Assembly (NCBI GenBank): GCA_963737155.1
Contig: CAVTRN010000002.1
Span: forward strand, 2,944,001-3,008,000
Direction: 5' to 3'
Source: Nitrospirota bacterium
GTDB taxonomy: Bacteria > Nitrospirota > UBA9217
DNA: 64,000 nt
The notes below the pieces were generated by a model that searched no databases, was not told the origin of the DNA, and saw only the letters and a program-made list of their open reading frames with translations. Shown piece after piece: positions 1-64,000 of this stretch. Each line of letters opens with the position of its first letter. Within the stretch, counting starts at the first letter, position 1. The position numbers were made by a program, and so were the translations under genes.

Positions 1-455
1 GGATTAAGTTCTATGGCCTTGCTGTAATCATTGAGAGCCTGCTGATAGTTCCCTGAAATTTTATAAGCAACCCCGCGATTCCTATATGCATCCGCATTTT
101 TCGGATCTAGTTCTATTGCCTTGTTGTAATCATTGATAGCCTGTTTAAGGTTTCTTAAAACCTTATAAACATTCCCGCGATTATAGTATGCATCCGCATT
201 TTTCGGATCTAGTTCTATTGCCTTGCTGTAATCATTGATCGCCTGCTGATAGTTCCCTAAAGCTTTATAAGCAATCCCACGATTAACATATGCCATTGCA
301 TCTTGCGGATTAAGTTCTATTGCCTTGTTGTAATCATTGATGTTCTGTTGATTTTCTGATGCACTATTGCTATCAGCTAAAGCTATGGTGGCTAACAATA
401 GTGAGGCTATCAGTCCTATAACCGCTAAAACTACTTTAGCTCTATTCGTTGCCAT
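1..455 (-). CDS. Secreted TPR-repeat protein (partial, runs off the left edge)
   Basis: Manual translation from ATG 455 (RBS AAGGAGG): MATNRAKVVLAVIGLIASLLLATIALA (signal peptide), then 34-aa repeats such as AINDYSKAIELDPKNADAYYNRG. Not in the ORF track. Confidence 0.9.
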   Translation of the reverse strand, partial: MATNRAKVVLAVIGLIASLLLATIALADSNSASENQQNINDYNKAIELNPQDAMAYVNRGIAYKALGNYQQAINDYSKAIELDPKNADAYYNRGNVYKVLRNLKQAINDYNKAIELDPKNADAYRNRGVAYKISGNYQQALNDYSKAIELN

Positions 456-699
456 GAATTGTTCCTCCTTTTAATGGGTAAATATCGCGTTATGCCTAGC
501 GAAGTAAAAAATGACCGACGAGGTATTATTCTTAAGTATTGCAGTAGAGATTAATCATGTCAAGTGCTAGAGAAAAATAATGTGTTGTAGATTTTGGGAA
601 AAAGGGGAGATAATCATGGATCCTTTTTTATTGCTGGGAATAGGAAAGGCCCATACGGTTGAAAATGGGTTGGGATATCAAAACAAAGAGATATGGTTG

Positions 700-880
700 C
701 ATCTTCGTTACGAGGATTGTATCTTTAGCGGCTTTTGCCACTTTGAATTTGACAACTTTCTTGCCTTAATTTGTATAGTCTCGCCTGTTGCGGAGCTCCT
801 CCCTACGTGCATTACGCCGAACGAGAACGTGTTTACCAAGTTACGGCATCGTCCAAGAGTTTTTGGCTTCCTTGTGAGCT
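700..880 (-). pseudogene. HU-family DNA-binding protein remnant
   Basis: Reads AHKEAKNSWTMP*LGKHVLVRRNAR/GRSSATGETIQIKA/KKVVKFKVAKAAKDTIL, matching the HU arm and C-terminus, with one stop and two frameshifts. Confidence 0.75.
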
Positions 881-981
881 ACCCACACTGGTTACCTCCC
901 CGATTGTTTTGTCACTTGGAAAGATGAACTTTTAGGTTGATTGCCTCTGGAGCCAGCTATGCTCGTAACGAATCGGGGCCC

Positions 982-1245
982 TCACACACTTAAAACTGGA
1001 TTCGGCACCGCACAGAGGACTGCGTAGCCGCAGGTCCGTAGACGACCGCAATAAGGGTAGCACCCGGTAACCAGCAAGTCCGTCTTCGCCTTTTTCACAG
1101 CTTGGCTCGGCGCCTTGGGCGCATCACCACTGCCGATAAATTCGCCTGCCTTGATGCCTATGTCTTGCTCGAGCTCTCCAATATGCTGAGTAGCGTCATC
1201 TACAAGCGCCCCTTTCTACTTTTGATTGATATAGCTGTCACCTGG
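982..1245 (-). pseudogene. Universal stress protein C-terminal remnant
   Basis: Reads ...*KGALVDDATQHIGELEQDIGIKAGEFIGSGDAPKAPSQAVKKAKTDLLVTGCYPYCGRLRTCGYAVLCAVPNPVLSV*. USP-like DLLVTG and PVLSV end; internal stop. Confidence 0.65.
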
Positions 1246-1286
1246 CTGGTAGATTCACTCTGCCGATAAAAGGGTACGTTTTCTTT

Positions 1287-1450
1287 GGGAGTTATATACT
1301 TAACTTCACAATCTTTGCAACTTGTTGATAAATAGGTTATAGCACTAACTCCCGTAAACATTTAAAACACTCTGTAATTAACAATATATTTATGCAATAC
1401 CAATTAGTTAGGGGGAATATACAGTTTTTGCTGTAAAGTATATAATTCCC
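1287..1450. mobile_element. MITE-like element with IS1595-like ends
   Basis: Terminal inverted repeats GGGAGTTATATACTTAACTTCA / revcomp GGGAATTATATACTTTACAGCA (18/22). Flanks TTTTCTTT and TTTCCTAT (6/8, a degenerate TSD). Confidence 0.6.
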
Positions 1451-1623
1451 TTTCCTATATAGTGACCGCCTATTTAGTGACGTGGCCACAAATCAGCGAA
1501 ATTACTATTCGCGCATCCCGTTGGAAACCAACCATCAACAGAAACAAGAATAGAATAATGGAACGTGCGCATTTATTATCGTGTACGCGGCCCATAAGAT
1601 TATGGCGTGCCATCTACTTGATC

Positions 1624-2033
1624 TCAATACGATGCTGAAGCAGGAACACGAGGACAACTACGAGAAGAGCCACGACCAAAAGGTCTGCGATCACCCCCCA
1701 CATCCCCTTCCGCCTGAAGTAATGCTGTGTGCGTCGCGAGTTGCCTGATTTGCTCGTCGGACATCGTGTTGATTCGTAAAATCACTTCTTCGGGAGTGAG
1801 CCCATAATCCAGAAGTTCTTGCCTTACGATCTTCGATTCAAGCGCAGTCCTTATCCTAACTGTGTCCGCAGTTCTGCCGGCTGACATTATCGCTGCGCCA
1901 GAAATATCCTAAAGTGGTGCAGCAGGGAGGAACATGGCTTGGCCGGCTTAACGAAGGTAGATACCGCGAGGAGCGCTGCGACCAGATAGAGTATGAGCGG
2001 TTTTGTATAGGATGCCTTGAGCATACCATTCAT
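1624..2033 (-). pseudogene. PA2779-family protein pseudogene (paralog of 6219..6635)
   Basis: ATG 2033 MNGMLKASYTKPLILYLVAALLA..., then a frameshift and TAG, then IRTALESKIVRQELLDYGLTPEE...; the C-terminus is also frameshifted. Confidence 0.8.
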
Positions 2034-2065
2034 TTTGATTACCTCCGGTTCCAGTGTTAACCTTG

Positions 2066-2335
2066 CTATCTCGTGATTATCACGCTGTGATCCGAGGTTT
2101 CCAGTACGACAACTGTGATAGTCGCCGCAAGGAGGAGAAATATCACCAGGCCGATACCATAGTCCCCACCTGCTTGTAGAGAGTTCAAGTTTACTGAAAG
2201 CTGATGAATCTATTCGCTAGAAAGCCAGCAGATCCTCGCTTGGGTATCATCCGCAGTGAATCCGAAATCCATGAGTCGTTGTCTGATCACGTTCGACTCG
2301 AGTACTTTCTGAAATAGTTTCCAAGTCGTTTTCTG
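2066..2335 (-). pseudogene. Second tandem PA2779-family remnant
   Basis: Reads FQKVLESNVIRQRLMDFGFTADDTQARICWLSSE*IHQLSVNLNSLQAGGDYGIGLVIFLLLAATITVVVLETSDHSVIITR*. Confidence 0.75.
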
Positions 2336-2838
2336 CTTATGTAAAAGAGCATAAACCCTGACACTTAAGGTTGAGATGTCTCGATCACTGCTATTTAAAT
2401 AATTTGAGGACTCAAAATGTCAGCATTCTATCTCTATACTATCCTGCAAAACTCCAGAAGCGACAAAAGTCAATGCAGCTATTGACATTCCTTCAAAGCG
2501 CGATATGATTCATACAAAGAGGAAAATAAATGTCAAAATTTTTCTTACATTAGCAACCAGAAAGTTAACAAATGCTAAAAGCGTATATTTTATCGTTCTT
2601 AATTCCGAGTCAAAAGTCGTATCTGAAAAAATTTGGCTAACAGTACGATTACATGGGCCGTAAGTAACAAGGGCAAGCACAGAACCGATATGTGCAGAGA
2701 GACGTACATTGATATAAAAAATATGAAGATCTTCATGTTCGGAGACAAGATCAAAATTGTGAATGGTTCACTAAGAGCTCAACCGGTGAAGATGGAACCC
2801 GTCAACCAAAACAGGCTGCGAAGTAAGGATATTAATCA

Positions 2839-2948
2839 ATACCCGCAGCAAGCTGGCGGGGTATAAAAGAAGATTGATCAAGTGAGAAACCTGTGGTTTC
2901 TCTTACTCTTCCCTATCTAGCAAGCTAACGGGGAATTGCAAGTTTAAA
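2839..2948. repeat. Palindromic REP/IS200-IS605-end-like element (two imperfect palindromes around a hairpin)
   Basis: ATACCCGCAGCAAGCTGGCGGGGTAT ... GAGAAACC-TGT-GGTTTCTC ... CTAGCAAGCTAACGGGGAATT. Related copies at 11662 and 60383. Confidence 0.55.
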
Positions 2949-3060
2949 CTAAGGCGGACCACAATAGTTTTCTACGCTCGATATTTGAAGAATTCGTCGT
3001 TTATTCATAATTGACCTGTTTTGGATATGGACACGTCCATTATTCATAAAGAAGCATAAC

Positions 3061-3210
3061 ATGCTGTGGACGATCTTTGTGATCCTTATGATTTTATGGC
3101 TTCTTGGATTAGTAAGCGGTTATACGATTGGTGGATTCATTCATATCCTGTTGATCATTGCAATTGTCGTTGTTTTGATCAGAATTATTCAAGGGCGAAA
3201 ACCTTTATAA
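3061..3210 (+). CDS. lmo0937-family small membrane protein (49 aa)
   Basis: MLWTIFVILMILWLLGLVSGYTIGGFIHILLIIAIVVVLIRIIQGRKPL*. Below the ORF-track cutoff. Confidence 0.9.
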   Translation: MLWTIFVILMILWLLGLVSGYTIGGFIHILLIIAIVVVLIRIIQGRKPL

Positions 3211-3255
3211 ACTTAGACAAAAAACCTCTGAGAAAGAAATACGGAAAGGGATAAA

Positions 3256-3444
3256 ATGGCGAGATACGGAAAGAAGGCGCAGGAGACGGTTCAGAAAGCA
3301 ATGAGCAGGTTTAAAAATGGCAAGCTGGAAAGCGGCAAAAGCGGTAATAAAGTAACCAGTAGAAAACAAGCGATTGCTATTGGACTTTCTGAGGCCCGAG
3401 AAAAAGGGGCAAAAGTTCCGCCTTCTTTGAAAATAATAAAATGA
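3256..3444 (+). CDS. DUF6496-family small basic protein
   Basis: GKLESGKSGNKVTSRKQAIAIGLSEAREKGAKVP signature. Confidence 0.8.
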   Translation: MARYGKKAQETVQKAMSRFKNGKLESGKSGNKVTSRKQAIAIGLSEAREKGAKVPPSLKIIK

Positions 3445-3725
3445 TGTCGTACGTAGGACGTCCAAAGCTAATAGTAGGCAGACTCTAATGATCTGTTGGA
3501 TATCCTTCATGAAGCAGAAGAAACTTGTCGAGTAAACACAGCATTCTTTCGCTGTAGAGAATACATAACCTTGGCAAAGTAATGGACACTCTTTGACTCA
3601 TCTTAACAAGATCAGGGGAGCACGATTTCATGATATTTATCTACGATTATATTTCTCTATAGTAATATTAATTAATTTACGTGGCGGGTCGTCAAATATT
3701 GATCAGTCCAAAAGAACTATTTTAC

Positions 3726-5375
3726 ATGGCTAAAATCAATCTTACTTTAAGCAAATGCTGGATCCGGCTCCTCATCAGTGTCGCTGCCCTGATGATCATT
3801 GTAGGACTGTTGTCATATTTCATCAGTAGTGATCTCCTGCGTAACTATATTGAAAGCCGGATGAACAGTCATCTGAAGGGCTACACAGTTCGCATAGAAA
3901 AGGCCTATTTCCATCCCATAAACTTTTCCCTCGATCTCGATGATTTGATTCTTACACAGAATGCGCATCCGGAACCCCCTGTAGCTTCTATTCAACGGTT
4001 GCACGCAGGCATTCACTGGCGTGAACTTTTATCACTCCACCTCGTTGCCGATTTCCTATTCGAGCACCCGGATGTCAGCATCAATTTAATTAATTTGCGT
4101 AAAGAGGCGGAGAGTAAGGTCCCCTTCAAGGAGAAAGGCTGGCAGGATGCGCTGGAATCGATTTATCCACTAAAGATCAATGTATTCAGGATCAGCGACG
4201 GTGAATTGATATATCAGGATAAAGGACCCTTCAAGCCACTTCGTGTAAGCAGGATCAATTTGGCTGCGACCAATATCCGGAACATCATCTCACCGGATAA
4301 GTCCTATCCGTCTCCGTTCCATCTGGAAGGAAATATCTTTGACAACGGGAAGCTCACTCTGGATGGGGATGCCAATTTTTTGGAGGAGCCTCATCTGGGG
4401 GTCAAAGCAGACCTCGATCTCTCGAATATGGATTTGAGCTATTTTGAGCCGATTTTGCAACGTAGCAACAACATCCTGATCAAGCGAGGAAGCATGTCGG
4501 CAAAGGGCAGTCTTGAATACAATCCACACGTTACGGCGGTGAATTTAAAAAATTTCATAATCAGGGGGGTGTACGTCGATTATCTTCACCTCCCGAAAAC
4601 CGCTGAAACAGAACAAACAAGAATAGAGCACATGGGACATGCTGCAAAAGAGCTGAGCAATGCGCCTGCAGAAAGGATCGCCGTTGACGTCCTGAAAATT
4701 GAAGACAGCAGCTTCGGATACGTGAATGATACAGCCAATCCTCACTATCGACTTTTTATCGACCACACGGACATAACCATTAAAAATTTTAGCAACCAGT
4801 TCTCTGCCGGCCAGGCCACGCTGGATTTTAAAGGGAAGTTCATGGGTGGAGGCGATACTGATGTTACCGGCAGCTTCCGACCAGAAACAAAATCTCCCGA
4901 TTTCAACATCCAGGTGGCCATTAAAGATACACCTATGACGGCGATGAACGATCTTTTCAGGAATTTTGGAAAATTTGACATAAAAGAGGGGCTGTTTTCC
5001 TTTTATTCGGTGTTGGCGATAAAAGACGATACAGTGAATGGCTATGTAAAGCCAATGTTCAAGGGGCTGAAAGTTTATGACACTCGCAGTGCAACACAAA
5101 AAAAACTCTTTCACAAAATTTATCTTGGACTGGTAAACGGACTAGCTGATCTCCTTGAAAATAGGTCTCACAAAGAGATTGCAACCGAGACCGTCATATC
5201 CGGGCCTTTAGAGAAACCCAAAACCAGCACCTCGCAGATTGTCATCAACTTAATCAGAAATGCGTTCATTAAGTCAATACTGCCAGGGTTCGAAAACAAA
5301 GCAATCAATCTGAATAGCAACCCTCCGCAAACGGTACCTGTTCGTTCTTCTCCTCCCGCAGTCGGATCTCATTAA
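3726..5375 (+). CDS. DUF748/AsmA-like membrane-anchored protein
   Basis: N-terminal TM segment, beta-rich repeats, C-terminal GYVKP...LIRNAFIKSILPGFE. Confidence 0.75.
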   Translation: MAKINLTLSKCWIRLLISVAALMIIVGLLSYFISSDLLRNYIESRMNSHLKGYTVRIEKAYFHPINFSLDLDDLILTQNAHPEPPVASIQRLHAGIHWRELLSLHLVADFLFEHPDVSINLINLRKEAESKVPFKEKGWQDALESIYPLKINVFRISDGELIYQDKGPFKPLRVSRINLAATNIRNIISPDKSYPSPFHLEGNIFDNGKLTLDGDANFLEEPHLGVKADLDLSNMDLSYFEPILQRSNNILIKRGSMSAKGSLEYNPHVTAVNLKNFIIRGVYVDYLHLPKTAETEQTRIEHMGHAAKELSNAPAERIAVDVLKIEDSSFGYVNDTANPHYRLFIDHTDITIKNFSNQFSAGQATLDFKGKFMGGGDTDVTGSFRPETKSPDFNIQVAIKDTPMTAMNDLFRNFGKFDIKEGLFSFYSVLAIKDDTVNGYVKPMFKGLKVYDTRSATQKKLFHKIYLGLVNGLADLLENRSHKEIATETVISGPLEKPKTSTSQIVINLIRNAFIKSILPGFENKAINLNSNPPQTVPVRSSPPAVGSH

Positions 5376-5606
5376 TATTATGGAGCCTTTCAGATGTGCA
5401 GGGATCGCGGATATTTGAACCGTTTTTATTTCATTTATCGTCTGGCTTGGTCTATCAGTTATTTTTTATCTTCTCTCTTTTTCGCCATGTCGTTTTTAAG
5501 ACGATAGAGAATGAATATCAATTGTTCTCGAACGACAATCTCCAATTTCACGAGCTGTCCTGCACGTGTTTTTTTTGCGAGCTTTCTTCAAGATACATTG
5601 TTTAGG

Positions 5607-5821
5607 TGACAACGTTCAGGACATCGTTAACTCAAAAAACACTCACAACATCGTTTAATCGCGTATTAGCAAACAATTAGCTAACTGATGTAACGATCAG
5701 TTTTAAGCAGTGTTAACAGGGCTATAATAACCTACTCAGCATTCAGCACCAGGTACTAAATGCTTGAAGGTAAACGAAGTCCTGAGCATAAAATCAGTAA
5801 ACGATGTCCTGAACGTTATCA
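5607..5821. mobile_element. 215-bp MITE (IS481-like ends) with 6-bp TSD TTTAGG
   Basis: TG...CA termini; perfect 18-bp IR core AACGTTCAGGACATCGTT (5611-5628 / 5800-5817); second internal repeat at each end; TTTAGG at 5601-5606 and 5822-5827. Confidence 0.8.
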
Positions 5822-6218
5822 TTTAGGCAAAAGAGTCGGGCGTTGCAAAAAATTGGATGAAAGTGTCCGGGTGGAGTTGCTCCCTTCATTGGAACATACT
5901 CACCATGCTGTCGTTATTTTTCAGACTCCTAAACCAGCAATGAATAGAATATTAAGGTTCCCCTACTTGAAAGGGCAAGCTGCTTCATTATGGCCCCCAG
6001 TAATGAGAGCATCTATGTGATTGCACCAGAAACGTTGACGGGAAAGTGCAGGCTAGTCAATGAACAGCTCCTGCACGAATGCGTTGCTTTGAGAGAATTC
6101 TGATATAATTAGACTAATAAGTAGCTTAGGTACTTAAATATTAAACGTCGTGATTATGCGGCTCACTTGTAATAATCACGATGTAGCAAGGATATCGCTG
6201 GAAGTGGAGGTGAGCAAG

Positions 6219-6635
6219 ATGAATGGTATGCTTAGATCGTTCTATGCAAAGCCTTTTGTACTCTACCTGGTAGCGGCGCTCCTCGCGTTCTCTACCTTTG
6301 CCCAGTCGGCTGAAGCTATGTTCCTCCCTGTGGCACCACATCAGGATATTTCCAACGCGGCGCCAATGTCAACGGTTAGAATAGCCGACTTAGATGGGAT
6401 AAGGACTGCGCTTGAATCAAAAATCGTATTGCAAACACTTCTGGATTATGGGCTCTCCCGCGAGGATGCTATGTCGCGTATTAACACGCTGACCGACGAG
6501 CAGATCAATCAATTCGCGACACATACGGAATCGCTTCAAGCAGGAGGCCAAGTGGGCGCAGTTATCGTAGTCCTTTTGGTCGTAGCTGTTCTCGTCGTAT
6601 TTCTCGTATTCGCGTTGATATCAAAAGTTTTATGA
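6219..6635 (+). CDS. PA2779-family protein
   Basis: RBS GGAGG; signal peptide; LESKIV...DYGLS.EDA..RINTLTDEQI.Q.A..SLQAGG followed by a C-terminal TM helix. Confidence 0.8.
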   Translation: MNGMLRSFYAKPFVLYLVAALLAFSTFAQSAEAMFLPVAPHQDISNAAPMSTVRIADLDGIRTALESKIVLQTLLDYGLSREDAMSRINTLTDEQINQFATHTESLQAGGQVGAVIVVLLVVAVLVVFLVFALISKVL

Positions 6636-6696
6636 TAAAGCGAAGGGGCCTATGAAATGATCGCACGGCATAGAGTATAATGACTAGAAACTTTAG

Positions 6697-6817
6697 ACTA
6701 GTACACTGTCAATATAGTTCTTGATGGTAGTGCACCTCTTTTGCTCGTTCCCCGGGCATGATTTAAACCGAAATAACTGTGCGGAACAATCAACAATTAA
6801 GTTGACGGTGTACTAGT
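6697..6817. mobile_element. ~120-bp MITE-like element in a CTAG context (IS630-like)
   Basis: ACTAGTACACTGTCAA (6697-6712) is inverted against TTGACGGTGTACTAGT (6802-6817), 15/16; the IR extends imperfectly to about 25 bp. Confidence 0.65.
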
Positions 6818-7567
6818 GTAACGAGATCAGACATGAAGGCGTGCGAGACGGACAACAGGTATCAGTAGTCCATTAAATCGCAGGATGCAATAGTTTCCAG
6901 ATCAGAAAAGGGGTGTATTAATCGGTGACACCGTATGCGTTGTTTGGCGGAGAGGAGGAAGAACATTACCTAGATGGACACCATGACCGTAACAAAGATC
7001 GAGTCTCTTTCCAATTCCAGCATGTTTGCTACAGTTTCAATCTCTATGATGTTGACGGATCATCGATAATAAACCGAGACAGCTCTCAACTTCGAACGAT
7101 ATTTGGACCCTCAACAATGCTTCACTTTTTCTCATCGTCATATCAATCCAAAGAACGTTGTTTTGTTGATAAACTCGAGAATCAGAGTGCGTGCAGTATT
7201 CGAGAGTTTACAGCTAATTTGGCACGATCTGACCGCTGCGATGGTGGTGAACTATTAATTAAGTGGATCCCTTTCTGATAAAAAATAAAAAGCCATTATT
7301 CTTTTAAGATTTTCCAGATTTTTCATTATACCTCTAGTAATGATACTTTCATCCTATGCTGTTTCAAAACGCAAATCTCGCACAATCTAGTATCTCTTTA
7401 CATACTTTGTGCTACCTGGTACGAACCCTTAGCTCCAATCAATTATAGCGAAATATGAGGTATATTATTATTATGACCTGTTGAGAGCAGAAGAGGGTGT
7501 ATCCTCTTCCTTCTGCATACAGGGAAACAGAGAAGGAAGATGGTATTGCGAAAAGGAGGTCAGCATC

Positions 7568-8131
7568 ATGAATATTCATTCGAGGCTAAGAATTCTTGTC
7601 TCAATGCTCCTGATCACGGCAGCATTTTTGATCACTGATACTGTTGCGAGCGCGTTGACAAAGGCTGAGATTGACGCAGGCGTTACAGCTACACTATCCC
7701 GATTCCGCCACGATATCAGAGGAGGCTCCGCATATCTACGCGCGGCAAAGGGCGTGCTGGTCATGCCACACGTCACCAAAGCTGGTTTCATAGTCGGCGG
7801 GGAATATGGCCAGGGAGCCCTTCAAGTCGATGGTATAAATGTCCGGTACTATAACCTCGTATCGGGCTCACTAGGCTATCAGATCGGCGCAGAGCAGTAC
7901 GACGTGGTCATTATTTTCATGACCAACAAAGCACTGAAAAAATTCCGCGAAGCTGACGGCTGGGAGGCAGGCGTGGATGCCGAAGTGACACTTATTAAAG
8001 TGGGGGCTAATGCTTCCATTCAGACCCTTAGAAGCCAACATCCTGTTGTGGGGTTTGTCTTTGATCAGAAGGGTTTGATGGCGGGAGTCTCTATACAAGG
8101 TGCCAAATTTACACCGATAAGTCCGGAGTAA
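7568..8131 (+). CDS. YSC84/SYLF-domain exported lipid-binding protein
   Basis: AKGVLVMP.VTKAGFIVGGEYGQGAL, SLGYQIGAEQ, KGLMAGVSIQGAKF; RBS AGGAGG. Confidence 0.85.
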   Translation: MNIHSRLRILVSMLLITAAFLITDTVASALTKAEIDAGVTATLSRFRHDIRGGSAYLRAAKGVLVMPHVTKAGFIVGGEYGQGALQVDGINVRYYNLVSGSLGYQIGAEQYDVVIIFMTNKALKKFREADGWEAGVDAEVTLIKVGANASIQTLRSQHPVVGFVFDQKGLMAGVSIQGAKFTPISPE

Positions 8132-8637
8132 GATGCTTTTGAGAATAGCATCTCCTACGGGTGCCGCCACTCACACGGTATGCGGGATTTCAAGGATGAA
8201 GCACAGTTCAGATCGTGTGTTAAATGGACGGTTTGTACGAAAGGATGGAAGAAAAAGTCGTAGTATAAAGAAAAATACATTATTGATTATTTTCGGAGAT
8301 GTAACAAAGCAATTGATGTAATGATTTCTTTACTTCGGCACAAAGTAATGCTGCGTGAAAGTTATAATAATCATTTCCCTGTGAGGGCTGGTCATCTTGG
8401 CATCGTCAACCGTGATTTTAATATCATGCAAAATGAAACGAGTCAAGATGACTGCTCTGGTCATAGACTAGCCAGTAACTTATTGGTAATTCCAAGAAGT
8501 GATTTTTTACTCTTGAGGCATTGATCTCGCTTTAGAAGAGGGTATAAACATGCTGAGGAAGTTGGAGCAAAGCATGATTCTTTAGATGGAGTAATACAAG
8601 ATTTCATAACTAGATGCTAGGAAAGGAACGTTGCGTC

Positions 8638-9177
8638 ATGCCGTCTGAAAAACACCCCGATAAATCTCATCATACCATAAATGCTGGTTTGAAGCCGCCC
8701 GACTACCTTCGGCAAGCAAAAGCCCATTTACTAGCAGGCAGACAAGAGGCAGCTTACGCGTTGTTGCAACGGTCTCTTGAGCATTTTCCGAATGAACCCG
8801 TTCTTCTATCTCACTATGGACTTCTCCTCGTGCTCTTAGATAAAAGGTACCGCACTGGCATTGAGACCTGCCAGCAAGCGATCGAAAAACATAAAAAAAA
8901 TACAGCATTTGATGAGGAAATGCTATACCCGCTATTGTATTATAATCTCGGCAAGGCGTATACAGCGGCGGGAAAAAGAAAAGAAGCCGTGAAAGCCTTT
9001 AAAATGGGGATAGCCTATGATTCGGGGAACAACAACGATGTCAAGAAAGAGTTGCTGCGCATGGGTATGAAGAGGGGAAATCCCTCGATCCCATTTCTTG
9101 AGAGATCAAACCCGCTGAACAAATATATCGGGCTCATGCTTAATAAGAAGCACAAAGCTTCGGATGCTAAAAAGTAA
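8638..9177 (+). CDS. TPR-repeat protein
   Basis: TPR helices (YYNLGKAYTAAGKRKEAVKAF); C-terminal IPFLERSNPLNKYIG. Confidence 0.75.
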   Translation: MPSEKHPDKSHHTINAGLKPPDYLRQAKAHLLAGRQEAAYALLQRSLEHFPNEPVLLSHYGLLLVLLDKRYRTGIETCQQAIEKHKKNTAFDEEMLYPLLYYNLGKAYTAAGKRKEAVKAFKMGIAYDSGNNNDVKKELLRMGMKRGNPSIPFLERSNPLNKYIGLMLNKKHKASDAKK

Positions 9178-9749
9178 GCTAGAGCGAGACAAGTATAGCG
9201 GGATTCAAAGAGAATAATGAGTAACCAGAATGGTCTAAATATCATGTCTCCACTAATTGCGGGTTTTGTAGTGAGGAGTGATTATACGAAGCGGTAATCA
9301 TGTTAATGACTCCGATGGGGGTAAGTTTCGACATAACAAACACATGTTCAAGTTGGAAATGAATTTTTCTCACCGTATTTAAACGACGGTTGTATATTCG
9401 AAAATTGTAATAATCTTTGTTGAACTACTGCTCGCGCTATTTCTATTAGAGCATAATTCTAACGAGGTTCTATTTTGACTGGCTGAAAAGTTTCTAATAA
9501 AGTTACTGCCCTTTAAAAAACCCTTTTATTAGTTTGAGACTGCGCAATTTTCCACCGGTATCGTAAAAATATCCGTGAGCAATTATGAGTCTTCATTTTT
9601 CTGTAATATTTATTTAATATCTACCTAGTTTTTTCATATCCATTGCTGCTCCTCTTTCCATGAAAGAGATCGGCCCGTGGAGAGGTTTAGGCGGTAACCG
9701 AAATCAGATAGGCTTAGAATCTTAACGAATCGCTTATTCGAGTTCAGCA

Positions 9750-11597
9750 CTAGCTGCGGTCGTTGTCAGCGGTTCCCTTGAGAGCAGGAGCAATGAGCCT
9801 GCCTTTTGCCCAGGAAAGGTAGAGCGCGCTGTTGATTAGGCCGATGTGGCTGTAGGCCTGAGGATAATTTCCGATGAGTTTACCCGTTTCCAAGTCGATC
9901 TCCTCAGAGAGAAGCCCCAGCGGGCTCGCGTGGCGCAAGACGTCTCCGAATATCTGTTCTGCCTCCCGAATTCTGCCGGAGAGCACAAGAGCCTGTACGA
10001 GCCAGTAGGAGCAAATGATAAAGGCACCTTCGCGTCCGGAAAGGCTATCATCCCCTTCGTAGCGGCGCACAAGGTAGCCGTTGATAACGAGATGTTTCTG
10101 CACCATATCGATTGTTGACTGCACACGCGCATCTGCCGCCGGAAGAAACCCCATAGAGGGGATGAGGAGGACAGAAGCGTCAAGCAATTCCGAATCGAAG
10201 GTTTGAACAAAGCAACCCATCTTTTTGCTATAGCCTTTATCGAGAATCGCCTGTCGAATCTCTTCTCTTATCCGTTCCCACCGCACAAGCTCCGCATTAA
10301 ACCTTTTTTCCTGGGCGATTTTGATTCCTCGGTCCACGGCCACCCAACACATAAGCTTGGAGTAGACGAAATGACGTGGTCCATTGCGCATTTCCCAGAT
10401 TCCCGCGTCTTTTCTATTCCAGTTATCACAGATGTGTTCCACGATTTTCGTAACAAGGGGCCAGCGCTTCTCCGGGAAGTCCTCTCCCCGACGCGTGGTA
10501 TCATAGAAGGCATTCAGGAGCTCTCCGAAAATATCGAGTTGCATCTGGTTAGCAGATCCATTGCCGATTCTAACCGGTCGGGAGTTCCGGTACCCGGCAA
10601 GATGGTCGAGCACCCGCTCCTGGAGATCCACCTCACCGTGAAGACCATAAAGGATACGGATTCGTTCTGGTTCGCCTGCTTCTTCAACGATGCGCATAGC
10701 CCAAGCTCGGAACGCGGAGGCTTCCTTGCGGTGTCCCAGATGAAAGAGGGCTTGGTCCGTGAACGAGGCATCGCGCATCCATGCATATCGATAGTCCCAA
10801 TTTCTTGTTCCACCTAGCACCTCGGGCAGGGACGTAGTTGCTGCCGCGGCGATAGCACCAGTGATTGGGTTAGCAAGTAGTTTAAGCACCAGCCCAGACC
10901 GGACCACGAAGTCGTGCCATGGCTCTTCGATCACACACGTTGTGTGCTCGCATCGGTGTACCCAATCGTGCCAATAGCGGATCACTTCGTTCAGTAGATG
11001 GGCATTGTCTTGGCAGTTAAAATTCGGCTTCCTCTCACATACCAGTAAAAACCATACTTCATCACCTTGGCGGATCGTGAACGTCGCCTGTGCTTCATTA
11101 CTGTTAGTAATACGCAGCGGCGTCACTGTGTGCAATGCAACAACTTTGTCGTCCCAGTAGCAGGACACTCCGTAACGTTCATGCACCAATGCAGCGGACG
11201 CCCGGCCGTAATCAGGCCGTGGGGAAAACTGCAGGGCCATATCTGTTACTCCGCTAACAGCTTCTATTTTCCGATATACAGCACGGAAAGTTCCGCCCTT
11301 GGTTACCTCCTCAACAGGCATGAAGTCGGTCAGGCGCGAAGAGCCCGAGGCGGTCGTGAACAGCATGGTAAGTACGTTCGTATTTTCCACGTAGCTTTGC
11401 AAAGCTCTGAATTCACCGGCCGGGCAGATTCGGAAAGATCCGCCTTTTTCTTCATCTAAAAGCGAAGCGAAAACTGAGGGGGACTCCAAGTAGGGAAAAC
11501 AAAGCCAGTCTATTGACCCATCGATAGCGATGAGGGCGCATGTTTCCAAGTTTCCTATTATCCCATAGTCTTCGATATTGCGCTGGCGCTTGATCAT
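9750..11597 (-). CDS. Glycoside hydrolase family 15 (trehalase/glucoamylase-like)
   Basis: TTSLPE.LGGTRNWDYRYAWMRD, GIWEMR, LGLLSEE, GNYPQAYSH. Confidence 0.93.
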   Translation of the reverse strand: MIKRQRNIEDYGIIGNLETCALIAIDGSIDWLCFPYLESPSVFASLLDEEKGGSFRICPAGEFRALQSYVENTNVLTMLFTTASGSSRLTDFMPVEEVTKGGTFRAVYRKIEAVSGVTDMALQFSPRPDYGRASAALVHERYGVSCYWDDKVVALHTVTPLRITNSNEAQATFTIRQGDEVWFLLVCERKPNFNCQDNAHLLNEVIRYWHDWVHRCEHTTCVIEEPWHDFVVRSGLVLKLLANPITGAIAAAATTSLPEVLGGTRNWDYRYAWMRDASFTDQALFHLGHRKEASAFRAWAMRIVEEAGEPERIRILYGLHGEVDLQERVLDHLAGYRNSRPVRIGNGSANQMQLDIFGELLNAFYDTTRRGEDFPEKRWPLVTKIVEHICDNWNRKDAGIWEMRNGPRHFVYSKLMCWVAVDRGIKIAQEKRFNAELVRWERIREEIRQAILDKGYSKKMGCFVQTFDSELLDASVLLIPSMGFLPAADARVQSTIDMVQKHLVINGYLVRRYEGDDSLSGREGAFIICSYWLVQALVLSGRIREAEQIFGDVLRHASPLGLLSEEIDLETGKLIGNYPQAYSHIGLINSALYLSWAKGRLIAPALKGTADNDRS

Positions 11598-11661
11598 ACC
11601 TTCAGCTATAACTCCTCAACAGTGAGTGTCAGTAAGAGAGGTAAACATAGCGGCGGCGAAT

Positions 11662-11688
11662 TACCCCGCAGCAGGGCTGCGGGGCATC
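11662..11688. repeat. Palindrome TACCCCGCAGCAGGGCTGCGGGGCATC
   Basis: CCCCGCAGC/GCTGCGGGG stem; same family as 2839 and 60383. Confidence 0.6.
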
Positions 11689-11872
11689 CTAAAACCGGCT
11701 AGAACCTAAAACCTGTTTGATAACTGCAGAACATCGTTATATATAGATAGAGCATGAGGTTATATTTCCCCATTTAAATATAGGGGAAATTATCTTCAAG
11801 ACGATCCAAAATACAAACCTCTTGCTAAGAATTAGTATATCAGGTACTAAATTTAAGAGACAGGAGGCTTCT

Positions 11873-12345
11873 ATGAATGGTATAAATGATATCAGACTTG
11901 ATCAGTTTCTGCAAATGAAGAAAGAGATTCGCGGTTCTGAGCAGTATTTGATAGTGGGGATTGATGCGGCGAAAGAGAAACACCGTGCGTTTTTCGGCAC
12001 AGCGCAAGGCAGACCGCTTTTGAAGATCCTGGTCTTTGACAACACGCTCGAGGGATTCGAAAAGCTGGATGCTTATGTGGACGCGTCAACATTCAATACA
12101 GCCCGTCGAAGATTGTTTTCGGCATCGAGCCTACAGCTAATTACCACAAGCCCTTGGCGAAGCATCTTGATCAAGTGCGGGCGGAGATGGTCGTTCTTGT
12201 TGGCGGCGTGGCGATAAAGAACAACCGGCAGCTTCTGAACGACCGATGGGACAAAAACGATGACAAGGACGCGGCAAATGTCGCAGATCTCATCGCCCAG
12301 GGGAAGTGCCTATTTTATGAATATCCCCTGATGACATTGCGGGAG
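11873..12345 (+). pseudogene. IS110-family transposase N-terminal (DEDD) remnant
   Basis: IVGIDAAKEKH, frameshift, FGIEPTANYHKPL...DKNDDKDAANVADL. The C-terminal domain is missing. Confidence 0.85.
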
Positions 12346-12391
12346 GAAATTCCCCGTAAATGGCCTTTGCCAATGTTTCCCCCATCAACTA

Positions 12392-12541
12392 TTATATGAT
12401 TTTTCGGCCCAGGATAACTCTTATCAACACGACAATAATTGCGATAACGAGCAAAATATGGATAAATCCACCCATAGTATAACTGCTCACCATCCCAAGT
12501 AACCACAGAATTATCAGTATTACTGCTATTGTCCACAACAT
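12392..12541 (-). CDS. lmo0937-family small membrane protein (second copy, 49 aa)
   Basis: MLWTIAVILIILWLLGMVSSYTMGGFIHILLVIAIIVVLIRVILGRKII*; RBS AAGGAG. Confidence 0.9.
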   Translation of the reverse strand: MLWTIAVILIILWLLGMVSSYTMGGFIHILLVIAIIVVLIRVILGRKII

Positions 12542-12562
12542 TTCGTTCTCCTTTCGGTTTAA

Positions 12563-12760
12563 TCAGGCCCTTTGCTTGTGATAAAAGTAAAATCCCCGAG
12601 CATCAGGCGGATAATATATATCAGTACCGAATATCATGACTACAGCCGCTGGGGCCGATACGACCAGACCGGGCAAGGGAATGTTGTAATCGGAGTATTG
12701 GCGACTTTGAAAAATACTTCCCCCTCCGCCGGAAGCGGTTACTTCCGATTGTCTCAGCAA
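12563..12760 (-). pseudogene. Remnant of a Pro/Tyr-rich exported protein
   Basis: NIPLPGLVVSAPAAVVMIFGTDIYYPP...FYFYH resembles small exported proteins; truncated. Confidence 0.35.
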
Positions 12761-13489
12761 GCTATATCAATAAATATACCTCTTTTCATCAAGTGATTGT
12801 AGCTTCGTTGATTGACACTAGATACCAATACTTGCAAATAGATTCGGATCGTGGAGTATAGACCATATCGTAAGCAGAAGCATGATGGAAAGTCCGAACA
12901 CGAGAATAACACCTGCCGAGTACGACAGCTTGAAAGTTCGCTGGCATATGCTGGTATACTTGGAATAGCAGTTCGCTAGCGATACGCTTGTATTACCTAT
13001 TCATGATTTCAAAAGTCCGTTACAATCGAAGAGCTCCATTCAATGAATTAGAAGTGAACAATGAAGGGGCGATAATGAAATCATCCGATCATCAGGCCAT
13101 GCTAAAGTCATCATTGGCATCGCCGAACATAATGGCAGGTTTAAATTGCTGGACTTCTCAACGTTATATGGCCCTCCCGGTCTGTGATCGATCCCCGAAT
13201 CTGCAATTTTGGAGGATGCTCGGTTGTCAGGTTTTGCGACAAGAAGAAGATTTGAGACAATTAAAGACGAGATATGTCTTAAAAAGTGCAAAAAATGATT
13301 TTGGAGATACTTTACTAGAGATATTTAAAATGCTGCATTCGTTGTGTAAAAGCACAGTGAAGTTCAAGAGTGGCGGATCAAAGAGACAGTTTTTGATTCT
13401 TCCAGATATTCGTTAAATCAATACCAATTGTATAATTTACTTAGCGGTCTGTTTGAAGCAATTGTCCAAACACAGAATTACAGGGATCT

Positions 13490-14866
13490 ATGATGAATAC
13501 TCTTCTGCTCTCGCGTATACAGTTTGGTGTTACGACCTTATTCCACATCCTGTTCCCTGCCTTGACCATCGGTCTTTCCCTGTATCTCGTCGCGATCGAA
13601 TTCCTGTGGATTCGCACAAAGCAAGAGCTATATTACCGCATGTATCGCTTCTGGATAAAGTTATTTGCCATCAACTTCGGTGTAGGAGCTGTGACGGGAA
13701 TCGTATTGGAGTTCGAGTTCGGCACAAATTTTTCGAGATTTTCACAGGCAGTTGGCAATGTATTGTCGCCCCTGCTGCTCTTCGAGGTACTGACTGCCTT
13801 CTTCCTGGAGTCCGGTTTTCTCGGCATTATGCTCATCGGCTGGAAGAGAGTGTCACGGCATGTTCATTTTCTCGCCACCTGCCTCGTGGCAACGGGCACA
13901 ATTCTCTCATCATTCTGGATCCTCGCTGCCAATTCATGGATGCAAACACCGTCAGGCTATCAAGTGGTCGCGGGAAAATTCATGGTCATCGATTTTATCT
14001 CAGTCATTTTTAATCCTTCCATGTGGGTGCGCATAGCCCATATGATCACAGCATCAATAGAAACAAGTGTTTTCGTCGTTTCCGGGGTAAGTGCTTATTT
14101 TCTCCTCAGAGACCGAAACCGTCCTCTTTTTCAGCGTTCATTAGGCATAGCGCTCATCATGGCCGCTTTGATGGCGCCGCTCCAGGTTTACATAGGCGAT
14201 CTGAACGGCCGGAGCGTTTCCGAATACCAGCCCGCCAAACTCGCTGCTATAGAAGCCCATTGGGACACAAATATTAAGACTGGAGCGTCTTTCGCTCTGA
14301 TCGCACTGCCGAACGCACAGGCGGAAAAAAATATTTTTGAACTATCCATACCGCACGGACTCAGTCTCCTTGCCACCCATTCTCTAAATGGGCGGGTATT
14401 GGGACTCAGGGAGTTCCCCCGGGAAAATCGTCCCAATGTTTTCATGCTGTTTTGGACATTCAGGGCAATGGCAGGCATTGGCATAGTCTATCTCCTGGTT
14501 ATGGTCTGGGCCCTTTACCTCTGGAAACGAAGGGAGCTCTATGATAACCGGCCCTTTCTATGGACCTTGCTGGTCACCCATCCCCTCGGTTTTCTTGCCA
14601 TAGAAACAGGATGGGTAACAGCGGAAGCAGGCCGCCAACCATGGCTCGTATATAATATAATGCGTACGGCAGAAGGGACTTCGCCCATTCCGGCGGGAAA
14701 TGTTATCTGGTCACTTGGCCTTTTTCTGATTATATTTGCAGCTGTCGGTTCGATCTATTCATTTTACATTGTAAAAATGATTGCTCGCGGACCGGATTTG
14801 TCCAGTCCGATACCGCCAGTTCAGCTGCCGGCAGGAATGAAGCCACTCGATAAAGATCATTCGTAG
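13490..14866 (+). CDS. cydA: Cytochrome bd ubiquinol oxidase subunit I
   Basis: FHILFP, ANSWMQTP, RIAHM, QPAKLAAIE, FRAM, EAGRQPW; short Q-loop. Confidence 0.95.
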   Translation: MMNTLLLSRIQFGVTTLFHILFPALTIGLSLYLVAIEFLWIRTKQELYYRMYRFWIKLFAINFGVGAVTGIVLEFEFGTNFSRFSQAVGNVLSPLLLFEVLTAFFLESGFLGIMLIGWKRVSRHVHFLATCLVATGTILSSFWILAANSWMQTPSGYQVVAGKFMVIDFISVIFNPSMWVRIAHMITASIETSVFVVSGVSAYFLLRDRNRPLFQRSLGIALIMAALMAPLQVYIGDLNGRSVSEYQPAKLAAIEAHWDTNIKTGASFALIALPNAQAEKNIFELSIPHGLSLLATHSLNGRVLGLREFPRENRPNVFMLFWTFRAMAGIGIVYLLVMVWALYLWKRRELYDNRPFLWTLLVTHPLGFLAIETGWVTAEAGRQPWLVYNIMRTAEGTSPIPAGNVIWSLGLFLIIFAAVGSIYSFYIVKMIARGPDLSSPIPPVQLPAGMKPLDKDHS

Positions 14867-15037
14867 TCGCTAACAGTGATAAACTCTACGGACACGCAAA
14901 GAAAGTGCTGATGGATTGCGTTCATCGGGAAAAAAGGAAGGACGTGTTCAAAATGTTAAAAAGATCCGATCTGATTCACGGCGAAATCTCTCTTACAAAA
15001 TAGCGGGCCATACTGGTTGTGTCTTGAGGTCTTGACT

Positions 15038-16033
15038 ATGGATATCGATACCGTGTGGATAGCATTAATCGCACTGATCATCATTCTATATGTAATCCTG
15101 GACGGCTTTAGTCTCGGCATAGGGATTCTGTTCCCATTTATGCAGAGTGAGCAAGAACGTGATGCGTTGATAGACAGCATCGCGCCGGTGTGGAGCGCAA
15201 ATCAGACGTGGCTCGTCTTTGGTGGAGGCGCCCTGTTTGTCGCCTTTCCCATGCTTTACGGAGTTCTTTTCAGTGCCCTCTATATCCCTCTTGTTACATT
15301 GCTATACGGTCTGATCTTCCGCGGTGTTTCGCTTGAATTTCGAATCAGCGCTGCAAGGAACAGCATATGGGACAGGGCATTCCATGTGGGAAGCCTTGTT
15401 TCAGTCGTATCACAGGGCCTGATCTTAGGCGGGGTCCTGTCGGGAATAAAAGTAACAGGAGAAAATTTTTCGGGAGGTGCTTTCGACTGGCTTAACCCCT
15501 TTTCAACAACGCTAGCCGCCGGGCTCATTGCCGGCTATCTTCTACTGGCTTCGACTTATCTTATCATTAAGACTACAGGTTCCACACAGGATAGAGCTCA
15601 CAGGATAGCCTTTCGTGCTGCGATTGTCGTGCTCATTTTTCAAGTCCTTATGATAGTCTGGACGCCGTTTCAATACCCGCGGGTGCTGATCCATTGGCTT
15701 ACTCCTCCCCGGGTTTATTTCATCTGGATATTTCCCACATTTGGTCTGGCCGCTTTCTGCGGGATTATAAGCAGTTTGCGAAGCCGATGGGAAAATACAC
15801 CCTTTATTTTCAGTTCTTTTTTCTTTTTTGCAGGGTACCTGGGGCTTTTTTTTTCAATTTACCCGTACGCCATTCCACCCGACATAACGTTTCAGGAAGC
15901 AGCAGCGCAGCGAGATACACTGGTGTTCACTCTGTCGGGAGCAGTATTTATTTTGCCGGTTATTCTTAGCTACACCATTTATAGCTACCGCGTTTTCAGA
16001 GGCAAAGCAGGTAAGGATGGGTCTTACCATTGA
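15038..16033 (+). CDS. cydB: Cytochrome bd oxidase subunit II
   Basis: YVILDGFSLGIG, IAPVWSANQTWLVFGGG, YRVFRGK. Confidence 0.93.
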   Translation: MDIDTVWIALIALIIILYVILDGFSLGIGILFPFMQSEQERDALIDSIAPVWSANQTWLVFGGGALFVAFPMLYGVLFSALYIPLVTLLYGLIFRGVSLEFRISAARNSIWDRAFHVGSLVSVVSQGLILGGVLSGIKVTGENFSGGAFDWLNPFSTTLAAGLIAGYLLLASTYLIIKTTGSTQDRAHRIAFRAAIVVLIFQVLMIVWTPFQYPRVLIHWLTPPRVYFIWIFPTFGLAAFCGIISSLRSRWENTPFIFSSFFFFAGYLGLFFSIYPYAIPPDITFQEAAAQRDTLVFTLSGAVFILPVILSYTIYSYRVFRGKAGKDGSYH

Positions 16034-16513
16034 GGTTCTTGCAAAAATCCGTTTCGCGCGATTGCAAACGAAGTGAGAAATATTTGTTGAGGAATTTCTT
16101 AGTGCTGAAGAAATAATAATTTCTCCACTGGTCGAGGTGACAAGGCCGCGCTTTTCGGATATTTTTAAGAGGTTCCTGATCATGAATATGTGCCTGTTCC
16201 CTTATCATGGGGATCGATGAATGCAAGGCCGATGCGACGATTGAATACTACAAAGCCATCGAACTCGTACACAAGATGTAAGATGAAGCCGGAAAGGTTG
16301 GTAGGGAGAAGAACCTCCGGTGATGATGAATTCATAAGAGAACCTTAAAGACAGTCGCAGAAAAGGCTTAAGTAGAAGTCGAGACTGCCTTATTCGAGGT
16401 GACTTCGAAGTTCAAATGGGCCATGTTGCTGAATGAATCGCGTGGAAACCATTATGTTTTGTTTATTCAGCGTGTGACCGGCGTGAAAGAAAAGATGACA
16501 TTTGGAGGGGACA

Positions 16514-18340
16514 ATGGGAAAAAATGCTCGCACTATGGTAAAACATCCGGCCATGGGAGCCATTTTGAATGCAAAGGGTGTAACCTTTCGGGTATGGGCA
16601 CCTCATGCCGAAAAGGCTTATGTGACCGGAACCTTCAATGACTGGAACAAGACCTCAATCCCGTTGGTCAAGGAGGAAAATGGACACTGGTCTGCTGACG
16701 TGCCAGAAGCAAAAGTGGGAGATGAGTATCGATACATAATTCACGTCCCTGCCGATTGGACTATCCCCCCTTTTTCACGTATTGATCCTTACGCCAGAAT
16801 GGTAACGAATGCAGTGGGCAACGGGATAATCTATGATCCTGATGCATTCGATTGGGGCAATAATCCCTTTCAGATGGCCACGGGGAATGAAATTATCATT
16901 TACGAAATGCACGTCGGCACCTTTAACGTTAAAGAAAAGGGACACATGGGGACGTTTGAAAGTGCCGTCGAAATATTTCCTTACCTTAAGGAATTAGGTA
17001 TCAATGCCATTGAAGTCATGCCGATCATGCAGTTTTCAGGCGATTTTTCGTGGGGGTACAATCCTGCTCATCCCTTTGCCGTCGCAAGCATATACGGCGG
17101 GCCGGATGCCCTTAAGTTCTTTGTTAAAGCAGCCCACGAGCAAGGTATTGCTGTCATCGTAGATGTCGTTTACAACCACTTTGGTCCCGACGATCTTGCT
17201 TTGTGGCAATTTGATGGTTGGAGTGAAAACAAGAAGGGTGGAATTTACTTTTATAATGATCACCGCTCTCATACACCCTGGGGCGAGACGCGTCCCGATT
17301 ATGGAAGGGGCGAAGTGCGCCAATATATACGCAATAACGCCATAATGTGGTTCGAGGAGTACCATGTCGACGGCTTACGGTGGGACATGATACTCTATAT
17401 CAAAAGCATTGATGGAAATGAAGGGAACCCAGCTACTGACATTCCCGAAGGGTGGAGCTTGATGCAGTGGATCAATGTGGAAATCCAACAACTGTTTCCC
17501 GGCAAGATTAGCATCGGTGAAAGCATGAGAAATAACCCCTGGGTCACTAAAGAAGTAGGAGCGGGCGGCGCAGGCTTCAATGCTCAATGGGATGCCGAAT
17601 TTGTGCATCCCGTCCGCCAAGCTGTCATCGTACTTGATGATGCATCACGTGATTTGGGTGCGGTAAGCAAAGCCATCGAGCATCGCTATGATTTAGACGT
17701 CTTTCGACGGATCATTTATACAGAGTCGCACGACGAGACAGCCAATGGCCGGGCACGTGTGCCGGAGGAGATTTGGCCCGGAAACGTGGACAGCTGGTTT
17801 TCCAAAAAACGCTCCACATTAGCAGCGGCGATTGTTCTTACTTCTCCCGGCATTCCGATGATTTTCCAAGGACAGGAATTATTGGAAGATCGGTGGTTTC
17901 AGGATAAAGACCCGATTGATTGGTCCCGGACCAAGATAGAAAACGGCATTCTCAGCATGTATCGGGATCTGATTGCCCTGCGTCGCAATTGGTCGGGCGT
18001 GACGCGGGGATTATGCGGTCAAAACATCCATATCTATCATGTTGATAATGAAGCCAAGATCATCGTCTTTCATCGTTCGGACAAACAAGGCCCAAAAGAT
18101 AGCGTCGTTGTAGCGGTTAATATGATGAATGAAAAGCGCGATGGTTATGTCATCGGTTTTCCGAGGGCCGGATTGTGGAAAACGCGATTTAACAGTGACT
18201 CATATAACTACGACACAAATTTTGCGAATCATCCCACTCCTGATGTCGATGCCCATGAGGATAAGATCGATGGGCTGCCAAGCTCCGGCAAAATCAATAT
18301 TGGACCATACACGGTAGTAATATTTTCGCAGGATGAATGA
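16514..18340 (+). CDS. GH13 CBM48-containing alpha-glucan enzyme (TreZ/branching-enzyme-like)
   Basis: FRVWAPHA, IYEMHVGTF, WGYNP, DVVYNH, DGLRWD, ESHDE, PMIFQGQE. Confidence 0.88.
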   Translation: MGKNARTMVKHPAMGAILNAKGVTFRVWAPHAEKAYVTGTFNDWNKTSIPLVKEENGHWSADVPEAKVGDEYRYIIHVPADWTIPPFSRIDPYARMVTNAVGNGIIYDPDAFDWGNNPFQMATGNEIIIYEMHVGTFNVKEKGHMGTFESAVEIFPYLKELGINAIEVMPIMQFSGDFSWGYNPAHPFAVASIYGGPDALKFFVKAAHEQGIAVIVDVVYNHFGPDDLALWQFDGWSENKKGGIYFYNDHRSHTPWGETRPDYGRGEVRQYIRNNAIMWFEEYHVDGLRWDMILYIKSIDGNEGNPATDIPEGWSLMQWINVEIQQLFPGKISIGESMRNNPWVTKEVGAGGAGFNAQWDAEFVHPVRQAVIVLDDASRDLGAVSKAIEHRYDLDVFRRIIYTESHDETANGRARVPEEIWPGNVDSWFSKKRSTLAAAIVLTSPGIPMIFQGQELLEDRWFQDKDPIDWSRTKIENGILSMYRDLIALRRNWSGVTRGLCGQNIHIYHVDNEAKIIVFHRSDKQGPKDSVVVAVNMMNEKRDGYVIGFPRAGLWKTRFNSDSYNYDTNFANHPTPDVDAHEDKIDGLPSSGKINIGPYTVVIFSQDE

Positions 18341-19066
18341 TAATCTATTTATTTATCTTTAGAGATAGCCTAGCTGAATAAAAAAAATTATTTATGTCGG
18401 GACTGGCAGTCATGATTGTAAGAAAGAGACATCCATGCGGTGATTAATAATGACGCTCTCTGTTGCATAGCAATAATTACTCAATACATTTATTAAAATG
18501 GCTATGCATTATGTTTAGGAATATGTTCAGGAAAAGAGCAACCCTGTTTACATCATGCAGTACCAATGTCGTGAATGGTTTATTTAGATTTGTTTCCATA
18601 AAAGCAATAATAGCCTCTTTGGCCTCATTATAATATGTGAATGTATAACTGGTTTCATGAGATTGTATTTCCCCTCCCGTCTGATATAGTTATCTTATGA
18701 TTCATGAGATTGTATCCCGTCTTTTTACGGAAGCAATAAAAAGATTATGAATCCAGGAGCAAGATTGAGTACTTCATGACCATCGAATAGTTGCAGGACA
18801 AGCAAGACAGGGCCTGACAAAGCTGAAGTAACTGGAGGCCTTCGGAAATGAGGCGTGGAAAGATCTCTATTCAAGCGTGGTAAAAACCTGTGTGGAGCAA
18901 GACAGTCTTTGACAATATGACATCAAAATTAAAATAAGCAGGTTTGGTGAATTATGTGGATAACTATAGTGGACTTCGGATAAAGTAGCGGAAATTTCCA
19001 AATGTTGAAAGTATAAATGGTAGGCGGCATCAAGCCTTAAGTTAGCTGTAGGAGGTAAAGTACGTT

Positions 19067-20128
19067 ATGAATTTATTTGATGAATGGGGAATCCCGCTGA
19101 TTGTCTTGTCGGTATGGATTGTCTTCATCTTTATCGCCGTACCCGCGTTCGTGAACTATTTAAGGAAAAGGGCAGAGGAGCGACAGCAGGATTTTAACGC
19201 TATTTTCTTATCGGCGTTAAAAACGCCTCTAGTCTTAATTCTTCTCTATATAGGACTGAACGTGTTTATCGATATGATCCCCTCTGTTCCTGCAAAATGG
19301 GAGAAGTACCTTAATAACTCGCTCTTTATTCTCTTTGTCGTTGCCGGCTATCTCTTTATGGACCTGTTGATGATGAGAGTAATCAGGCGATACATTAAAG
19401 CTGTTGAAGTCATGGCATCGGCCGCAAGCGTAATGAAATCGCTCTACAGAATCGTCCTTCTCGCCTTTGCTGCAATGATCATTCTCGACCACCTCAAAAT
19501 TACGATTGCACCGTTTCTGGCTTCACTAGGAATCGGGGGGGTCGTCATGGCGCTTGCACTCAACAGCACCCTTTCTAATTTCTTTTCCGGAATTTACCTT
19601 TTTTTCGATAAGCCCATCAGGATAGGTGATTACATCAGACTCGAGTCCGGAGAGGAAGGATACGTGACCCAGGTGGGTTGGCACAGCACGAGGATTCGAA
19701 CGCCTTCCAATAACACTCTTATAGTCTCAAATGCCATTCTTGCCGGCAACCGCATCACTAACTACTATCTTCCAGATAGGGAAGTACCAGTTGGGGTTAA
19801 TTTAAGTGTAACATATGGGAGCGACCTCGATAAGATGGAGCGCGTGACAGTCGATGTGGCACGAGATGTCCTTAAAGATACTGTCGGAGGAGTCAAAGAG
19901 TTCGAACCCTCCATAGGTTATAGCAGCCTTGGTGACTCAGGCATCCACTTTACAGTTAACCTTCGTGCCAAAGAGTATACTATTCAGCCTTTGATAATAC
20001 ACGAATTCATAAAACGTCTGCTACGACGTTATGAAGCGGAGGGAATCGAGATCGCATCACCTGTTCGGAATGTATATATAAAGGATTCTTCGGAGGTAAG
20101 GTATGTGGATGGCCGAGAAAAGGTATAA
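19067..20128 (+). CDS. MscS-family mechanosensitive channel
   Basis: ASLGIGGVVMALAL..TLSNFFSG...DKPIRIGDYI...EGYV; RBS GGAGG. Confidence 0.92.
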   Translation: MNLFDEWGIPLIVLSVWIVFIFIAVPAFVNYLRKRAEERQQDFNAIFLSALKTPLVLILLYIGLNVFIDMIPSVPAKWEKYLNNSLFILFVVAGYLFMDLLMMRVIRRYIKAVEVMASAASVMKSLYRIVLLAFAAMIILDHLKITIAPFLASLGIGGVVMALALNSTLSNFFSGIYLFFDKPIRIGDYIRLESGEEGYVTQVGWHSTRIRTPSNNTLIVSNAILAGNRITNYYLPDREVPVGVNLSVTYGSDLDKMERVTVDVARDVLKDTVGGVKEFEPSIGYSSLGDSGIHFTVNLRAKEYTIQPLIIHEFIKRLLRRYEAEGIEIASPVRNVYIKDSSEVRYVDGREKV

Positions 20129-20180
20129 CTTTCTTTTGGTACATATTAAGTCTGTTCTCATCTGCAACGCACAATAAAAT

Positions 20181-21455
20181 ATGAAAAATATATTAGTATT
20201 CCCATGTGGTTCAGAAGTTGGGTTAGAAGTGAATCGTGCCTTGGCTGATTCAATGCACTTTACATTGTTTGGGGCAAATAGCATTGATGATCACGGTAAA
20301 TTTGTCTACAAAAATTATGCTGGAGGTCTTCCCTTTATAGACAGTCCCGCTTTTATAGAAGAATTGAATAAAGTCGTAGAACGATACAATATTGATTTTA
20401 TCGTACCAGCACATGATTCTGCTGTTGTTAACATGGCTGAAAATCAAGACATAATTAAGGCAACGGTAATTACATCTTGTAAGGAAACATGTAGAATTTG
20501 CAGATCAAAAGGGAAAACTTATGAGTTGTTTGAAAAGCTTATACCAACTCCGAAAGTTTATTCTAAAACCGAGAAAATGAGTTTCCCGATTTTTTTGAAG
20601 CCAGATGATGATCAAGGAACAAAAGGAACTTATAAGGTAAACACAATTGAGGAAGCCGAATTTTATTTAAAGAAAGACCCAACATTACTCGCATTAGAAT
20701 ATCTACCCGGGAAAGAATATACTGTCGATTGTTTTACAAATAAAAACGGGACCCTATTATTTATCGCAGGACGAGAAAGATCAAGGGTTAATAACGGCAT
20801 CAGTGTAAATTCAAAGGAGGTGACAGATGTTCGATTCCAAAAGATTGGAGAGATTATAAATAAGACACTATCATTTCGAGGTGTCTGGTTTTATCAGGTT
20901 AAAGAACGAGCCAGCGGCGAGCTTGTTTTAATGGAAATTGCTCCGAGAATTGCAGGAACAATGGCGCTATTTAGAGCAGACGGCGTTAACTTCATACAGT
21001 TAAGCTTATTTGACAGGATGGGAATTGGCGTAAGTTGTTTTCGCAACAATCTTGACATGGAAATAGATCGTGCTTTATTTGCAAGATATTCAATAAACCT
21101 GGATTATTCTTGCGTATATATTGACTTTGATGACACGGTCGTTATCAATAATTCGGTAAATACAAATATTATGATGTTTCTTTATCAGTCAAGAAACATG
21201 GGTAAAAAAATAGTTCTGCTTTCCAAGCATAAACAGGATGTTAAGGAGAGTCTGAAGACATTCGCAATTAGCGAGCTGTTGTTTGATGAAATATTTGTCT
21301 TGCGTGAAAACGAAAGGAAATGCGATTACATTACAAATATGAACGCTGTGTTTATTGACGATTCATTTGCGGAGCGAAAAGAAGTGTACGATAAATTGCA
21401 TATTCCTGTTTTTGCATTGGATGCGGTGGAATCATTATTGTTTTGGAAAGTTTAA
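20181..21455 (+). CDS. ATP-grasp protein with C-terminal HAD-like domain
   Basis: FLKP, EYLPGKEYTVD, MEIAPR; C-terminal YIDFDDT...FIDDSF. AT-rich. Confidence 0.8.
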   Translation: MKNILVFPCGSEVGLEVNRALADSMHFTLFGANSIDDHGKFVYKNYAGGLPFIDSPAFIEELNKVVERYNIDFIVPAHDSAVVNMAENQDIIKATVITSCKETCRICRSKGKTYELFEKLIPTPKVYSKTEKMSFPIFLKPDDDQGTKGTYKVNTIEEAEFYLKKDPTLLALEYLPGKEYTVDCFTNKNGTLLFIAGRERSRVNNGISVNSKEVTDVRFQKIGEIINKTLSFRGVWFYQVKERASGELVLMEIAPRIAGTMALFRADGVNFIQLSLFDRMGIGVSCFRNNLDMEIDRALFARYSINLDYSCVYIDFDDTVVINNSVNTNIMMFLYQSRNMGKKIVLLSKHKQDVKESLKTFAISELLFDEIFVLRENERKCDYITNMNAVFIDDSFAERKEVYDKLHIPVFALDAVESLLFWKV

Positions 21456-21586
21456 TCAGCCACTTGCCTTTTATGCTTAAAGTCAAGTCTAGCTTAGAGT
21501 GGACAGATTTGTCTGTAGTCTATGAAAGTTTCACTTTTCCAAAGTGGACTCATCGGAAATAGCCCTCCTTTTGGGGGTATAGTTCC

Positions 21587-21653
21587 GGTAACATTAATTA
21601 TGAGTCAACGATATAATTCAGGATTCACTTGGGTAACATTTATTGTGAGTCAA
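21587..21653. repeat. 22-bp direct repeat pair
   Basis: GGTAACATTAATTATGAGTCAA (21587-21608) and GGTAACATTTATTGTGAGTCAA (21632-21653), 20/22. Confidence 0.7.
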
Positions 21654-21903
21654 TTCGTGGTACAGAATTCTTTTTTGTATCATTGCATATTATGATAAAA
21701 TATCTCTGTTCAACGGCATCATCCTATAAAATTGGAGTTTCTTTTCTTAGCAACAATCAGGACTTCATCCCTATATTTATTAGCGCATTCCCTTATCAAC
21801 ATCTCATTCACATACTTTGCCTTGACAAGATCTTATCAGAGCATTGACATGATGATGCGCGAGGCATATAGTTGTCCTAAATTCAAGGCCGAGGGATGGC
21901 AAA

Positions 21904-22335
21904 ATGACTCTGTGGAAGACTCTGACAACATTGGATCAGCTAAAAGAGCGGGCAAAAAACACATTGATTGAACATGTCGGAATTGAATTTTTGGAGATTG
22001 GCGATGATTATCTGAAAGCAAAGATGCCGGTTGATCACAGGACAAGAACGCCGGATGGATTACTGCATGGCGGAGCATCCGTCGTATTGGCTGAAACCCT
22101 GGGAAGTATTGCGGGAGAACTATGCGTAGACAGTGATAAGGCTGCAATCGTAGGAATAGTAATAAACGCAAATCATGTGCATCCGGTAACCGGTGGGTGG
22201 GTGACCGGCATCGCGAAGCCAATTCATGTCGGAAAAACAACTCAAATATGGGAAATCAAGATTAATGATGAGCAGGACAATCTGATTTGTATTTCACGGC
22301 TCACAGCAGCAAACATCGATAGATCTCATCGCTGA
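21904..22335 (+). CDS. Hotdog-fold (PaaI/MenI-like) thioesterase
   Basis: MPVDHRTRTPDGLLHGGASVVLAETLGS. Confidence 0.9.
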   Translation: MTLWKTLTTLDQLKERAKNTLIEHVGIEFLEIGDDYLKAKMPVDHRTRTPDGLLHGGASVVLAETLGSIAGELCVDSDKAAIVGIVINANHVHPVTGGWVTGIAKPIHVGKTTQIWEIKINDEQDNLICISRLTAANIDRSHR

Positions 22336-23069
22336 TGCATCCGCTTTAAAAAAGTTCTAGATTGGTGCATTAGCGAACAAAATCTTCGGCAATAAATATA
22401 GTATATCCTTGAAAACCTGTTCAGCAGTGTCACAATTTTCGCATGATTCCCTTAGCGGCTTGTTCCTCTTATCGGCTGTTTAAGCTATTTAGGACCGCAC
22501 AGGCGTTTTCCGCTCTGTTTTAGTATTCGAGAAATTAGTCAGAGGTTCCGGGCTTCGGCTGCCCCTCCGAGATAGCCCGCTTGATGCAGTTCGTTGACAG
22601 ACGTTTCTTACACGTTTCTTGAAGGCAAGCTGATGAGTTCTGAAACTATTCGATGTCGTATACCGTACGCATCACTGCAGCTAGATCTCCGGGTGTCCAT
22701 TTTGTTGAGCGTAAAGCATTCGCCGTGAACGCCTCTTTTCTATTCCCGGCGCTGTTGATCATCCGAGCCGCCCTGATATACGGCTCATGGCGGCGTTTCC
22801 AGAGTCTATGAACGCAGTTGACACTACTAAAGTTCAGAAATATAGTTTGAACAGGCTATTTTTATTCAACACATCCGGTATATTACCGATGATGCATGTC
22901 GCACACTCAGCTATGCTTCTGGGTTGTAAGAAGTCCGACAAGATGAACGGGTCAATGCGCTTGTCGTGTATCGGTTAGGGTTTCGATTCTTGTGTACGTT
23001 TCAGGAGCTTTCGCCCCTCAGCAGCATCGGACACTCGCCCTGCTGGTGCGGAGCGGAAAGGGCAAGAAT

Positions 23070-25208
23070 ATGTCGGCCTTTAGCTATGAGCTGAATAAAG
23101 ACGGCATTGCAATACTTATCTTCGACCTGCCCGGAGAAAAGGTCAATAAATTCACCGGCAGCGTCATAAGAGATTTCGACGAAATACTCGATAGCATAGC
23201 TGCCCGGACTGATGTCAAGGCGCTCGTAATCCGGAGCGGCAAAGAAGGGCACTTCAGCGCGGGCGAAAACGTCGCCGAGATACGAGACATCAGAGACGCG
23301 AAAATGGGAGAGGCGTTTTCCCGCAAAGGACAAGCCTTATTTGCCAAATTAGCTGCCCTGCCATTTCCGACCGCGGCCGCGATCCACGGCCCATGCATGG
23401 GGAGCGGCCTCGAACTGGCCCTTGCCTGTTCCTACCGGATCATCAGCAACGATCAACATACCGTGCTGAGTATGCCCGAGGTCAAACTCGGAGTCATTCC
23501 GTGTGCCGGCGGTACGCAGAGGCTCCCGCGGTTAACCGGACTCTTGAACGCTCTCGATATAATCTTGAGTGGAAAATCAGTTTCCTGGAAACAGGCGATA
23601 CAGATAGGCCTCGCGGACGAAGCGGCCTCCAAAGAACTGATCGTGAGCCGCTCAATTGATCATGTGCAGAAGGCTCAAGGCAGTCCTCGTCGCCACGGCG
23701 TGACGGCAAAAAGGCCGCTTTTCATAAGGATGTTAGAAAGCGCTCCCCTGACCAGACTGATCATTTACAACACGACAACAAAAAACGTGCTCGCGGAGAC
23801 CCGTGGCCACTTCCCAGCGCCTCTTGCCGCGCTCAAGGCAATCCGCACCGGGATCGAGGAGGGTGCCGCTGCGGGCTACCGCATCGAGTCCAGGCTTTTC
23901 GGGGAGCTCGCAGGAGCGGAAATTTCGAAGAATCTCATTTCGATATTCTATCTGAACAAGCTGTTGCAGCGGGACCCGCAACCATCGGCGGCCAAAATCA
24001 GCCGGGTCGGGATCATCGGAGCGGGGGTCATGGGCGGTGGCATCGGCCAGTTAATCGCCGAAAAGGGATTACAAGTCAGAATGAAGGATATCAGCACGGA
24101 TTACGTGGAAGCGGGATTGCGAAAAGCGGCGGAAATCTTTACGAAGCGGCGAGATAAGGGCATTCTCGACCCACGCCAAACGCGGGAGGGGTTAGACAGG
24201 ATAACGGGGACCACGGACTACTCAGGATTTCACAACGTGGATTTGGTCATAGAGGCGGTCGTCGAGAACATGGAAGTGAAAAAGACAGTCCTCGGGGAGT
24301 TCGAGCAGGCGGCGAATGAAATCGCTATGTTCGCCTCGAACACCTCATGCCTGCCAATCACGGAGATAGCGATGGCATCGAAGCGCCCGGAACTGGTAGT
24401 GGGTATGCACTTCTTCAATCCTGTGGAAAAGATGCTGCTAGTCGAAGTGATTCGGGGAGAAAAAACGTCAAATGAGACCGTCTCGGCTATCGCGACGCTC
24501 TCGCGCAAGCTCGGCAAGCTTCCTGTTATCGTCAATGACGGTCCTGGTTTTCTCGTCACGCGCATCTTGATGCCCTATCTCGGGGAGGCCATTGCCATGC
24601 TTGAAGAAGGTAGTAAAATTGAGGATATCGATTCATCGCTACTGAAGTTCGGTATGCCGATGGGCGCATTCATTATGCTCGATGAAATCGGGATAGACAT
24701 CGTGAAGAAGATTACCGACATCCTTCACCGCTATTACGGCGAGCGCATCCAACCCTCTCCCCTGCTCGAAAAGTTACATGGAGCAGGATACTATGGCAGA
24801 AAGAACGGCAAAGGCTTTTACCGATACACTGGGAGGAGACGAGGTAGGCCGGACCTCACAATCTACACCCACACGGGAGCGGGCACAGGTGTTCGATCAA
24901 GGCCGGAAGAGATCGTAGATCGTGCGGTATTGCAAATGATAAAAGAATCCGCACTTTGCCTGGAGGACAGGATCATCGACCGACCCGACCTCCTTGACGC
25001 AGCGCTCATCTTCGGTCTCGGCTTCCCCACCTTCCGCGGCGGTCTGCTCAGGTATGCGGATAAACTCGGACCACGGGCCATCGTGGAGAAGCTGAAAGAG
25101 CACGAACAAAAGTACGGCAAGCGGTTTACCCCACCGGAATCGCTAGTGGTCATGGCTGAAACGGGCAAAGGGTTTTACGAGATGGGGAATTTGGCATCCA
25201 TGGCTTAA
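23070..25208 (+). CDS. Multifunctional enoyl-CoA hydratase/3-hydroxyacyl-CoA dehydrogenase (FadJ/FadB-like)
   Basis: Crotonase GLELALAC, PEVKLG; HAD GAGVMGGGI, IEAVVE, ASNTS, GMHFFNPV. Confidence 0.93.
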   Translation: MSAFSYELNKDGIAILIFDLPGEKVNKFTGSVIRDFDEILDSIAARTDVKALVIRSGKEGHFSAGENVAEIRDIRDAKMGEAFSRKGQALFAKLAALPFPTAAAIHGPCMGSGLELALACSYRIISNDQHTVLSMPEVKLGVIPCAGGTQRLPRLTGLLNALDIILSGKSVSWKQAIQIGLADEAASKELIVSRSIDHVQKAQGSPRRHGVTAKRPLFIRMLESAPLTRLIIYNTTTKNVLAETRGHFPAPLAALKAIRTGIEEGAAAGYRIESRLFGELAGAEISKNLISIFYLNKLLQRDPQPSAAKISRVGIIGAGVMGGGIGQLIAEKGLQVRMKDISTDYVEAGLRKAAEIFTKRRDKGILDPRQTREGLDRITGTTDYSGFHNVDLVIEAVVENMEVKKTVLGEFEQAANEIAMFASNTSCLPITEIAMASKRPELVVGMHFFNPVEKMLLVEVIRGEKTSNETVSAIATLSRKLGKLPVIVNDGPGFLVTRILMPYLGEAIAMLEEGSKIEDIDSSLLKFGMPMGAFIMLDEIGIDIVKKITDILHRYYGERIQPSPLLEKLHGAGYYGRKNGKGFYRYTGRRRGRPDLTIYTHTGAGTGVRSRPEEIVDRAVLQMIKESALCLEDRIIDRPDLLDAALIFGLGFPTFRGGLLRYADKLGPRAIVEKLKEHEQKYGKRFTPPESLVVMAETGKGFYEMGNLASMA

Positions 25209-25316
25209 TACTTTCCATTCACAGCAGATGAGACTCACCACACAGATATCCTGGCCCGCGACGATTGGATCGTCGGCGCGGAGCGAAAATCTTGAGAGCA
25301 TTCTATAATGCCGCCG

Positions 25317-26498
25317 CTAAGGAACAACCTTCCCAGCCTTGAGAACCATCCTTGCGATCAGGAGCCGCAGTATTTCAGACGTGCCTTCAACGAGGGTTAG
25401 CATCCTCGCGTCCCTCCAGTGGCGGTGAATGTCGCAGGGATCGGTGTAACCATACCCTCCATGAATCTGCATGGCGGCATCGCACGTTCTTTGCGCCATT
25501 TCCGATGAGAAAAGCTTTGCTTGCGCGGCTTCGCTTGCAAACGCTTCACCCCGATCCTTAAGAGCCGCGGCATGATACGTTAGGAGTCGGCTCGCGTGGA
25601 TTTCCGTTGCCATATTCGCGATCTTCTCCTGGGTAAGCTCAAAATCGCCGATGCTTCTACCGAAGGCCTTCCTCCTTACGCTGTACGAACACGCCTTCTC
25701 GAATGCCGCCTGGGCGATACCGACGCCGATTGCCGCTATCGAAATCCTCCCGAAGTTGAGGATCTGCTTCGCGTACTCCATCCCCTTGCCTTCCTCGCCG
25801 AGGAGATATTCTCGCGGCACGGTACATCGATCGAGCTTGATAGCGGAGAGATGATTGCCCCTGATCCCAAGCTTTGGGATGGTCTCCAAGACTGTCAGGC
25901 CTGGTGTTGCCTTCGGGACGAGAAAGGCCGAGATATTCGCGCCGGTTTGAGCAAAAATCAGGACTACATCGGCATCCCCAGGATTGCTGATCAGCATTTT
26001 GCTACCGCTGAGGAGGTACGTTGTTCCTGATTGCTCAGCTCTCGTTTGGAGGGCTTTAGCGTCTGTCCCGCAGCAGGGTTCAGTGAGAGCAAAGGCGATA
26101 AGACCCTTTCCTTCAAGGAGGCCTCTATCTATAAGGAACGTTTGCTTCTGCTGGGCTGTGCCAAACAAGCGGATGCCCTCGCAGGTCATTACGTGAACCG
26201 AAATGGGAAGGGCAGTATTAGAGCAAGCCTTTGCGAGCATTTCCATCACGGCGATGTACACCACCATCGGAAACCCTCGTCCTCCATGCTCTAGGGGAAA
26301 CGGGAGGGCTGTTACGCCGTAAGCAGCTATTGTTTCGAGATTCTTTACCGGAAAGAGCTCAATCCGATCTGTCGCCTTAGCATCAGGCAGGATCATATGC
26401 TCAAAGAGATCTCCCAAGCGCTCGAGCAGTTCGTGGTATTTGCCTGGCTCAGAAAAGAGCATTGAAATGAAGTTTCTCTGATCAGCTGTGTAAAACAT
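25317..26498 (-). CDS. Acyl-CoA dehydrogenase (short/branched-chain type)
   Basis: FALTEP, GSKMLISN, QIHGGYGY, EGTSEI. Start could be the upstream TTG at 26543. Confidence 0.92.
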   Translation of the reverse strand: MFYTADQRNFISMLFSEPGKYHELLERLGDLFEHMILPDAKATDRIELFPVKNLETIAAYGVTALPFPLEHGGRGFPMVVYIAVMEMLAKACSNTALPISVHVMTCEGIRLFGTAQQKQTFLIDRGLLEGKGLIAFALTEPCCGTDAKALQTRAEQSGTTYLLSGSKMLISNPGDADVVLIFAQTGANISAFLVPKATPGLTVLETIPKLGIRGNHLSAIKLDRCTVPREYLLGEEGKGMEYAKQILNFGRISIAAIGVGIAQAAFEKACSYSVRRKAFGRSIGDFELTQEKIANMATEIHASRLLTYHAAALKDRGEAFASEAAQAKLFSSEMAQRTCDAAMQIHGGYGYTDPCDIHRHWRDARMLTLVEGTSEILRLLIARMVLKAGKVVP

Positions 26499-26532
26499 GT
26501 ATTCTCTCGCTTTGATAATTTCTCTATCGCTT

Positions 26533-27699
26533 CTATCTCTCAATAATCATCGCGACCGCATTGCCGCCGCCTAAGCAAAGGGTTACGAGCCCTCTCTTGA
26601 GGCCTGTTTCCTTCAAAGCATGAATCAGCGTTACAAGGATTCGTGCGCCACTACATCCTATGGGATGTCCCAAGGCAACAGCACCACCGCGAATATTGAA
26701 TTTCTCAGGATCAATGCGCAATGCCCGTGAGACCGCAATTGATGCGGTAGCATAGGCCTCATTGTGCTCGGTCAGATCGATTTGGTCTATGGTAAAGCCG
26801 GTTCTGGCAAGGAGTTTCTGGACCGTCGGGATCGGGGCCTCCATCACATCCTCGGGTTTTGTGCCGCCCGTCGTATAGTCTATTATACGCGCGAGTGGTT
26901 CAAGGCCCAATGACCGTGCTGCGCTGACTGAAGCGACAACCAGCGCGGCAGCGCCGTCACTCAGCTTGCAGCTGTTTCCTGCTGTAAGGATACCACCTCT
27001 CTTGAACACAGAAGGAAGCGCCGCGAGCTTCTCCAGTGAGCTATCGGACCGGACGCACTCGTCAGTATTGAAGGAGCCACCCTGAATATCAACAGGCAGT
27101 ATCTCTTCCTTGAATTTCCCCTCTTGAATGGCGCGTGCCGCCTTTCTATTGCTCTCCAGGGTGAACATGTCCGCTTCCACACGGGTGATACCGAATTTCT
27201 CTGCAACTCTCTCCCCAGTCATCCCCATGAGATATTCGTTGTAGACATCCCATAACCCGTCGCAGAGCATAGAGTCAATCATTGACGTATCACCGAATTT
27301 CATTCCCCACCGGATGTTTCTGACCAGGTAGGGGGCAGCGCTCATGTTTTCCATGCCGCCAGCTACGATCAAGTCTGCATCGCCAGCTCGTATAGCCTGG
27401 GCGGCGAGCATGACCGCCTTTAGTCCAGATCCGCATACTTTATTAATCGTCACGGAACCCGATTCGAAAGGGACTCCTCCATATATTGCGGCCTGACGTG
27501 CAGGATTCTGCCCCAAACCGGTAGAGAGCACATTCCCCATGATTACCTCATCTACCTGTGCTGCACGTATGCCTGCCCGCTTGATCGCTTCCGCTATGAC
27601 AAGGGCACCAATCCGCGGCGCAGGGACATCCTTCAAAGACCCACCGAACCTACCGATCGCCGTCCTCACTGCGCTGATTATAACAGCATCATCTGCCAT
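26533..27699 (-). CDS. Acetyl-CoA C-acyltransferase (thiolase)
   Basis: NKVCGSG, NEAYA, GHPIGCSG, CLGGG. Confidence 0.95.
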   Translation of the reverse strand: MADDAVIISAVRTAIGRFGGSLKDVPAPRIGALVIAEAIKRAGIRAAQVDEVIMGNVLSTGLGQNPARQAAIYGGVPFESGSVTINKVCGSGLKAVMLAAQAIRAGDADLIVAGGMENMSAAPYLVRNIRWGMKFGDTSMIDSMLCDGLWDVYNEYLMGMTGERVAEKFGITRVEADMFTLESNRKAARAIQEGKFKEEILPVDIQGGSFNTDECVRSDSSLEKLAALPSVFKRGGILTAGNSCKLSDGAAALVVASVSAARSLGLEPLARIIDYTTGGTKPEDVMEAPIPTVQKLLARTGFTIDQIDLTEHNEAYATASIAVSRALRIDPEKFNIRGGAVALGHPIGCSGARILVTLIHALKETGLKRGLVTLCLGGGNAVAMIIER

Positions 27700-28298
27700 G
27701 GCTCCCCCCATACAGTTGTTTCAATTAGTATATACCATTCCCAGGCGAAATGTGATCCTGACAGGTAAGCCGAATAATGATTTTTTTGAAAATCTCAAAC
27801 GACTTTTGGACAATTTTTTGTCATAGTAGTGATAGGAGCAGATAGAATATATAATACCTAAATCCGGCGACAAAGGAATTGCCAAATGAATTCGTGGATG
27901 TCAGTGCCTATGAAGCCAATTTCTCATTGCGTCATTCTCATAAAATAAAGAATGCAAATCGCACCGCATTGCGCATGCTCACGCCGGATCGGATTAAAAA
28001 TTTCTGATATGCCGTGGTTCGTAGTCCTGTTTCTAACCAGGAAAACACCGTTCAATGGATTACGCCACGTTCACGCTTAGTCGTCATATCTAGACATCAA
28101 ACGTTTTATTCTATTGATAACAAATTGCGAGTGAGCTATGCGGGGAAATGATTTCCATGAACGATTACGATAAGGTTAGCCCCTATCAAGCTTTTCGGCT
28201 GGTTCTTCCCAGCCCGTGAATCATCTGCACGCTACCAATAATTATGAACAGTTCTCGTTCATTGATGGTATATTCTAAGTAGGAATGAGGAGGCAGCC

Positions 28299-29975
28299 AT
28301 GGCTGGAAAAAATCCAAGGACACGCATCGCTGAGAAGAAGCGCTGGATTCGAGATACGCTCAAGCCGAGCCTTCGTCAAGTACCGGAGCGGCTCCCTGCC
28401 TTCAGCACCACGTCTGGTCTTGAGATCGATGAACCGCTCTATACGCCCGCCGACATCGAGGATACGGATTACGTAAAAAACCTGGGGTTCCCCGGAGAGT
28501 ATCCCTTTACTCGTGGCATTTATCCTTCCATGTACCGGGGCCAACTCTGGACCCTGCGCGAATTTTCTGGATATGGCACGGCAACGCAGACGAACAGGCG
28601 GTTCAAATACCTCCTCAAAAAGGGCGAGACCGGCTTAAGCGTTGCCTTTGACCTTCCCACGCTCATGGGATACGATTCGGACCATCCTCTTTCGAAGGGT
28701 GAAGTCGGTAGGTGTGGCGTCGCAATTGATTCACTTGCCGATATGGAAGACCTATTTAAGGACATCCCGCTCGGCAAAATCACGACCTCGATGACAATCA
28801 ACGCGCCGGCAGCGATTATCTTGGCTATGTATATCGCGTCGGCCCAGAAACGGAGGATCCCGCTCACGCAGCTCGGCGGAACCATCCAGAATGACATCTT
28901 GAAGGAGTATATCGCACAGAAGGAATGGATATACCCGCCGGAACCGTCTATCCGGCTCATCACCGATACGATCGCCTACTGCTTGGAACGGGTACCCAAG
29001 TGGCATCCCATTAGCATAAGCGGATACCACATCCGCGAGGCGGGCTCCACTGCAGTGCAGGAGCTGGCCTTTACCCTTGCCGATGGACTGACCTACGTTG
29101 ATGCCTGCATCAAAGCCGGCCTAAAGATCGATGATTTCGCGGAAAGGCTCTCTTTTTTCTTTAATTCGCACAACGATTTCTTCGAGGAAATAGCGAAGTT
29201 CCGGGCGGCGCGCAGAATTTGGGCGCGTGAGATTACTGAGCGCTATCACACGAAAGACCCTCGCCTGGCCCGGCTCAGATTCCATACACAAACTGCGGGC
29301 TGCTCCCTTACGGCACAACAGCCGTACAATAATATCGTGCGTACCACAATTCAGGCCCTTGCAGCCGTGCTCGGAGGGACCCAGTCCCTGCACACGAATT
29401 CCATGGACGAGACGCTCGCCCTTCCGACGGAGCACGCCGTCACCATTGCGCTTCGGACACAGCAGGTCATTGCTCACGAGAGCGGCGCGGCAAATACCAT
29501 CGATCCCCTCGGAGGTTCCTACTTCGTCGAGGCATTGACTAATAAAATAGAAGAAGGGGTCTATACCTACTTCCAGAAGATCCAGGAGCTAGGGGGAATG
29601 GTAGAGGCTATTGGTCAGGGATTCCCACAGCGCGAGATCGCGAAGAGTGCACAAGGGTACCAGCAGGCCATCGAAAAAAAAGAAAAGATAATCGTCGGGC
29701 TAAATGAGTACATTGAGAAGGATGAGAGGATCGAAACCCTGAAGATTGGGTCTGAAACCGAAAAAAAACAGGTCAGGACCGTGAAAAAGATCCGGGAAAA
29801 AAGGGATCAGAAACGATGGCAGTTATCCTTGAGCAAACTGCAAGCTGCAGCGCGAACCAGGGTCAACCTCATGCCGCTCATCATCGATGCGGTCAGAGCG
29901 TACGCCACGGTGGGCGAGATTTCAAGCGCCCTGAAAGAGGTCTTCGGTGAGTACAGGGAACCGTCGCTATTCTAA
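28299..29975 (+). CDS. icmA: B12-dependent acyl-CoA mutase large subunit, isobutyryl-CoA mutase type
   Basis: [26 protein letters not shown]; specificity positions REFSGY (Phe) and KEYIAQKEW (Gln). Confidence 0.8.
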
Positions 29976-30372
29976 GAAAAAAATCCGTGTGCTTCTTGCC
30001 AAGGCGGGGCTCGACGGTCATGACCGGGGGCTCAAGGTCATCGCAATGGCGCTCCGCGACGCAGGCATGGAGGTCATCTATCTGGGCCTCAGACGGACCG
30101 CAGAAGAGATCGTCAATGCCGCTGTCGAGGAGGATGTCGACGTCGTCGGGATAAGTCTCCTCTCCGGAGCGCACACTGTCCTCTTTCCGCAGATAGTAGC
30201 GCTCATGAAGGCGAAGGGATTGAAGGACACGCTGCTTATCGGTGGCGGCATCATTCCCGGAGAGGACATAGCGATGCTTAGAAAAGAGGGGGTCGCGGCA
30301 GTATTCACGCCCGGAGCCAGTACCGAAGATATTGCACGGTTCATCAAGTCGGCCGTAAAGAAACAACGGTAG
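29947..30372 (+). CDS. icmB: Cobalamin-binding small subunit of the mutase
   Basis: GLDGHDRG (DxHxxG), [18 protein letters not shown]. Confidence 0.85.
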
Positions 30373-30472
30373 TCCCGTTCTCCGGGAATAATAAGTGTTT
30401 CCTTCGCGGATATGGCGCACCAGATGTCCATGAAAGATTTTTTCGAATAGAGTGGATCTGTAATCAAAAGAA

Positions 30473-31261
30473 ATGGACAAACTCATTTACGAACTTTTAC
30501 GCGGGAGTAAAGCGGCCGCAGCCCAACTCATTTCGATCGTTGAAAACAACGAAGCAAGTGCCCGGTACTTCATGAAGGAAGTCAAGCCGTATACCGGCAA
30601 GGCTCGGCTCATCGGCATTACTGGTACGCCAGGCAGCGGCAAGAGCACCTTGATCAATACTTTGACCGGAGTTCTCAGGAAAAAGAAAAAAAAAGTTGGC
30701 GTCATTGCGATCGACCCCACAAGTCCATTGACGGGGGGAGCACTTTTGGGAGACCGGATCAGAATGCACAGCCACTTCAGGGATTCGGGAGTCTTTATCC
30801 GAAGCATGGCGACTCGCAAAGGTACAGGCGGGCTCTCCCAGACCGCAGGAGACGCCGCTGCGATACTCGATGCCTTCGGAATGGATATCGTATTTATCGA
30901 GACAACCGGCGTCGGCCAAAACGAAACTGCAATTCGGAACTTTGCGAATATAGTAGTTGTGGTGATTACCCCAAACCTGGGAGATGAAATTCAGATGATG
31001 AAAGCCGGCCTTATGGAAATTGGCGACATTTTTGTGGTCAACAAAGGAGACTTGCCGATTGCGGAACGGAAGGCGCAAGAGATTGAAGACATCCTTCGCC
31101 TGCTCCCGAGCGGACGGGGGCGGCCACCCGTCGTCATTACTACTGCTGGTGAAGAAGTGGGAATCAAACGATTGCTGGAAGAATTAGAAAAAGCAGGCAA
31201 CGTTCTCGTCACAGATGATGTCAAAGAGTTTAAGCGGACAAAGAAACTTGATCGTAAATGA
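30473..31261 (+). CDS. meaB: MeaB/ArgK G-protein chaperone
   Basis: GTPGSGKS, IDPTSPLTGGALLGDRIRM, ETTGVGQ, NKGD. Confidence 0.93.
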   Translation: MDKLIYELLRGSKAAAAQLISIVENNEASARYFMKEVKPYTGKARLIGITGTPGSGKSTLINTLTGVLRKKKKKVGVIAIDPTSPLTGGALLGDRIRMHSHFRDSGVFIRSMATRKGTGGLSQTAGDAAAILDAFGMDIVFIETTGVGQNETAIRNFANIVVVVITPNLGDEIQMMKAGLMEIGDIFVVNKGDLPIAERKAQEIEDILRLLPSGRGRPPVVITTAGEEVGIKRLLEELEKAGNVLVTDDVKEFKRTKKLDRK

Positions 31262-31581
31262 TCGGAACGCGCAGTTTCTATCTGTCGTCCACCCTGATTT
31301 TCGGCATACCTATAAGTGTTAACTTATAAGGAGAAAATTCGAAGTCTCTACTCGTTGCCCAAAAATATCGATACGGCAATAATCTAATTGCGAAGGCCTC
31401 CAGCATTATCTATGCTCCAAGCAATAAAAGTGCGGAATAGCTGGTATAGCGAGGCATGCCGTGTGCTGTATTACCCGACTCACAGACGAAACCGGAGACT
31501 CGGCAATCGAAGGCCCGATGTCGCGCGTATATTTCAGCAGTTTCCCCACCGGATCATTTCCCAACTATGCAACGTCGACAA

Positions 31582-32409
31582 TCATTTTGAAACGAGTTCG
31601 CCGAACCAGTAGGCAGCCGTTACTCCACCATCCATGAGGAAGTCGCTGCCAGTGATAAACGCGCCGTCCGGCCCCATCAGAAGAGCGCCAACGGCCCCCA
31701 CCTCATCTGGGGTGCCGCCGCGCCCAACCGGGGACAGCTCGATCATGCGCCGGTATCCCGCGCCGCGCGGACCAGTCAGCTCGTCCTTGGCCAGAGGCGT
31801 GAAGATTATTCCGGGGCTGATCGTGTTGACCCGCGCCCCTCTCTTGCCCCATCGCACCGCCTCGGCCATCACCCGCAACGAGTTTGCGCGCTTGGATATC
31901 TGGTAGGCATAGAGCGAATCTGTCATTTGGTCCGGCTGAAGCATCGGAAGAGCGAGCAACTCGTCAGCGGGCGTAGTCGCCAGCGCCTTGTTTTGCTCGG
32001 GCATCAACGCTGTAAGGCGGTGCCCCGATTGCGAGGCGATAACGACGCCCGCTCCGCCGCGCGCAATGACGTTGCCGAATTCCTCGAGCACGAGCGCGGT
32101 ACCATACAAATCGACCTTGAGGATCGTGGCCGGCGATGCCTGCGAGGGAGAGACACCGGCGGCATGGATGACGCCGGTTATGGTGCCGATTGCCGTGGCT
32201 GTCTCAACGAGCGCTTGGACCGACTTGCGCGAGGAGACGTCGATGACAGCGGTGCTCGTCTCGAACCCCGCGTCGCTGAGGACTTTTGCAGCTGCATCGA
32301 CGTTATCTTGGCGCAGATCAGCCAGCAGAACGTGCTTGCCTGCGCTGACCCGCCTCGCAATTGCCTGGCCGATCGAGCCTGCACCGATGACGACGATAAC
32401 ATTGTTCAT
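31582..32409 (-). CDS. SDR-family oxidoreductase
   Basis: GAGSIG, YQISK, VNTISPG, FITGSDFLMDGG. Confidence 0.9.
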   Translation of the reverse strand: MNNVIVVIGAGSIGQAIARRVSAGKHVLLADLRQDNVDAAAKVLSDAGFETSTAVIDVSSRKSVQALVETATAIGTITGVIHAAGVSPSQASPATILKVDLYGTALVLEEFGNVIARGGAGVVIASQSGHRLTALMPEQNKALATTPADELLALPMLQPDQMTDSLYAYQISKRANSLRVMAEAVRWGKRGARVNTISPGIIFTPLAKDELTGPRGAGYRRMIELSPVGRGGTPDEVGAVGALLMGPDGAFITGSDFLMDGGVTAAYWFGELVSK

Positions 32410-32441
32410 TACGATCACCTTTCTCCTCTCTGCTGTTAAAA

Positions 32442-32975
32442 TCAGGAAATACTCAGTCCACCAATCCAGCTCGACACATTTGAAACTGCAGAGCTTGCAC
32501 CAGTTCCATGAATAGCGATTCCCTTTAGCACGGTAGCTTTGGGACATGCTTTGGCAATATCCTGTTCACTATGGCCTATCCCGCTGCCCTCGTGTGTGCA
32601 AAAGGGAACAATTATTTTTTCGCAAAAGTCATAGCTTTCCAAAAAAGTGTACACCGGCATGGGCATCGTTCCCCACCAATTCGGGTATCCCAAAAAGATC
32701 ACATCGTATGCCCCCATGTTTTCAACTTGTCCCGTCAGCTTTGGCCTGGCTTTGGCACGCAGTTCATTCTTTGCTACTTCCGTAGCTTCCGTATAATCTT
32801 TGGGATAGGCTGTGACGGATTCAATATGAAACATGTCACCGCCCGTTATTTGCTTAATCATGTTTGCGACAACTTCTGTATTGCCAACTTTTAGATCGAC
32901 AATCCTGCCGCTGACATAATTTTGTCCCTTCCGGGAAAAATAGGCTATCAGGCATTTTTTATTAGCTACATCCAT
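32442..32975 (-). CDS. Flavodoxin
   Basis: AYFS...GNT, LGYPNWWG, PFCTHEGSG. Confidence 0.9.
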   Translation of the reverse strand: MDVANKKCLIAYFSRKGQNYVSGRIVDLKVGNTEVVANMIKQITGGDMFHIESVTAYPKDYTEATEVAKNELRAKARPKLTGQVENMGAYDVIFLGYPNWWGTMPMPVYTFLESYDFCEKIIVPFCTHEGSGIGHSEQDIAKACPKATVLKGIAIHGTGASSAVSNVSSWIGGLSIS

Positions 32976-33065
32976 AATGAAACACTCCTCAGGATCCTTA
33001 TTCCAATAATCGTTTTTTATTCTACCGATTCTGGGAAAGTGCCACGGTGTTCATCGCGAGCAGTT

Positions 33066-33767
33066 TCATTTTCGTCCTACCTTGGTGCTGAGAACCTTGC
33101 CTAATATTTCATAGGCATTATTTGCTTCTTTCTTGCCAACTCTGACCTCGAGAACGGATATCAGGCTCCTCATCTGCGCCTCAGTCAGACCCGTATTAAA
33201 TCCGATGGTGATATGAGCTTGCAGCTGGGGATTGACTCCTTCAATACTGGCCAGGGCTGAAATAGTTGCTATCTCTCTGCTCTGGAAACCCAGATTGTCG
33301 CGTCCGAAGATGTCTCCGAAAAGGTGTCCTTTCAAAAAAGCATCAATGGCAGGAGCAAAAGTAATATACTTCCCGGTAGCCGGCGCTCCTATCAGTTTTG
33401 TCTGAATTTCCGTTCCGAGGTCAATGCTGCTTATGCTTGCAGGAATGGGGTTAGGTTCTTTGCCAAGCGTGTCCTTGATGCCGTTCTGTTTCCGTTCTTC
33501 CAGGACGTCCATAAAGGTATTGATACTGTTCAGGCTGCGGGGGAACCCACAATAAGCATACATCTGCACAAGGACTTCCTTGATTTCATTCACGGTCAAA
33601 CCTGCATCCAAGCCATCATTCAACGCCGTTTTCAGCTTCTCCATATTGTCGTTGGCGGTAAAGGCCGCGATGGGTATAATACTTTTCTGTACTGCACTTA
33701 AAGTCTTATTTTTATCCATATCATGCACCTCGGCTATGACTGCAGAGCTAAACAAAATGGCAGACAT
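33066..33767 (-). CDS. Carboxymuconolactone decarboxylase family protein
   Basis: EIKEVLVQMYAYCGFPRSLN, HLFGDIFGR, REIATISALA. An apparent original start at 33799 is out of frame. Confidence 0.88.
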   Translation of the reverse strand: MSAILFSSAVIAEVHDMDKNKTLSAVQKSIIPIAAFTANDNMEKLKTALNDGLDAGLTVNEIKEVLVQMYAYCGFPRSLNSINTFMDVLEERKQNGIKDTLGKEPNPIPASISSIDLGTEIQTKLIGAPATGKYITFAPAIDAFLKGHLFGDIFGRDNLGFQSREIATISALASIEGVNPQLQAHITIGFNTGLTEAQMRSLISVLEVRVGKKEANNAYEILGKVLSTKVGRK

Positions 33768-33801
33768 AATATCCAGAAATGCTACGATCTGTTTTTCATA
33801 A

Positions 33802-34209
33802 TTACTTCCTTAATTGACCGTTGTATTCCTGATCAGTCACCTTTTCCATCCATTCAACGTTCTTGCCGTTGAGTGTTCCCGTGATGGCGATATGCGTCAT
33901 GGCGGTTGTTGGTGCAGCTCCATGCCAATGTTTTACTGTTGGCGAGCACCAGATCACGTCTCCTGCTTTGATTTCCTCTATGGGACCACCCACTTCCTGC
34001 GTTCGGCCAACACCGGCAGTAACAATCAGATGCTGTCCTGTCGGGTGAGTGTGCCAATGAGATCTGGCCCCTGGCTCGAAAGTGACATATGCGCCGGAAA
34101 AGTGCGCCGTATCATTTGTAGTAAACAGTGGGTCGATACGTACATTGCCGGTAAACCAATCGGCCGGTCCTTTTGCTGAAGGCTGTGAACCACTTCTTTT
34201 GATGTCCAT
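33802..34209 (-). CDS. Cupin-domain protein
   Basis: [31 protein letters not shown]. Confidence 0.92.
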
Positions 34210-34271
34210 TTTTCACTCCTTGCTGGTATCGTTGCTATCAGTCATTACCTCTTCAGAAAGCACAAAGCGAT

Positions 34272-35288
34272 TTAGGGGCATAGCAGCGTCTTTATTGCGC
34301 GGCGTTCGTCCATCGCGCGGTAGCCCTCGGCTACTTGGTCGAGGGGCAGGGTCAGGTCGAATACCTTGCCGGGGTTGAGATTCCCCTTCAGCACAAGGCC
34401 GATCAGATCGGGCAAATAGCGGCGCACCGGCGCAGGGCCGCCATGAAGATGGACATGAGCGAAGAACAACTCCTGACCATTCAGCTCAACTCCGTGCGGA
34501 ACGCCGACGTAACCTACGTGCCCACCCGGGCGGGTGGCATGAATCGCCTGCATCATCGACTCCTTCGTGCCGACGCATTCCAGTACCGAGTCAGCGCCTA
34601 TTCCTTTGGTCATCTCCTTTATTCGAGCCACGCCTTCGTCACCGCGCTCGGTTACGATGTCAGTCGCGCCAAACTCGCTCGCGAGCTTTGATCGGGACTC
34701 ATGGCGGCTCATCACAATTATGCGCCCGGCACCCATCTGTTTGGCAGAGAGCACGCCGAGCAGCCCGACCGCGCCGTCACCAACGACTACAACCGTCTTG
34801 CCCGGCTTTACGTCGGCCGCGTCCGCAGCAAACCAGCCGGTGCCCATAACATCGGAGAGCGTCAGCAAACTCGGGATCTGGCTGTCCAAGGGAACTGCCG
34901 GAGTCGCCACCAAGGTGCCGTCCGCGTGCGGGACACGCAGAAAGGGCGCCTGGGCACCGCTCATAAGTTCGCGATGCTGGCAGGACGACTGATAACCGAT
35001 CTGGCAGGTGGGGCAGGTGTTGTCTGAGGCGAAGAACGAACCGATCACGAACTGACCACGCCTGATTGAGGTGACCGCGCTGCCGATTTCTTCGACAATG
35101 CCGCAGTACTCGTGCCCCATCGGCGTCGGCTGAGTGACAGGATTGATTCCGCGATAGGGCCACAAATCGGACCCGCACACGCAGGTGGCCGATATCTTTA
35201 TAATGGCATCCGTCGGCTTGACGATTATCGGGAAGTCACGCTCCTCGAAACGCACATCACGCGGCCCGTGTATAACAGATATTTTCAT
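34272..35288 (-). CDS. Zinc-dependent alcohol dehydrogenase family
   Basis: CVCGSD, GHEYCG, GDGAVG. Confidence 0.92.
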   Translation of the reverse strand: MKISVIHGPRDVRFEERDFPIIVKPTDAIIKISATCVCGSDLWPYRGINPVTQPTPMGHEYCGIVEEIGSAVTSIRRGQFVIGSFFASDNTCPTCQIGYQSSCQHRELMSGAQAPFLRVPHADGTLVATPAVPLDSQIPSLLTLSDVMGTGWFAADAADVKPGKTVVVVGDGAVGLLGVLSAKQMGAGRIIVMSRHESRSKLASEFGATDIVTERGDEGVARIKEMTKGIGADSVLECVGTKESMMQAIHATRPGGHVGYVGVPHGVELNGQELFFAHVHLHGGPAPVRRYLPDLIGLVLKGNLNPGKVFDLTLPLDQVAEGYRAMDERRAIKTLLCP

Positions 35289-35392
35289 GGTATATATCCT
35301 TATAATGAATTTTGCTCGCCACCGACGTGTGGTGGGCAGATGTTGTTCATACTTTAATTATATATCAGTCTCTGGACGATGCCATGTAGCAC

Positions 35393-36424
<1,032 letters not shown>

Positions 36425-36580
36425 CTATCTTCTGCTCTTATTGTTGTGATCATATCTTACCTCTGAAAGAGCAAAGGTAGGTAGACCAATCCTGCTCATT
36501 TCTTGCCTAATTGTCCGAAACCTACCATAATTGGGTTGACAGCGAAATTGCGTCTGGTAGTATGTGAACAGGAGGCAAGC

Positions 36581-37525
36581 ATGCAAAAGAGAACTCATAA
36601 GCAAGTAATTGGGGATCCCGAACTAGAAGGTGCACTCGAAACCTTGGGAAGGAGTATTGTTCGATGGACCGACAAAATCGACCGGGTCGAGACCGCCATC
36701 CCGGGATTGATACTTGCTCGGCGTGACAAGCCGAGCGAGCCGGTGAGTATCATGTTTGAACCGCGTATCTGCGTCATCGCGCAAGGGGCCAAACGCGTGC
36801 AGCTTGGAGACGACGCGTATGTGTATGACGCACACCATTTCCTGCTTACATCCGTGGATCTGCCCACGGTGGTGCAAGTCATTAATGCGAACCGGGAGAA
36901 GCCCTACCTAGGGCTCGTACTGAGACTCGATCAGCGCGAAATATCTCAACTGATGGTTGACAGCAACCTGCCGCCGCCCCGCCCGCAGCAATCGAGCCGT
37001 GGCATGGCGACCAGCGAGGTCACGAGGCCTCTCCTCACTGCCATTCAACGGTTGATCGATCTACTTGACGAGCCGAAGGACATCCCTATCCTTGCTCCGA
37101 TCATCGAGAGGGAAATTTTCTACCGTTTGCTGGTGGGCGATCAGGGTACACGACTCCGCCAGATGGCGGCGGCGGGAAGTCAGAGCCAGCAGATAGCGCG
37201 GGCGATCTATTGGTTGAAGGATAACTTCACAAAGCCGCTTCGTATCGATGTTCTTGCAGCACAGGTCAATATGAGCACGTCAACTTTCCACCATCATTTC
37301 CGAGAGGTGACGGCCATGAGCCCACTGCAGTACCAAAAATGGCTACGTTTGAACGAAGCGCGACGGTTGATGCTCGCCGAAAACAAGGATGCGACGACCA
37401 CAGCGTTCCAGGTCGGTTATGTGAGCCCTTCCCAATTTAGCCGCGAGTACGGCCGCATGTTCGGCGCACCGCCGTTGCGTGACATCACGAGTTTGCGACA
37501 GACGGCCACTACTGTAGAGACGTAA
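36581..37525 (+). CDS. AraC-family regulator (YqhC-like), divergent from the AKR operon
   Basis: AraC_N domain; MSPLQYQKWLRL.EARRLM; VGY.SPSQFSREY. Confidence 0.92.
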   Translation: MQKRTHKQVIGDPELEGALETLGRSIVRWTDKIDRVETAIPGLILARRDKPSEPVSIMFEPRICVIAQGAKRVQLGDDAYVYDAHHFLLTSVDLPTVVQVINANREKPYLGLVLRLDQREISQLMVDSNLPPPRPQQSSRGMATSEVTRPLLTAIQRLIDLLDEPKDIPILAPIIEREIFYRLLVGDQGTRLRQMAAAGSQSQQIARAIYWLKDNFTKPLRIDVLAAQVNMSTSTFHHHFREVTAMSPLQYQKWLRLNEARRLMLAENKDATTTAFQVGYVSPSQFSREYGRMFGAPPLRDITSLRQTATTVET

Positions 37526-37679
37526 TACTAAGCATCACCTAATATGTAAATGCCCAATTTTACAAAAATATTCAAATGCCCAACTTTTAGTAAACAAGGG
37601 AAAGGCGGCGTCATAAGCGGATGTCGTGTGGTTACGGAAGGGTAGATATTGATTGAAGAATACAAGCTGAATAAAGCAT

Positions 37680-38272
37680 TAACTTCTGGTGAAACCTCCA
37701 ACTACCTCATCTTCTCGTCCCTCCAATACTTATCGCACCACTATCCTGTCTTAATGTAGTTCTCAGAACTGCTTCCGCTGGCGAGTATTTCTTGCCCGAT
37801 ATAGGCGAAACTCCTCCACTCCCTTTTCCGCCGATCGGTACCTTTCGCTATATTGCATATTCTTCAAGCTCTCATCCTGTGGTACATACAACTCATGCCA
37901 TACTATATATTTAATCCTATTGATCGCGAGTGTATCAGGTCTTTTACCTTTCGTCGTGTCAGCATGGACTACGCCATTTGAAGACGGTATGCCATATCGT
38001 GGGTCTAAATACCATCGCGCAACCGCCTCGTAACACGAACGGCTATCAATTCCCTGGTGAACTTGGAGTATGTGCAAGAATTCGTGTATCAACAAGTCCG
38101 TCTTGAAGCGTTGCATGAATTCTGGATCTTCCGGCTTCATTCCCCTTGGTTCATAAATCGCCCTGCACTGTGATTGAAACACAGTATTGTCCCAGTCCGG
38201 ACTGACTCCAATGTAGCCTCTTGCAGGATACGACTTCGCGGTATTTGCCGAGGAACCCTAAATTTTCGGCAT
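37680..38272 (-). pseudogene. Degraded HExxH-motif protein (limits approximate)
   Basis: IHEFLH motif; TAG shortly after ATG 38272; the alternative frame continues after GVEEF (AYIGQEILAS). Confidence 0.45.
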
Positions 38273-38332
38273 GTAAATAGCCACCTGTGCTATATTATCT
38301 CATAAAATTAACGTTAAAGTGATGCGGAGGCC

Positions 38333-38596
38333 ATGATGCGTAAGGACTATAATCCACATCTTCGAGCGGCAATTTTAGAGGTAGTCGAAAACCAAATTAC
38401 GAACAATAGCCCACCGGAAACGCGCCAAACATATAAACGTTTAATGCATGAAGGCGTATCGGAGGACGATGCAAAATCACTCATTGGAAGTGTTGTAGCT
38501 GTAAAGATATTCGAAGTTCTAAAGCGTCAAGAGCCGTTCAACCATGATCGTTTTACCCAGGCGCTTCACAGATTACCGGAACCTCCAGAAAGGTAG
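38333..38596 (+). CDS. Conserved small hypothetical protein
   Basis: RBS GGAGG; ILEVVENQ..N.PPETRQTY.RL...F..AL.RLP pattern. Confidence 0.75.
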   Translation: MMRKDYNPHLRAAILEVVENQITNNSPPETRQTYKRLMHEGVSEDDAKSLIGSVVAVKIFEVLKRQEPFNHDRFTQALHRLPEPPER

Positions 38597-38901
38597 TGCG
38601 CGCCCGAGAATATCGGGTCTTATGCAAATATTCGATATGAAGTATGCACTGTTTTAATTCATAATAAAATACGAGGTAATTCCTGAAGTATCGGTGTTTC
38701 CATTCCGTGTAACAGACAATACTTCATCCCAAAATTTTTAACTCACTTTAATTTGCATGTTCCCAATTTAACTCGCCATTATTGGCATAATATATTTTAT
38801 TCTTTCTGATATAATATCAAAAGCAATAGAGAAACTCTTCAATAACGTGATAGGCATGGTATCCTATCTCGAGAAAAATTAATCAGTCGTGGCAGCATTG
38901 A

Positions 38902-41145
<2,244 letters not shown>

Positions 41146-41197
41146 TCGTAGTATAAACGTCTTCGAGAGCTTCTGACAAGGCGGCGATAAAACAATC

Positions 41198-41254
41198 AAC
41201 TAACAAGAGGGTGCAGGCGACGCTTTACAGCGCGCCTGCCCCTTGATGTTACAA
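41198..41254 (+). other. attC-like recombination site (solo)
   Basis: AACTAACAAGAGGGTGCAGGCGACGCTTTACAGCGCGCCTGCCCCTTGATGTTACAA: an AAC...GTT imperfect palindrome with unpaired extra bases. Confidence 0.55.
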
Positions 41255-41298
41255 TTATCATCCAGAATTCTGCATAGATATTTAGTCAACACGAATGA

Positions 41299-41607
41299 AT
41301 GATTGTGGGTGCACGTCGGATGGCCAGATATTTTAGGAAGGTGAATAATTCTGAGATTGAAGATTTCAGGTTCCATGATCTGAGGCATTGCTTTGCATCG
41401 TGGAATAGGCAGGCGGGGGTTGATCTTGACACACTGGCTGATCTGATGGGGCATAAAGATACAAGGATGACTCGGCGTTATGCTCATATTGGGCCAAAGC
41501 ATTTAGCCCACGCGATAAGTCAGCTAGAACAAAGCTACGGGGAATTTAGCACAAATTTAGCACAGTCAAAAGAAAAAGGACTCCAGCATGATGCTGTAAG
41601 CCCTTGA
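41299..41607 (+). pseudogene. Tyrosine integrase C-terminal remnant
   Basis: FRFHDLRHCFAS...LMGHKDTRMTRRYAH. N-terminus missing; ends just before the tRNA-Glu CCA. Confidence 0.9.
41543..41564. repeat. Tandem 11-bp repeat AATTTAGCACA x2 (putative integrase arm-type sites)
   Basis: Perfect tandem repeat about 50 bp from the tRNA 3' end. Confidence 0.55.
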
Positions 41608-41612
41608 TAACT

Positions 41613-41690
41613 TGGCGTCCCCAACCGGATTCGAACCGGTGTTATCGCCGTGAAAGGGCGGTGTCCTGGGCCGGACTAGACGATGGGGAC
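41613..41690 (-). tRNA. tRNA-Glu(TTC)
   Basis: GTCCCCATCGTCTAG...CTTTCAC...GGTTCGAATCC...GGGGACGCCA. Confidence 0.97.
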
Positions 41691-41795
41691 AATAATGCAG
41701 TTCTTAGTCGTAACTTTAAGTTTTAAGTACTAATTACTTCTAAATCTTGGCTTTCACTAATCTCTCATAACTTAAATCTCTTAACTGCAGATATT

Positions 41796-41871
41796 TGGTG
41801 AGCCGGCTGGGATTCGAACCCAGGACACCCGCCTTAAAAGGGCGGTGCTCTACCTACTGAGCTACCGGCCC
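41796..41871 (-). tRNA. tRNA-Lys(TTT)
   Basis: GGGCCGGTAGCTCAG...CTTTTAA...GGTTCGAATCC...CTCACCA. Confidence 0.97.
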
Positions 41872-42016
41872 GCTCTCGCAGTTTTCTTCAAAGACGCGTA
41901 TATTATCAAAGTAATACTCACTTTGTCAACAAAAAACAAGTATCTCGCAAAGGCATTGGTCATGAGGTAAGGAAATTCGAACAGCGCATTAACTTCCTCC
42001 TGCTCCCAAAACGATT

Positions 42017-44940
<2,924 letters not shown>

Positions 44941-45020
44941 GAATTCCTCCGGAAAAAACTTGCCTTTGATGGTCCATGGTTCTATCGACTAAACCGTTTA
45001 AACGAGTCTAACCGATTAAA

Positions 45021-46157
45021 TCATTTCATCAATATTTCCTGCGCCGCACCCACACCCGTGCCAAGCTTCACGGGATGGCCCAGACCTTTGAGCACCATTT
45101 CGATGCCGGCAATTGCCGTAATCACGTCAAAGGTGTCTGCATAACCTAAGTGAGCTATGCGGAAGATCTTGCCCTTAAGTTTGTCTTGGCCGCCTGCTCC
45201 CGTGATGCCATACTTGACGCGCAGATCCTTATAGATCGCCTGTCCGTCAACACCTGCTGGCGCCTCAATTGCGGTAAGTGCATTGCTAGGGTTTTCTTTC
45301 GGGAAAAGCTTAAGGCCAAGCGCCAAAGCTCCCGCGCGCGTCGCTCTAGCGAGTCGCTCGTGCCGCGCGAAGACCTTATCCAAACCTTCTGCCTGCAACA
45401 TTTTCACGCATTCGTTCAGCCCGATGATTAGGGTAACCGGCGAGGTGAAGAGCGTCTGGTTTTTTGCCAGGTTCTCACGCTCTTTCTTGAAATTGAAGTA
45501 GAACTTTGGTGTCTTGGCCTCATCGGCCATTTTCCAGGCCTTGTCACTCACCGAGACGAAAGCAAGCCCCGGGGGAAGCATGAGGCCCTTCTGGGAACCG
45601 CCGATCAAAACGTCAATCCCCCACTCGTCGGTCTTGATATCATGCGCAAGCAGGGCAGAAATGGCGTCTACAACAAAGATCGCATTGGTCTTCTTCACTA
45701 TGCCAGCAAGAGTTTTAACGTCATGAAACACACCCGTCGAGGTCTCATTGGCTTGGACAAACACGGCCTTGATCTTCGGGTTTTTCTTGAGCGAAGCCTC
45801 GACCTCTTCGGGCTTCACAGCATAGCCCCATTCCACTATGATCTCTTCCACTTTCATGCCGTATGCTTGGCAGATCTTGGTCCAGCGTTCGCCGAATTTA
45901 CCGCCATTGATGACAAGGACTTCGTCGCCAGGGCTCAAAAAGTTATTCACAGAGCCGACCATACCACCGGTCCCAGTAGAGCAGAGAATGAGTACGTCGT
46001 TTTTCGTCTGGTAGAGCCATTGAAGGCCCTTTTTCGCAGAATCAAGAACGGGAAGAAAATCTGGTGCTCGGTGATGTATGATCGGCATGGCCATGGCCAG
46101 CAGCGCCTCAGGCGGAACCGGTGTCGGGCCGGGGGCCAAAAGATATTTTTTTTGCAT
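45021..46157 (-). CDS. Class V aminotransferase (serine-pyruvate/phosphoserine aminotransferase-like)
   Basis: LAPGPTP, NETSTG, VDAIS, GSQKGLMLPPG. Confidence 0.93.
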   Translation of the reverse strand: MQKKYLLAPGPTPVPPEALLAMAMPIIHHRAPDFLPVLDSAKKGLQWLYQTKNDVLILCSTGTGGMVGSVNNFLSPGDEVLVINGGKFGERWTKICQAYGMKVEEIIVEWGYAVKPEEVEASLKKNPKIKAVFVQANETSTGVFHDVKTLAGIVKKTNAIFVVDAISALLAHDIKTDEWGIDVLIGGSQKGLMLPPGLAFVSVSDKAWKMADEAKTPKFYFNFKKERENLAKNQTLFTSPVTLIIGLNECVKMLQAEGLDKVFARHERLARATRAGALALGLKLFPKENPSNALTAIEAPAGVDGQAIYKDLRVKYGITGAGGQDKLKGKIFRIAHLGYADTFDVITAIAGIEMVLKGLGHPVKLGTGVGAAQEILMK

Positions 46158-46459
46158 AGGTATATCCTCCATTAATTGAGAGCGTAAACGTCCATAAGGG
46201 AGTTTACGAGAACTACTGTCTTAACGTAATTAATTTGTCTGAAAAAGATTATAGTCTCGCCGGGGCGGGACCTATGCCCGGGGTTGGCGTGTCGCTGGGA
46301 TAATGTGGATGTCTGTGCTGTTTCAAGGGGAAACTGCCTCTCTCTTTGTCTATTTCAGGTCAAAAACCATATGACAGTAGCATAAGCTGGCGAAAATTGT
46401 CAAGAAAATAGTTTGTGCGACTCTACGCAAGCAGGTTACCTTTATAACCTTCAGTTGCG

Positions 46460-46858
46460 TTATTTTTGCACAATATCCATGTACATGCTGAATGAAAGTG
46501 CAGGATTCGTCCGATCATTTGAAAAAACACTGAAATACTTGGAAATAGGTCCACGGCTCCCGGTTGTATCCACGGTCGCTCTAATCTGTCCGACAGCCCC
46601 CGGGTCCAGGTGATTTGAACTAATCACCGCGACAGTGCACCCTCAGGAAGGAACAACCCGATCAATAATCAGGGGCTCATTTCCAACATTGCGGATCTCG
46701 AAAACATGAATTGCCTGTGTCCCCATTATGACTTTTCCAAAATCATATTTAATTTCCATGGTTGCAAGCTTCGGCCCATTAACCACTTGGGCCGGAAGAT
46801 GTCCCACAATCACCGAGAATACAAAAATTGATCCGATGGAAATCAGTATCTTTTTCAT
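46460..46858 (-). CDS. DUF1573 (Ig-like) exported protein with in-frame TGA, probable selenoprotein (132 aa)
   Basis: YDFGKV...HVFEIRNVGNEPLIIDRVVPS-TGA-GCTVAVISSNHLDPGAVGQIRATVDTTG...KYFSVFSND...K*. TGA at 46643-46645; SECIS-like hairpin follows. Confidence 0.75.
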
Positions 46859-47459
46859 ACAACAGCCTTTCACGACAGAATATCTCAGCGTCCGCCGTCC
46901 TCAAATTTGTTACAACCACATTATTACCGACCAGATCATGCTGACCAATTCTTAGCAAGAGATTTAGCCTTTTTCAATAAGCAGCGTGGTCAGCGCGTCA
47001 ATCCGGGTTTTGCCATACTGAAGAGCATGGTTTAAAATTCTGCTTGGACAGATTGGGATAATTTGGATCCGTCGCCTCCATCCGATACATATTTCAATAT
47101 GGAGTATAGGCCGCTTGTCGGCTTGCAACCGGACACCACCATCCACCCGAACGAATTCAAGTTCAATCAGAATGTTTCCGAGCTTTCCTCCCCCAATTGC
47201 GTTGGTAGCTGAGCAGATCACCTGGCTTTTTAACCACTGCCATAGAAGCAAACTCCCTAAGAAACAACAAGTTCTAAACCTAATAAACAATTGATTATAT
47301 GCCCTATGAGCGGATAATGTCAACGGTTTTTGAAGGAAAGTCCTTATTCACATGGGGGTGCGGCCTGAATTATCCAGTAAAAAGTTTAAACGGGAGGATT
47401 CTGAGAAGATATTCTTCAGTGCCGATTATTGGGTTCCGCGATTAATATGGCTAGGCACC

Positions 47460-48254
47460 CTATCGTGGCTGTTGCGTGAGAGAGCTTGACGTTTCATGCT
47501 CATCTAGCGCCTTCACCATTAAATGACGATGTTCCACATGGGCAATTGCGGAGAGTAGGCTTGCCTTGACCCCGGGCCGTTCTCGATCCAGTTCTGCGAG
47601 CAGGTTCTTGATTCTGACGCGCCTAAGGTCCTGATCTCCACAAGCAGGGCAAGCGCAGCAGACAATGGGATACCCAAAATCAGCGGCATGACGGACGATA
47701 TCATCCTCAGGAACATACACAAGGGGCCGGATCACCACATTCTGACCATCATCGGCGCGAAGAAGCGGCGCCATGGCTTTGATCTTGCCGTTATAGAACA
47801 TATTTAGAAGGAGTGTCTCGATGAAATCATCGCGATGGTGGCCGAGAGCTATCTTCGTACATCCCAGCTCCCGCGCCTGGGAATAGAGCACGCCACGTTT
47901 TATCCGGGAACAGAGCGCGCAGGGTGTATCATCGGGTCCCAATTTGTCAAGAATGAGGCGGTGGATCTGCGCAGGGACTATGCGGTACTCGATATCCTGC
48001 TGCTTACTGAGGTAGTCTTCGATTAATCCGGTATGAAATCCGGGGAACCCCGGATGGACGGTGACCGCGATGAGAGAAAAGGCCACAGGAGCTCTCTTTT
48101 GTAGACTTTGCAGGATATGGAGCAGCGTCCAGCTATCCTTCCCACCTGACAGCGCGACAAGGATCTTGTCGTGATTCTCAATCAGACCGAAGTCTCCGAT
48201 GGCCCTGCCCGCGAGCCTCCTGATATTGTGCTTTCTCTGTTCTCTTTCAACCAT
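47460..48254 (-). CDS. ttcA: tRNA 2-thiocytidine(32) synthetase
   Basis: SGGKDS, CALCSR, LGHHRDD, IRPL, CCACPACG. Confidence 0.93.
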   Translation of the reverse strand: MVEREQRKHNIRRLAGRAIGDFGLIENHDKILVALSGGKDSWTLLHILQSLQKRAPVAFSLIAVTVHPGFPGFHTGLIEDYLSKQQDIEYRIVPAQIHRLILDKLGPDDTPCALCSRIKRGVLYSQARELGCTKIALGHHRDDFIETLLLNMFYNGKIKAMAPLLRADDGQNVVIRPLVYVPEDDIVRHAADFGYPIVCCACPACGDQDLRRVRIKNLLAELDRERPGVKASLLSAIAHVEHRHLMVKALDEHETSSSLTQQPR

Positions 48255-48292
48255 CGGGGAATCTTAAGTCCTATCTGCCTTTTCATCAGCAG

Positions 48293-48322
48293 AAAAGGGC
48301 TCCCGAAGTCATTCGGAAGCCC
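48293..48322 (-). terminator. Intrinsic terminator
   Basis: GGGCTTCCGAA-TGAC-TTCGGGAGCCC-TTTT on the minus strand. Confidence 0.65.
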
Positions 48323-48342
48323 AATTAAACGAACGGCTTTCG

Positions 48343-48651
48343 TTATCGTTTTTTTCTTGCCGTTTTTTTCTTTGCTGCTTTTTTGACCATTTTTTTTCTG
48401 GATGTTTTTTTCTTAGTTGCTGCTTTTTTCACTGCTTTTTTCACTGCCTTCTTTTTTGTCGCTTTTTTCTTCGCAGCGGACTTTTTCCTAGGGGCCGATG
48501 CGGGGGCTGACGGAGCTTCGGGAACGTTTACCATAGTTGTTTCCAAACCGCAGCAATACACCGGTTCCTCATACACCTCCCCTGTCCTCGACACCTCGAT
48601 TTTTCTACCGCACTCCCTACATTCGTACTGTATAATTTTCTCTATCCCCAT
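48343..48651 (-). CDS. Desulforedoxin-like metal-binding domain fused to a histone H1-like Lys/Ala tail
   Basis: C11-x2-C14-x18-C33C34G followed by KKAAKKK-type repeats; RBS AAGGAGG. Confidence 0.8.
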   Translation of the reverse strand: MGIEKIIQYECRECGRKIEVSRTGEVYEEPVYCCGLETTMVNVPEAPSAPASAPRKKSAAKKKATKKKAVKKAVKKAATKKKTSRKKMVKKAAKKKTARKKR

Positions 48652-48834
48652 ACGTTTTACCCTCCTTAGATAATCTAATAATCCACACTGCCACGGTTGA
48701 AATATCGCTTCAGGCCGGAGCCACCCAGCTGTCTGCTTGCGAAGAAAACCATGTTTAAAATAATCGAATTTACATCGTTAAAGTAACTGTAAAATCATCG
48801 TGTGGAAATGTCAAGTTTTTTGTGAATATCGGGC

Positions 48835-49026
48835 TCACGACCACAACCTCGGTTGTTTCTTGCTAGCATTGACCATTGCAATCCGTCGCTCCTTGACCTG
48901 ATGTAGCTCCAATATCCTCTCCATACCTTCAATTGCAGTCGAGAGGGCTTCATCGGTCGACTTCCCTTCCCAGTTCCTTGTCTCAGCAAGCCGGTAGAGC
49001 TCCAGGATCACTTCTTCAAGATTCAT
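48835..49026 (-). CDS. Small hypothetical protein (63 aa)
   Basis: RBS AAGGAG before ATG 49026; helical, charged sequence. Confidence 0.6.
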   Translation of the reverse strand: MNLEEVILELYRLAETRNWEGKSTDEALSTAIEGMERILELHQVKERRIAMVNASKKQPRLWS

Positions 49027-49101
49027 AAAATCTCCTTTTATACAATAGGTTAACTCAAGACAGAAATCAGAAATTCCTCCCAAGCCCTTGGCTTAGGACA
49101 T

Positions 49102-49130
49102 AAAAAAACCGGAAAAAAACCTTCCGGCTT
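49102..49130 (-). terminator. Intrinsic terminator downstream of nrdJ
   Basis: GCCGGAA...TTCCGGT stem followed by a T tract on the minus strand. Confidence 0.6.
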
Positions 49131-49317
49131 AGGTTATACCAATGATACTTCCGACGAATAGTGATGAACAATGGGAGTGCCTCACATCACCTCCAGTTCA
49201 GGAAACATTCTTTTCACCATAAAGTAAGAAGAGGACAAAGTAAGAAAAACCCGAATCATATGCTTTCTCTTAACTCTTTTTCCTCGCACCTGGGCGGTAA
49301 AACTGGATTTTTTATGG

Positions 49318-51678
49318 TTACCCACATTTAGAGAAACCGCAGCCTCGGCAGAAAGCACAGCCCTCGCCGAATTCTAGGAGACCACCACAATCGGGACATT
49401 CAGGGCAAAGTCCGAGATGGTTCTTATTCCCACTCTGAACGCAGTCGGAAGAAGGATAGTCGACCACCGGATGCACCATGGCAGCCTTTGGTTTAACATA
49501 ATGCTGATGCCGGTGGCTCATGCCGTCCTTAGCATAGCGCTCCAGCGCACGACCGATGGCGTCAGGGCAGGACAGGATCGAACCTCCCTCACCCCAAGCC
49601 GGCGACGGGCAGCGAATGCCTTTAACCTGCTTTATGATCGAATCGAGGGACACCCCCGAGCGCAGCGCAAGGGAAACCATGCGGCTTACCGCCTCGGACT
49701 GGCTGGCTGCGCATCCACCGGACTTTCCCATGGTAGAAAAAACCTCGCAGATACCTTCCTCGTCCTCGTTGATCGTAATATAGAGATTGCCGCAACCAGT
49801 AGGGATCTTCTGCGTAATACCATGCGTGAGCACCGGCCGGTTCCGCGGTTTTTTCTCCTCGACCAGTTCTGGCGACGCTGAAGCAACCGTAATATGCTGG
49901 GCAGTAGCCTTGCGCGCCTTTTCCGTGGCGCCTGTGGAAAGCACCTGCTCATCGCGGGATCCGTCGCGGTAAATCGTCACGCCTTTGCATCCCGTTTTGT
50001 AGGCCAGCATATAGACCTTCTCAACATCCTTCTGCGTGGCGCTGTGCGGGAAATTCACCGTTTTGGATACGGCGTTGTCGGTATATTTCTGGAAGGCGGC
50101 CTGCATGCGGATATGCCACTCGGGGGTGATATCGTGAGCCGTGACGAACACGCGCTGCACGTCCTCGGGTACCGCAGGAACATTCGTGCATCCGCCGTGC
50201 TCAGCGATTTCCTTCATAAGCTCCTCGGAGTAAAAACCACGCTTTTTTGCCACATTTTCAAACATGGAGTTTACCTCGACCAGTTCAGCGCCGTCAAGCA
50301 CCTTCCGCATAAAGGTCAGGCCGAAAAGAGGCTCAATGCCGCTCGAGCAGCCAGCGATAATGGACAGGGTTCCCGTCGGCGCAATGGTCGTGATCGTCGC
50401 ATTCCGGATCGGCGCCCTTCCCGGCTTATCGTAGATGCTGCCTTTGAAGTTTGGGAAAGCCCCTCGTTCAGCGGCAAGTTCCTCACTCATTTTTCGTCCT
50501 TCATCGCTGATAAATTTCATCACCGCCTCGCCGATCCGCTCGGCTTCTTCGGAATTGTAAGATACGCCCATTTCGAGCAGCATGTCGGCAAAACCCATGA
50601 TACCCAGGCCGATTTTTCGGTTCGTCCGGGTTATCTGGCTAATCTTTTCGATTGGATAGCGGTTCACATCAATCACGTTGTCGAGAAAGTGGACCGATTG
50701 CCGCACTGTATGGCGGAGTTTGTCGAAATCGATCGATTTGCCGTTAGATGTAAGCATCCTCGCAAGATTGATCGAACCGAGATTACAGGATTCATAGGGG
50801 AGCAGCGGCTGTTCGCCGCAGGGATTGGTGGATTCCACCATGCCCACGTGCGGAGTGGGGTTGTACTGGTTGATGCGGTCCAGAAAGATGATGCCCGGAT
50901 CGCCGTTTTTCCATGCCATGTTCACGATGGTATCGAAAACCTTGCGGGCCTGGAGTCGCTTGACCGACGTCCTATTGCGCGGGGACACCAACCCATACTC
51001 GCTGTCCCTTTCCACAGCATCCATGAACTGGTCGGTTATGGCCACGGAGATGTTGAAATTGTTGAGCCGGTCATTCTGCTGCTTGCATGTCACGAAATCG
51101 AGAATGTCCGGGTGGTCCACCTGCAGGATGCCCATATTCGCGCCGCGACGGGTGCCGCCCTGCTTTACCGTCTCCGTTGCTGCATCGAAGACGGTCATGA
51201 AGGAGATAGGACCCGACGAAACGCCCTTGGTGGATTTGACCACGTCGTTCTTCGGCCGGATGCGGGAAAATGAGAAGCCGGTACCACCTCCAGACTTGTG
51301 GATGAGCGCCGCGTTCTTCACGGACTCGAAGATCTCGTCCATGGAATCGCCCACCGGTAGCACGAAGCAGGCGGAAAGTTGACCGAGCTCACGCCCCGCG
51401 TTCATGAGCGTGGGGCTGTTCGGCAAGAATTCAAAAGATGTCATGAGACGGTAGAACTCGGTCGCCATACGCTCCACGTCGGCGTCGGACCCGCCGTAGG
51501 CACGATCGCCCTCGGCAATGGTCCGCGCCACACGCGTAAACATGTCAACTACTGTTTCAATAACTGTCCCATCTTCATTCCGCTTGAGGTAGCGTTTTTC
51601 GAGAACTTTGAGACTGTTCTCGGAAAGATTAAGGCCCTTACCGGAAGCCGTTGTGGAAACAGAAGCTGAATTCTTCAT
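49318..51678 (-). CDS. nrdJ: Class II (B12-dependent) ribonucleotide reductase with TSCPD domain and Zn ribbon
   Basis: [39 protein letters not shown]-terminal CPDCG...CRGCGFSKC. Confidence 0.97.
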
Positions 51679-51815
51679 AAATCTTCCTCCTCAAGATGAA
51701 TAGAATAGATTAAATAAACTACTATCATGGATACAAATTAGGAAAGAGCACCCCGAAGGCTGCTCTTTGAAATACTGTCGGTAATTTATTGGTGATTCTC
51801 CGGATGAAAGGCACG

Positions 51816-51870
51816 CCACTCTATTTTGTGGAATGGCATAATTATAGCCACAAGATGTTGTGTTTGTCAA
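51816..51870 (-). promoter_or_regulatory. Sigma70 promoter with two NrdR boxes
   Basis: TTGACA (51870-51865), 18 bp, TATAAT (51846-51841). Boxes CCACAAGATGTTGTGT (51848-51863) and CCACTCTATTTTGTGG (51816-51831), 32 bp apart. Confidence 0.85.
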
Positions 51871-52259
51871 ACTAAATATAAAAAAAAATCTCCAACAGAA
51901 AAGGTTCAAGGAAGTCAGGATTCATGCAGTTATTTTCACTTCATCCTAGTTCTCATTGCATTAGGCAAGGACGAAATAAAACAGAGTATCAAAACATCAA
52001 GCCCGTGACGCTTTTCCCATCCTCGGAGGTTCCGAGAGAAATTTTCCGCGGAGCAGTTTCGTCTTGTTTAGGAGAAAATGTGCCCTGTCTGAGTTGTGGT
52101 ACACAGATATCCTCACTTAGAACGCGATCTGTTAGATTGCCCAGTCGCTTAAATCCTTGATGGCGATGTCCACTATTTCCCCACGGTTTGTGTTCCTTTT
52201 TCAAGGGCGCAAACTAAACCGTCATTCCGTCCGAACAATTCCACATGCTGCGTAACGAG

Positions 52260-53008
52260 TTCCCGTACCTTGTCTATCAACTGAATTCTCATTCAAAGTG
52301 TCTGTTGTGGAGTGAGCAAAAACGTCGGATGAAAACACCGCTCCGTTTTTTTCCGGAGTTCGAGAAGGAACGGTCGAAGTGGCTCAAGTTAGTCTGCACC
52401 GACATGTGAGCGCCCTATCTCAAAGTGATCAAGAAGAAAGCGCCTCAGGCGATCCACGTGCTGGATCGTTTTCACATTATGAAGCACATCAATGAGGCCC
52501 TAGACTCCGTCCGCCGCGAGGGGGTGGGAAGTATAAAGGAACGGTTAAGGAATCACTCCTGACGACCAGCCCGCGGCCGCTTCTTAAGAACAAACCAAAT
52601 CTGGCGGAGAACCAGGTTATCAAATTGAAGGAGTTGCTTGGGAGCAAACTGAAGTCGGTAAAGTCGTACCTGATGAAAGAGGACTTTCAGCAATTCTGGA
52701 CATACCAGTCGCCGGTATCGGCGGAGAAGTTCCTTGATTCATGGACCAGGCGAACGATGTACACCCGAATCGAGCCGATGAAGAAATTCGCTCGCATGCT
52801 TCGCAAACATCAGGGGCTCGTATTGAATTGGTTCAAGGCTGATGGAGTTGTATCAGGAGGCATGGTGGAGGGTTTAAACCTCAAGGCGAAATTGACTATG
52901 AGAAAAGCATAAGGCTTTCGGAACGTGGAAACGCTGCAAACGGCTTTATATCATACGCTTGGAAAGCTACCGGAGCCGAAAATCAATCACAGATTCAGCT
53001 GACGAACC
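52260..53008 (+). pseudogene. ISL3-family transposase remnant
   Basis: VCTDM*APYLKVI...LDRFHIMK...VEGLNLKAKLTMRKA*GFR...LYHTLGKLPEP; stops and frameshifts. Confidence 0.88.
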
Positions 53009-53052
53009 ACAAAAATCTTTATTTTTTCACCTGATTATTAAATATATTGCAT

Positions 53053-53529
53053 CTACTCCACCACCCAAACTGCGCAGTTCTTGGCCTCATGGATGAGCCG
53101 GTTCGATGTGCTGCCATAAAGAAACTCCTCAGCTTTCGTTTTGTGGTGACGACCGACAACCACGGTGCAGCAGGTGAGATCACACCGGGTCTCCAAAATG
53201 GCATCGGACATCGACTTTGACTCACCCACACAGGCGCGGTAGTGCACTTTGTTCTCGGGAAACCCGGATTGAATCAGGACTTGCCGGTAGTTCTTAAGCA
53301 TGTTGTTGGCGGTATCAAGCTCTTTCTTCAGCCACTCGTTCATCTCGGCATCGGAATCGAAGAAATCTGGCTCGGCATCGGGGATGATCGATAGCAGCAT
53401 GACAGTAAATCCCGGGAAGCCTCCGAGAAAATCGGCCACATAAAGCACGGCGCGTCGCGAGCTGTCCGTTTCATCGACGGCGATCAGGAGATGCTTGTCT
53501 TTCACCAGGTTATCGGTTTCGGATTTCAT
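53053..53529 (-). CDS. Universal stress protein
   Basis: LLIAVD, VVVGR...LYGSTSNRLIHEAKNCAVWVVE. Confidence 0.9.
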   Translation of the reverse strand: MKSETDNLVKDKHLLIAVDETDSSRRAVLYVADFLGGFPGFTVMLLSIIPDAEPDFFDSDAEMNEWLKKELDTANNMLKNYRQVLIQSGFPENKVHYRACVGESKSMSDAILETRCDLTCCTVVVGRHHKTKAEEFLYGSTSNRLIHEAKNCAVWVVE

Positions 53530-53673
53530 AGAGGAGCTCCTTTCGATAAACAAAATATTTTTCATGAAGGCATCGTAGCAATCGTGGAGAATTAAAGCCT
53601 GTTCAGATTGACTTTTTCCTCTTCAATAAAATCATTTCTTTGTGACCCTTGGATTCTCCACGATCCCGGTCAT

Positions 53674-54654
53674 TCAAGGGGTCAAGTCTTCCAGCGCCTC
53701 TCCCAGGTCTTCAAGCAGTTCCCGGGTCTCTTCATAGTAAACCGGCGCACTTAAAGCGAAATGCATAAGCACGCGGTTCAATTTTTCTGGGATATAGGGA
53801 TATATCTTTTTCAGGTTGTTCACCCGGTTATGAAATACGATATTTACATCGTCCTCCGTCAATCGTTCCAGTAGTTCGGGGTTTTCTTTGAGAAGCCGGT
53901 ACGTAGTAATGTCTCCTCTGCCAGTGATGAAAAGCAGGACATTGCCGAGGCCAAAAAGATCGTAGCCGAAACGGCTTTCGCCATGATGATAGTTGAAATC
54001 GAAGTCGATCCAGCGGTACCTACCCGTTGATGCATCCTGGATGATATGGTCACGTCGGATATCTCCGTGTTTTTCGTCGTTCTCGTGCAAAAAGCGTATA
54101 GCGCCGACGATGCCCATGAATTTATCGAGCAGTGCAGGATAATAATGACGAAAATAGTCCTCGTGGTTTTCGCCCATCTCCAGCGTAACCTGGCCCAGAG
54201 TTTTGCCTTTGATGTAATCCAAAATACGAAGCTGGTTTCCTGCCGAATCTAATACGGTCTTACCCTGCATGAAATCCGGCCTGCCGCGCACGAGATCAAG
54301 GATTCGTGCCTCTTTCTGCGGGCTTCTGACACATTCGAATACGAGGGTCCCGATTTTTGCCCGGAACCGTTCCTTGAAAACCCACTTTAGGATGGCAACA
54401 TCGCCTGTCAGGAGATTGCGTGCCCGCTTGACCCAGAACTTCTGCTCGTCATCGATGCCGAATCTGCCTTCGCGCTCGTTGTTACGTATAAAATAGGGTA
54501 TCCCGTCGAGCACAACCACATCGTCGTAGTCTACGCGGAAAAAATCCGAGGTATCCTTTACTTGCACGCGCTTGGGCACACGGTCTCGAGGAACCACCTT
54601 GCGGATCATGTGCAACAGTTCCTTCTCCGAATATCCTCTGTTGTCAGCCCCCAT
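53674..54654 (-). CDS. Atypical protein-kinase-like protein
   Basis: AILK, KEARIL, HGDIRRDHI, WIDFD, DLFGLG. Confidence 0.8.
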   Translation of the reverse strand: MGADNRGYSEKELLHMIRKVVPRDRVPKRVQVKDTSDFFRVDYDDVVVLDGIPYFIRNNEREGRFGIDDEQKFWVKRARNLLTGDVAILKWVFKERFRAKIGTLVFECVRSPQKEARILDLVRGRPDFMQGKTVLDSAGNQLRILDYIKGKTLGQVTLEMGENHEDYFRHYYPALLDKFMGIVGAIRFLHENDEKHGDIRRDHIIQDASTGRYRWIDFDFNYHHGESRFGYDLFGLGNVLLFITGRGDITTYRLLKENPELLERLTEDDVNIVFHNRVNNLKKIYPYIPEKLNRVLMHFALSAPVYYEETRELLEDLGEALEDLTP

Positions 54655-55648
54655 AAATGCCGCCCCTATTGACAAGATCAATACTACACGAATTCATGAT
54701 ATTTGCTTACGATTATGTTTCGCTGAGCACTAGTACTTCAATTATATCAGAGCCAGTTTTTCCCGAACTGGAAATCTGTCGGCCTAAGCTCATACAGCAA
54801 TGGGTACCGAGAAGCGTTTTCCGTCCTGCCCCTGCCAAGAGGCATCCGGCGAAACATGCCGGAAAGGATAAGTACTTCGGTCGACTTGCTGAATCAACGA
54901 ATTGAATAAGGCAATCATCTCAATTTTGCGTAGCGTGACCGGCATTCCTTGTTGACAAATCTGAATTGACGTAAGGCGAACAGCCCAGCCGCGTTCGACA
55001 TGGGAGGGGGGGCGGGGCTGATGGGTCCTGTCATTTGTGAGAAGGAAGTAGTTCTGTCGGTTCAATGAGCGAAATGAATCAACATCGGGATGATCTCCTT
55101 GGTTATCGAATTATTTTTTTTGAACTGCTCCTTTTCTATATGCTTTTATTAATAGGTTCATTGCCGCATATAGACATGTTTCTTGACAGCAACCAAACTC
55201 GAATCAATTCAAAATTCAAGGACAGAATATACACGATCATCATGCTTGTCTCCCGAGTTTCCCAGGTTAAGTATTTTTGATATATTTATATCCGAATATT
55301 TACCAAGCAACCGATTATTATATTTAGGTATGTAAATATATATTAAGAGAAACCGGGCAGACAGGAGTAAAAATAAAGATAATGGGATTGGATTCAGGAC
55401 TCAGGGAGCCGGCAAAAAACATCTTAATTCCCTCAACAAAACCACAACTCTCACAATCCCCCTGTTTCCACCTATTTTAATGGAGAGTTGATATGATACC
55501 GGCAGGGGACGCTGGCCAATAGATGCATGCCGGATCTTGTTTGCTGTCTTTTTACTTGACTTTTCGGGCAAATAGAGATAATTTCACTTTAACTTTATTG
55601 GGGGACGGGCGGTTCTCTCCATCCCTCTGCGGAGGTATCGAATCGTTC

Positions 55649-56407
55649 ATGTCGTACCAGATCAAACTTGAGATTTTTGAAGGTCCCATGGACCTTCTTC
55701 TGCACCTCATCAAAAAGCACGAACTCGACATCTACTCTATTCCCATCTCACTTATCACCCAGCAATATCTCGAATACATCGAACTCATGAAGAGCCTCGA
55801 TATGGAGATCGCAGGCGAGTTTCTGGTAATGGCATCGACGCTCACGCACATCAAGTCCAAGATGCTCCTGCCCCCACCTGAGAATCCTGAAAATGATGAA
55901 GACGGCGTTGATCCCCGGCAAGAACTAATCAGAAGGCTTCTTGAATACAAGACCTTCAAGAATGCTGCAGACTCCCTGGAGAACAAGGAAGAAGCCTGGT
56001 CGAAGATTTATACGCGCCCGGCCGAAACAGCACCCGATCTCCCGACCGGCGATGAACCCATGCTCTTTGATTTCCACCTCTTCGACCTTCTTGCAGCGCT
56101 CAAGGACGTAATGGCTCGCGTTCCTGACGCCGGGTTTGAAATCACAGCCGAGGCTGTTTCTATCACAGAGAAAATTTCCCTGATCCTGGCCCGACTCGAG
56201 GCTGTGGACAGTCTGCTCTTTGCCGACTTGTTCGAAGGAAACTCGAGCAGGGCCCAAGTGATCGGCACTTTTCTGGCGCTCCTCGAACTCATAAAGACCC
56301 GCGTTATAAAAGCCGTACAGGTCGAGCATTTCGGGGCCATCAGAATCATAAAGGCAGTGAACGAGGCAACGGCCCGCGATACAGCAACCGGCAATCTATT
56401 CGGGTAA
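55649..56407 (+). CDS. scpA: Segregation and condensation protein A (kleisin)
   Basis: FEGPMDLLLHLI, EFLVMA, KSKMLLP, TFLALLEL. Confidence 0.96.
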   Translation: MSYQIKLEIFEGPMDLLLHLIKKHELDIYSIPISLITQQYLEYIELMKSLDMEIAGEFLVMASTLTHIKSKMLLPPPENPENDEDGVDPRQELIRRLLEYKTFKNAADSLENKEEAWSKIYTRPAETAPDLPTGDEPMLFDFHLFDLLAALKDVMARVPDAGFEITAEAVSITEKISLILARLEAVDSLLFADLFEGNSSRAQVIGTFLALLELIKTRVIKAVQVEHFGAIRIIKAVNEATARDTATGNLFG

Positions 56408-56468
56408 GTTACACCAATGGGGAATGTCAAAATATTCACGCTGTTTAAGCACTTAGAACAAAAGGTCT

Positions 56469-57317
56469 ATGAAACCCGATATCAAATCGCTTGCGCAACA
56501 GAAAAAATTCGGTGATATCGAAACCGCCGTGTACAACGATCGATCGCTTATCGGAGACCTTGTGGCTCTCCTGTCCGAGAAGAACGGCGACGTGCGCTCC
56601 GGCGTATTGAACCTTCTATCCCGCGTGGGATTCGATTATCCGAATGATACGCGGCCCCATCTCCCGGCGCTCATAGCGCTCCTCGACGACCCCGATATGT
56701 TCATCAAAATCGATGCATCAAACGCCGTGGGGAACCTGGGTTTCAACTTCAAGGATTCGGCTTCTCAGGCTTCGCCCAAACTCAAAACACTACTAGACCA
56801 TGAGCAGAGCCTGGTGCGGCAGGAAGCGGCCTACGCCCTCGGGAATATCGGTTTTGCCCACACCGATCTAGTCAGGGATGCGGTGCCACGTCTGATCCTG
56901 ATGCTCGAACGTGGGGACGACGATGAACGCGAGTCTGCCGCCCACGCCCTCGGCAAAATCGGCATTAATGCCCCGGAGCTGATCCGCGGCATCCTCCCGA
57001 AACTCATTGAGGTGCTTGAATTTTCCAAAGAGGCGACCTGCGGCGGTGTGCTCTTCGCACTGGGAGCCATCGGCCTCCACTATCCCCAGGAAGTGGCGGG
57101 GTTGGTGCCGCGTTTGATGCAATACCTGGAAAGCAGCCAGCCGAACGCGGTCAAGAATGCCATCGCGGCCATCGGAAACATCGGAAGCTCCAATCCCGAT
57201 CTCGTGAAGGACTCCATTCCGAAGATCCGCAAAATTATGGAAACATCGACAGATATTGACGTGAAAATGAACGCCAAAGTGGCGCTCGGAAGGTTGGGTG
57301 ATCCTTCGGCGATGTGA
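56469..57317 (+). CDS. HEAT-repeat protein
   Basis: About seven ~38-aa repeats (LLDHEQSLVRQEAAYALGNIG; ERESAAHALGKIG). Confidence 0.9.
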   Translation: MKPDIKSLAQQKKFGDIETAVYNDRSLIGDLVALLSEKNGDVRSGVLNLLSRVGFDYPNDTRPHLPALIALLDDPDMFIKIDASNAVGNLGFNFKDSASQASPKLKTLLDHEQSLVRQEAAYALGNIGFAHTDLVRDAVPRLILMLERGDDDERESAAHALGKIGINAPELIRGILPKLIEVLEFSKEATCGGVLFALGAIGLHYPQEVAGLVPRLMQYLESSQPNAVKNAIAAIGNIGSSNPDLVKDSIPKIRKIMETSTDIDVKMNAKVALGRLGDPSAM

Positions 57318-57457
57318 GAAACAAATTTTCATGCGCAAATGAATATGGGTTATAATATAGCATTGCTTTTCTGAAATGTGGAGACCCATTTTAGGTTTTT
57401 TCGTTCTATCGACATTCATTCGTTGTTCCCTATCATTTAATTCTGTGAGGTTCAATT

Positions 57458-58147
57458 TTGGAAGATCAAGAATTGAAATCGGCAATCGAAGCCGTTCTTT
57501 TCATCGCAGGCAATCCAGTGTCTGTTGATAAGCTAAAAAATCTGTTTGGAGATGCGACACAGGAGCAGATCGAAGCGCAACTTGCCAGGCTCAGACAGGA
57601 CTATGACAACCGTAGCGCCGGTATCATGCTGGCGGAAATTGCGGGTGGATATCAGCTCGCCACGAGGCCGGAGAATGCTGCATGGCTGAGAAAGTTTCGC
57701 TCCGTCAAGGCCTCTGCCAGGCTATCGAAACCAGCTCTCGAGACGCTTGCCATAGTGGCCTATAAACAGCCGATAACGCGCACCGAAGCGGAAGTTATCC
57801 GCGGGGTAAACATCGGCGGCATCATGCGGAACCTCATGGAGCGCCGGCTCGTGAAGATCGTTGGCAAGAAGGACGTGCCTGGCAAGCCCATGCTCTACGG
57901 CACGACACCAGAGTTTCTTCAGTATTTCGGGTTGAAGGATCTCTCCGCGTTGCCCACGCTCAAGGAATTCCAAGACCTCGAAGAAGGCGAAGAGGTCATG
58001 GAAGAAGCCAACAGAGACGAGGATGCCGATGCGGTGGATGCGCAGGCATCTGAGGATGCGGCAATCTCGAGTGAAATAACAGGGACGGAAGCGGCGGAGA
58101 ACAAGCCGGTAATTTCAGCCCTATCCGAGGAGAACATCACAGGATGA
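57458..58147 (+). CDS. scpB: Segregation and condensation protein B
   Basis: IEAVLF, GGYQL.T, LSKPALETLAIVAYKQPITR, YGTTPEFLQYFGL. Confidence 0.96.
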   Translation: MEDQELKSAIEAVLFIAGNPVSVDKLKNLFGDATQEQIEAQLARLRQDYDNRSAGIMLAEIAGGYQLATRPENAAWLRKFRSVKASARLSKPALETLAIVAYKQPITRTEAEVIRGVNIGGIMRNLMERRLVKIVGKKDVPGKPMLYGTTPEFLQYFGLKDLSALPTLKEFQDLEEGEEVMEEANRDEDADAVDAQASEDAAISSEITGTEAAENKPVISALSEENITG

Positions 58148-59088
58148 TAGAACTCCAGGACGCTCTGCGCAAAAAGGAAATCTGGGCAATTGGCGGCGGC
58201 AAGGGCGGGATCGGCAAAAGCCTGATCACCGGCAATATTGGCATCTGCCTTGCCCAGCTCAAGAAAAAAGTTCTCCTCGTTGATGCTGATCTGGGTGGCG
58301 CGAACCTCCATACCACGCTCGGTATCGGCGTCCCCGAGACGACACTGTCGGACTTCCTGAATCGCCGCGTGAACCGCATTCAGGACGTTATCATTGACAC
58401 GAACATCCCGAACCTTAGTCTGATCAGCGGGGCCCAGGATTTTCTCGATGCTGCAAACCCCAATTATGCGCAGAAGACCCGGCTACTCAGACACCTCACG
58501 ACCCTGGACGCCGATTATATCCTGCTTGATCTCGGTGCCGGGACTTCCTTCAACATACTTGACTTCTTCCTCTTCTCGGACCACGGCATACTGGTCGTTC
58601 TGCCCGAGCCCACGGCTATCGAGAACGCCTACCGGTTCATCAAGAGCGCCTTTTACCGCAGGTTTAAGAAGGTTGTGGCGAACCAGAACATCAAGGATCT
58701 TATCGACACAGCCATGGATCAGAAAAACAGTATGGGCATACACACCCCCTATGACCTGATCGAGCATGTAAAGACCGTGGAACGCGAGGTCGGCGAAATC
58801 CTCGAATTAGAGGTGCTCAAATTCAGGCCCAAACTCGTGGTAAACCAGGTTCGGACCAAGAACGACATCCAGATCGGCTTCTCTATGAAGAGCGCCTGCC
58901 AGAAATACTTCGGAATCAATCTCGAGTATCTTGGATACGTGGAATACGACGACTGCGTGTGGCAATCCATCCGAAGCAAGCGGCCGCTCGCTATCGAATA
59001 CCCTTACTCGCGGCCGTCGCGGTGCATCGAACGCATAGTCCACAATTTGCTTCGGAAGGAGCAGCTGACACTAAGCGTACTCTACTAG
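58144..59088 (+). CDS. MinD/ParA-family (FlhG-like) ATPase
   Basis: GGKGGIGKS, DADLGGANLH, DLGAG, PEPTAIENAY; ATGA overlap with scpB. Confidence 0.9.
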   Translation: MIELQDALRKKEIWAIGGGKGGIGKSLITGNIGICLAQLKKKVLLVDADLGGANLHTTLGIGVPETTLSDFLNRRVNRIQDVIIDTNIPNLSLISGAQDFLDAANPNYAQKTRLLRHLTTLDADYILLDLGAGTSFNILDFFLFSDHGILVVLPEPTAIENAYRFIKSAFYRRFKKVVANQNIKDLIDTAMDQKNSMGIHTPYDLIEHVKTVEREVGEILELEVLKFRPKLVVNQVRTKNDIQIGFSMKSACQKYFGINLEYLGYVEYDDCVWQSIRSKRPLAIEYPYSRPSRCIERIVHNLLRKEQLTLSVLY

Positions 59089-59099
59089 GGAGTGGTGCT

Positions 59100-59801
59100 G
59101 TGATAAAAAAAATAGAGGACTTGAACTTCTACGAGCTGCTGGAAGTAAGCCCATTAGCCACCACACAGGAAATCCATAAAGCATATGAACGGGTCAGAAA
59201 GGTGTACGAACCGAATTCAATCGCCTTGTACTCTCTCTTTACGCCAAAAGAAACCGCCGCGATCCATCAGCGGGTAGAGGACGCATACCATACGCTTATC
59301 TATGAAGACAACCGGCGAAAATATGACGCCATGCTAAGAGAGCTGAATGAGTTGTCCGAACCGCCGATTCCTTCCAAGCCCCAGACATATCAACACCGGC
59401 TCGGCCAGCAGTCGATAACGTTCCCGGACGAGTATTTTACTCTCTCTGAGAGGGATTCAAAACCCCAGATCACCGCCGTGGTCGCCGCAGTGTCCGCGTC
59501 TGTTCTGGAACCGTCTGCTCCCGAGTCAGCGTTCATTGGAGAATTCACCGGTCCCGCCATCAAAGCCTTGAGAGAACAGCGCGGCCAGAATCTGCGATTC
59601 ATAGCGGATCTCACAAAAGTAAGCGCACGATATCTTGAATTCATTGAAGAAGAAAATTTTCAGAAGCTTCCAGCACGGACTTACACTAGGGGTTTTCTCA
59701 TGCTCTACGCCAAAGCCCTCGGTTGCGCCAATGCTGAGCAGCTTGCAAGCGACTACCTGAAGCGATACGACGCAGCCATGAAATCACCAGCGAAAAAATA
59801 A
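59100..59801 (+). CDS. J-domain-like plus RodZ/XRE-type HTH protein
   Basis: NFYELLEVSPLATTQEIHKAY...AYHTL...RRKYD with no HPD motif; C-terminal G..LREQRG...YLEFIEEENFQKLPARTYTRGFL..YAKALG. Confidence 0.85.
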   Translation: MIKKIEDLNFYELLEVSPLATTQEIHKAYERVRKVYEPNSIALYSLFTPKETAAIHQRVEDAYHTLIYEDNRRKYDAMLRELNELSEPPIPSKPQTYQHRLGQQSITFPDEYFTLSERDSKPQITAVVAAVSASVLEPSAPESAFIGEFTGPAIKALREQRGQNLRFIADLTKVSARYLEFIEEENFQKLPARTYTRGFLMLYAKALGCANAEQLASDYLKRYDAAMKSPAKK

Positions 59802-59819
59802 TATCGGTCATGCATGTGG

Positions 59820-59845
59820 AAAGGGGCATCTCCCACCCCTTTTTG
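59820..59845 (+). terminator. Putative intrinsic terminator
   Basis: AAGGGG...CCCCTT stem followed by a T tract. Confidence 0.45.
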
Positions 59846-60382
59846 CTAGCTTTTTACTCCACTCTACCGCATGTTATCAACTGCCTACTGCCTAACGTCG
59901 GCCACTTTTCTCAGTTCTCGCTCCTTTCAAAAAACACATAATGCTGGATAGATAATCAACCCGAGCATCGTCGAGGTTATAGCAATGGAATTCTTGAGGA
60001 GAGCCTAAATAGCTTGGTTCAGAAAGCCAGATATAAGGCACGGGATGTCGAACATTCGCAAACATCTTAACAATTATTCCTACATGCTTACTTGCAAGTT
60101 CGACTGCAGTAAAGTCGGCTTACCCGATTGAGTTAAGAAAGGACCGCAACGTTGTTCTCATTGCAGCTCCTCTGGATGCTATTTATCGTAATGTTTAGAC
60201 GATCAGGAATGAGGTCCTTGATCATGAAATATAAAACTATTATGAACAGGCAAGACAGATTGTAGTGCTTATTTTGGAGCGTCTGTTGAGGGAGCTATAG
60301 TATTTAATGCAGTCGTACCAATGATCGAGAAAATATACGTGCTTATCTATAATATTTATATTTGAAGATCTCGTAAAAAAGG

Positions 60383-60409
60383 ATTCCTCGCAGCAGAGCT
60401 ACGGGGTAT
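60383..60409. repeat. Palindrome ATTCCTCGCAGCAGAGCTACGGGGTAT
   Basis: Same family as 2839 and 11662. Confidence 0.55.
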
Positions 60410-60595
60410 AACCTCCGTGATCAAATTTTCCAGAACAGCCATACCAGTACGATCCCCTTCCTTATGATTCCTGATCGATTCAATCGGTGATAGGGTTCCT
60501 CATACAAAGAGAACAGTATTCTCGCTGCGATTTTACGCGGGAATCCAGCTTTGGGGTGTCGTTCGAGTGCTGAGAATCCTGTTTCTCCAGTGAAA

Positions 60596-61249
60596 TTATT
60601 GCTGTTTCTTTTCCAGCTTCTTCCAGTCTGTCAGGAACTTGTTGATGCCGATGTCGGTCAGGGGATGCTTCACAAGCTGATCTATAACGTTAAAGGGGAT
60701 TGTGGCGATATGGGCACCGGCAAGTGCCGCATCAACGACATGGAGCGGGTTTCTGACGCTCGCAACGATGATCTCGGTTTCGAACCCGTAGTTATTATAG
60801 ATCTCAAGAATCTGGCGCACCAAATCCATGCCGTAATGACTGATGTCATCGAGCCTACCGACAAAAGGGCTCACGTAGGCCGCACCGACCTTGGCCGCGA
60901 GCAGCGCCTGGCTAGGAGAGAAGACGAGTGTCATGTTCACCTTGATGTCTTTTTCAGCAAGAATCTTTGTCGCCTTCAGCCCGTCCTTGGTGAGGGGAAG
61001 CTTTACCACGATGTTTTTGTGAATCTTCGCGAGTTCGACGCCCTCGGCAACCATTTTGTCCGCCTCCAGGCTTACAGCCTCTGCGCTGATTGGACCATCG
61101 ACGATAGAGCAAATCTCTGCGATAACCTGATTGAAATCACGGCCTTCCTTCGCCACGAGCGACGGGTTTGTCGTGACTCCATCCACGACCCCGAGGCTTG
61201 CCGCCTCGCGGATTTCCTTCACATTTGCTGTGTCGATAAAAAATTTCAT
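60596..61249 (-). CDS. tal: Transaldolase (short FSA-like fold)
   Basis: [18 protein letters not shown] (Glu), VVKLP, SPFVGR (Phe). The Glu/Phe pair favours transaldolase over F6P aldolase. Confidence 0.88.
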
Positions 61250-62514
61250 TCCTGATTCTCCTTGTTGTCCAACGTTATCGGTCTACCGGTGGCCCTGCGC
61301 CCTGAGCTCGCCATTTCCGCATTCCTTAGCGCCTCTTCCACCACCTGTATCGTATGCATCGCCTCTATTTTCGAGCCTGCCAGCTTCAGAGCATTGGCTA
61401 TCTGCATGCGACAGCCCGGACATCCAGTTACCACAGTCGACGCCTCTGTAGCGATGATATTTTTTGCTTTATCTTCCGCGATACCATCGGACAGCTTCTG
61501 ATGCGTAATCCGCATAACGCCACCGAAACCACAGCACCGGTCTGCGTTGCTCATCTCCACGAGCGTAAGCCCGGGGAGCGAACGGAGAATGCCGCGCACC
61601 ATTCCGGACAATCCCTGCCCCCTGCCGAGGTGACAGGGGTTGTGATAGGTCACCGTTCTTCGGACAAAGCCCATCGGCATGTCTGGAAGCGCATGAGCGA
61701 TGAATTCATGGATATCGAGGACAACAGGCACCTTCCCTGACAGCCGAAGCAGTTTAGGGTATTCCTCTTTAAAAGTCAAGCCGCAGGAGGCGCAGGCAGT
61801 GACGATGGCGTCTACTCGAAGTGCTTCGAAAAGCGCAGAGTTGTGAGCAGCCAGTTCCACCGCAGCCCTGCGGTCACCAAGAGAAAGTATTGATCTGCCG
61901 CAACAGCGCAGGCCGTCCGGAACAACCACCTCATACCCGAGCCTGCCAAGGACCGATGTCACGGCCCTCCCAATATCCTTTTGTATCGTGTTAATCGCAC
62001 ATCCGGGGAAAAACGCCACTCTGCCTCTGTTCTTTTGCCTACACCCTGACTTCTCTCCCTTTGAACTTTGAACTTTGAACTCTGACCTCCCCTTCGTATA
62101 ATGCAACGCCACGGGAGCGAGCCACGCAGTTGCGCTCAACGCAGCCGGATGCTTCAGCACATTGTAAACAATCCTGTCGATGATCCCAGTTCCCAATTCC
62201 GCGACAACCTGTTCCTTCGCAGCCTGGATGATCTTCACGACCGGCACACTGTTGGGGCAGGATGCCTCGCAAGCAAAGCAGGTAGTGCAAGTTGCAAGGC
62301 GGTCCTTGAATATCGCCGACAACGCGAGTTTTCTGTCAAGGACGGCTTTTACGAGCGCCATTCTGCCGCGGGCGGAATACGATTCACCCCGCTCATGGAG
62401 ATAGGTGGGGCACACAGCGCTGCAGGTCCCGCACTTGACGCAGCGCTCGATCTCGCGACGGTATGTTTCAAGCAACGGGGCAGGCAGGAAATGGGGTGAT
62501 ATTTTTTTTGTCAT
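61246..62514 (-). CDS. GlcF-like Fe-S oxidoreductase subunit (CCG domains)
   Basis: [24 protein letters not shown], two CCG domains. Confidence 0.9.
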
Positions 62515-62519
62515 TGAAA

Positions 62520-63110
62520 GATTACGCCGGGATCCCGAGGGACACCACGCATAGAGTTCATCGATATCGACATTGTCCAGTACGATAAAGCCGTCTGGAC
62601 AGTTCATTCCGGTGAGGCGTCGGCCTGTCGTTGATTCCACCAGCAATACGGCCATGAATGCCCACGGCCCGATCGAGCGTTATGTTCCAGCGCGGCTAGT
62701 TGCCGTTTCTAGGTCCCATTTTTCTCAGCTCATATACATCCGGCGATATGATTCCGGATTGGAGCCCGTATTTGGCATGTTTCAGGTCGGGATGGCTCAA
62801 CCCAAAAAACTTGTAGAACCGCAAACGTTAAAATTCCCCTCGCGGTTGCGCCGATCGCCCCGCCTCCGTTTATCACCGCACCTGCCCCCCAAGCCGAACA
62901 ACTCACGATAGTACTTGACAGGCCGGTCCCCTTTATGGCACGCCAGGAAACAGGCATATTTATCGAAAACGATTCTGCTGTCTCGGAACGACGCTATCCG
63001 CGACAGTAGCGTTTCGGATTTCGGTGCAGAGGAACCTAATAATGGGGACATGCGGCAAACGAGCAGAAGCAGATCTAACAACCTCGCGAGATAAAAAAAG
63101 TTCTTTTTGA
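62520..63110 (-). pseudogene. L,D-transpeptidase (YkuD) remnant (limits approximate)
   Basis: Across frames: RIVFDK...GDKRRRGDRRNREGNF, FFGLSHPD, AVGIHG, NCPDGFIVLDNVDIDELY (the position expected to be catalytic Cys reads Phe). Confidence 0.65.
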
Positions 63111-63136
63111 ATCCAGATTGCTCAGTAAACCCCACG

Positions 63137-63397
63137 TTAAGTGTTGTTTTTTTCTTCATATCGCTGAGCGCAGGCATCACTGCAGAAGGAGCAAAGCTTT
63201 CCTCCAATGCGGCGGGTAACGGCGCGGGCCTTTGGTATGTAAGTTCGGCATTCGAGGTCCTGCACCATCTCTTCACCCATGAGGCGATCGCTTTTCCGAT
63301 CCTCCCCATGGTAGGATCTAACCGCTGAACGAAACACGGTTTTAAAGACATAGTAGACCACAGCAACACAAAAAAGAATAAACAGGTCACGTATCAT
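63137..63397 (-). CDS. Membrane-anchored TRASH/YHS-like small protein
   Basis: N-terminal TM, MVQD.EC.TYIP...FCSDAC. Confidence 0.8.
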   Translation of the reverse strand: MIRDLFILFCVAVVYYVFKTVFRSAVRSYHGEDRKSDRLMGEEMVQDLECRTYIPKARAVTRRIGGKLCSFCSDACAQRYEEKNNT

Positions 63398-63963
63398 CGA
63401 GCTTCCTTTTTGGAGATTTTTTTGAGCTCAGCGATGTTCGATCGCAAGAGTTCCGCCTGCGGATAATTGGGCGACAGCTTCAGAATCTCCTCCCATTCAT
63501 GAATGGCGGCCTGATAATTCTTTTTATCGTTGGCATAGACGACCCCCATATTGAAGCGGGCGTATAAGTGCGAGGGATCATATTCCAGTACAACGCGGTA
63601 TTCAAACAACGCCCGGTCATAGTACCCCAGGTTGCGATAGGAGGTCCCCATGTCTGTCCGAACGTCCGCGTTCCGGGGGTCGATCTGCAGCGCCCGCTCA
63701 TAAGACGTGATGGCATTCCGCCAGTCTCCGCTGTCGTAATAGGCATTTCCAAGTGCTATTAGCGTGGCAAGATTATCCGGATCTTCCGCAAGGATGGTCC
63801 GGTATTCATCGATCAGGCCTGCATAGTTCGGTATCTTGGCTTGTTCCGTATCGCCGGCCTGCTGCGACCGGGGTAGCGTGGAATGGTATTTTTTCTCTTG
63901 CGTTTTCGTGCAGCCCGCGAGAAGGGAAAAGCAAAGAATCATTGTAACAAAAATAGTGTTCAT
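63394..63963 (-). CDS. TPR-repeat lipoprotein
   Basis: LAGC lipobox; TPRs (LGNAYYDSG, VRTDMG, ARFNMG). Confidence 0.88.
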   Translation of the reverse strand: MNTIFVTMILCFSLLAGCTKTQEKKYHSTLPRSQQAGDTEQAKIPNYAGLIDEYRTILAEDPDNLATLIALGNAYYDSGDWRNAITSYERALQIDPRNADVRTDMGTSYRNLGYYDRALFEYRVVLEYDPSHLYARFNMGVVYANDKKNYQAAIHEWEEILKLSPNYPQAELLRSNIAELKKISKKEAR

Positions 63964-64000
63964 GACAGTTAAACAGCCTGTTTGGCTTCATCTGCGGCAA

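Follow-up and report, generated by a model that had tools for sequence, protein, structure and literature searches.

Introduction

Selenoproteins built on the DUF1573 domain have been catalogued since 2007, when Table 2 of a study of the Olavius symbionts introduced OS_HP2 as a new selenoprotein family, with two selenocysteine (Sec) sequences and no Cys homologs at that time (PMC1976440). A GOS paper of 2008 listed OS_HP2 as pfam07610, with the motif UxC, two Sec sequences and 354 Cys sequences (PMC2398784), and a "DUF1573 domain-containing protein, UGC" reappears in the selenoprotein tables of papers from 2022 (PMC9312934) and 2026 (PMC13188914). Our full-text search of the literature for DUF1573 and PF07610 returned mentions in tables only, in which the function of the family is not discussed. 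As to the decoding signal, the bacterial SECIS element is described as a stem-loop directly past the UGA with a conserved G in its apical loop (PMC12013277; legend to Fig. 5 of PMC1976440). Two other kinds of selenoprotein provide points of comparison. MccSep of Geobacter sulfurreducens is presented as a multihaem cytochrome c selenoprotein with polysulfide reductase function, in which Sec lies near a Cys-ligated haem (bioRxiv 10.1101/2025.11.18.688581). The periplasmic DsbA-like and DsbG-like selenoproteins are, as is proposed for the protein considered here, exported carriers of a Sec/Cys redox pair in selenoprotein-rich bacteria, but theirs is a UxxC motif on a thioredoxin fold, whereas ours is a UxC motif on an Ig-like beta-sandwich.

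We analysed a gene of the DUF1573 family from a Nitrospirota bacterium, located in a stretch of 64,000 nucleotides (contig CAVTRN010000002.1, positions 2,944,001 to 3,008,000) that is called the window throughout this text. With the OS_HP2/DUF1573 selenoproteins already described, the locus shares the PF07610 domain, a Sec at the first Cys of C-G-C and a SECIS hairpin directly downstream; it differs in that each of the two original reports held two Sec sequences, whereas here the Sec form accounts for the majority of the phylum matches listed. An earlier note on this DNA, made from its letters and open reading frames, had proposed that the family might be under-recognised, a suggestion that does not survive the catalogue entries for OS_HP2/pfam07610 and its UxC motif: the Sec-DUF1573 family is not new, and the window's gene is a well-supported member of a known family.

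The gene and its reading frame

The coding sequence lies on the minus strand at 46460..46858, from an ATG at 46858 to a TAA at 46462-46460, and translation with TGA as U yields 132 residues with the Sec at position 72 (U72). Codon 72, the UGA at 46643..46645 (minus strand), is the first position of a U-G-C motif and stands in the context V-V-P-S-U-G-C-T-V-A-V-I-S-S, in which P-S-U-G-C-T spans residues 70-75. Under translation table 11 the frame ends at TGA 46645-46643 and 60 sense codons follow, exactly as the earlier note had read from an ORF track that stops at TGA 46643. Automatic ORF calling cuts the gene at codon 72, and its annotation should carry the Sec codon. Both ends of the frame are shared among the orthologs, which have a common start, M-K-K/R, and a common end position.

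Conservation of the TGA and selection downstream of it

Of 41 genomes searched, namely the window's own and those of 40 relatives, 31 gave matches, and among the 38 matches listed 29 contain exactly one TGA and nine contain none; eight of these nine come from other families, and the ninth is a 53-residue C-terminal fragment that stops short of the column. In the ortholog set, which comprises the 20 best loci from the genus and the family (L021 being the window's own place), the TGA occupies one alignment column in 20/20, always in the context [ST]-U-G-C-[TA], and between it and a stop at a common position lie 60-61 conserved codons; protein identities to the window's product are 37-77%. Further afield, in 23 distant Cys homologs and in the Pfam model too, the counterpart of U72 is the first Cys of [ST]-C-G-C-T, in agreement with the earlier placement of the TGA at the first Cys of the S-C-G-C-T motif of DUF1573; whether homologs carry TGA or Cys at this column, which the earlier note had set as a check, is answered by the 20 orthologs for the former and by the 23 distant homologs for the latter.

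The codons beyond the TGA were compared between the window's gene and 18 orthologs by the Nei-Gojobori method, with fragment L039 left out. The resulting dN/dS values are approximate, since dS often exceeds 1 and is near saturation in many comparisons; where dS is unsaturated, they lie between 0.09 and 0.23 for the 45 mature codons before the TGA (13 comparisons) and between 0.10 and 0.38 for the 60 codons after it (14 comparisons). Among these 60 downstream codons, variation is found at the third position in 57, at the first in 41 and at the second in 31. In the ratios as in the dominance of third-position variation, this is the pattern of a translated region under purifying selection, the lack of which the earlier note had named as grounds for rejecting Sec.

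The SECIS hairpin

The predicted upper stem-loop (46609..46628, minus strand) is made up of GGUGAUU at 46628-46622, the loop AGUUCA at 46621-46616 and AAUCACC at 46615-46609. Its 7-bp stem begins 14 nt after the UGA, its loop begins 21 nt after the A of the UGA, and loop positions 2-3 are G-U, so that the upper element is found as the earlier note had drawn it, in RNA letters that are those of the minus-strand transcript. The folding energy of the 66-nt region (-24.3 kcal/mol, z = -1.18) is matched or bettered by 21 of 200 shuffles and is not, taken alone, beyond chance; we have therefore relied on the comparative data, that is, on covariation, as support for the hairpin. Across the 20 orthologs 98.6% of the cells of the upper stem are paired, as against 26-56% in slid registers, and compensatory double changes are seen in three of its seven pairs: GC to CG, twice, at pair 19:36; AU to GC, five times, at pair 22:33; and UA to CG, five times, at pair 24:31. 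The observed covariation score was reached by none of 500 shuffles, although relatedness is left uncorrected in this control; within the loop, AGUUC does not vary across the set. The match to the bacterial SECIS model that had been claimed for this region accordingly holds for the covarying upper stem-loop with its conserved loop G but not for the GGGU/ACCC lower stem, which lacks conservation: 15 of the 20 orthologs do not form pair 6:42, and the helix is 80% paired and displays no convincing covariation.

The hairpin also tracks the identity of the codon over larger distances. In a distant set of 50 homologs (L075-L124; 27 Sec forms and 23 Cys forms), at least six of the seven pairs form in the fixed register in 20/27 Sec forms versus 0/23 Cys forms, with mean hairpin energies of -9.6 and -2.2 kcal/mol, respectively, and several of the seven exceptional Sec forms have the hairpin displaced by a base or so. 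The loop encodes Ser-Ser, a dipeptide that is retained in the Sec forms and lost in many Cys forms; because it is coded by the loop and follows the Sec forms, what looks like protein conservation at S80-S81 is probably in part a constraint on the RNA. An Rfam scan of 46400-46900 at E values up to 10 returned no family, the curated models of Rfam being ones that do not cover a hairpin of this sort.

Selenocysteine machinery and the decoding of UGA

The 4.84-Mb genome contains the complete set of genes that Sec insertion was expected to require when the gene was first noted. The tRNA-Sec gene (selC) scores 65 bits against a cut-off of 47, and selA (603.6 bits), selB (374.3 bits, adjoining selA) and selD (370.5 bits) all exceed their curated cut-offs. 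The selD gene has one in-frame TGA of its own and is itself a selenoprotein gene (G000:C1:1242985-1243899, L018), in which U stands in the context G-A-G-U-A-C-K. Its UGA is followed at about 16 nt by a hairpin, and the gene is the sole internal SECIS control from the same genome. A Pfam search for OsmC found six OsmC genes in the genome, of which none has an internal stop inside the domain match.

TGA is otherwise an ordinary stop here: of the 34 long frames in the window it ends 12, among them those of KatG and of the aminotransferase gene just downstream, and a genome-wide reassignment of TGA was rejected on this ground. Two orthologs, L022 and L038, employ TGA both as the Sec codon and as the real stop of the same gene, which is a within-gene illustration of context-dependent decoding.

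From what the sequences tell us, TGA 46645-46643 almost certainly encodes selenocysteine. We propose that the UGA at codon 72 would be decoded as Sec by the bacterial SelB/tRNA-Sec system, the decoding signal being the candidate 7-bp hairpin with its AGUUCA loop and a stem set 14 nt past the UGA. The fuller description of the product, as a 132-residue single-domain protein of the catalogued DUF1573/OS_HP2 family in which UGA72 is decoded through SelB and tRNA-Sec, is very probably correct. The earlier proposal of Sec decoding is thus strengthened by four lines of comparative evidence, namely the conservation of the column, the presence of selA to selD, the selection downstream and a covarying hairpin that follows TGA as opposed to TGC. 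If the TGA were instead a mere stop, whether through nonsense mutation or as the normal end of the gene, the product would be a 71-residue N-terminal fragment alone and the frame downstream would go untranslated. Table 11 does close the ORF at 46643, TGA often serves as a real stop in this genome, and some termination at UGA is expected under selenium limitation; but such a stop would have to have been kept at its column in all 20 orthologs and in 117 of the 150 phylum matches listed, ahead of codons with downstream dN/dS of 0.10-0.38 and predominantly third-position variation, within a Pfam domain that needs the half encoded after it, and beside a hairpin that covaries in Sec forms and is missing from Cys forms. 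The adjacent MshEN gene, moreover, displays the appearance of real decay in the same genome. We consider it exceedingly improbable that the TGA is a simple stop.

Domain, fold and proposed export

The read-through product matches Pfam DUF1573 (PF07610) with 76 bits (cut-off 26.1) over residues 35-119, its only other Pfam match being to a HYDIN/VesB-like Ig domain. The PF07610 search of the genome gives 68.5 bits at this gene, with one TGA within the match, and identifies no second DUF1573 gene. Since the Pfam match spans the TGA, the domain is whole only when the TGA is read through, and the earlier view that the frame past the TGA completes the DUF1573 fold is sustained by this match. The AF2 model of the 132-residue protein (mean pLDDT 85) is a beta-sandwich of eight strands that places U-G-C in a turn between the strands at 63-70 and 75-79, and its top PDB matches are HYDIN PapD-like domains and 2qsv; Pfam, AF2 and PDB matches thus agree on a DUF1573/PapD-like Ig beta-sandwich for residues 35-119 (46502..46756, minus strand). 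Foldseek searches with the AF2 models of the stand-alone protein and of a fusion protein described below returned PapD/ASH/HYDIN-type Ig domains only, with neither a redox or metal template nor a two-domain analogue of the fusion among them, and a PDB sequence search with the read-through protein returned 2qsv alone, at E = 0.066. On the all-beta sandwich of the AF2 model, the PapD/ASH-like PDB matches and the UxC spacing, the protein falls outside the thioredoxin-fold selenoproteins.

The N-terminus is signal-peptide-like over residues 1-23 (46790..46858, minus strand), with MKK, a hydrophobic core and L-P-A|Q and no lipobox Cys, and among the 18 orthologs whose N-terminus is intact, most retain the pattern x-x-A|Q-E/D. 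The AF2 model has a helix at residues 9-17 in this region, which is of low confidence overall (residues 1-22; pLDDT below 50 at residues 1-10 and 14-22). Export of the DUF1573 selenoprotein through a cleavable Sec-type signal peptide is plausible from these sequence features.

Distribution in the phylum

A profile of 18 orthologs, run against 401 genomes of the phylum, found matches in 157, among them 57 of the 63 other genomes of the window's own family. Exactly one TGA is present in 117 of the 150 matches listed (there were 39 further matches) and no internal stop in 31; one match has two TGA, and another has one TGA and one TAA. The stop-free forms among the matches listed cluster in five families and have long open frames. 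A scan of contigs with the read-through protein, performed with back-translated patterns that cannot match TGA, yielded three Bacteroidota Cys homologs only, at 30-33% identity. The best NCBIfam match of the window's protein is NF041425, "OS_HP2 family (seleno)protein", a subfamily_domain entry, at 71.2 bits, and seven relatives score 72-90 bits against the same model; as all of these scores fall below the curated cut-off of 100, the window's protein and the seven relatives lie outside the narrow NF041425 subfamily. Sec-DUF1573 would be one of the commonest exported selenoproteins of the phylum, given that the Sec form is the majority among the phylum matches listed.

Cytochrome c fusions in relatives

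In homologs from other families of the phylum, DUF1573 is often followed by a further module, some 100 residues long, in which CxxCH occurs twice. This arrangement is found in 19/27 Sec and 17/23 Cys homologs, fractions that are biased upward because the 50 distant homologs were picked mostly for long open frames. The Sec proteins with DUF1573 and the two-CxxCH cytochrome c module are L075, L076, L080 and L085-L100, and the Cys proteins with the same composition are L079, L083, L084, L105-L112, L114-L116, L121, L122 and L124. Pfam assigns the module to Cytochrome_CBB3/Cytochrom_C in 6/6 proteins tested (three Sec, three Cys); an alignment of 33 fusion proteins keeps both CxxCH motifs and an M-P without exception and a linker His with hardly any, and the AF2 model of one fusion has a pLDDT of 93 and a pTM of 0.73. 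The fusions (e.g., L075, L076, L080, L079) resemble the window's protein in a homologous domain at 29-40% identity, in the motif S/T-[U/C]-G-C-T/A and in the signal peptide, and the Sec fusion forms also in the SECIS register and the AGUUC loop; they differ in their C-terminal module, which within about 100 residues has two invariant CxxCH motifs and M-P-G, whereas in the window's protein 60 residues follow U72, with neither a CxxCH nor a cytochrome module among them, so that it does not itself have the fusion architecture. A single-sequence query of the window's genome with the fused module brought up no specific copy standing alone, the best score of a profile built on 36 modules was 22 bits, for a generic small cytochrome c, and no cytochrome gene occurs within about 1.5 kb at 30 orthologous loci. 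We found no description of a DUF1573-cytochrome c fusion in the articles searched.

Not all long homologs are fusions of this type. The Cys forms L113, L118, L119, L120 and L123, of about 250 residues, have no CxxCH; behind their domain with P-T-C-G-C-T there seems to be another one of Ig-like type, which would make for a third architecture of the family. At L101 (G325:C3) the stretch just past the DUF1573 Sec gene reads N, and an apparent 358-residue frame that runs into methyltransferase-like sequence spans these N and is not interpretable.

A possible role for the U-G-C turn

The earlier note had drawn from Sec decoding an extracytoplasmic redox or metal-binding role for a domain usually seen as structural, and U-G-C may well serve one of these two ends. 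The redox reading builds on the occurrence of the same domain, with U or C at one position, covalently fused to a two-CxxCH cytochrome c in many related genomes. Under it, U72-G-C74, held in a tight turn between two strands, would form a selenol/thiol (selenylsulfide) centre with redox activity; periplasmic c-type cytochromes would be its partners in electron exchange; and its substrate might be sulfur, selenium or a disulfide. We give this composite reading about an even chance of being right. The cytochrome fusions favour a periplasmic haem-linked redox role over a structural one, as circumstantial support that comes from gene architecture, and a cytochrome-linked redox role is our best-supported guess for the function. 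The Sec kept at one residue across most of the phylum homologs listed, together with the recurrent cytochrome fusion, gives a testable hypothesis to a family that has been a catalogue entry, and both observations suggest that the C-G-C turn takes part in electron transfer or chalcogen redox chemistry in the periplasm.

The alternatives accept a real Sec and dispute what it is for. In a small periplasmic protein with the task of a chaperone or scavenger, the U-G-C could be a soft-metal or metalloid site (e.g., for Cu(I), Hg(II), As(III) or Ni). Thiolate ligation by CxC pairs is common, such pairs being classic soft-metal ligand sets, and a small beta-sandwich with a signal peptide, no enzymatic template and no redox partner nearby would suit such a function. 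The selenoprotein catalogues, in their tables, also include metal-handling Sec proteins of related bacteria, namely MerP/MerT-like, YHS-domain, cation ATPase and CobW-like proteins. Set against this, the partner to which relatives fuse the domain is an electron-transfer cytochrome c module and not a metal transporter or a metal-regulated gene, the neighbours are housekeeping and not metal-resistance genes, and no further conserved cluster of His, Met or Cys is evident, H51 being invariant among close orthologs only and replaced by Tyr in, e.g., L075 and L079. Metal binding nonetheless stays a live rival, because the window's protein is of the stand-alone form, the genome has no copy of the module, the flanks have no cytochrome and the synteny looks inherited; we regard it as possible and rather unlikely. 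The pair could also be a purely structural selenylsulfide or disulfide that stabilises an Ig-like domain in a structural or adhesive periplasmic protein, in keeping with the usual role of DUF1573 and PapD/ASH-like domains as structural or binding modules, to judge by the fold matches, and with a C-G-C that is widespread in Cys forms lacking an obvious enzymatic partner, such as the tandem-domain L113, L118-L120 and L123. A stabilising bridge, however, sits poorly with a costly Sec insertion maintained across many families of the phylum, upkeep that as a general principle almost always marks a reactive site, and with a pair spaced by one residue in a tight turn, a strained geometry that is commoner in reactive bridges than in stabilising ones. 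That Sec maintenance almost always denotes a reactive site is also argued in the selenoprotein literature (PMC9312934). We judge a merely structural pair improbable.

Returning to the redox reading, a more specific and tentative form of it may be drawn. The DUF1573 domain with its U/C-G-C could be the part that reacts with the substrate in a haem-linked system of chalcogen redox chemistry in the periplasm, one for which we found no description; the window's family would have a split, stand-alone Sec version of it, served by other periplasmic cytochromes. By analogy with MccSep, one chalcogen of U-G-C could come near to, or ligate, the first haem, and the other could attack sulfur, polysulfide or selenium. 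MccSep is a precedent for a Sec beside a c-type haem with a partner Cys, similar to the pairing suggested by the DUF1573-cytochrome fusions; it differs in being an unrelated pentahaem, tetrameric protein in which Sec and Cys are far apart in sequence, whereas the window's protein has no haem-binding motif, and we claim no homology between the two. This elaboration is a speculative possibility, and we would not be surprised to see it fail.

Gene neighbourhood

The gene stands among housekeeping genes: purA, serA, a class-V aminotransferase, a PP-loop ATPase, ribonucleotide reductase and KatG. Its immediate order, PP-loop, MshEN, Sec-DUF1573, aminotransferase, is conserved. In a synteny set of 44 loci, 14 of which duplicate the same places, so that 30 are left after de-duplication by hand, the aminotransferase is a neighbour in 42/44 raw and 29/30 de-duplicated loci, the MshEN-domain gene in 41/44 and 27/30, and the PP-loop ATPase in 34/44 and 24/30. 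This conserved order looks like inherited synteny and not a functional operon.

Upstream of the Sec gene in the window, the MshEN-domain gene is present as a decayed remnant (46913..47243, minus strand), recognised by tblastn with intact relatives of 228-237 aa that carry Pfam MshEN. Its fragments lie in two frames, with two in-frame TAA stops and a large internal deletion that has removed most of the middle, while the adjoining Sec gene is intact; the remnant is likely the site of the promoter region of the Sec gene. Elsewhere in the window, a 102-residue ORF at 48343-48651 (minus strand) without a Pfam match has two CxxC-like motifs at its N-terminus and a long tail rich in Lys and Ala. Just upstream of the MshEN remnant, a sigma-70-like match of 12/12 occurs at 47323-47294 (minus strand).
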